From an uncultured Bacteroidales bacterium (GTDB lineage Bacteria > Bacteroidota > Bacteroidia > Bacteroidales > UBA932), in the NCBI GenBank assembly GCA_900317065.1, contig ONFK01000001.1:1-35533 (forward strand): a stretch of DNA of 35,533 nt, written 5' to 3'. The notes below the pieces were generated by a model. It ran no database searches. It saw only the letters and a list, made by a program, of their open reading frames with translations, and was not told the DNA's origin. Positions 1 through 35,533 of this stretch are shown piece by piece. A program made the translations under genes and the position numbers. Numbering within the stretch: the first letter of the stretch is position 1; each line of letters opens with the position of its first letter.

Positions 1-36
1 GTTTCGCTCTCGACAAAAGTAATTTTCAAAAATTTG
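1..36 (+). repeat. Terminal direct repeat, left copy (identical to 35498-35533)
   Basis: GTTTCGCTCTCGACAAAAGTAATTTTCAAAAATTTG is present at both ends. Confidence 0.98.
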
Positions 37-43
37 GCGCAAA

Positions 44-472
44 ATGAACAATGACGATTTAGTGACTACTTTCAGCCAGTGCCGGACCACGTCGTACTTC
101 TCGCTCGGTCCGGAGGCCCGCCTGGAATACACGAAGGCCTGCCGGATCATGATGGCCCGCGGTACGCTTCGCATCGGGGATCTACCCGTGGTTGCGGCGT
201 ATGCCCAGGCGCAGATTGACGTCCGGGAGGCGCAGAAGGAGATCGACCGGCTCGGCCTCGTCCTGGTTAGCGAGGATCGCTACGGGAATCCGAAGCACGA
301 GGCGAACCCGGCGGTCAAGATCCGGAAGGATGCGGCGAACCAGGTGTCCAACCTGGCCCTCATGCTCGGCTTCACGCCGCTCGGGAGAAAGCGCCTAAAG
401 GGTGAGGAGACGCCGCCGGAATCAGATCTGGACAAATTCATGAAGGGACTGAACGATGGTAGTAAGGCCTAA
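44..472 (+). CDS. terS: Terminase small subunit, P27 family
   Basis: C-terminal NPAVKIRKDAANQVSNLALMLGFTPLGRKRL motif; directly upstream of and overlapping terL. Confidence 0.9.
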   Translation: MNNDDLVTTFSQCRTTSYFSLGPEARLEYTKACRIMMARGTLRIGDLPVVAAYAQAQIDVREAQKEIDRLGLVLVSEDRYGNPKHEANPAVKIRKDAANQVSNLALMLGFTPLGRKRLKGEETPPESDLDKFMKGLNDGSKA

Positions 473-2132
473 GGTACAGCAGCGCGTCGAGCGGTATGTG
501 GAGGACGTGCTGTCCGGGAAGATTCCGTCTTGCCGGACGATCCTCCTTGCCATCAAGAGGTGGGAGCGCGACATGGCGAACCCGGACCTCTACATGGACT
601 GGGATGTGCTGACCACGTTCGACAAGTTCGCCTACGAGTTCAAGCACTACAAGGGCCCGCTTTCCGGCCAGCCGTTCCTCTTGGAGGACTGGGAACTGTT
701 CATCGCAGCAAACGTACTGTCGTTGAAGTGGAAGTCAACCGGTAGACGGAAGTACCGGCAGGCGGACATCGAGGTGCCCAGAAAGAACGGCAAGACCTTC
801 TTCGTGGCCGTCCTCGCCCTGTTCCTTCTCCTCCTGGACGGGGAGTCCGGTCCGGAGGTGTACACGGCTGCCACGGACCAGGCGCAGGCCCGCCTCTGCT
901 ACGACGCTGCCGAGACGCTCGTCAAGAGGTCCATCTTCGCGCCGATGGTCAAGATATACAACTGGGGCCTGAAGGTGCCGGGGTCCGTCGGTGTGTTCAA
1001 GCCCCTCAGCAAGGACACGGAGAACAAGGACGGCCTCAACATCAGTGCGGCCATCTGCGACGAGGTTCATGCGTGGCCGAACACGAAGATGATGGACGTG
1101 ATCAAGTCCGGCACCAGTGCTCGTGCACAGCCGGTCATCTTCAGGATCTCCACCGCCGGAATGGATGTTTCCGTCCCGTACTTCCGCGACATCGAGGACT
1201 ATATCAAGGAGCTGGATGGCGTTCTGCCCCTGGAGGAGGATCACTTCTTCTTCCTGTACACCCCGGACAAGGGTGACGACTGGGAGGACGTGGAAGTCTG
1301 GAAGAAGTTGAACCCGAACCTTGGCGTCTCCAAGACGTGGGACTACATGTGGAGCGTCTACAACGAGGCGAAGACACGGGGCGGTACGTATGTGGCCAAC
1401 TTCAAGACGAAGGACTTGAATATGTGGGTCGACGCCCCGGAGACCTGGATAGATGCCGAGGACGTCGAGGAGAATAACGCGCCCTTCGACTTGGAAGATC
1501 TTCGCGGTGCGGAGTGCTACGTCGGTCTGGACCTCGCGTCCAAGAGCGACATCTCCGCGGTGTGCCTCTTCTTCCCTGCCTATCGGGTGGCCCGCTTCCT
1601 GTTCGTGGTGCCTGAAGCGAAGGTGGATGAGGTGAAGGACCGGGTGGACTACCGCCTTTGGGCGGACCAGGGCTGGCTGACCGTCACCCCCGGCAAGGTC
1701 CTCGACGAGGACTGGTTCGTGGACTTCTTGCTACAGCAGCTCTTGCCCTATGACGTGAAGAAGGTGAGCTACGACCCCTGGGCGATGTGGAACATCGTTC
1801 CGAAGTTCAGCAAGTACAAGGACGAACTGCTCGCCGCGCAGCAGAGCATTCGGTACATGAGCGTCCCTTCCAAGTGGGTCCAGACTGAGGTGCTGCAGCA
1901 CCGGCTGAACTTCTTGGACAATCCCGTCATCCGGTGGATGTTTAGTAACGTGGTCGTTTATACCGATCCCAATGCCAATATCAAGCTGGACAAGGCCCGC
2001 AGCCGTAACAAGATAGACGGCGTGGTCGCTCTTGTCGATGCCGTCTTCGGATGGCTCGACGAAACGGGCGGTGAAACGAAGGAGATCTACAAGGAGCACA
2101 CGCTCCGTGTCATTTCAATGGAGGACGATTAG
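456..2132 (+). CDS. terL: Terminase large subunit
   Basis: Walker A VPRKNGKT, Walker B AAICDEVHAW, ISTAG coupling motif, nuclease motifs YVGLDLAS and KIDGVVA. Confidence 0.97.
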   Translation: MVVRPKVQQRVERYVEDVLSGKIPSCRTILLAIKRWERDMANPDLYMDWDVLTTFDKFAYEFKHYKGPLSGQPFLLEDWELFIAANVLSLKWKSTGRRKYRQADIEVPRKNGKTFFVAVLALFLLLLDGESGPEVYTAATDQAQARLCYDAAETLVKRSIFAPMVKIYNWGLKVPGSVGVFKPLSKDTENKDGLNISAAICDEVHAWPNTKMMDVIKSGTSARAQPVIFRISTAGMDVSVPYFRDIEDYIKELDGVLPLEEDHFFFLYTPDKGDDWEDVEVWKKLNPNLGVSKTWDYMWSVYNEAKTRGGTYVANFKTKDLNMWVDAPETWIDAEDVEENNAPFDLEDLRGAECYVGLDLASKSDISAVCLFFPAYRVARFLFVVPEAKVDEVKDRVDYRLWADQGWLTVTPGKVLDEDWFVDFLLQQLLPYDVKKVSYDPWAMWNIVPKFSKYKDELLAAQQSIRYMSVPSKWVQTEVLQHRLNFLDNPVIRWMFSNVVVYTDPNANIKLDKARSRNKIDGVVALVDAVFGWLDETGGETKEIYKEHTLRVISMEDD

Positions 2133-2133
2133 T

Positions 2134-2346
2134 ATGGACGACTTGAAACGAATGGTCACCCGGCGCGGCTTTTCCGATGTATTCTGGGAGCGCATCCAGA
2201 CCGATCGACGGAATGGTGGCAAGCTCACCTTCCGAGCCTGCTACTCGCAGATGGAGTTGGAGTATGAAGCCGAATACGGGGAGCCCAGATATCCGTCTTA
2301 TGAGGCGTTCCGTAAGGCGCGGGAACGACTTTCGAGACACAGATAG
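2134..2346 (+). CDS. Small hypothetical protein (70 aa, MDDLKRMVTR...) between terL and portal; possible regulator
   Basis: ATG 1 nt after the terL stop; fills the gap; basic C-terminus RYPSYEAFRKARERLSRHR. Confidence 0.75.
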   Translation: MDDLKRMVTRRGFSDVFWERIQTDRRNGGKLTFRACYSQMELEYEAEYGEPRYPSYEAFRKARERLSRHR

Positions 2347-2350
2347 CGCA

Positions 2351-2396
2351 ACGGGACAAATGTCCCGTCCGGAAGCGACCTTGTGCAATACCTTTG
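2351..2396 (+). promoter_or_regulatory. Candidate late promoter: palindrome ACGGGACA-AA-TGTCCCGT (2351-2368) plus Bacteroidota -7 box TACCTTTG (2389-2396)
   Basis: Perfect 8-bp inverted repeat 20 nt upstream of a TAnnTTTG box, immediately before the portal ATG at 2413. Confidence 0.6.
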
Positions 2397-2412
2397 CGCA
2401 AAGGTCGCTTCT

Positions 2413-3627
2413 ATGCCTCTATTTACACGCATAAGCAAATGGATGGCATCACGTAGAAGTGATGCTACCGTAACGGTGGCCCCTGACAGCATTGTCGGGT
2501 CGGCCGCCCCTTTTGGCGTATCCGTCAACAACCAGGCGGCGTTGAAAATCACCGCATTCTACGCGGGCATCCGCATCCGGTCGGAGAACATCGCATCCTT
2601 CCCGAAATACGTCAAGCGCCAGACCGAGGACGGCCTGGTCGACGACAAGCAGCATCCCGCCTACCGGGTGATCAACGTCAGGCCGAACTCATACACCAAC
2701 AAGTTCGACTTCTGGAACGTCATCAACACCTGGCTGGACGGATGGGGCAACGCCTACGCCTTCATCGAACACGATGGGAACGGCGATCCCGTCGCCCTCC
2801 ATCAGATCCATCCGACATGGGTGTCCGGCATCACCATCGTGAACGGGAAGAAGTGGTACAAGGTGACCGCCATGGACAAGGATTTCCGCTGGCTGGACGG
2901 CACCTATTCCGACGACAACATACTGCACTTCATGCTCGTGACGCTCGACGGCATTAAGGGCGTGAATCCGGTCATCTATAACGCCCTCTCCCTGGGCAAG
3001 TCCCTCGCCACCGAGAAGTTCGCCTCCGAGTTCTACGAGAGGGGCGGCAACCTCAAGGCGGTCCTGGAGACCGACGGCCACTTGGGCGACGACGAGTTCA
3101 ACGCCTTCATGGGCCACTTCAAGAAGAGCGCCCGCAACTTCGACACTCCCCTGCTCGAGTACGGGGTGAAGTACAAGCAGCTCTCCGTGAACCCGGTCGC
3201 GGCGGCCCTCATCCAGTCCGAGACGCTGAGCATCCAGGATGTGTGCCGGATCATCAACATCCCGCCGCACATGGTCGCGGAGCTCTCCCACGCCACCTTC
3301 AGCAACATCGAGCATCAGACAATCCAGTTCGTACAATACTCCCTCCGACCGACCGTGAAGCGGCTGGAGGACGAGCTGGAGCGCAAGCTCTTTACCGATA
3401 GCGAGCAGGAGATCTACAGCGTGAAGTTCTCCTTGGACGGCCTGCTCCGTGGCGACACCCAGGCCCGCAGTGCCTACTACCACAACGCCATCCTCGACGG
3501 CTACATGAGCCGCAACGAGGTCCGCGCCCTGGAAGGCCTCCAGCACAAGGACGGGCTGGACGACATGCTTTATCCTTTGAACACCGGGGTCGTCGGCAAG
3601 ACCGAGCCCGAAGACCCGAACGCATAA
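2413..3627 (+). CDS. Portal protein, HK97 family
   Basis: GNAYAFI, ILHF, GIKGVNP, CRIINIPPHMV, TFSNIEHQ and NEVRALEGL motifs; ATG at 2413 preferred over the upstream GTG. Confidence 0.96.
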   Translation: MPLFTRISKWMASRRSDATVTVAPDSIVGSAAPFGVSVNNQAALKITAFYAGIRIRSENIASFPKYVKRQTEDGLVDDKQHPAYRVINVRPNSYTNKFDFWNVINTWLDGWGNAYAFIEHDGNGDPVALHQIHPTWVSGITIVNGKKWYKVTAMDKDFRWLDGTYSDDNILHFMLVTLDGIKGVNPVIYNALSLGKSLATEKFASEFYERGGNLKAVLETDGHLGDDEFNAFMGHFKKSARNFDTPLLEYGVKYKQLSVNPVAAALIQSETLSIQDVCRIINIPPHMVAELSHATFSNIEHQTIQFVQYSLRPTVKRLEDELERKLFTDSEQEIYSVKFSLDGLLRGDTQARSAYYHNAILDGYMSRNEVRALEGLQHKDGLDDMLYPLNTGVVGKTEPEDPNA

Positions 3628-3631
3628 GACT

Positions 3632-4303
3632 ATGGACAAGATTTTAATGAGGGCTTTCGTGCCCGAGATCCGCAAGAAGAACACCGACACCAGGACGGTG
3701 ACCTTTGTTGCATCCGACGGATCGCGTGACAGCGCCCACACTGTCCTCAACCAGGCCGGCTGGGACCTCAAGCGCTTCAACGCGAATCCGGTCATCGGCT
3801 ACAACCACGAGGTCTACGGGGCCTGGGATACCAAGGACGTGGACTTCGTCATCGGCAAGGGCCGTGCCTACGTCGAGGACGGCAAGCTGCTCGTCGACAT
3901 CACCTTCGAGCCCAAGGAGTTCAACGAGCTGGCCGAGAAGGTCTACCAGAAGGTTCTCTTCGGCTCCCTGAATGCCGTCTCCGTCGGCTTCCTCCCCAAG
4001 GGGCAGGGCCGCTGGGGCGACGGTGAGGAAGCCTGTGGCGAGGCGAATGAGACCTACTACTACGCCGGTCAGGAACTCCTGGAGATTTCTGTCGTGAACA
4101 TCCCGGCCAACGCCAACGCCACCCGCAAGGGCGAGGATCTCGTCGCTGAGGAACTGGCGGCCCTGTACGCCGAGGATGAAGCGAAGAAGAAGGCCGAGCA
4201 GGAGCCTGAACCCGAACCCGAGCCGGAAGAGAAAGGCATGGATGCCGAGTCCGTGCTGCGGGAAGCAGACTTAATTCTGGCAGCGTCGGCTGCTATTGTT
4301 TAA
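3632..4303 (+). CDS. Prohead maturation protease, HK97 type
   Basis: Catalytic His in GYNH, Ser in AVSVGF, and LLEISVVNIPAN motif; lies between portal and capsid genes. Confidence 0.93.
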   Translation: MDKILMRAFVPEIRKKNTDTRTVTFVASDGSRDSAHTVLNQAGWDLKRFNANPVIGYNHEVYGAWDTKDVDFVIGKGRAYVEDGKLLVDITFEPKEFNELAEKVYQKVLFGSLNAVSVGFLPKGQGRWGDGEEACGEANETYYYAGQELLEISVVNIPANANATRKGEDLVAEELAALYAEDEAKKKAEQEPEPEPEPEEKGMDAESVLREADLILAASAAIV

Positions 4304-4323
4304 CCATAACCCCACACAAAACC

Positions 4324-5580
4324 ATGCGCAAAATCGCAGACATCCGCAAGGATCTGAAGGCCCAGATCGAATCCGTCCGGGCCATGGATGCTACGGCCGA
4401 CAAGGCTGCCTATGACGCCGCCGTGCAGAAGGCCGTAGATCTCGCCCACGAGTTGGACTCCGCCACCAAGGTCGAGGAAGCCGAGCAGCGCCTCGCCGAG
4501 AAGCAGCTGTCCGACCTCGAGAAGGGTGCGAACCGTTCCTTCTCCATCGTCAAGTTCATCCGTGAGGCCGCCGAAGGCAACCTCACCGGCCTCGAGGCCG
4601 ATGTCGCCGAGATGGGCGCGAAGGAGTACGAGCGTCTTGGCCTGGCCAAGAAGGGCTTCGTCCTTCCGTCCGCCGTTCTCCGCGCCTCCGCGGGTCAGAA
4701 CTACACCACCAATGCCGACGGCGGCTACGCCAAGTCCGAGATGGCCCCTCGCTACATCGACGGCCTGAAGGACCGGATGGCCATCGTCAAGCTCGGTGCC
4801 ACCGTCCTGAGCGACCTCGTCGGCACCCTGCCGCTGGTGGGAGCCGGCAGCATGACCGCCGCCTGGCTGGCTGAAGGCGACACCGCCTCCGTCTCCAAGG
4901 CCGCGTTCTCCCGCGTCACCATGACCCCGCACCGCAACGCCATCGTCGGCGCGTTCTCTAAGGACCTGCTCCGTCAGACCTCCATCGACGTCGAGCAGAT
5001 CGTCTGGAACAAGATCCAGGAGGCCCACGCCCGCCTGCTCGAGACCGCTGCTATCGCCGGTACCGGCGCCAACAACCAGCCTCAGGGTATCCTGAGCGCG
5101 CTCGCCGCGGTCACCAACACCCCGAACATCATCGCCATGGGCGCCAACGGTGGCGCCATCAACTGGGCGAAGGTCGTGGCTCTCGAGACCAAGATCAACG
5201 CCGGCAACGCCAACCGCGGCAAGCTGGCCTACCTGACCAACGCCAAGGTCGTCGGCGATCTGAAGACCATCGAGCGCGCCCAGAACACTGCCCGCTTCCT
5301 GTTGGAGGGCGACAAGCTCAACGGCTACCCGATCGAGTGGACAAACCTCGTCCCGTCGAACCTCACCAAGGGCACAGCCAGCCAGGTCTGCTCCGCGATG
5401 ATCTTCGGTAACTTCGAGGACCTTTATATCGGTCACTGGGGAGGCGTGGACGTGGTCGTCGATCCCTTCACCCTCGCCCCGAACGGTGACGTCCGCATCA
5501 TCCTCAACTCCTGGGATGACTGCAAGGTCGTGGAGCCCGCGTCCTTCGCTGCCATCGTCGACCTCACAACCAACGCCTAA
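4324..5580 (+). CDS. Major capsid protein, HK97 fold, with N-terminal coiled-coil delta domain
   Basis: GGY motif after a helical N-terminus, AAWLAEG, SKDLLRQ, GTGANNQPQGIL, LNGYPI, IFGNF. Confidence 0.96.
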   Translation: MRKIADIRKDLKAQIESVRAMDATADKAAYDAAVQKAVDLAHELDSATKVEEAEQRLAEKQLSDLEKGANRSFSIVKFIREAAEGNLTGLEADVAEMGAKEYERLGLAKKGFVLPSAVLRASAGQNYTTNADGGYAKSEMAPRYIDGLKDRMAIVKLGATVLSDLVGTLPLVGAGSMTAAWLAEGDTASVSKAAFSRVTMTPHRNAIVGAFSKDLLRQTSIDVEQIVWNKIQEAHARLLETAAIAGTGANNQPQGILSALAAVTNTPNIIAMGANGGAINWAKVVALETKINAGNANRGKLAYLTNAKVVGDLKTIERAQNTARFLLEGDKLNGYPIEWTNLVPSNLTKGTASQVCSAMIFGNFEDLYIGHWGGVDVVVDPFTLAPNGDVRIILNSWDDCKVVEPASFAAIVDLTTNA

Positions 5581-5591
5581 ATCTTGCCATC

Positions 5592-6089
5592 ATGGAAACC
5601 CGCGACATCCTTGAGATCACCAGCCCGTCCCTGGCAGACTTCCGCAGGCACCTGCGGATCACCTCGCACGATCTTGACGCAGAGCTCCACGCGAAGCTCC
5701 GCGCCGCGATCCTTTTGGCCGAGCATGAGATCTCCACGGTGATCGCGCTTTCCGTGTACGTCCTCTCCACCAAGTTCGTCAATCATATTGGACTGAGGTG
5801 GCCGGTCCGTTCGGTCACCTCAGTCAAGGTTGACGGCGAACTCGTCCGGGAGGAGGACTACACCGTGACGGAGAACGCCCTGTGCATCACGGGGGACGTC
5901 TCGGGCTCCAGGATGGAGGTAACCTACGAGGCCGGTCTCGAACAGGTCCCGGAGGACGTCCAGGCGGCTATCCTCCTGCTTGCCGGAAGCCTCTTCAACA
6001 ACCCTACCGACCGTCCGGAAGAGCGTGACCGCACCACGGCCCGCAACCTCCTGCGGCCTTACCGTACCTGGGGCGAGCATGGAGAATAG
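5592..6089 (+). CDS. Head-tail connector (gp6-like adaptor)
   Basis: LADFRRHLRI...DLD, YEAG, VPEDVQAAILLLAGSLFNN and LLRPYR pattern; follows the capsid gene. Confidence 0.88.
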   Translation: METRDILEITSPSLADFRRHLRITSHDLDAELHAKLRAAILLAEHEISTVIALSVYVLSTKFVNHIGLRWPVRSVTSVKVDGELVREEDYTVTENALCITGDVSGSRMEVTYEAGLEQVPEDVQAAILLLAGSLFNNPTDRPEERDRTTARNLLRPYRTWGEHGE

Positions 6090-6405
6090 GATCAATATCG
6101 GAGAGCTGGACACCCTCGTCACCATCCGGCGCTGTACCATCGGGTACGGCACCGACGGAGCGAAGAAGTATGTCTTCTCTGACCACTCCAAGGTGTACGC
6201 CAAGGTGGACCGTAACGTCTCCGAATTGGTGTCAAACACCAATCTTGAAGAAGGCCAGTATATCCAGCTGACCATCTACAAGATTCCTGAACTGACTACC
6301 CGCTGGCAGGTCATTGTTGACGGGATCTCCTACGAAATCACCGGCATCGACCCTATTTCCCGCGTCTCTCCCCTTTGTGAACTGACCATCCACGCCATAA
6401 GCTGA
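6079..6405 (+). CDS. Head closure / head-tail joining protein
   Basis: Starts MENRINIGELDTLVTI; YEITGIDP near the C-terminus; synteny. Confidence 0.8.
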   Translation: MENRINIGELDTLVTIRRCTIGYGTDGAKKYVFSDHSKVYAKVDRNVSELVSNTNLEEGQYIQLTIYKIPELTTRWQVIVDGISYEITGIDPISRVSPLCELTIHAIS

Positions 6406-6406
6406 C

Positions 6407-6892
6407 ATGCCCGGAGTATCACGCATAGAAGGTCTTGACGACTGCCTACGCTTCTGCGACAAGCTGCCGGAGAACGCCATGCGGGTGACGACTACGGCCA
6501 TGCGCGAGGCGTCGAAGAAGACTGCCCGGCAGATCCGTCAGAAGACCCCGCAGCGCTTCCGCCGTCTGGTAAAGTACAAGGTCTTCAAGGGGCAGGTCAC
6601 GGGGAACATGAACGCCCTCATCGGTCTGTTCAACAAGAGGCAGAAGGCGAATGGTAGCAGTCAGGTTCCGGACTGGTTCAAAGCGTACTGGAAGAATTAC
6701 GGCACCCTTAAGCACCGCGATCCTTCCCACAAGTTCGACGAGCCGATCAAGAAGAATGCACGGCGGCGGAATAACGAGGGCCAGCCCGCGGAGAACTTCT
6801 TTGAGGGCGCCATTGCCGGCTGGGAGGGCCCCTTCATGGAGGCCTTCAACCAGTCGATGAAAGAGCAGGAAAACAAACTGTACGACCGATGA
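6407..6892 (+). CDS. HK97 gp10-like tail completion protein
   Basis: IEGLDD N-terminus, NYGT and QPAENFFEGA motifs; synteny. Confidence 0.75.
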   Translation: MPGVSRIEGLDDCLRFCDKLPENAMRVTTTAMREASKKTARQIRQKTPQRFRRLVKYKVFKGQVTGNMNALIGLFNKRQKANGSSQVPDWFKAYWKNYGTLKHRDPSHKFDEPIKKNARRRNNEGQPAENFFEGAIAGWEGPFMEAFNQSMKEQENKLYDR

Positions 6893-7236
6893 CCGAATCT
6901 ATCAGATCCACTCTCGTGTCGGCGCTCAGGAACGCCGGTGTCTGTCTCGTTCTCTCCGAGGCGGAGACAAAACGCTATCCTTTCGTGACCTACGAAATGA
7001 CGGTCAATCCAATCCGGGACAAGGACGGCGTCCACGGTTACACCGGGCTCACCACGATCCGTGTCGTCTCCGACGATACTGACCAGGTGGATCAGATCAG
7101 GGCTACAGTAGAGGGCGCCATCGAGGACAGTATGAGGAATGAGACATACAGCAACCGTCTTACAGCGATTGACAAGGATTGCCTGGACGGAGTCTGGACT
7201 ATTGAATTGAGTTACACTTTTAGACAGATACGATAA
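6889..7236 (+). CDS. Tail terminator-like protein
   Basis: YPFVTY motif; located just before the tail tube gene. Confidence 0.7.
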   Translation: MTESIRSTLVSALRNAGVCLVLSEAETKRYPFVTYEMTVNPIRDKDGVHGYTGLTTIRVVSDDTDQVDQIRATVEGAIEDSMRNETYSNRLTAIDKDCLDGVWTIELSYTFRQIR

Positions 7237-7637
7237 TGGAAGGCTATAACATTGCATTCAAGCTCGGCGGGAAGACCCTCGAAGGTCGTACTCAGGACGA
7301 TCTCACCGTGGCCGCCCGCACCAAGGAATCCCTGACCAAGGATGACCAGGGGAATGCCCAGGTCGTCGTCTCCGGCCATGACATCACTTTCCGCGCGTCC
7401 GGCCTCATCAAGGCCACCGACGGTACCAACAGCAAGGGCCGCAACACTCTCCTGGCCGATGCCCTGAAGACCGGCAGCGCCGCGCTGCTGGAGTTCCTCT
7501 ATATGGGGTCGGACCTCACCTCATACACCGGCCACTGCATCATCACGAACTACAGCGAATCCTCCAACGCTTCCGATGAGGCCACCTGGAACGCTGACTT
7601 CCGTGTATCCGGCGACATGACCGCCGTAACGCCCTAA
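7236..7637 (+). CDS. Major tail tube protein
   Basis: ESLTKDD, ITFRASGL and YTGHCIITNYSESSNASDEATWNADFRVSG tube-protein pattern; synteny. Confidence 0.85.
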   Translation: MEGYNIAFKLGGKTLEGRTQDDLTVAARTKESLTKDDQGNAQVVVSGHDITFRASGLIKATDGTNSKGRNTLLADALKTGSAALLEFLYMGSDLTSYTGHCIITNYSESSNASDEATWNADFRVSGDMTAVTP

Positions 7638-7648
7638 CCCGTCCTGAC

Positions 7649-7996
7649 ATGGCGAAGGATTTCATCGCGATCAACGGTAAGCGCTACCGGGTCGAGGTCA
7701 ACTGGAACGCCACGACCGCCTATCTCCAGGCGGTGGGGCGCGACACCCTTGATGAACTTGCCAAGATTGACACCTTCCGTCCGTCCGAGCTGACCGCCCT
7801 GATGGCGGCCTGTATCGCGGAGGGAGAGCGTCTTGAGGGCAACCAGGATGTACCTTCTGCACTTGACCTGGGAGCTGTGATCACGCCCGCCCATGTGGCG
7901 GAGTTCCTGAAGATCTATGTGAGGCAGAGCGCTCCGCAGGTGGACATCGAGGATGCGCCAAAAAAAGAGGAGCGGGAGGAGGAGCCCGGCCTCTGA
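7649..7996 (+). CDS. Tail assembly chaperone (gpG-like)
   Basis: Between tail tube and tape measure genes; carries an in-frame A_AAA_AAA slippery site near its 3' end. Confidence 0.85.
   Translation: MAKDFIAINGKRYRVEVNWNATTAYLQAVGRDTLDELAKIDTFRPSELTALMAACIAEGERLEGNQDVPSALDLGAVITPAHVAEFLKIYVRQSAPQVDIEDAPKKEEREEEPGL
7960..7967 (+). other. Programmed -1 ribosomal frameshift site (CCA AAA AAA G)
   Basis: X_XXY_YYZ heptamer in the gpG frame; the -1 frame is open from here to the stop at 8328. Confidence 0.85.
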
Positions 7997-8328
7997 AGAT
8001 AGGACGGGTCCGGGGCTGGGCACTCGCCCGCCTCGGCCTGAGTCCTGAGTCCTTCGGGCTCCTTCGTGTAGGCGTGTTTTGGGAGGCAGTCATCGTATGG
8101 TCGGAAGACCGCGATGCGGACAGGAGGCAGCTCTTTACACTGATCCGGAATGTTGGTCACTCCCTCTTCAACCTGCAGCTCCAGATGAAGGACAAGATAA
8201 AACCCGAGAAGTATCTCCGGCTTCCCTGGGATGCACCGGCGGAAAGAGACCTATCCGAGCTGGACGAATCGGAGAGGAACAAATCCCTCGAGGCCCTCAG
8301 GGCCGCGATGAAGAAGATAAACTGGTAA
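7966..8328 (+). CDS. gpT-like C-terminal part of the frameshifted tail chaperone (gpGT fusion about 226 aa)
   Basis: -1 frame reads RGAGGGARPLKIGRVRGWALARLGLSPESFGLLRVGVFWEA...LPWD with no stop and has no ATG start of its own near 7966. Confidence 0.8.
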   Translation, partial: RGAGGGARPLKIGRVRGWALARLGLSPESFGLLRVGVFWEAVIVWSEDRDADRRQLFTLIRNVGHSLFNLQLQMKDKIKPEKYLRLPWDAPAERDLSELDESERNKSLEALRAAMKKINW

Positions 8329-8331
8329 GAC

Positions 8332-10047
8332 ATGGCGACCGAACCGAAAGCAAAGATACATGTCGGAGCCGACACCTCTGATTTCGACAAAGGGGCGAAG
8401 TCGGTGAAGCAGGGCCTCCGTGACCTTGACAAGGTCGGCGGGGACGCCCTTGCATCCCTGGGCGAGGCTTTCGGAGTTAACACCGGTAGGGTCAACCAGA
8501 TGACCTCGGCCGTCGTGGGTCTCGGCCAGAAGCTCTCGCAGTCTGGGAATGCAGGAGTCAAGGCTTTTGGCGACATCCTCAAGTCCATCGGACCGGTCCA
8601 GGCGGGCATCGCCGGACTTGGCCTGGCCGCAGCCGCCGCAGGCTTCCGTGCGCTCAAGGCCGAAGCCGACAACTTCAAGTCTACCATTGACGGCCTTAAC
8701 CTGTCCATGGCGACGGAGACCTACATCTCCACCTATCGGCAGGCCATGCACGACGCCAATGCTGGTGTAGGGCAGAGTATCGGGGAGACCATGTCAGGGC
8801 TGGAGAAGCGGTGGGCCAGGTTCACCTCGAACGCCGGCGCTTTCCTTGCCACCTGGATCGGAGACAAGGAGACGGTCGGCATTGTCGATTCATGGCGAAA
8901 GGTTGCGGACGCATCGAGGGCGGCGACCAAGGCTGCCGAAGAAGGCGAAGTCCTCGGTAGCCAACTGGCGGATCTGAAAAAGCGTGAACTTACCCTGACG
9001 ACGGAGATCGCCGAGAAAGACAGGGACATCGCCGAGCAGATGCGTATCGCCCGGGACAACTCGAAGAGCGCCGCAGAGAGATCCGCGGCGGAAGAACAGG
9101 CCCGGACGCTGATCAATGAGAAATACGCTGCGCAGATCCAGATGGCCAAGGACATGGCCTCTGTCCAGGAGCAGATCGACGGCCTTGCAAACAATGACTA
9201 TGAGGCGACCAAGAACACGGAGGCCGCCAAGCAGCGTGTGCTCGCCCTGGAGGCGCAGCAGGCACAGGAGTTGGCTGGTATTGACCGGTTGTCTAACCGC
9301 ATATCGAACAGTGCATCCACGAATGCTGCCGCATGGCAGAAGGCCCGCGAGGAGGCCGAGAAGCTGGCCGCGCTCCACGCCCGTGGTGAAGCCTACGGTG
9401 CAGCTCTCGCGGGCGGCCTTGCATCCATCAGCACACCAGGTGTGATTGGGCCGACTCTTAGCATCTTGCCGCAGCGCCAGGACATCGAGCTCTTTAAGAG
9501 TACCCTGCAGGCTTACATGGGCGACTTCCAGCTATCCATCGGGTTCAAGGCTAATACTGAGCAGATCCGCGACATCACCAACGAGGTCAATTCCCTTGTC
9601 GAATCCGGAGTGACACGTTCGGCAGAGCTCATAGGTGGCCTTGTCGGCACCCTTGCTGGCGGCGGTGATGCGTGGGGCGATTTCAAAGATGCTGCTCTTT
9701 CAACCTTCGGAGACATGGCTATCGCTGTTGGTAAAATTGCGATACAGGAAGGACTCGCTGTTGCTGGTATTCAGGCGGCTCTTAAATCCGGTCAGTGGTA
9801 TCTCGCTGTTGCTGCGGGGGCAGCCCTGGTGGCGCTCGGATCTGCTGTCAAGTCCAGCCTCTCAGCGGTGGCATCCGGAGACTATAGTGCCGGTGGAGGC
9901 TACTCCGGCGGAAACTACTCTTCCTCTTCCGGCAACTATGAATCCCGGGAGATCAATGTCAATGTGACCGGATCTCTGGAGGCCGACGGGGACAAGCTCC
10001 TTGCCGTCATCGGGAGCGCGAATAAGAAGAATTACTACATCAGGTGA
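8332..10047 (+). CDS. Tape measure protein (571 aa)
   Basis: N-terminal IHVGADTSDF, Ala/Gly-rich helical sequence, hydrophobic C-terminal segments; follows the chaperones. Confidence 0.9.
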   Translation: MATEPKAKIHVGADTSDFDKGAKSVKQGLRDLDKVGGDALASLGEAFGVNTGRVNQMTSAVVGLGQKLSQSGNAGVKAFGDILKSIGPVQAGIAGLGLAAAAAGFRALKAEADNFKSTIDGLNLSMATETYISTYRQAMHDANAGVGQSIGETMSGLEKRWARFTSNAGAFLATWIGDKETVGIVDSWRKVADASRAATKAAEEGEVLGSQLADLKKRELTLTTEIAEKDRDIAEQMRIARDNSKSAAERSAAEEQARTLINEKYAAQIQMAKDMASVQEQIDGLANNDYEATKNTEAAKQRVLALEAQQAQELAGIDRLSNRISNSASTNAAAWQKAREEAEKLAALHARGEAYGAALAGGLASISTPGVIGPTLSILPQRQDIELFKSTLQAYMGDFQLSIGFKANTEQIRDITNEVNSLVESGVTRSAELIGGLVGTLAGGGDAWGDFKDAALSTFGDMAIAVGKIAIQEGLAVAGIQAALKSGQWYLAVAAGAALVALGSAVKSSLSAVASGDYSAGGGYSGGNYSSSSGNYESREINVNVTGSLEADGDKLLAVIGSANKKNYYIR

Positions 10048-10048
10048 T

Positions 10049-13000
10049 ATGGCGTGGAATAGGAAATATCGGTTTCGCTACGGCACTATCAACGGTGTAG
10101 ACATCAATATTTACATTGATGTACAGAACTACAGCGGTTCTGTCATCGAACGTGCCCTGGGGCGGTCGCCTGTCCTCAAGCGGACGGAGAACGGTCCTAT
10201 CTGCGGCACATCCCTCACCCTCTATGCCGAGTGCAAGGTCGACGGTGAGTTCGCCGAGCTCTACACGAGCAATCCCAACGAATATCGGGTTGAGGTCTTC
10301 CGCGGCAACAATCAGATCTGGACGGGATTCATCACCCCGGAGCTGTACAGTGAACCGTCTATCGCCCCTCCCTATGACGTGGAGATAGTTGCCACGGACG
10401 GGCTGGGCGAGCTGAAACTCCACAATTTTGAGCCGCAGGGCGAGGTCACCCTTCGGGCAATGCTGTTCTACCTTCTCTCTGCCTCCGGAGCAGGAAGGAG
10501 CATCTACACTGTATCGACCCTTCGGACGACTGCACAGAACGTCAACTCATTTATCAACAGCGCCAAGATCAACCTGGATTTCATGTCCGGCCAGACACGG
10601 TATGAGGTCCTGACACAGCTGCTCAACACCCTCCATGCGTCCATCACCATGCACAATGGAGACTGGCTCATTGTGCGGGAGACAGACCTTGTCATCGGCA
10701 GCGGTGAAGCCATCGGCGCGGCTTATACTGCTAACCGTGGATCCACGACCGTCGGGGCATCCATCAGTGGTGCTGTACTTCCAGTCGGGCAGATGGGGCA
10801 GGTCGACACATGGCCTGTCGGGCACTTGTCAACAAGGGTGGAACCGGCGAAGCGGTCTGTCACGATTGAAGCTCCCTGGCATGGGGTGAATCTCCTGAAG
10901 AATCCAGATATGGCGACGAACTCCCTCTGGGAGGGAACGACATCCTACTGGGAGGCGGGCAAATATATGCTGCCTGCTGGGGGCCTTTACGGGATTTATC
11001 AGGACATTCCGTTGAACCATTTCCAGAACGTACCGCTGGACATCTCTGTCCGCTGCTCCCGGAGAGCTGCGCTCATTGATGACATGAACTTCGTGGCGAT
11101 CACCCTCATGTTCACGGACAGCAACAGCATCGTGTACTACTACGAGAGCAAGGGTGGGAAATGGTCGAGCACGAGAGATGGGTATGACGAATACGATCTT
11201 GCCAACTACACACTGGACAGGAATGTCGCTGATGAATATACGCTCTCTGTCCCGGGCCTTCCGTTGACGGAAGATCTGAGCGGGACTCTCCGGGTGATCA
11301 TCAGGGGAAGAAACGCCTCCATCTTTGGTGCCTCCGTCCTCACAAGGGTCAACGCTGGATACAGAGACACTATTGTCATCAACAACGGTGCCCGTGGAAC
11401 TGGAGACACGACTGAGATCCTGGGCGGTCGGATGCTTTCCTCAACCGATCCGGTGTCGCCGAATGCACTGGAAGGTATCTGGCTGGATGCTTCCGGGGTT
11501 CCGATTGGGAGTTCTTTCCTGAACCGCCATTATACGGCTGGGAAGGACTATCTGTCCCTGACCGCATTGGACTACGCCATGTCTCTGGCTCTGCCCCGTC
11601 TCATCCTGACGGGTGTGGTGAATATTCCCGCTGAATGGGCTTTCCTCCCATTCGTTGTCAAATATCGTGGATCCTACTACCAGATCCGGACGTTCGAGTA
11701 CAATATCTTTGATGAGGAGCTGAACATTAATGCTATCTCCCTGCCTGCTGCGACACTGACAGTGGAGAGTGAGGTTGTGACGTCCATGGGCTATGCCAAG
11801 GCGGTTGCAAGTTCTTCTTCCTCTGGTGGAGGAGATACCCCTACCCCTACCCCCACGACGGTGAACGGGGGGACGGTGTTCTACGGGCACATCACCAGCA
11901 CAAAGGCGACGACCGCGAAGGTTGCGACGGTGACGGGGATGACGGCGGCGGACCTCAAGCCCGGCGCAACGGTCGTCCTTTTCTGCGACTACTCCAACTC
12001 CGCCACTGGCGCGACTCTGAACGTCAACTCCACCGGGGCCAAGCCTATGCGGGATATGGCGGCACTGGATGGGAGCGGATTTACATACGACTGGTCGCAG
12101 TACGAGACCCTGACCTTTGTTTATGACGGAACCTCCTGGAACCTTGTCAACAAGTTCAAGGCATACGGCAGCTACCGCGGCAACGTCAAGATCATCGGCT
12201 CGCTGGCCCTCCTCCTGGCCGCGTCCACCTATTCGGACGACCAGACGATCAGCGCCAGCACGGCGAAGGAGATCTACGACCTCATCCAGGGCGGGGGCGG
12301 CGGCGTGTCCTCCGTCGGCCTGACGATGCCGACCGGCTTCTCCGTGACCGGCTCCCCGGTGACCGGGTCCGGTACCCTCCAGGTGTCCCTGGCGAGCGGG
12401 TACAAGATGCTCAAGACAACGGAGTGGAACGAGGCCTACGTCATGCGGGCTCCCGTGCTGGAGATTCATCGCGGCTACCGCAGGGGCGAGCAGGCCCCCG
12501 TCACGCCGTACCTCATTGCAAAGCACCCGGCCATCGGAGCCATCAACCGGGCGGAGTTCGTCCTCATGGTCCGGACAGCCAGAAAGGGACGGAGGAGGGA
12601 CACAAAGCAGTCCTTCTACCGGAAGGCGTGGGGCTTGGCTATGGGCCAAGACGGAGAAGGGGCGCTGACCTTCGGAAGCACCGTCACCCTGACGGCCCTC
12701 CGGGAGTTCATATTGCACAACTACTGCTCCGGCTACCTGACAAACGTCTCCGCCATGACCTACGCCCAGTTCAAGCAGCTCACCGTACAGGTAGGGTTTG
12801 GACACCCTCAGGGGAACTTGGACGCATACGTAAAAAATATCAAGCACACGCGGGTGTTCGGGATTGCGGTACGGTACACCAATCCGGCATTCGCGGAGCT
12901 CGCCTCCGGCCCGCTGTCAGACCACACGGCGATGATCAAGTCCAATGGGACGGTCATCCCCCGGTGGATATACTCGGAGGTTGCACCGATCCTGGTGCGT

Positions 13001-13072
13001 TGCGAACGTGGAGCGCTGGACGGGACGGGAACCAACGACGGAGGAGTGATAGGGTTCCGGCTGCTGCCGTGA
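10049..13072 (+). CDS. Large tail tip / baseplate hub protein with fibre-like C-terminal modules (1007 aa)
   Basis: First gene after the tape measure; IWTGFITPELYSEP...IVATDGLGELK hub-like motif; S/G/PT linker, then ATLNVNSTGAKP...FVYDGTSW fibre module. Confidence 0.75.
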   Translation: MAWNRKYRFRYGTINGVDINIYIDVQNYSGSVIERALGRSPVLKRTENGPICGTSLTLYAECKVDGEFAELYTSNPNEYRVEVFRGNNQIWTGFITPELYSEPSIAPPYDVEIVATDGLGELKLHNFEPQGEVTLRAMLFYLLSASGAGRSIYTVSTLRTTAQNVNSFINSAKINLDFMSGQTRYEVLTQLLNTLHASITMHNGDWLIVRETDLVIGSGEAIGAAYTANRGSTTVGASISGAVLPVGQMGQVDTWPVGHLSTRVEPAKRSVTIEAPWHGVNLLKNPDMATNSLWEGTTSYWEAGKYMLPAGGLYGIYQDIPLNHFQNVPLDISVRCSRRAALIDDMNFVAITLMFTDSNSIVYYYESKGGKWSSTRDGYDEYDLANYTLDRNVADEYTLSVPGLPLTEDLSGTLRVIIRGRNASIFGASVLTRVNAGYRDTIVINNGARGTGDTTEILGGRMLSSTDPVSPNALEGIWLDASGVPIGSSFLNRHYTAGKDYLSLTALDYAMSLALPRLILTGVVNIPAEWAFLPFVVKYRGSYYQIRTFEYNIFDEELNINAISLPAATLTVESEVVTSMGYAKAVASSSSSGGGDTPTPTPTTVNGGTVFYGHITSTKATTAKVATVTGMTAADLKPGATVVLFCDYSNSATGATLNVNSTGAKPMRDMAALDGSGFTYDWSQYETLTFVYDGTSWNLVNKFKAYGSYRGNVKIIGSLALLLAASTYSDDQTISASTAKEIYDLIQGGGGGVSSVGLTMPTGFSVTGSPVTGSGTLQVSLASGYKMLKTTEWNEAYVMRAPVLEIHRGYRRGEQAPVTPYLIAKHPAIGAINRAEFVLMVRTARKGRRRDTKQSFYRKAWGLAMGQDGEGALTFGSTVTLTALREFILHNYCSGYLTNVSAMTYAQFKQLTVQVGFGHPQGNLDAYVKNIKHTRVFGIAVRYTNPAFAELASGPLSDHTAMIKSNGTVIPRWIYSEVAPILVRCERGALDGTGTNDGGVIGFRLLP

Positions 13073-13178
13073 AAAAGACCCGCCTCCGATGGAGAGCGGG
13101 GTCGAAAGTCATGCCTCCGATGGAGAGCGCTGACGAAAGTCCAGCCTCCGATGGAGAGCGGGGACCGGGACAAAGATA
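13072..13178 (-). ncRNA. Candidate small RNA of about 90 nt: -7 box, three 17-nt repeats, intrinsic terminator
   Basis: Minus-strand TATCTTTG at 13178-13171; repeats at 13082, 13113 and 13144; the last hairpin on the minus strand is followed by TTTTT. Confidence 0.5.
13082..13160. repeat. Three exact copies of GCCTCCGATGGAGAGCG with 31-bp period
   Basis: Copies at 13082-13098, 13113-13129 and 13144-13160; both 14-nt linkers contain CGAAAGTC. Confidence 0.97.
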
Positions 13179-13205
13179 GTGAAATATAGTTAAAAACAGA
13201 AAAAT

Positions 13206-14111
13206 ATGGGAGCGATTCTTACAATACCTAACGGCCGGCAGGGGTCGGACATGACCTTCCGGGGATCACTGGAAGACGGTGGGATGGCCGTCGACTGGTC
13301 CGGCATGAGCAAGATTGAGGCATGGCTGTTTTCGCACGACCAGAAGGCCCTATCCGGGCGCTGTACGGTCAGTGTGGACCCGAAGGACACGACCATCCTG
13401 ATATGCGAGTATTCGGCAAGCAAACCGCAATACCTCGGCATCAACTCCCTGTTCATCCGCGCCACGTACCACGGACGGACGAAGACCTACGACCGGAAGG
13501 CGATCAACATCGTGGAGCGGACCGACGAGGTGGCCGGCTCCGTCGTCCTGGACGACCCCATCGTGGACGTCCAGTTCACCGTTAAGGATTTCTCCTCCTC
13601 CATCCTGGACGACCTCCTTGCGGCCTGCGTCAAGGCCACGGAGGATGCCCGGAGGATCGCTGACGTGCACGTCGGCCCTCCCGGCCCGGCCGGTGTCGAC
13701 GAGGTGGAGGTGAGTGTCGGTGAGGAGACCGGAACCCCTTCCGCCGAATCCACCCTGGAGGACGGCAAGCTCACCATCCGTTTCGACGGTCTGAAAGGTC
13801 CGGAGGGAGACCGGGGACCGGCCGGCGTTGAGCGTGTCGTCGTGACGGTTGACAGCACCACGGGAGGGACACCATCCGGGACGGCAACCGTCGTGAACGG
13901 AGTGCTGACCCTTGCGCTCCACAACATGAAGGGCGACCCCGGCCAGCAGGGCAACTCCGGATACAGCGGAGCCGCCGGGGAGCTGGAGGTCGTGAACAAC
14001 CGTACCCAGGGCGGGGCTACGGCTGCATGGTCCGCCGAGCAGGGGAAACTCCTCTGCCAGGAGGTCGGATACCTCGGAGAGGTCGTTGAAACCATTGATG
14101 ACTGGATGTAA
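13206..14111 (+). CDS. Tail appendage / fibre-associated protein with short collagen-like GxY stretches
   Basis: GPPGPAG, GLKGPEGDRGPAG, KGDPGQQGNSG; VVNNRTQGGATAAWSAEQGKLL fibre motif. Confidence 0.7.
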   Translation: MGAILTIPNGRQGSDMTFRGSLEDGGMAVDWSGMSKIEAWLFSHDQKALSGRCTVSVDPKDTTILICEYSASKPQYLGINSLFIRATYHGRTKTYDRKAINIVERTDEVAGSVVLDDPIVDVQFTVKDFSSSILDDLLAACVKATEDARRIADVHVGPPGPAGVDEVEVSVGEETGTPSAESTLEDGKLTIRFDGLKGPEGDRGPAGVERVVVTVDSTTGGTPSGTATVVNGVLTLALHNMKGDPGQQGNSGYSGAAGELEVVNNRTQGGATAAWSAEQGKLLCQEVGYLGEVVETIDDWM

Positions 14112-14443
14112 TGATGGACTGCAAGTGTGAAAGATACAAGGACTACTTCGGTTCAACACCGAAGTACCTGTTTGAGCTCACCGTGGACGACCTCTCGATG
14201 GCTGACTTCGATTTCCAGGTCCGCCTCCAGAGGGGCCCGAACGCGGTCGTCATCGAAAAGGACTCAATGATCGTCGACGGTGAGGGTAACTACTTCATCA
14301 CCTTCGACACGAAGGCCCTCGGCATCGGACCGGTCCGCGCCATCATCATCGCCAGCATCCCCGACACGGACTACCCAGACGGTGTCCGGACGGAGGTCGA
14401 TGTGATTGAGAACTTCACCGAAATACTTGAACTGCCGCAATGA
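14111..14443 (+). CDS. Hypothetical structural protein (beta-rich)
   Basis: Coupled ORF in the tail cluster; IPDTDYPDGVRTEV motif. Confidence 0.7.
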   Translation: MMDCKCERYKDYFGSTPKYLFELTVDDLSMADFDFQVRLQRGPNAVVIEKDSMIVDGEGNYFITFDTKALGIGPVRAIIIASIPDTDYPDGVRTEVDVIENFTEILELPQ

Positions 14444-14742
14444 AATGTATATCCGCAACACTGACCCGCGCCGAGTCCTTCTCGACGAGCCTGTCCCGGA
14501 CGGGAGAGGCGCTGGGGTCCACGGCCATCCGTATCGGGGCCATCCGGGGCTTCTATGAGCGCCAGGAGCCGGGGATGAAGGTTGCCTTCACTCCGCTCCG
14601 GATAGGCGTCCGCCTGTCCCCCGTCTGCACGCCGAGCATCCGGAACCCGTACCTGGAGATCGAGCCGGAGGTCCTGTGGGTCTACGCGGACATGGTGCAG
14701 TACAACGACGTCATCAGCAACACATACTGGAAGATCAACTAA
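14440..14742 (+). CDS. Hypothetical structural protein with BACON-like C-terminus
   Basis: YLEIEPEVLWV...VISNTYWKIN resembles the YLTIEP...VESNTSWTIS end of the next gene. Confidence 0.65.
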   Translation: MKCISATLTRAESFSTSLSRTGEALGSTAIRIGAIRGFYERQEPGMKVAFTPLRIGVRLSPVCTPSIRNPYLEIEPEVLWVYADMVQYNDVISNTYWKIN

Positions 14743-14754
14743 ATACGTAATACT

Positions 14755-15360
14755 ATGGCATACGCATCATGGGCTCGGCCCAGCAAAACACAAGGTAACG
14801 GTAATGATACCGTCGCGTGGTCGGCCCCCGAACATACGGGCCGGTCCCCCCGTCAAACCCAGGCGGTCTTCGCCGCGTCCGGCGTCACCTCCAAGAACCT
14901 GACAATCATACAGGCAGGCAAGGCGGAATACGTTTCGATTGACCCGACCGCTGCCGTCGCAAAGGGCGGCGGGTCCGTCACCATCACCGGGCGCTCCAAC
15001 TCGTCCAAGCTGACCTTCGCACTTACGGGAGATAATGGAATCGGATTGGTCCTCCCTACGAAATACCTCGCCGCCTCGATTGAGACGAACAACGACACCG
15101 CCATCACCGGAGACCCCGGTGCGGCGCAGGAGTACGACTTCGCCATCACCTTCACGGGGATTGGAGAGAACACGACCATCGGTGCACTCGTATCGCAGCT
15201 GACGGTTACGGCGAACAACTCCACTTCCGCAACGTGCGACATCACCCAGGCCGCTGGCGACGCCTACCTCACCATCGAGCCTACGACCATCAACCTCACG
15301 GCTGCTGGTACTGCGGTCAACGTCACCGTCGAATCCAACACCTCCTGGACTATCAGCTAA
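14755..15360 (+). CDS. BACON-like (Ig-fold) virion decoration / adhesion protein
   Basis: SW..PS..QGNGN, HTGR..R, IIQAGK, GGSVTITGRSN and VESNTSWTIS motifs. Confidence 0.75.
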   Translation: MAYASWARPSKTQGNGNDTVAWSAPEHTGRSPRQTQAVFAASGVTSKNLTIIQAGKAEYVSIDPTAAVAKGGGSVTITGRSNSSKLTFALTGDNGIGLVLPTKYLAASIETNNDTAITGDPGAAQEYDFAITFTGIGENTTIGALVSQLTVTANNSTSATCDITQAAGDAYLTIEPTTINLTAAGTAVNVTVESNTSWTIS

Positions 15361-15632
15361 TGACTACGCAGGTACCCTGGAACGACGGAACGGGCGAAAG
15401 CCTGTACCTCACATACGGAGCATCGGAGGGCAATCAGACCGTAACGGTCACCTCCGATGCCCATACGGGGTACATCGAGAGAACCCGCGACATCGTGTTC
15501 TCCGTCACCGCCGGGAGTACGACCATCAGCCGGACCTTGACGGTGAGACAGGCAGGAAAGGACATCATCATCATCACCCGCAACGACGTTGCCTCTACCG
15601 AGAACGAGGTTGCAGTGGGATACGAACAATAA
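15360..15632 (+). CDS. Small BACON-related protein (90 aa, MTTQVPWNDG...)
   Basis: TAATG overlap with the upstream stop; GNQTVTVTSD...RT...LTVRQAG pattern. Confidence 0.7.
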   Translation: MTTQVPWNDGTGESLYLTYGASEGNQTVTVTSDAHTGYIERTRDIVFSVTAGSTTISRTLTVRQAGKDIIIITRNDVASTENEVAVGYEQ

Positions 15633-15636
15633 GATT

Positions 15637-16290
15637 ATGGCAGTTACATATAAAGACATAGACCAGCTGACGCAGAAGGCCACTCCTACCGGGACGGAGA
15701 AGCTCCCCGTCTCCGATACGGAGTACATCACCCCGCAACAGATTGCAGGGATGGTGGAAGTGGATGATGCTGTAAGCACATCCTCTGAAAATGCGCTTCA
15801 GAACGTCATTATCCGACGCAATTATCCGTTCGCGCCACAACCGGACATCACAAAGCAAGACGGTAGAATGGGCGCTTCCGGCACTATCGCAAGCGGCTAT
15901 ACGTCGACATTTGAAGTGTGGTCTGTGCCGACGACACCGGGATATACATATTTGATTTACGGGAGGTTGAACTTAACGGGCGGTTCAAATTGCTATCTGG
16001 TCGTGTGGACCGATTCAAACGGGACCGGAATCAAGGCTGAATACTACTACGAGGTGGGGTCTGGTAACAAGTTATTCTACAATGTACTCGCAACGGCCCC
16101 GGAGGGTGCCGCATACTTGAACGTGAACGTCGTAAAGAACTATTCCGGCAACACTTTCATCCAGCGCCTCTCCACCCTTCCGTTCATTCCGACGGATATG
16201 CCAAAGTACGCACTCATGAACGACGAGGCCGCTTATCGAGCCCTCACTACGAAAGAATCCGGCACCCTCTATCTAATTCCCGAAAGCTGA
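15637..16290 (+). CDS. Tail fibre / receptor-binding accessory protein
   Basis: VDDAVSTSSENALQN fibre motif; C-terminal EAAYRALTTKESGTLYLI motif. Confidence 0.7.
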   Translation: MAVTYKDIDQLTQKATPTGTEKLPVSDTEYITPQQIAGMVEVDDAVSTSSENALQNVIIRRNYPFAPQPDITKQDGRMGASGTIASGYTSTFEVWSVPTTPGYTYLIYGRLNLTGGSNCYLVVWTDSNGTGIKAEYYYEVGSGNKLFYNVLATAPEGAAYLNVNVVKNYSGNTFIQRLSTLPFIPTDMPKYALMNDEAAYRALTTKESGTLYLIPES

Positions 16291-16952
16291 TGTCGTATAT
16301 TGGAAACACAAAGATTGGGAAGATGTTCCTGGGCGATATCGAGATAGCGAAAGCCTACCTCGGCGATACCCTTGTTTTCCAAAAGAAGGCGGCATCAAGG
16401 CTCCCGGCGGGATATACGGAGGTGGAATACATCAGCAATCCGTCTACGGCATATATCCGGACTGCGCTCTATGGCGACAACACTTCGTGGACTCTTACCG
16501 CTCAGCGGACTTCCGGCTCGTCAAATGCAATCCTCATAGGCAGGCGGACAAGCTCCGGACAATGGTTCGGCGGTCTGTCAAACGGGCGCTGGGGGTCCAA
16601 TACTGCATCGGGTGCGTATGTGGCAATCAATAGCACGGTCAAGTCTTCCATCGTCCTTTCGTTCGGGACGACCAATATATCCGGAACGGTAGACGGCTCC
16701 TCGTTCTCCCGAAATGGATCGGCATCCTCGTCCGGATCGTCGTACAGGTACAGCCTGTTCTCTTACGGAGGAAACTACCCATTCGTGGGGAGCATCTTCG
16801 GGGATGTGGTTGGAGTCAGGAACAACGCGGAGATATTCCACGGGGTATGCTGCACTGACCCGAACGGGGTTGCGGGACTTTACGACCTCATTTCCGAGAC
16901 CTTCTATGATTCGTATAACGATGTGGCCCTCGTTGCTGGGCCAGCAATATAA
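16290..16952 (+). CDS. Putative receptor-binding protein (lectin/LamG-like beta domain)
   Basis: N-terminal IGKMFLGDIEIAKAYLGDTLVF adaptor, LPAGYTEVEYI and GLYDLISETFY motifs. Confidence 0.65.
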   Translation: MSYIGNTKIGKMFLGDIEIAKAYLGDTLVFQKKAASRLPAGYTEVEYISNPSTAYIRTALYGDNTSWTLTAQRTSGSSNAILIGRRTSSGQWFGGLSNGRWGSNTASGAYVAINSTVKSSIVLSFGTTNISGTVDGSSFSRNGSASSSGSSYRYSLFSYGGNYPFVGSIFGDVVGVRNNAEIFHGVCCTDPNGVAGLYDLISETFYDSYNDVALVAGPAI

Positions 16953-16959
16953 TTAAGAT

Positions 16960-19317
16960 ATGGCAAAGATTCAACCAGTCAGGGATTTAGAAAACAACCT
17001 CATCGCCCCCGTCACGCATGAAAGGGCGGTGTATGACAGCGAAGGATATACCGTCGAGCAGAAGCTGTCAGAGGTAAAGCCGTCCGACCTATACGGTCCG
17101 GCGAACTACGATGTGCGCAGTATCAATATCGCAGCGCTCCAATCATTTGCCGGTGCCCTTCTTAACAACGGGACATACGGCTCGGGGGAAGGGTCTCATT
17201 ACAGACTGCCGGTAACTCCCGGCGATGTCGTCAACATCACAACTGGAGAGACGTGTAGAATCTCGTTCTTGTCCAATGTTGGGAGATCGATTTCCGGGAA
17301 TACCGTTCCCGCCATATCTTCCTATTTGATGGATTCGCAGAAGGTCTATTATTTCCACGTCCCCGAGAACTGCGTTGCAATCGCCTTCTCCCATCTTGCG
17401 ACAGATGGGGTAACGGACCGTAGCCCCGTGTCGCTGTCGGTCGCAACATCGAAGATGGCAAAGAGCAATGACGACGGAAGTATCATACCAATGTCGGCTC
17501 CGCGATACATGATATCTGGAAACGGAGATAAGATTGTAGGCGCAAATATTTCAGATGCCATATCATATTTGTTCCCCGTCAAAGCCGGGCACACGTATTA
17601 TGTGTGGCCGACGTTCTCCGGCGCTCTCCGATATGCCCAGATTGCAAGCCTCCCGGACAACAATCTTGAAGTGAGCGTGTACGGGAATGCAACATCCACG
17701 CTGGGCGATTCCGGAATGTCAATCTCCGTCAAGCCAGAAACGGACGGGTATTTCTTCATTTGCTCATACAAGGCATCCGCTGCGGCGCTTTCGATTGTTG
17801 CGAAAGAAGTGACAGAGGATAATAGTGTGGGCTCTGTAAAGCAGTCCGTCAACAAAGTGCTATCGCTTTCGACCGGCTATGACGAGGTGGCGCTTGACGC
17901 ACTCGACGAAAGACCGTATGCCATCTTGCTTGATACGGGGCTGTACGGTACGAGCAATACGTATAAGCATGTACTTGTCCCGGTGTCGGCTGGGCAGGTC
18001 TTGAAAATCCAGGGGAACGAAACGAATCCAGCCAGGATTGCATGGCTTACAAGTGACAGCGACCCGGTGGCCTCCACGTGCCCGGCGTACCTTCCCGGTA
18101 CCCGCCTGTTCGTAGTTGAGAACGGCGTCTTGACTGTCCCCGACGGAGCCTCGTACATGTTTGTCTACCTCGGAATCAGCGGCCAGTATAAGCCCGCCTA
18201 TGTCGGCGTTTACACGGGAGAATCGAGCAGTGAATCAGGAGACAAGACGGACATCCTCTCGCTCAATCCGGAAAGCGAGTTCTTCCCGAAACTCATATCC
18301 GCAAACAAGCGATACTATACTTCGTCGACCACTAATTCTCCCTATCCGCTCGTCATCGGTCATATTTCTGACGTGCATGGTAACTGGACCAATGTCCGCC
18401 GCTTCCTCAAATTCTGCAATCACTACGGCAGCAAGATCAAATGCCTCATCAACACGGGTGACATCATTCCATCGTATCTATACCTTGACGGTGTGAAATA
18501 CACAGGAGCGGCTGATTATAACGCGATCGAAGGAATCGAGAACGTGTTGAATGTCATTGGCAATCACGACACGGCAAGCAGGGAAGGCTCATCTAATTGG
18601 GATTGGCAGGCGTGTGTTGGCAAGGTTGCGTATGATGAATATTTTGCTCCGCACATCGCCTCATGGGGAGTCACCCAGCCGACCAATGCAGCCGCGAATG
18701 GCTATTGCTACTATTACAAGGATTTCACCGCCAACAACGTCCGCCTCGTCGTGACCGATGTGATGGGATATGACGAAACGGAGGATGCATGGCTCGCCTC
18801 CGTCCTTGAAAGCGCAAGGGACGCGGGGCTGCACGTTGTCATAGCCACGCATTTCTCATCCTCTCTCCCGGCAGCGGAAGGGTATGACAGGGCCTTTGAC
18901 AAGTTCCCCATCAATTACAGCACGACATACGAGGTGGGAACGAACGCCGTGAACCTGAATGCCTACAACAAAAAGGCGTACATGATGATGGAAGCGGTTG
19001 ATGCCTTCATGCAGGCAGGAGGAATCTTCGTCGGGTACATCCAGGGCCACTATCATTGCGATTTCATTGCGCGGGTTGCCAAGTACCCGAACCAGCTCAT
19101 CTTCTCCATCGGCTCCAGCAAGACGGGAGAGGTCCGGGATTACATGCACACCATCGGCCAGAGAGACCAGGACGAGTTTCAGATTGTCGCTATTGACACG
19201 TACACCAAGAATGTGAAGGTGTACAAGGTTGGAGCGAATGTAGACCGCGTTGGCCGTCACGTCAATTCCGCCTGCGTTTCTTACGAGACCCACCAGGTGA
19301 TTGCCGAAGGATATTGA
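16960..19317 (+). CDS. Tail-associated protein with repeated beta modules and C-terminal calcineurin-like metallophosphoesterase domain
   Basis: HISDVH, NTGD, GNHD, IATH and GHYH metal-binding motifs; N-terminal PVTHERAVYDSEG attachment-type motif. Confidence 0.85.
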   Translation: MAKIQPVRDLENNLIAPVTHERAVYDSEGYTVEQKLSEVKPSDLYGPANYDVRSINIAALQSFAGALLNNGTYGSGEGSHYRLPVTPGDVVNITTGETCRISFLSNVGRSISGNTVPAISSYLMDSQKVYYFHVPENCVAIAFSHLATDGVTDRSPVSLSVATSKMAKSNDDGSIIPMSAPRYMISGNGDKIVGANISDAISYLFPVKAGHTYYVWPTFSGALRYAQIASLPDNNLEVSVYGNATSTLGDSGMSISVKPETDGYFFICSYKASAAALSIVAKEVTEDNSVGSVKQSVNKVLSLSTGYDEVALDALDERPYAILLDTGLYGTSNTYKHVLVPVSAGQVLKIQGNETNPARIAWLTSDSDPVASTCPAYLPGTRLFVVENGVLTVPDGASYMFVYLGISGQYKPAYVGVYTGESSSESGDKTDILSLNPESEFFPKLISANKRYYTSSTTNSPYPLVIGHISDVHGNWTNVRRFLKFCNHYGSKIKCLINTGDIIPSYLYLDGVKYTGAADYNAIEGIENVLNVIGNHDTASREGSSNWDWQACVGKVAYDEYFAPHIASWGVTQPTNAAANGYCYYYKDFTANNVRLVVTDVMGYDETEDAWLASVLESARDAGLHVVIATHFSSSLPAAEGYDRAFDKFPINYSTTYEVGTNAVNLNAYNKKAYMMMEAVDAFMQAGGIFVGYIQGHYHCDFIARVAKYPNQLIFSIGSSKTGEVRDYMHTIGQRDQDEFQIVAIDTYTKNVKVYKVGANVDRVGRHVNSACVSYETHQVIAEGY

Positions 19318-19355
19318 TTCACCGGGGGCTCCGGCCCCCATAGATACCAAAGTAA

Positions 19356-19787
19356 ATGGAGACATTCTTTCGTATTGCCGAGTTGCTGGCGACCGCCTTC
19401 GCCGCCAGCTGGATCACGCGGCTCCTCACCATCAAGGCAAGGGTGAGGCAGGAGAACGCGGAGGCATCGAAGACGGAGGCCGGGGTAAAGGCCGACCAGA
19501 TTCAGAATATCCAGGATATTGTCGAGAAGGTCTACAAGCCGACGATTGACACCCTGGAGAAGCAGGTCAAGGAGCTGCGCTGGGAGATCGGCGAACTCCG
19601 GAAGGAGAACGCGAAGATACTGGCCGAGAACGAGGAGTTGAAGTCGGAGAACGTGCAGTATCGGCGGGTGATCCGAGAGCTGCGCCCGGAGCTGGTTCCG
19701 CCGGAGAAGCCCAGCCGGAGGGGCGAGAACGGGAAGAAGCAACCGCGCCGAGGCAACGGTCAATTCAAGAGGAAGGAGGAGGAGTAA
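19356..19787 (+). CDS. Holin-like membrane protein (one TM helix plus coiled coil)
   Basis: Hydrophobic N-terminus, heptad-rich middle, basic tail; directly upstream of the endolysin. Confidence 0.6.
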   Translation: METFFRIAELLATAFAASWITRLLTIKARVRQENAEASKTEAGVKADQIQNIQDIVEKVYKPTIDTLEKQVKELRWEIGELRKENAKILAENEELKSENVQYRRVIRELRPELVPPEKPSRRGENGKKQPRRGNGQFKRKEEE

Positions 19788-20251
19788 TGGAACTACTAAG
19801 TCAAAGGCTCTGGAAGAATGACACGTACACTGTCTCCCGTTTCTTCATCGACGGCAAACGCCACTATGAAATCCTGGAGGACAAGGACCGTGGACTGAAA
19901 CAGACGGATTCGCTTGCGAAGATCAATCGGGTGAAGGTCCCGAGGGAGACCGCGATTCCCACGGGGCGGTACGAGGTGCGCATTGACATCGTCTCCCCGA
20001 AATATGCCGCTGTCGCTTGGTATAAGAAGGTCTGCGGAGGACGGATGCCGAGGATCATGAATGTGCCCGGCTGGTCCGGGATTTTGATCCATCCAGGCTC
20101 GACAGCACTCGATTCCAGCGGTTGTCTCCTTACGGGACGGAATACAATCAAGGGCCAGCTCACCAGGTCGCGGGAGACATGGTTGGAAATGTATCGGAAG
20201 ATGGAGGAGGCCGTCAAGCGCGGAGAGAAGATATACATCGAAATCGTATAA
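19787..20251 (+). CDS. Putative endolysin, DUF5675 / L,D-transpeptidase-like
   Basis: ETAIPTGRY, VPGWSGILIHPG and SSGCLLTG (His...Cys catalytic-type motif); position in lysis cassette. Confidence 0.8.
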   Translation: MELLSQRLWKNDTYTVSRFFIDGKRHYEILEDKDRGLKQTDSLAKINRVKVPRETAIPTGRYEVRIDIVSPKYAAVAWYKKVCGGRMPRIMNVPGWSGILIHPGSTALDSSGCLLTGRNTIKGQLTRSRETWLEMYRKMEEAVKRGEKIYIEIV

Positions 20252-20255
20252 CCAT

Positions 20256-20362
20256 AGCATCCGGGCAGATGTAGTAGTAGTCAGTTCGTTTTCATAATGA
20301 TGTAATCAGTGTGATTGGTTTAAGTTGATTTCTGTCCCGTGCCTGTCCGGATGCTTTTGTTT
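20256..20362 (+). ncRNA. Large-loop stem (13-bp closing helix, 74-nt loop) followed by a U-tract; candidate structured RNA or terminator
   Basis: AGCATCCGGGCAG (20256-20268) pairs with CTGTCCGGATGCT (20343-20355, one G-U), then TTTGTTT. Confidence 0.55.
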
Positions 20363-20368
20363 AAACCC

Positions 20369-20740
20369 ATGAAACAAGTCTTGTCATACCTTTGGCAGCT
20401 CCCCCAGAACCTCCTGGGGCTGCTGCTCCTGCTGTACTACCGCCCGGAGGGGAGCTATGACTACCGGGACGTCCGCCTGCACTACTCAACCCGGATGCAC
20501 GGCGGGATTAGTCTCGGCCGGCACATCATCGTCTCCGACCGATACCGCCAGTACAACGGGAACACCGAGAAGCACGAATACGGGCACACCCGGCAGAGCC
20601 GGATGCTGGGCCCGCTGTACCTCATCGTCATAGGCATCCCGTCCGTCCTCTGGGCGGCGTGGTGGCAGCCCGGAAGGGGAAGCTATTACCGCTTCTGGAC
20701 GGAGCGATGGGCTGATAGATTAGGTAATGTCCAAAGATGA
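20369..20740 (+). CDS. Membrane protein with HExxH (HEYGH) zincin-like motif
   Basis: [53 protein letters not shown]; ATG at 20369. Confidence 0.8.
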
Positions 20741-21275
20741 AAATATGGAGAAATGGATGCCAATAAATGGCTATGAGGGCCATTACGAAATAAGCGACCG
20801 TGGTAACGTCAGGAGCCTGAACTTTAAAAATACGGGAAGATCCGTGATAATGCACCCGAATGTCGCAAGGAACGGCTATTTGGTTGCTCGTCTTTCAAAG
20901 GGCGGGGAAAAATATCACCATCTTGTACATAGGCTTGTTGCATTAGCATTTTTACCAAATCCGGAGAATCTTCCGCAGGTAAACCATAAAGATGAGAACA
21001 AGAAAAATAATCGGGTAGAAAACCTTGAATGGTGCACCGCGTCTTATAATATCAACTACGGAGCCGCAAAGAAAAAAATCGCAAAAGCGCTCTCGCTCGC
21101 TGTTGAGCAATCAACGAAAGATGGTAAAAGGATAAAGATTTGGCAAAGTTTGCACGAGGCAAGCAGGGCACTCGGGATCGACAGAAAAAACATTAGGCAA
21201 TGCTGTAGAGGTGTTCTCAATTCTGCCGGAGGCTATTCGTGGTCATATCATAGATTAGGAGGCGTCGAGCGATGA
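20727..21275 (+). CDS. NUMOD4-HNH homing endonuclease with C-terminal NUMOD1-like HTH
   Basis: [67 protein letters not shown]...AGGYSW; AT-richer than its flanks. Start may be 20745. Confidence 0.93.
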
Positions 21276-21832
21276 AGCGGGCGGTGTCTTCCATGGTGCT
21301 TGTTCTGGCCGCTCTCTTTGCCGTGAGCGCCTCCTATTGGCTGGGACGGGAGTTCGGCCGCCGCGAGGGGGGAAGGTCCCCACAGCGGCCGGATACCGTC
21401 CGCGTTACGAAGTGGTTGCATGACACCGTGACGGTGGAGAGCAGCAGGCCGTCCGGCTCCGTCCAGGCATGGCTCCCGGTTGCCAAACCCGTTACAGATT
21501 GTAACGCCCTGCCGGACACGACTATTTCCAAAACGGAAACCGTCGCTCCGGACACGGCTTTTTCCAAAATGGAAACACCCACTCCGGACACCGTCCTTGT
21601 CGAGGTCCCCATTGAGGAGAAGGTTTACACCGGCGACAACTACCGGGCAATCGTCCGGGGCTACCAGCCGGAGCTGACGGACATCTGGGTGAGGGAGACC
21701 GTCTCCACTATCCGCGTCCCGGTCCGCCGGCGCTGGAACGTGACCGCCGGGCCCCAGGTCGGCATCGGGATCACCCCAGACGGCTGGAGGCCCTATGCCG
21801 GGTTGGGCGTGACCTTCGGCTACTCCTTCTGA
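21272..21832 (+). CDS. Putative spanin-like lysis protein (N-terminal TM, C-terminal amphipathic beta strands ending in Phe)
   Basis: Last gene of the lysis cassette; [13 protein letters not shown]...[13 protein letters not shown]. Confidence 0.6.
21512..21592 (+). repeat. In-frame 36-bp tandem repeat ([12 protein letters not shown] / [12 protein letters not shown] / PDT)
   Basis: CCGGACAC starts at 21512, 21548 and 21584; TTTCCAAAA.GGAAAC is shared by the first two units. Confidence 0.85.
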
Positions 21833-21909
21833 CAAAAAAGGTGTGCAGATAGACTGCACACCTCCGGGCTTTCCTGCCTCCCGGCCTCCGGGCCGGGGAT
21901 GCAAAGATA
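21833..21909 (-). ncRNA. Candidate small RNA of about 60 nt: -7 box, hairpin, three GGAGG motifs, terminator
   Basis: Minus-strand TATCTTTG at 21909-21902; CCTCC on the plus strand at 21861, 21877 and 21885. Confidence 0.4.
21834..21863 (-). terminator. Intrinsic terminator on the minus strand (integrase and/or small RNA)
   Basis: 10-bp stem AGGTGTGCAG/CTGCACACCT, 5-nt loop, A6 on the plus-strand left side. Confidence 0.85.
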
Positions 21910-21952
21910 CGAAAAACTCCGCCGCGAAATCCTCGAACTATGCCGAAAATAG

Positions 21953-23167
21953 TTACGGGTTGACCTGAAGCGGCGGATCTTTGTATCCCCAAACATAGTC
22001 AATCACCTGTCTATTGGCTTCATCAATCTTCCTTTCGTCCCGCTTGATATAAATCGCCGTAGTACGGTTACCAGCAGACACATGGCCCATCCCAAGCGAT
22101 ATTGTCGGGTCAGGGATGTCAAGCTCGGCGGCAAGTGTCGCCCAGGTGTGCCTGGCCCAGTTTGAAGAACAGTCAGGCTCGATGGGTCTTCCATCGGGGC
22201 CCTCGATTCGCTTCAGCGCCTCCCACATCCGCCGAGCATAGTCGTGGGGGTTAGAGTAGCGGTCGAATACGGATAGAAGATGTTCCTCCCCTTTCCACCT
22301 TTCAATGATCTCCCTGGCCTCCGGCTCCACTCGGATGCTGTAGAGGTGACCGGTCTTATTGCGCCGATACTCCACACGCCCGTCCTTCAGATCCTTCCAT
22401 GTAAGTGAGGCAAGGTCACTGACATTGATCCCCCGGAAATAGAGCATGAGCATGAACACATCTCGGTGCATGGCATCGTACCTGTACGTGATGTCTGCCG
22501 TCGCATAGGCTCTGACCTGTCCAATGGTGAGGGCCTTTTTCCGCGTCTCCTCCGTCCTGATCTTGAACTTGCGGAACGGATAGGCAGTGGTGTATTCCTC
22601 GTCCAGGGCGAAGTTGCAGATAGCCTTGACATTCCTCAGATGTACCGCCCTGGCATTGATTTTCCCGCCGATGAAAGTGTCAAACCCATGCAGCCACAGA
22701 CGGTCGATGTCTTCCATATATAATATGTCAGATCCCGTGTATGCCCGAACCTTATCGATGGTATAGCCATAGAGTCGCCTGGTGCTCTCCTTGTCCTTAG
22801 TGCTGACGCATCTCCTGGCGATCTCATAGAAGGTCAGACGACTGTCCTCTTCTGGAACGTCGTCCATATCTGAAGCCGTGAGCAGCTTCTTCAGCCGTCC
22901 AGAGGAAAGCCCGCTAAACCGTCCCTCCTCCCGGAGTCGCAACACCCGGGCGGTAACCCTGGTGAGCTGTGAGGACAGGACATCGTTCAGGCGTTTCGCG
23001 TCCTTCCTTTCCATCACCTTCCCAGCGGCAACGTCCCACTGGAGTTGTGTCACCGAAACGCCGGTGGCGATGTATACGTTGGTGCCGTAGCCTACGGCAA
23101 TCTTGACCGGGTAAGTGTCATCCTTCAGTGCCCGTCGTGTGTCAAGTCTTAGTGAACATTTAGCCAT
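21953..23167 (-). CDS. int: Tyrosine integrase, Bacteroidota type (arm-binding, SAM-like and catalytic domains), 404 aa
   Basis: Start MAKCSLRLDTRR at 23167; FRGINVSDL, RNKTG, WARHTWATLA, MGH and TTAIY motifs. Confidence 0.95.
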   Translation of the reverse strand: MAKCSLRLDTRRALKDDTYPVKIAVGYGTNVYIATGVSVTQLQWDVAAGKVMERKDAKRLNDVLSSQLTRVTARVLRLREEGRFSGLSSGRLKKLLTASDMDDVPEEDSRLTFYEIARRCVSTKDKESTRRLYGYTIDKVRAYTGSDILYMEDIDRLWLHGFDTFIGGKINARAVHLRNVKAICNFALDEEYTTAYPFRKFKIRTEETRKKALTIGQVRAYATADITYRYDAMHRDVFMLMLYFRGINVSDLASLTWKDLKDGRVEYRRNKTGHLYSIRVEPEAREIIERWKGEEHLLSVFDRYSNPHDYARRMWEALKRIEGPDGRPIEPDCSSNWARHTWATLAAELDIPDPTISLGMGHVSAGNRTTAIYIKRDERKIDEANRQVIDYVWGYKDPPLQVNP

Positions 23168-23168
23168 A

Positions 23169-23201
23169 TTTGCTGAAAATTTGCTGAAAATTTGCTGAAA
23201 A
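23169..23201. repeat. Three tandem TTTGCTGAAAA (11 bp): candidate integrase arm-type sites
   Basis: Exact copies at 23169, 23180 and 23191; the motif recurs on the far side of the att core. Confidence 0.85.
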
Positions 23202-23239
23202 ATGTACCCCAATATACCAAAATGTACCCGTATATACCA
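23201..23239. repeat. Two direct repeats AATGTACCC..ATATACCA with 20-bp period: candidate Xis/accessory-factor sites
   Basis: AATGTACCCCAATATACCA (23201-23219) and AATGTACCCGTATATACCA (23221-23239). Confidence 0.7.
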
Positions 23240-23329
23240 TTTATCGGCGACACCATTTGAAGCGTATACAACGAAAAAAGTGAACCAAGAACCGCGTAAA
23301 ATGCTGATTCTCAATTCACTTTCGTTATG

Positions 23330-23374
23330 TGAGGACTGGCAGATTTGAACTGCCGACCTCTTGCCTGTCAAGCA
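23330..23374 (-). other. attP core: 3' half of tRNA-Val(GAC)
   Basis: Minus strand TGC-TTGACAG-GCAAG-AGGTC-GGCAG-TTCAAAT-CTGCC-AGTCCTC-A gives the anticodon loop (GAC), variable loop, T-arm and acceptor 3' strand; D-arm and 5' acceptor strand are absent. Confidence 0.9.
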
Positions 23375-23428
23375 TATAGGGAGCTTATAATTAACTGTGT
23401 ATCAATATATCTAAGGGCAAAAAATCCA

Positions 23429-23445
23429 TTTGCTGAAAATTTGCT
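23429..23445. repeat. TTTGCTGAAAA plus partial TTTGCT: arm-type sites on the other attP arm
   Basis: Same 11-mer and orientation as 23169-23201. Confidence 0.8.
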
Positions 23446-23939
23446 TATAGATTGTGATGCTTACGATAGGCCTCCAGGTAGCCTGGAACATCTTCTCCGG
23501 GGTTAATCAAAATCTTGTCAACGTCCTTCGTGATGTTCAAAAGATTGCCGTATTTATCTAATTGCACCCAGACAAGATTTCCAGGACGGTTATACGTAAC
23601 GATGCAACTATACGCTGCCGGTTCCTCGAGGATGCTGCCTGCCGCCTGCTTCAAAGAATCAAGTACAGCCTCCCATGCCAGAGCCTCTTTTAGGCCTTCC
23701 TCATCCTTCTCCCCCTTATAGGTCTTGAACATGTGGGCGGCAAATTCTGTGTTGCTCTGGGCCCTCTCAATACGATAGTCAAGGTTATCCCCGTAAGTGA
23801 CCGTGTCCACTTTCACAGAAAGGATACGGTCCACGTCATTGTAAGTGCTGCGAACAAAATGTTCAGCCCGGGATGAAATTGTGCTCTCGCCAGAGCAGGC
23901 CACCACGAAGAGGGCGGCAAACAAAACAATCTTTTTCAT
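23445..23939 (-). CDS. Lipoprotein co-transcribed with the repressor; candidate superinfection-exclusion protein
   Basis: MKKIVLFAALFVVA-C-SG lipobox; starts 4 nt after the cI stop. Confidence 0.8.
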   Translation of the reverse strand: MKKIVLFAALFVVACSGESTISSRAEHFVRSTYNDVDRILSVKVDTVTYGDNLDYRIERAQSNTEFAAHMFKTYKGEKDEEGLKEALAWEAVLDSLKQAAGSILEEPAAYSCIVTYNRPGNLVWVQLDKYGNLLNITKDVDKILINPGEDVPGYLEAYRKHHNL

Positions 23940-23943
23940 ATTT

Positions 23944-24627
23944 CTACATCATTTTCATACACATCACCACACGGTATAGCCCGAGGACGTCTTCTTTTGC
24001 GACCTCGATGGGAGCGTACTTCGGATCGTGATTCGCTGACACGCACGTGATGTGCTCTTCGTCATTCCCCGGCGTGATGTACTTCACCAGCGGCCCGTCA
24101 ACCGTGTCCAAAATGTAAGCCTTTCCCCAGTCGATTATGCGGCCAGAGACCTTGCGAACGTAGGCCACTGAGCCGTTCGGGATGTCCGGATACATGGATT
24201 CGCCATAGATGTGGACGGCCATGTCGACGTCCTTCACCGGGGAGATCACCCGTTCACACTCAACCTCCGTCACACTCTCCGACCATCCGGTGAGATGACC
24301 CGCCTGGGCGAAGATCGGAAGCAGAGGAACACGATAAAGGGCTTCCTCACCTCCCCTCTTGCTGATCGACAAAAAGGCGGGCTTCTTTCCCAACGCCAGA
24401 TTCTTGACAGATTCGTAGGTATCGACAAGCTGCCTGTATTCGTCGATAGACCAAGCCTTGTTCTGGATGATTCTCAGATACTGCGTGTCGGGGAGCGAAA
24501 CCTTTCCTGTCTCAACTTGTGAGATGAAAGCCTTTGAAACGCTAAGGTATTCTGCCACATCGTCTTGCGTTAGCTTGTTCGCTTTTCTGAATAAGCGAAG
24601 ATTGAAGGTTTCGTCGACGGTCTCCAT
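23944..24627 (-). CDS. cI: CI-like repressor (XRE HTH plus S24 peptidase)
   Basis: LRLFRKANKLTQDDVAEYLSVSKAFISQVETGK; GESMYP Ser and LVKY Lys dyad. Confidence 0.95.
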   Translation of the reverse strand: METVDETFNLRLFRKANKLTQDDVAEYLSVSKAFISQVETGKVSLPDTQYLRIIQNKAWSIDEYRQLVDTYESVKNLALGKKPAFLSISKRGGEEALYRVPLLPIFAQAGHLTGWSESVTEVECERVISPVKDVDMAVHIYGESMYPDIPNGSVAYVRKVSGRIIDWGKAYILDTVDGPLVKYITPGNDEEHITCVSANHDPKYAPIEVAKEDVLGLYRVVMCMKMM

Positions 24628-24642
24628 AACAAACGCCAAAAA

Positions 24643-24824
24643 GTTTACTTAATTTTTACTATATCCCTTGTTTGTTAAGTTTTATTTACTTAACTTTGTT
24701 GCCGTGTTAAGTAAGTAAACCCGCGGAGGGATACGAAAAGCCGCCGGCATCTGCCAGCAACTAATCACCAACCATCGCAAAGATACGACGGTTTTTCCTT
24801 TTCTCCAACAAAAGTTAAGTGAAC
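24643..24824. promoter_or_regulatory. Lysis-lysogeny switch: rightward promoter (TTG 24668-24670, TAACTTTG 24691-24698), leftward promoter (TATCTTTG 24785-24778), operator-like TTTACTTAA/TTAAGT motifs
   Basis: Both -7 boxes have TTG 20 nt upstream; related motifs at 24643-24652, 24685-24694, 24706-24720 and 24814-24824. Confidence 0.65.
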
Positions 24825-25052
24825 ATGTATACTATTAGAGTTACAACGAAAGGAAACACCGAAGTCGGGCCTACCTTCAAATTGGCCCGGGACAAACGGA
24901 TCCCGCTCCACCTCGACATCGAGCGCCTTGTAAACCAGTACAGGAACAAGCACATCCTCGTGGCCAACTTCGGCCCGCAGATCCTAAACGCCTATGTCAA
25001 GCTGAAGGACGGGAAGGGATGGAAGCTCATCTGTGACATGAAATTAGTTTAA
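24825..25052 (+). CDS. Hypothetical early protein (75 aa)
   Basis: First rightward ORF after the switch; no recognisable Cro HTH. Confidence 0.65.
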   Translation: MYTIRVTTKGNTEVGPTFKLARDKRIPLHLDIERLVNQYRNKHILVANFGPQILNAYVKLKDGKGWKLICDMKLV

Positions 25053-25063
25053 AGCGAATAGCC

Positions 25064-25228
25064 ATGAAGAAGAAAATCAGCGACATTCTAAGCGCCATCT
25101 GCGTGATTGCAGTATTCGCCGGGTGCGTTGAGGGCCTCGATGGAGGCCTTACCACCTGGACCCTCGTTTGCCTCGCCGCTGCCGGTCTCTCCGGGTGGGG
25201 ATCCAAAAGATTGGAGGAAAAGGCATGA
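25064..25228 (+). CDS. Small membrane protein (54 aa, MKKKISDILSAICVIAVFAGC...)
   Basis: Translated by hand; two hydrophobic segments; ATGA overlap with the next gene. Confidence 0.65.
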   Translation: MKKKISDILSAICVIAVFAGCVEGLDGGLTTWTLVCLAAAGLSGWGSKRLEEKA

Positions 25229-25542
25229 GCTATCTTGACGAAAAATACCCAATGTGGTTTGTCTATGGCGCCTACGTCGCCGCAGGCCGTCCGAAAGCGG
25301 AAGATGCCGTCATGCAATATGCAAGAAAGAAGTATCTGTATTGCTGCATCGCCGAAGAACTTCTCGAAGACGTCCAGATGGATCTGGAGCAATACTGCAT
25401 GGAAATCAGGGAAGAGAACAAACGTTTGGCCCCTGTCAAGATAGCTATCACAGATAAGCGCCATCGGGATGATGGCTTTGCTTGGCTGAAGATCGGTGCG
25501 CAGAGTCTCCAGCTCAGAAAAGTAAAAGAAACAATCGAATAG
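25225..25542 (+). CDS. Hypothetical protein (105 aa, MSYLDEKYPMW...)
   Basis: ATGA-coupled ORF in the early operon. Confidence 0.7.
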   Translation: MSYLDEKYPMWFVYGAYVAAGRPKAEDAVMQYARKKYLYCCIAEELLEDVQMDLEQYCMEIREENKRLAPVKIAITDKRHRDDGFAWLKIGAQSLQLRKVKETIE

Positions 25543-25547
25543 TAAAC

Positions 25548-25745
25548 ATGAAAGCAGAAAAAGTAACAAGAGAAGATCTCCGGGCTATCCATGTAGGAGA
25601 AACCCGTTCATTCACACTTCCCTCCTTTGCCGCATGTATGAGCGCAAGAGCGCAGGCTGCTACACTGAAGCCCTTGGAGAACCGCAGCTTCGTCACAGCC
25701 ATCGACCAAAAAACACTCACCATTCATATCACTCGGATAGCATGA
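25548..25745 (+). CDS. Small hypothetical protein, possibly DNA-binding (65 aa, MKAEKVTREDLR...)
   Basis: A-rich start context; coupled to the Xis-like gene. Confidence 0.7.
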   Translation: MKAEKVTREDLRAIHVGETRSFTLPSFAACMSARAQAATLKPLENRSFVTAIDQKTLTIHITRIA

Positions 25746-25933
25746 CCGCTGAACGACCGGACATAAGCCCACAGGGCGTATACTCGCAAGCTGAAGCGGC
25801 ACGGCTCCTCGGAGTCGAGCGCCATACCCTTGCAAGGTGGGAGAAGATTGGCCTGGAGCCTTTCACGAGGAAGGGCGTCCGTGGCAAATTCTATAAAGGC
25901 AAGGACCTTCTGCAAAGATGGAACGTCCGATAG
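25742..25933 (+). CDS. Excisionase-like MerR-type HTH protein
   Basis: YSQAEAARLLGVERHTLARWEKIG...KFYKGKDL. Confidence 0.8.
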   Translation: MTAERPDISPQGVYSQAEAARLLGVERHTLARWEKIGLEPFTRKGVRGKFYKGKDLLQRWNVR

Positions 25934-25986
25934 ACACATACCCGCTATACGGGACTATACAACACAATTCACTTTTATTCTTGCAC

Positions 25987-26021
25987 GGCTCCCGGCCGTG
26001 AGGTCCGGAGCCTTTACCTTT
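25987..26021 (+). terminator. Hairpin with GTGA (GNRA) loop and weak U-tract; candidate early terminator or attenuator
   Basis: GGCTCC-CGGCC-GTGA-GGTCC-GGAGCC followed by TTTACCTTT. Confidence 0.5.
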
Positions 26022-26045
26022 ATGATGAATTAAGAACAATTACAC

Positions 26046-26717
26046 ATGGAACAATTACAGAAGTCAGTTTTCGAGACGCTCAACGCCGTGAACTGCAACG
26101 AGCATACGGAGAAGAAGGGCCAGCTGACCTATCTCTCCTGGGCATGGGCCTGGGCCGAGGTCAAGAAGCGCTACCCTGCCGCATCCTACACCATCTATGA
26201 AGATGCCGAAGGGCGTCCCTACTTCACCGACGGACGGACCTGCTGGGTGAAGACCGGAGTCACCATCGAAGGGCTGGAACACATCGAGTACCTGCCCGTC
26301 ATGGACGCAAGGAACAACAGCATCCCCGTCGAACTGGTCACCAGCTTCGACATGAACAAGGCGATCCAGCGCTCCCTGACGAAGGCTTGCGCCCGTCACG
26401 GACTGGGCCTGTACATCTACGCCGGGGAGGATCTCCCGGATGTCGACCAGGACGAACTGCAAAAGCCCTGTGAGGCCGCGAGACGGGGGCGGACGAGGAA
26501 GACTGCAACCGCCGCAGAGAAAACCGCTCAGAAGCCCGAGGAACCCGCCGTGAAGAAGACCGTCACGGACGAAAACATCAAGCAGATCGTCGACTGGGTG
26601 TGCAAGGTGCCGGAAGGCCCGGAGCGCGACGCCAGGAAGAAGAAGGCCGAGGATAGCTACGAATGGCCGGGCAACCTGCTGGAAGCGTTCCGCACGATGG
26701 TAGACTTTACGGAGTAA
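26046..26717 (+). CDS. Sak3/DUF1071-like single-strand annealing protein
   Basis: LTYLSWAWAWAEVKK, EYLPVMD, NKAIQRSLTKACARHGLGLYIYAGEDLP. Confidence 0.9.
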   Translation: MEQLQKSVFETLNAVNCNEHTEKKGQLTYLSWAWAWAEVKKRYPAASYTIYEDAEGRPYFTDGRTCWVKTGVTIEGLEHIEYLPVMDARNNSIPVELVTSFDMNKAIQRSLTKACARHGLGLYIYAGEDLPDVDQDELQKPCEAARRGRTRKTATAAEKTAQKPEEPAVKKTVTDENIKQIVDWVCKVPEGPERDARKKKAEDSYEWPGNLLEAFRTMVDFTE

Positions 26718-26740
26718 TCACCTAAAGAATCACTTTAGAT

Positions 26741-27316
26741 ATGAAGTACAAAGACATTCAGGATGCGCTTGCCACCCTCGCAAGGCTTTCCGAACTGCTG
26801 GAGGAGCAGTACATGGAGAACGAGGGCGAAGTGACGGAGGCGACAGAAGAGATGGAGGCCCGCAAGGCCGCCATCCAGGACCTCCTGCAGAACGACGGGA
26901 TCGACTCCCTGGGCCGCTGGCTGAAGGTCCGCGAGGACGAGGCCCAGATGTGGAAGGCGGAGAAAGACGCAGCCGCCAGGGCGGAGAAGGCCGCGAAGAA
27001 CTCCATCGCATTCGTCAAGGCGAAGATCGCCGAGGTGATGAAGGCCACCGGCATGGAGAAGGCGAAGGGTACCTTCTACTCATTCACCCCTTACGTCAGC
27101 GAGAAGTCCGCCGTGAACCAGGACGAGCTGGACAAGGCCTACTTGGACATAGCCACCAGCGCCGCCCATGACGCGGGGCTCCCCGCCTACGTGGACGTAG
27201 TCCTGAAGACCAACACGAACGCCCTGAAGGAATGGGGAGCGACGGAGTTCCTGTCCACCACCACCGCGGACGCCGTCCGGTTCCAGAAGCCCCGCAAATC
27301 GAAGGAGGAGGAATAG
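26741..27316 (+). CDS. Siphovirus Gp157-like coiled-coil protein
   Basis: ENEGEVTE, long Ala/Lys/Glu helix, MKATGMEKAKGTFYSF; adjacent to the annealing protein. Confidence 0.7.
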   Translation: MKYKDIQDALATLARLSELLEEQYMENEGEVTEATEEMEARKAAIQDLLQNDGIDSLGRWLKVREDEAQMWKAEKDAAARAEKAAKNSIAFVKAKIAEVMKATGMEKAKGTFYSFTPYVSEKSAVNQDELDKAYLDIATSAAHDAGLPAYVDVVLKTNTNALKEWGATEFLSTTTADAVRFQKPRKSKEEE

Positions 27317-27318
27317 CC

Positions 27319-27420
27319 ATGACGACCGAGGAGAAATGGGTCCGGGAATGGACCGTCGAGCCTGCGTACATCACGGCCTGCTACCGCTCCGGTGTGAAGA
27401 GTGTCGATATCGGCTACTGA
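27319..27420 (+). CDS. Very small hypothetical protein (33 aa)
   Basis: Fills the gap exactly; TGATG overlap with the replication gene. Confidence 0.45.
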   Translation: MTTEEKWVREWTVEPAYITACYRSGVKSVDIGY

Positions 27421-27830
27421 TGTCAAGTTATGTCACCATACAGGACTGGATGCTGGACCTTGGACTGAATAGCAACGAACTCATGGCCTACGCGGTCATC
27501 TGTTCGTACGGACATGATGGGGAATGGTTCCAGGGCTCCGCATCCTACCTGGGCTGGTGGATGGGGTGCAAGCGCAAGCACACGATCCTCGACACCCTTG
27601 CGTCCCTGGTGGAAAAGGGCCTTGTCCAGAAGAGGGAAAGATGGTCCGGAGGGAAGAAGATGTGCGACTATAGACCGGTGCGCCGACAGGTGCGCTCAGC
27701 GCACCGCACCGGTGCGGAAACCGCACCCCATAATACTATAGATAATTCTATAAAGGATAATAATAAAGAAATTAAAAATAAAGAAAGGGTCCACCTGTCG
27801 GTGGATGAATTTATGAAAAAACACAAATGA
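27420..27830 (+). CDS. Replication initiator-like winged-helix protein (136 aa)
   Basis: YVTIQDWM...LGLNSNELMAYAVI...FQGSASYL...LASLVEKGLV; directly upstream of DnaB. Confidence 0.8.
   Translation: MSSYVTIQDWMLDLGLNSNELMAYAVICSYGHDGEWFQGSASYLGWWMGCKRKHTILDTLASLVEKGLVQKRERWSGGKKMCDYRPVRRQVRSAHRTGAETAPHNTIDNSIKDNNKEIKNKERVHLSVDEFMKKHK
27673..27790. other. Candidate replication origin inside the initiator gene
   Basis: Clustered GGTGCG/CGCACC direct and inverted repeats followed by an approximately 55-bp very AT-rich tract. Confidence 0.65.
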
Positions 27831-29209
27831 AAAAGCAGCCTATCATACCCTCGCTCGCCGACATCCCGGTCCCGGATTCGTCGATCATCGAATGGCAGGT
27901 CCTCGCGGACATCATGTCCGAGAACGGAACCATGGCTGCCGTCAGCGACATCGTCGACGAATCACACTTCACTTCCGATTTGCGCAAGACCGTCTGGAAC
28001 GAATGCGTCAGGCGATTCAATGAAGGCCAGCCCTTCGACATGCCGAACGTCGCAGTCACCGTTGGAACGGAGTTCGTGCAGTACATATTCCGGACCGACG
28101 GGATGATAGACGACCTCGGGTTCCGGTACGCCGAGGAACACGCAAGGGCGCTGCACACCGCCATCGTCAGAAGACGCTGCTACCATGCCGCCCTCTCCAT
28201 CCTCCACCTGTCGCAGGAACAGGGGACCACGGACGCATCCATCTATGCGGGGGCAGCCGAGGCTGTCGCACAGCTCGAGCCCTCCACTGTCCGCGGGGAG
28301 ATCACCATCGTAGACGCTATCAACGAACTCGCCGACGAGATCCAGAAACGGGCCGACGACGCCTCGAGCGGAAGGCCGAACCGAATCACCACCGGCATCC
28401 GGTCCATCGACGACGTGCTCTACGGAGGCATGGCCCCGGGGCAGCTGATCATCCTGGCCGCGAGACCGTCTGTCGGTAAGACCGCCCTGGCACTACACAT
28501 GCTCAAGGCATCCGCAGCACAGGGACGCAGCGCCGCCATGTTCTCCATCGAGATGACCTACGACGAGCTCACCATGAGGCTCATCGCGTCCGTCTCCGAG
28601 GAGTACGATGACGAAAATTATACAGGACTCGACAAACCGCGCCGATCCATCGTTACACCATACAAGATCGCCAACGGCTTCGACTCCCCCGACGACTGGA
28701 AACGCTTCGAGCAGGCCGCCGCACAGCTCGACAAGCTACCAATCGTCATCAACGACAACGCAAGGGACCTCCGGGACATCGTCTCGCGCATGACGGTGCT
28801 CAACAAGCAGGGCCGCTGTGACGTCGCATACATCGACTACCTCGGACTCATCAAGCAGGCGGCCGCAGATCCCAAGGCTCCGCTCTACCAGCAGATCGCC
28901 GACATCACCGGAACGCTCAAGGCCACGGCCAAGAGCCTACGTATACCCATCGTCCTCCTATGCCAGCTCAACCGCGAGGCGGCCAAAATGAGCAAAGAAC
29001 CGCAGCTGTACAATCTGCGGGACTCCGGCGCCATCGAACAGGACGCGGACATCGTCCTCATGCTCAACAACACCGAAGGCCCGAGGCTGCCGGACCTCGA
29101 GGTCTGGGTACGAAAGAACCGGCAGGGCGAAAAGGACTTCGGAGTCCTCATGCGCCCGTCAGACAACTACATGGATTTCAAGGAAATGTTCATCATTCAA
29201 AATAATTAG
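27827..29209 (+). CDS. dnaB: Replicative DNA helicase, DnaB family
   Basis: GQLIILAARPSVGKT, FSIEM, IDYLGLI, LCQLNRE, LRDSGAIEQDAD, KNRQG. Confidence 0.97.
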   Translation: MKKQPIIPSLADIPVPDSSIIEWQVLADIMSENGTMAAVSDIVDESHFTSDLRKTVWNECVRRFNEGQPFDMPNVAVTVGTEFVQYIFRTDGMIDDLGFRYAEEHARALHTAIVRRRCYHAALSILHLSQEQGTTDASIYAGAAEAVAQLEPSTVRGEITIVDAINELADEIQKRADDASSGRPNRITTGIRSIDDVLYGGMAPGQLIILAARPSVGKTALALHMLKASAAQGRSAAMFSIEMTYDELTMRLIASVSEEYDDENYTGLDKPRRSIVTPYKIANGFDSPDDWKRFEQAAAQLDKLPIVINDNARDLRDIVSRMTVLNKQGRCDVAYIDYLGLIKQAAADPKAPLYQQIADITGTLKATAKSLRIPIVLLCQLNREAAKMSKEPQLYNLRDSGAIEQDADIVLMLNNTEGPRLPDLEVWVRKNRQGEKDFGVLMRPSDNYMDFKEMFIIQNN

Positions 29210-29211
29210 AC

Positions 29212-29571
29212 ATGCTTTTCGAACTCAAGAACTGCTCGGTTGCCGAAATCCTCGACACCGTCACCGGCACATCACAGGCTGGAAACTCCTGGAGCCGCAC
29301 CACCATCATTTTCGAACAGAAGGACGGAGACTACACCGACAAGTACCCCATGATCGTCTTCGGAGAGGACAAGCTGGGGGAAGTGACCGCCCTAAAGGGC
29401 CGTACCGTCAATGTCAAGTTCGACTTGCGATCCCGCGAGTACAACGGCCGGTGGTACACCGACGTCCGCATGGTATTCGTCTCGCCGGCCGAGACTGAGG
29501 CACCGAAACCGGAATCGATACCGACCACACCGCAGCCCCAGGAAGACAATGAGTCGGATCTCCCTTTCTGA
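29212..29571 (+). CDS. DUF3127-like single-stranded DNA-binding protein
   Basis: GTSQAGNSW, VKFDLRSREYNGRWYTDV and acidic tail ending SDLPF. Confidence 0.88.
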   Translation: MLFELKNCSVAEILDTVTGTSQAGNSWSRTTIIFEQKDGDYTDKYPMIVFGEDKLGEVTALKGRTVNVKFDLRSREYNGRWYTDVRMVFVSPAETEAPKPESIPTTPQPQEDNESDLPF

Positions 29572-29980
29572 AATCCGGTTCACGGAGCGCGAAATCCGGA
29601 GAATCCTGGATGCAGCTGCCGCCGCCAGGGCGGAATGCCGGCAGGAGGCGCCGCGCAGGCTCCGGATTTCAAATCTCTGTGAACGAATATCTTTCACTGT
29701 TACGAACGCTGAAAGAAGGACAAGGAGGCAAATGAAGAATGAATGCAAACAAGATAGTGCTGACACCCAAGCAGGAGGCATACCTGGTAAAGCACTTCAA
29801 GAACACGAAGAACGATATCTTGATGGAACGGCTCGGGCTGAAGTATTCCACCTTCCATCGGATCGTCAGGCAACTGGGCCTGAAGAAGACGAAGCAGTTC
29901 ATGCGCAAAACTCAGAGCAATGCTACGGCCCTGGCCCGCAAAGCCAACAAGGCGATGGGATGGCCTCCGAAAGGCTATAA
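29549..29980 (+). CDS. Hypothetical protein (MSRISLSEIRF...); 3' part overlaps the next gene
   Basis: Fills 29571-29739, but the frame stays open about 240 nt into the next ORF. Confidence 0.45.
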   Translation: MSRISLSEIRFTEREIRRILDAAAAARAECRQEAPRRLRISNLCERISFTVTNAERRTRRQMKNECKQDSADTQAGGIPGKALQEHEERYLDGTARAEVFHLPSDRQATGPEEDEAVHAQNSEQCYGPGPQSQQGDGMASERL

Positions 29981-30326
29981 GATCCCACGTTCTGAAGAAT
30001 TTCAGATCAAGCCCGGTGAAAGAATGAAGGACAGAATCGGGACGCGCCGGTGGAACAGTGCGAGGAAGAGGGCGGCAGAAACTTGGAAGAAGACATTTGA
30101 TGTAGACAGAATCCGCTACAAATGGGGCCTGACGCAGCTGTCCAACCTCAAGGTGTCACGGCAGCCACGACAGAAGATCTGCGACCGCAGCTATCTCAAA
30201 AGGCGGGGTTACATCCTGGATGAAAAGAACCTCATCGCCTACTGGACGCCGGAAACGAGAAGGGCAAAACGGCTCGAAGTGGCACCGAGAAGATACTACA
30301 TTTTCAAATCGATTGACGATGAATGA
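29739..30326 (+). CDS. Basic hypothetical protein with N-terminal HTH-like segment
   Basis: LTPKQEAYLVKHF...NDILMERLGLKYSTFHRIVRQLGLKK. Confidence 0.75.
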   Translation: MNANKIVLTPKQEAYLVKHFKNTKNDILMERLGLKYSTFHRIVRQLGLKKTKQFMRKTQSNATALARKANKAMGWPPKGYKIPRSEEFQIKPGERMKDRIGTRRWNSARKRAAETWKKTFDVDRIRYKWGLTQLSNLKVSRQPRQKICDRSYLKRRGYILDEKNLIAYWTPETRRAKRLEVAPRRYYIFKSIDDE

Positions 30327-30702
30327 CATGGACAGAATACTCATGTCCGCCGCGAGACTCTCCACGAAAGAGAGAGTGGCGGTTGCGGAGAGGATCCTCA
30401 CACAGGGGGCGTCACGGAGGCCTTCGGCCGGCGACAGATACGTCGACCTGGTCTCGGCCGCGGAACGTGTCATCGGCACACCGCTCGACGACTCGCGCTG
30501 CCGGTCGTCCGTCATGATCAGGCGTTTTGTCGCCTTCAGGATGCACAAGGAAGGCTATCCCTACATGGACATCGCGTCCGCCATGGGAATACACCACTCA
30601 ACGGTCATTCATCACGTCCGCATCATGCAGGACTATTTCGACATGCCGCTGGTGTTCGCTGACGAACTCTACTCCTACATGCAATTCACTGACAAGCTAT
30701 GA
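30319..30702 (+). CDS. Protein with DnaA C-terminal (domain IV)-like HTH
   Basis: SRCRSSVMIRRFVAFRMHKEGYPYMDIASAMGIHHSTVIHHVR resembles the DnaA SR...R...IG...DHSTVIH signature. Confidence 0.7.
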   Translation: MNDMDRILMSAARLSTKERVAVAERILTQGASRRPSAGDRYVDLVSAAERVIGTPLDDSRCRSSVMIRRFVAFRMHKEGYPYMDIASAMGIHHSTVIHHVRIMQDYFDMPLVFADELYSYMQFTDKL

Positions 30703-30848
30703 CCTGGCACAACAGAAACCTATTCCTTTCGCCCCTTGATCCGGATTATGATGATGAATATGATCCGGAGGAGGACTACGAAAGATACTGTGAAAACCTT
30801 GAAGAAAGACACGAATATGAACGAGAAAGAAAAAGCGAAAGCCTATGA
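30699..30848 (+). CDS. Small acidic protein (49 aa)
   Basis: Translated by hand: MTWHNRNLFLSPLDPDYDDEYDPEEDYERYCENLEERHEYERERKSESL; ATGA overlap upstream. Confidence 0.55.
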   Translation: MTWHNRNLFLSPLDPDYDDEYDPEEDYERYCENLEERHEYERERKSESL

Positions 30849-31602
30849 TGAGGCACTGGAACGGGCGCGGAGAATAAAAAACGGTGAAGGCGACTGGCGT
30901 TATAGTGACCTTATTGAAATTAGCCCGGCACTTACTGAAATCTTTCCCGAACTCAAAGAGAGCGAGGACGAGAAGATAAGGCAAGGTATGATTCGTTTCC
31001 TTGAATCTGAACAAGCAGAAGGTATATTTACCCACGAAGCACGGCAGTCTTGGATCGCCTACCTCGAAAAGAAAAAAGATAATCTGAAAAACGCCGATTC
31101 TATTTCCGCAGATTGCGCGTCAAATGCAAAATACGAGGATGGATGGCATAAAGTAGGCAATTCTTTGCCAGACAATCCAAGAGAGGTTCTGTGCAAGGAC
31201 GAAGCAGGAAACTACTTTATCGGCAGATACTATGTTGGCGAAGGCTGGGAGATTTCTAACTATGATGACGAGGATAAACCTCACCATCTCAACCCGCCAG
31301 TGTCAAAGTGGATTGACTTCCCTTCCGAAAAGCAGAAAGAGCAGAAGCCAAGCATCAACATAGAACAACTGAAATCACTGATGCTCCAATACCTCCAAGA
31401 AGCAGCCAATAAAAAGGATGATTCGGATATAGAAGCAGATACGGATAAGTGGGCGAGGAAGATACTTGGATATGACTTCGAGCAGAAAGAGCAGAAGCCC
31501 GAACTCGTCCAACAACAGCCCATCACTTACACATATCCCTCGGATGCCAGCAGGGATGAGAGACTGAAAGCGGCCCTAATTGCTCTGGAGGAAAAGAAAT
31601 GA
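30817..31602 (+). CDS. Modular hypothetical protein with a DUF551-like segment and QKEQKP junction repeats
   Basis: KAYDEALERA...IFPELKESEDEKIR; WHKVGNSLP...VSKWIDFP; QKEQKP occurs twice. Confidence 0.75.
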   Translation: MNEKEKAKAYDEALERARRIKNGEGDWRYSDLIEISPALTEIFPELKESEDEKIRQGMIRFLESEQAEGIFTHEARQSWIAYLEKKKDNLKNADSISADCASNAKYEDGWHKVGNSLPDNPREVLCKDEAGNYFIGRYYVGEGWEISNYDDEDKPHHLNPPVSKWIDFPSEKQKEQKPSINIEQLKSLMLQYLQEAANKKDDSDIEADTDKWARKILGYDFEQKEQKPELVQQQPITYTYPSDASRDERLKAALIALEEKK

Positions 31603-31946
31603 CAAAAGAAGAAATACTTTCAAGGATTGAAAAACTGCAACACAGGTGGCAGTTTCATGCTGTTGAGCATAGAGAAAAGCGAAACAATAACAGCCCTTCC
31701 TATAATGCTAACGAACATGGAATAGCAATCGGTTATCTAAAAGCATTAAACACTTTTAGTGATTGGATAAGAAGGCTTGATACCGAGAAAGACCTCGCGC
31801 TGACAATCGAAGACCTGGAATTGATCCATACTTTTCTCTACGCAGTCAAAAACAACAAGCATGGAACATTCACTTTCACACGGCTCTTGGATGAGCAGTA
31901 TCAAGAAGTTCTCCGTAGATTCCACAAAAGCAAGGAGGGGAAATGA
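31599..31946 (+). CDS. Hypothetical protein (115 aa)
   Basis: ATGA-coupled ORF in the AT-richer block. Confidence 0.7.
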   Translation: MTKEEILSRIEKLQHRWQFHAVEHREKRNNNSPSYNANEHGIAIGYLKALNTFSDWIRRLDTEKDLALTIEDLELIHTFLYAVKNNKHGTFTFTRLLDEQYQEVLRRFHKSKEGK

Positions 31947-32116
31947 CACTCGCAGAATTATTAACCAATCTGATTGTCCTTGAAGGGCAGATTTCAGGAA
32001 CTCATATTCCTATCTTCAAAGACGGCAAGGAGGTCAATCTGGACTTTCATATTGTCTCCGAGGAAGGAGTTGTTAAACACATTAAAATGATTGAGAAACA
32101 GGAGGAAAAGAAATGA
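31943..32116 (+). CDS. Hypothetical protein (57 aa, MTLAELLTNLIVLEG...)
   Basis: Translated by hand; ATGA overlaps at both ends. Confidence 0.65.
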   Translation: MTLAELLTNLIVLEGQISGTHIPIFKDGKEVNLDFHIVSEEGVVKHIKMIEKQEEKK

Positions 32117-32301
32117 GCAAGAATTTATACAAAGATTACTACGATGCCATGCAAGCCCCGGATGCAGATGAATGGAAATACGAGAGGGCACAATCCATTA
32201 GCGCTAAAATAGAAAGAGTCCGTGAATACGCCTCTTGGAATGGTATTTCTGAGGAGGAGGCGATGGAGCAATTAGGAGGTCGTAACGAAATGGGGGGATA
32301 G
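32113..32301 (+). CDS. Hypothetical protein (62 aa)
   Basis: ATGA-coupled ORF. Confidence 0.65.
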   Translation: MSKNLYKDYYDAMQAPDADEWKYERAQSISAKIERVREYASWNGISEEEAMEQLGGRNEMGG

Positions 32302-32304
32302 GAA

Positions 32305-32586
32305 ATGAACCCGATAATTATAAATCTATCCATTACTTTAGAGGAGGAAATCGACGAGGCTATTTACGGAGGATTTTACTCTCATAGGCGCGTGCACAAA
32401 GGCGAGAGCGATAAGTATGCTCCGGGTGTATACGTCCAGATGGAGGAGGGCGGAAAATGGATTTCCGTTAATGACTGGCGTCACCACCGTTATATCGCCA
32501 CGGAGGAGACGATTATACGGATTGCAAAGCACTTTATCGAAATTGGAAAACACCTGAAAGAAAATGACAAAGAAGGAAATCGTTGA
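32305..32586 (+). CDS. Hypothetical protein (93 aa)
   Basis: Tightly packed ORF; C-terminal IAKHFIEIGK. Confidence 0.65.
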   Translation: MNPIIINLSITLEEEIDEAIYGGFYSHRRVHKGESDKYAPGVYVQMEEGGKWISVNDWRHHRYIATEETIIRIAKHFIEIGKHLKENDKEGNR

Positions 32587-33208
32587 GAGATACCTAAAAC
32601 ACATAGGATTCGTCCGGACGCAGGGAGATACCTTTGAGCCAGTCGTTCCCATCTTTGTGCTCGATCTGATGTACCAACTCCACAACAAGAACATCGCAGG
32701 GGTTAATTTCCGGTTCAAAGCAAAGTACCACCACGACAACTGGATGGAGGCGTATACCAAGTTCAACAACCGTTTCTTCAACGCCTTCAACATTGACGAG
32801 CAGGATGAGGTCGGGGACATGATGGAGGAATTTGAGCAGTACATGGCGTATGACCTCGACATCGCCCTCTATGCAGTGATGGCGGTATTCACAGACCTCC
32901 CCGTTGAAGATGCGCGGGTAGTGTCCTCAATCTCGCTGTGCAACACCCTTGCACACGCCGCACAAGCCTATTGGGGGAACGTGTATAGGCATATCAAGGT
33001 CGACCCCATGACGGGCAAGTACGTCCCCGGAGAACCGAGGGTGAACAACGACATCAAGGCAATCACCTATCACTCCATCCGTTTGCTGAATGTGTACTAC
33101 CGTCAGATCGGCGGGAAGAACACACAGGCGCTTGCTACGGACAATATCATCGCAACGACAGAAAATCTTATCCGCAAAACATACAAATGGCTTAAATCAA
33201 ACTCCTAA
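32564..33208 (+). CDS. Hypothetical protein (214 aa)
   Basis: Long ORF in operon orientation; no motif recognised. Confidence 0.75.
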   Translation: MTKKEIVERYLKHIGFVRTQGDTFEPVVPIFVLDLMYQLHNKNIAGVNFRFKAKYHHDNWMEAYTKFNNRFFNAFNIDEQDEVGDMMEEFEQYMAYDLDIALYAVMAVFTDLPVEDARVVSSISLCNTLAHAAQAYWGNVYRHIKVDPMTGKYVPGEPRVNNDIKAITYHSIRLLNVYYRQIGGKNTQALATDNIIATTENLIRKTYKWLKSNS

Positions 33209-33210
33209 TC

Positions 33211-33390
33211 ATGGTAGCAATCCTCATCATCATCGGAATCGCCCAGATAGTCTGGACTGTTTGGAACTATCTCAAGGCCTTGGATCTCGCAGACAATGAG
33301 GAATACCTGGACAAGTACTCCGTCCATCTGGACGAACGGGCCAACAGGCTCGCAAAGTGGGAATACGAACTAATCAACTGGGACAAATGA
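33211..33390 (+). CDS. Small protein with N-terminal TM helix (59 aa, MVAILIIIGIAQIVW...)
   Basis: Translated by hand; ATGA overlap with rusA. Confidence 0.65.
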   Translation: MVAILIIIGIAQIVWTVWNYLKALDLADNEEYLDKYSVHLDERANRLAKWEYELINWDK

Positions 33391-33752
33391 TAGAACACGA
33401 CTGGCAGACCATCATCGGGCAGCCCCCGAGCAAAAGCAATTCCTACAAGATCATCACACTGTCTGGACACGGGAGCCTCGCCAAGACACCCGGCCTGAAG
33501 GCCTACGAACAATCCTTCTACGTCCAGGTCGGCAAGTACCGTGACCTCATGATCACCGGCTTCTTCGAACTCCATCTCCGCGTCTACTTCGCAAGCATGT
33601 CGCACGACCTGGACAACTCCCTCAAGATCATCCTTGACTGCCTTCAGTACACGAAGACGGTGAAGAATGACAACCGGTGCGTCAAGATCGTAGCCGACAA
33701 GTTCCTCGACAAGAACAACCCGCGGATCGAGTTCCGCATCATAGAAATATAA
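33387..33752 (+). CDS. rusA: RusA-family Holliday junction resolvase
   Basis: PPSKSNSY, DLDNSLKIILDCLQ, KNDNRCV, NPRIEFRI. Confidence 0.9.
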   Translation: MIEHDWQTIIGQPPSKSNSYKIITLSGHGSLAKTPGLKAYEQSFYVQVGKYRDLMITGFFELHLRVYFASMSHDLDNSLKIILDCLQYTKTVKNDNRCVKIVADKFLDKNNPRIEFRIIEI

Positions 33753-33769
33753 CTAAAACAATCAAACCA

Positions 33770-33982
33770 ATGATTTCGGGAAAAGAATTGAAAAGGATGG
33801 TATCGCTGATTCCAGACAATGCAGCTGTCACCATCAACGGGAACTACAACGTCGACATCACACAGGTGAAAATGGAGACGGACATGGATGGCCTGCTGGT
33901 CGACCTCCTGCTTACCCCGGGCTACAGCATCACGAAGGACTCCGTGATGCAGGAGATGTTCAAAGACCTCCAGATGCGATGA
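33770..33982 (+). CDS. Hypothetical protein (70 aa, MISGKELKRM...)
   Basis: A-rich start context; ATGA overlap with the HNH gene. Confidence 0.7.
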   Translation: MISGKELKRMVSLIPDNAAVTINGNYNVDITQVKMETDMDGLLVDLLLTPGYSITKDSVMQEMFKDLQMR

Positions 33983-34320
33983 AGCTGCGGTGGGACAGTC
34001 CGGACAGTCCGGACAGGGTTGACAGCCATGACGGAGGGTACCATCGTGTGCGGTCTGCGGATCTCTACCACACAGCGAGGTGGACAAGGATCTCACGCGC
34101 ATGGAGGATGAGCCACCCGCTGTGCGCAGAGTGTAGGAAGCAGGGCATCATCAAACCTGCGGAGGTCGTGGATCATATCATCCCCTGGCCAGTGTGCAAG
34201 GACTTCTATGACCTTGGCAACCTGCAGAGCCTGTGTCAGGACTGCAATATCTCCAAGGGTAACAGGGACAAGAAAATAATACAAGCATGGAAAAAGAAAC
34301 ATCAGCAAGGAAGCATTTGA
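33979..34320 (+). CDS. HNH endonuclease, HK97 gp74-like terminase cofactor
   Basis: YHTARWTR, HPLCAEC, AEVVDHIIP, FYDLGNLQSLCQDCNISK. Confidence 0.92.
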   Translation: MKLRWDSPDSPDRVDSHDGGYHRVRSADLYHTARWTRISRAWRMSHPLCAECRKQGIIKPAEVVDHIIPWPVCKDFYDLGNLQSLCQDCNISKGNRDKKIIQAWKKKHQQGSI

Positions 34321-34511
34321 GATTTATCCGGGTGGACTATATAGTTGGTTGGGAGCCACTGGATGAAGGCCTGTATCTAATGTACTCAGACGGGTCGCGG
34401 GAGTTGATTCGGATGAGTGCAAAAGAGGCGGATGAAAATAGTGAGTTTATGATCAACAACATGTTTGATAACAATCGCGATGTCATTGGACTTACATGGG
34501 AGGAAGTATGA
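34287..34511 (+). CDS. Hypothetical protein (74 aa)
   Basis: Overlap-coupled ORF. Confidence 0.6.
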   Translation: MEKETSARKHLRFIRVDYIVGWEPLDEGLYLMYSDGSRELIRMSAKEADENSEFMINNMFDNNRDVIGLTWEEV

Positions 34512-35077
34512 CAGCAAATGAAATTATCGTAGCATTGGAGAAGATGAAGGCGGAAGATCCTGAGCGGTTCTATAATGCACTGGGCTACGGCGATCAGGGC
34601 GCAGGCATCATGAGCCGATTCGTCTCTGGATCCTATGAGCTCGGACTCGTGGCAGGCGCATTGTGGATGCAGGAGCAGAAGCTCTCACCAATTTCGTGCG
34701 GTCACGAAAATGGTACAGAGTGGAGCGAGGATGACCAGCATCAAAAAGAACAAGTGCTGAATGCCCTCCGGTTGGAGTTGAACAAGTGGCTGAATCATTC
34801 TGTCCGTGGAATGAAGTCGGGAAACCCTGCTTACTTCCAAGGGAAGATTACATTGATCCACGACCTTCTTGGGTTCGTACACGACATCGACGAGTCGGAC
34901 CGGGTGTTCTGCTCTCAGGTCGTGCTCGAACCGAATGAGGACATGGCCACCTTCCAAGTGAGTACGATGGTCAGTTACGAGCTCCTGGAGTACCTCTCGG
35001 AACACGAGGATGGCTTTAAGATGCTGGCCGACCAGATTGTGAGTGAACTGAAAAGACAGACATCGAAGTTATTATGA
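34508..35077 (+). CDS. Hypothetical protein (189 aa, MTANEIIVAL...)
   Basis: ATGA-coupled; contains EWSEDD. Confidence 0.7.
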   Translation: MTANEIIVALEKMKAEDPERFYNALGYGDQGAGIMSRFVSGSYELGLVAGALWMQEQKLSPISCGHENGTEWSEDDQHQKEQVLNALRLELNKWLNHSVRGMKSGNPAYFQGKITLIHDLLGFVHDIDESDRVFCSQVVLEPNEDMATFQVSTMVSYELLEYLSEHEDGFKMLADQIVSELKRQTSKLL

Positions 35078-35292
35078 ACACATTCAAACCGAAACGGAGC
35101 ATCCGACCAGGAGAGTATAAGTACCACCTTGTGCTGTCCTTTGAAGACAAGGGAGACATCTTCTATGTTGTTCGGTATTATGGTATCCACAAGCAGTGGT
35201 GGCACTATGAGATATGGGACAGCTGGACGATGGTGTTTAACCGGAAACAAGGTTACAAGATTGTCAAGCACAGGAGCAAGAAGGAGGACTGA
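35074..35292 (+). CDS. Hypothetical protein (72 aa)
   Basis: ATGA-coupled; VVRYYGIHKQWWHYEI. Confidence 0.7.
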   Translation: MNTFKPKRSIRPGEYKYHLVLSFEDKGDIFYVVRYYGIHKQWWHYEIWDSWTMVFNRKQGYKIVKHRSKKED

Positions 35293-35295
35293 GCC

Positions 35296-35451
35296 ATGAA
35301 ACGAAGTGAGAACTCTGGCTGGCTCCTGGCGACGGTCTGCCTTCTTGTGTACATGGGATTGTCCTATCTGCTGAAGGTTGATCTCAGGCTCGCCCTCCTT
35401 ATCCTTATCGCATATCACGTATTGAAGGCGGACTGTTCGACGAAGGGGTAG
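35296..35451 (+). CDS. Small membrane protein (51 aa, MKRSENSGWLLATVC...)
   Basis: Translated by hand; two hydrophobic segments. Confidence 0.55.
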   Translation: MKRSENSGWLLATVCLLVYMGLSYLLKVDLRLALLILIAYHVLKADCSTKG

Positions 35452-35533
35452 GGGGTCAAAATCTCTCGCGGCGTCATCGCTTAAGACCACGCCCCCAGTT
35501 TCGCTCTCGACAAAAGTAATTTTCAAAAATTTG
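35445..35533. other. Candidate cos/packaging region, including the right copy of the terminal repeat (35498-35533)
   Basis: Only non-coding gap before terS; G-runs and C-runs flank a GC-rich core (GGGGGTC...GACCACGCCCCC). Confidence 0.55.

What the first reader, a model, noticed from the sequence alone, without database searches (positions are those of the whole stretch)
13072..13178. Triple 17-nt hairpin repeat with 31-nt period, framed as an antisense small-RNA gene inside the tail operon
Seen: three exact GCCTCCGATGGAGAGCG copies, each with a CTCC-GAT-GGAG palindrome, joined by partly conserved 14-nt linkers (CGAAAGTC). On the minus strand the array is preceded by a Bacteroidota -7 box (TATCTTTG, 13178-13171), and the last copy extends into a GC stem plus TTTTT. 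This is promoter, three repeats, terminator in about 90 nt with no ORF. It runs opposite to the late operon and the same way as cI/int, so it could be expressed from the prophage. Inference: a multivalent RNA decoy (RNA-binding-protein sponge, repeat-mimic RNA anti-CRISPR, or type III antitoxin mimic). Alternatively it is three in-phase DNA sites, since 31 bp is about three helical turns. No clean -33 element is visible.
Basis: partly seen in the sequence, partly recalled or inferred. Interest (0 to 1): 0.8.

Follow-up and report, generated by a model that had tools for sequence, protein, structure and literature searches.

The report
Phage tail-tip protein's three-hairpin partner RNA
Gut phages that carry an undescribed, positively charged domain at the end of a tail protein also carry, facing that gene, a predicted small RNA of three matched hairpins that likely binds the three copies of the tail-tip protein, which would make an RNA a partner in building a virus tail; neither the transcript nor the binding has been tested.

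Summary
The repeat is real and is no local accident. Each 31-nt unit is a 27-nt hairpin plus a 4-nt linker; on the minus strand a Bacteroidota -7 box, three hairpins and a U-tract form a predicted 90-95-nt RNA that ends at the stop codon of the tail-tip gene. That gene ends in an unnamed, basic, ~210-residue domain. In 46 of 46 distinct complete loci carrying the domain the box follows (control 5 of 146 gene ends), 37 of 46 with a three-copy repeat (control 1 of 146), never four. G-U pairs (60 of 80 units, no A-C) and compensatory base stems point to RNA on the minus strand. Periods of 28-37 nt argue against phased DNA sites. The repeat core follows the domain tree. The carrier protein has a predicted Tal/gp27-type hub, a trimer fold. 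Best reading: three hairpins bind three domains as a cap or scaffold in tail assembly (0.45); antidote to a delivered domain is the main rival (0.2). No Rfam, Pfam or literature match was found. The scan noted a like pairing before on other DNA (e1-8342640). No transcript or binding is shown.

The parts
13171..13178 (-). Bacteroidota -7 promoter box (TATCTTTG)
   Evidence: Sequence; present 89-151 nt behind the stop codon in 46 of 46 domain loci, 45 as TAnnTTTG and 1 as TATCTTTA; consensus as in PMC7366714; motif enriched upstream of G000 genes, 310 of 867 versus 22-61 for four control words
13072..13166 (-). Predicted small RNA, about 90-95 nt, three separate hairpins and a U-tract; ends are inferred
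   Evidence: Minimum-energy fold gives three hairpins, loop-closing pair probabilities 0.79-0.95; first stem starts 2-5 nt behind the box in 36 of 46 loci
13139..13165 (-). Hairpin 1 (5'-most)
13108..13134 (-). Hairpin 2
13077..13103 (-). Hairpin 3, doubling as predicted intrinsic terminator stem
13072..13076 (-). U-tract, abutting the stop codon of the tail gene
   Evidence: a run of 4 or more in 44 of 46 loci
12443..13069 (+). Unnamed basic C-terminal domain (residues 800-1008), the likely RNA partner
   Evidence: 90 hits among 50%-identity cluster representatives; ends within 30 residues of the C-terminus in 102 of 102 proteins; net charge positive in 46 of 46, median +11; model pLDDT 92, beta-sandwich with insertions, no clear fold match
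10046..13072 (+). 1008-residue tail-tip gene: predicted Tal/gp27-type hub with an inserted carbohydrate-binding-like module, a low-confidence stalk, then the basic domain
   Evidence: Model pLDDT 78; Foldseek hits to baseplate hubs, MuSo2 tail protein, Mu gp44 and VgrG at E 1e-6 to 2e-5, and CBM16 at E 7e-5
13206..14111 (+). Next tail gene; not a fixed part of the module
   Evidence: The downstream gene falls into 12 BLAST clusters among 44 scored loci

Best explanation
The array is a conserved promoter-three hairpins-terminator unit, predicted to make a ~90-nt RNA that likely binds the basic C-terminal domain of the facing tail protein, one hairpin per chain of a predicted trimer, and likely acts as a cap or scaffold while the tail tip is assembled. 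Shown: the layout, its strict link to the domain in both directions, the fixed number three, the minus-strand pairing pattern, the domain's positive charge and terminal position. Predicted: the hub fold of the carrier and the beta-sandwich fold of the domain. Inferred: transcription by the host's main sigma factor; that the invariant hairpin tops are the binding sites while the differing base stems keep the three copies from cross-pairing; binding to the domain (about 0.7 on its own); and the role, in which the RNA holds the three C-termini together and shields their basic surface from other nucleic acid, in the place and manner of a tail-fibre assembly chaperone.
For: Domain to RNA: 46 of 46 distinct complete loci have the box, 37 of 46 a three-copy repeat of 10 nt or more, none a four-copy repeat over 6 nt; controls 5 and 1 of 146 other gene ends. 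RNA to domain: all 5 arrays among 47 viral pattern hits, all 10 among 51 metagenome hits and the one strong model hit in 150 genus genomes lie directly behind the domain. Five loci keep three repeats plus a separate terminator (L130, L169, L172, L145, L162). Strand: fourth pair from the loop is G-U or U-G in 60 of 80 distinct units and A-C in 0; minus strand more stable in 41 of 46 loci. Structure: 9 of 25 pairs change on both sides, 91.9% of cells paired against 37-63% when slid; base stems of 4 or more pairs in 17 of 30 own versus 5 of 60 swapped flank pairs. The hairpin-top class follows the domain tree: 14 rows with the GAGGC-type 3' arm form one clade (86/86), 22 others a second (95/90), while the downstream gene changes freely. 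Domain basic in 46 of 46, rest of the same proteins in 2 of 35. Carrier is Tal/gp27-like; Tal is a trimer (PMC7291167); collagen triplet runs precede the domain in 6 of 46 loci and 9 of 102 proteins. Protein chaperones of fibres bind 3:3 and travel with the fibre gene between phage families (PMC9608196, PMC10579305).
Against: No transcript and no protein-RNA contact was observed. Adjacent genes are inherited together, so agreement of RNA class and domain tree does not by itself show co-evolution, and 12 of the 14 loci of the window's clade were found through the RNA pattern. A host-type promoter would be active in a lysogen, when no tail is built. In the window itself the plus strand folds more stably (-46.6 versus -40.6), as in 5 of 46 loci. 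In 8 of 46 loci the computed fold cross-pairs copies 1 and 2. In 9 of 46 loci the three hairpins share no 10-nt repeat, including the four most distant homologues of one group. One contig of a close strain changes the loop A (13090). The trimer is inferred from fold likeness and collagen runs; most short carriers were not modelled. The structure counted was derived from the same alignment.
Confidence: 0.45

Rival explanations
1. RNA antidote: the basic domain is harmful to the cell (for instance by binding host DNA or RNA) or is delivered from the tail tip into the next host, and the steadily made RNA neutralises it in the producing cell and in lysogens, as an immunity gene does behind a C-terminal toxin domain.
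For: C-terminal domain on a hub of VgrG/Tal type with a cognate element directly behind it; host-type promoter fits presence before the late gene is made; module moves between unrelated carriers.
Against: No nuclease or toxin fold or family match; an antidote would not need exactly three hairpins; the domain is one family, not a swappable set of toxins.
Confidence: 0.2
2. Regulatory antisense RNA: it pairs with the late mRNA between the two genes, perhaps with the tail protein as sensor, and sets the output of downstream genes.
For: Perfect cis complement of the late transcript; convergent layout.
Against: It covers neither the coding region nor the next start region (13190-13206); best match to 34 start regions is 4-8 nt; cis-antisense needs no repeated tops; the downstream gene is not constant.
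Confidence: 0.1
3. Decoy for a host protein (sponge, RNA anti-CRISPR, type III antitoxin mimic).
For: Multivalent repeats with own promoter and terminator; orientation shared with int and cI.
Against: Never found away from the domain; core differs by domain clade; no likeness to the G000 CRISPR repeat (score 7, shuffles mean 5.9, max 9); no Rfam match.
Confidence: 0.08
4. Three double-stranded DNA sites (or DNA hairpins) bound by the domain, for example to repress the facing promoter.
For: Cores are near-palindromes; the weakest-tier fold hits include Rel-homology DNA-binding domains (E 0.13-0.7; Z at most 3.8).
Against: Periods 28-37 nt, 52 of 74 at 28-30; one-sided G-U pattern; base stems differ between copies yet stay paired; promoter and U-tract frame the hairpins exactly.
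Confidence: 0.07
5. Neutral duplication of a terminator hairpin.
For: The last hairpin is followed by a U-tract.
Against: Same layout in 46 of 46 loci down to distant domain homologues; repeats kept where the terminator is a separate hairpin; promoter box conserved.
Confidence: 0.02

Closest known systems
Tail-fibre assembly chaperones and transient caps (Pam3 gp25, Alteromonas V22 gp27 / A5, Mu Tfa; PMC9608196 abstract, PMC10579305 abstract and introduction)
   Same: Cognate partner of a trimeric tail protein's distal end, three binding units, inherited with the tail gene across phage families
   Different: Those are proteins; here the partner is a predicted RNA on the opposite strand with its own promoter, and binding is untested
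Type III toxin-antitoxin systems (ToxIN, CptIN, TenpIN; PMC12283969 passages)
   Same: Short tandem RNA repeats between promoter and terminator next to a cognate protein gene
   Different: There the repeats lie upstream on the same strand, form pseudoknots and bind an endoribonuclease; here they face the 3' end, form plain hairpins, and the protein is a tail domain with no ToxN-like match
phi29 packaging RNA (recalled, no call)
   Same: A phage non-coding RNA that partners a structural assembly
   Different: Acts at the head portal as a ring of separate RNAs; no Rfam match here; this unit is tied to the tail
Evolved VgrG/Tal and MuF-type C-terminal toxins with downstream immunity genes (recalled, apart from Tal extensions in PMC7291167)
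   Same: C-terminal extra domain on a hub-type protein with a cognate element directly behind it
   Different: Immunity there is a protein; no toxin fold is recognised here

Membership tests
Type III antitoxin RNA | Repeats and terminator upstream of the toxin gene in one operon | tested here: not met
   RNA unit is downstream and on the opposite strand in 46 of 46 loci; criterion from PMC12283969
Type III antitoxin RNA | Cognate protein is a ToxN/CptN/TenpN-type endoribonuclease | tested here: inconclusive
   No Pfam, PADLOC, NCBIfam or PDB sequence match; no such fold among listed structural hits, which does not exclude one
Type III antitoxin RNA | Each repeat forms a pseudoknot | not tested
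   Folding tools used do not model pseudoknots; triloop hairpins leave little room
RNA anti-CRISPR (solitary repeat unit; definition recalled) | Resembles a host CRISPR repeat | tested here: not met
   47-nt repeat of G000 scores within shuffles; no Rfam CRISPR repeat match. Only one host array was available
CsrB/RsmZ-type sponge (definition recalled) | Repeated GGA in unpaired loops | tested here: not met
   GG is paired in the stem and the third base varies with its partner: U-A 44, C-G 25, G-C 6, A-U 4 of 80 units
Tail-fibre assembly chaperone (Tfa-like) | Is a protein encoded next to the fibre gene | tested here: not met
   No ORF fits the unit; works-like claim only
Tail-fibre assembly chaperone (Tfa-like) | Binds the distal end of the trimer and is needed for folding or capping | not testable with these tools
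   No protein-RNA folding tool or experiment available
Diversity-generating retroelement target hairpin (recalled) | Template repeat and reverse transcriptase | tested here: not met
   No long repeat of the gene's 3' end in the window or G000; no reverse transcriptase among the 21 and 29 window proteins scanned
Any Rfam 15 family | Score at or above the gathering threshold | tested here: not met
   0 in the window, 0 in 20 homologous loci, one chance hit at E 7.7
Tal/gp27-type tail hub (carrier protein) | gp27-like N-terminal fold, gene following the tape measure gene | tested here: met
   Foldseek probability 1.0, E 1e-6 to 2e-5 on a predicted model; directly follows the 571-residue gene at 8332-10047, taken as tape measure from position and composition only

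The most novel reading that the evidence does not exclude
The RNA stays on the finished virus particle as a one-RNA, three-protein complex at the tail tip: a structural RNA in the tail of a DNA phage, used as a portable trimerisation and capping device by siphoviruses and larger phages of gut Bacteroidota, with sequence-specific RNA-domain pairs in each lineage.
Probability: 0.2. Interest if true: 0.95.

Novelty: categorically new. Interest (0 to 1): 0.8.

Why it matters
Phage tails are thought of as all-protein machines, with protein chaperones. A small RNA that is never separated from one tail domain, always carries three binding units and changes with that domain points to an undescribed ribonucleoprotein step in tail assembly or infection in gut and rumen phages. 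It also offers a set of natural, probably orthogonal RNA-hairpin/protein pairs. The module is small (a ~210-residue domain and a ~90-nt RNA), so binding, specificity, stoichiometry and toxicity can be tested directly in vitro and in a laboratory Bacteroides strain.

Tried and rejected
Three-copy complex prediction of the domain: no answer, score 0.00, no evidence either way. Fold of the domain: no Foldseek match at E 0.001 in PDB or BFVD, best VIA Z 3.9 among 48,161 chains, generic beta-sandwiches; ESM Atlas best 0.84, a lead at most. Shorter stand-alone close homologues: none by the word-based search, though the profile search did find 230-430-residue carriers. Cultured phages: no match for five domain variants in 50,697 records. 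Host genomes: DNA search 0 of 100 relatives, pattern 0 of 400 family genomes, domain profile 0 of 400 order genomes; the weak RNA-model hit in G555 (24.6 bits) lies in coding DNA without the domain and was set aside. Nine of 12 exact 17-mer hits were unrelated single copies and L012 showed no array; 42 of 47 and 41 of 51 two-copy pattern hits lacked the array-plus-box layout. Hammerhead, DGR and Shine-Dalgarno-decoy readings were considered from memory and dropped: no Rfam hit, no template repeat, and G000 rarely uses such sites (52 of 877). Literature: searches returned 0 papers; searches listed none on this element by title or abstract start. The catalogue of over 10,000 viral candidate RNAs (PMC10690425) gave no hit in readable supplements, but its alignment archives and PDFs could not be read, so an unnamed entry there is not excluded.

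Full report
Setting. The window is contig C145 of assembly G000, a complete circular temperate phage: 36-nt terminal repeat, terminase, capsid, integrase and repressor, and a 39-nt stretch at 23336-23374 that matches a tRNA-Val of G000 at 92%, a likely attachment site. G000 uses Bacteroidota-type promoters: TAnnTTTG lies in 310 of 867 AT-rich upstream regions against 22-61 for four control words. The array fills the gap between a 1008-residue gene (10046-13072) and a 301-residue gene (13206-14111), both on the plus strand.

Three exact 17-mers lie 31 nt apart and are unique in G000. The flanks of each copy pair with each other, so each unit is a 27-nt hairpin with a 4-nt linker. Read on the minus strand from the -7 box, the fold is three separate hairpins (closing-pair probabilities 0.79-0.95) and a U-tract; the plus strand is more stable in this window (-46.6 against -40.6 kcal/mol) only because copy 1 cross-pairs with copy 3. 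Rfam has no match.

Homologues. Two of 12 exact 17-mer hits in viral contigs were homologous arrays. Two-copy patterns gave 5 arrays among 47 viral hits and 10 among 51 metagenome hits; every one lies directly behind a gene ending in the same ~210-residue domain. A profile of that domain found 90 hits among cluster representatives (one, P0094, looks spurious), and the domain ends within 30 residues of the C-terminus in 102 of 102 proteins. I then searched from the protein side with a DNA pattern for its conserved motif: 33 of 45 viral hits and 8 of 22 genome hits carry the domain. Pooled, 71 locus records collapse to 48 distinct loci; 2 end too close to the stop codon and were dropped, leaving 46, the window included. 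All 46 have the box 89-151 nt behind the stop codon, 44 an A-run at the stop, 37 a three-copy repeat of at least 10 nt with one mismatch allowed, and none a four-copy repeat above 6 nt; of 146 other gene ends in the same loci, 5 have the box, 1 the repeat, none both. With pairing limited to 48 nt, 38 of 46 fold into three stems and 8 into two because copies 1 and 2 cross-pair. Five loci keep three repeats and add a different terminator hairpin. A covariance model of the window's class hit 2 of 150 genus genomes; the strong hit again sits behind the domain, the weak one is in coding DNA. Named hosts are Bacteroidaceae, Muribaculaceae and Bacteroidales bins; four other bins bear non-Bacteroidota labels, which I take, untested, as misbinned phage contigs. 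Carriers include siphovirus-like loci and one locus with a different major capsid protein (its crAss-like label is recalled).

RNA, on the minus strand. From 32 loci (10 with other loop types were left out, 4 gave no triple) I took 96 units, 80 distinct. The fourth pair from the loop is G-U or U-G in 60, Watson-Crick in 15 and A-C in none. The loop was required to begin with A in that script, so its conservation is partly built in. The minus strand is the more stable in 41 of 46 loci. In a 14-row alignment 9 of 25 pairs change on both sides, 91.9% of cells pair, no shuffle of 500 reaches that and slid controls give 37-63% (structure taken from the same alignment). Base stems are unit-specific: 4 or more pairs in 17 of 30 own against 5 of 60 swapped flank pairs. 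In close strains the four variable places inside the array are three internal-loop bases and one loop base, none in a stem. Periods are 28-37 nt, 31-32 in only 20 of 74, against phased DNA sites. The -7 consensus, and the frequent lack of a -33 element, are as described in PMC7366714 (passages).

The partner. The domain's net charge is positive in 46 of 46 loci (median +11), the rest of the same proteins in 2 of 35. Its model is confident (pLDDT 92) and beta-rich but has no clear structural relative and no family name. On the domain tree, loci with the window's hairpin top form one clade of 14 (support 86/86, not starred), and the GGNUGC-type tops lie in another of 22 (95/90); two members of the first clade were found by protein alone. 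Linkage can give this pattern without binding. The gene behind the RNA falls into 12 clusters among 44 loci, from further tail genes to a holin, so the constant neighbour is the domain. The whole window protein models as a Tal/gp27-type hub with a carbohydrate-binding-like insert, a low-confidence stalk and the domain at the end. Tal proteins are trimers with varied C-terminal extensions (PMC7291167, passages), and collagen runs precede the domain in 6 of 46 loci and 9 of 102 proteins.

Mechanism. Three like hairpins, a likely trimer and a basic surface fit one RNA binding three domains; I put binding at about 0.7. For its purpose I favour a cap or scaffold during tail-tip assembly (0.45), by analogy with protein chaperones that bind fibres 3:3 and move with them between phage families (PMC9608196 abstract; PMC10579305 abstract and introduction). 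The host-type promoter fits an antidote to a harmful or delivered domain at least as well (0.2). Antisense control (0.1), host-protein decoy (0.08), DNA sites (0.07) and terminator duplication (0.02) fit worse. It fails the layout test for type III antitoxins (PMC12283969, passages) and shows no likeness to the host CRISPR repeat.

Novelty. Six literature searches showed no description; the alignments of the large viral candidate-RNA catalogue PMC10690425 could not be read. No cultured phage in the collection carries the domain. Verdict: a real, widespread, undescribed RNA-plus-tail-domain module; transcript, binding and role remain to be shown.

Noticed in passing
window 21909-21834 (minus strand): A second box-hairpins-U-tract unit directly behind the integrase (about 70 nt, -39 kcal/mol); no match above 10 nt elsewhere in the window, so no sign of early-gene tags.
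   Followed up: partly
window 23336-23374; G000 C205:719-757: Likely attP core matching part of a host tRNA-Val(CAC) at 92%.
   Followed up: partly
window 23157-23205 and 23428-23454: 11-nt tandem repeats (ATTTGCTGAAA type) on both sides of the att-like site, possibly integrase arm sites.
   Followed up: no
window 21953-23371: The long open frame for the integrase starts far upstream of the Pfam arm domain (residue 76 on) and spans the att-like site; the true start is probably near 23180.
   Followed up: no
window 16960-19317: 785-residue tail-region protein ending in a calcineurin-like phosphoesterase domain.
   Followed up: no
L142:3674-3830, L133, L157, L164: The most distant domain homologues (about 245 residues, before a holin) face a 125-150-nt unit of three unlike, longer hairpins; L143 in the same clade has three true repeats.
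   Followed up: partly
window 13112 and 13130: In three runs these two mirror internal-loop bases change together and stay unpaired.
   Followed up: partly
G000 C191:8754-9722: CRISPR array of 13 repeats of 47 nt; no spacer within 10 mismatches of this phage.
   Followed up: yes
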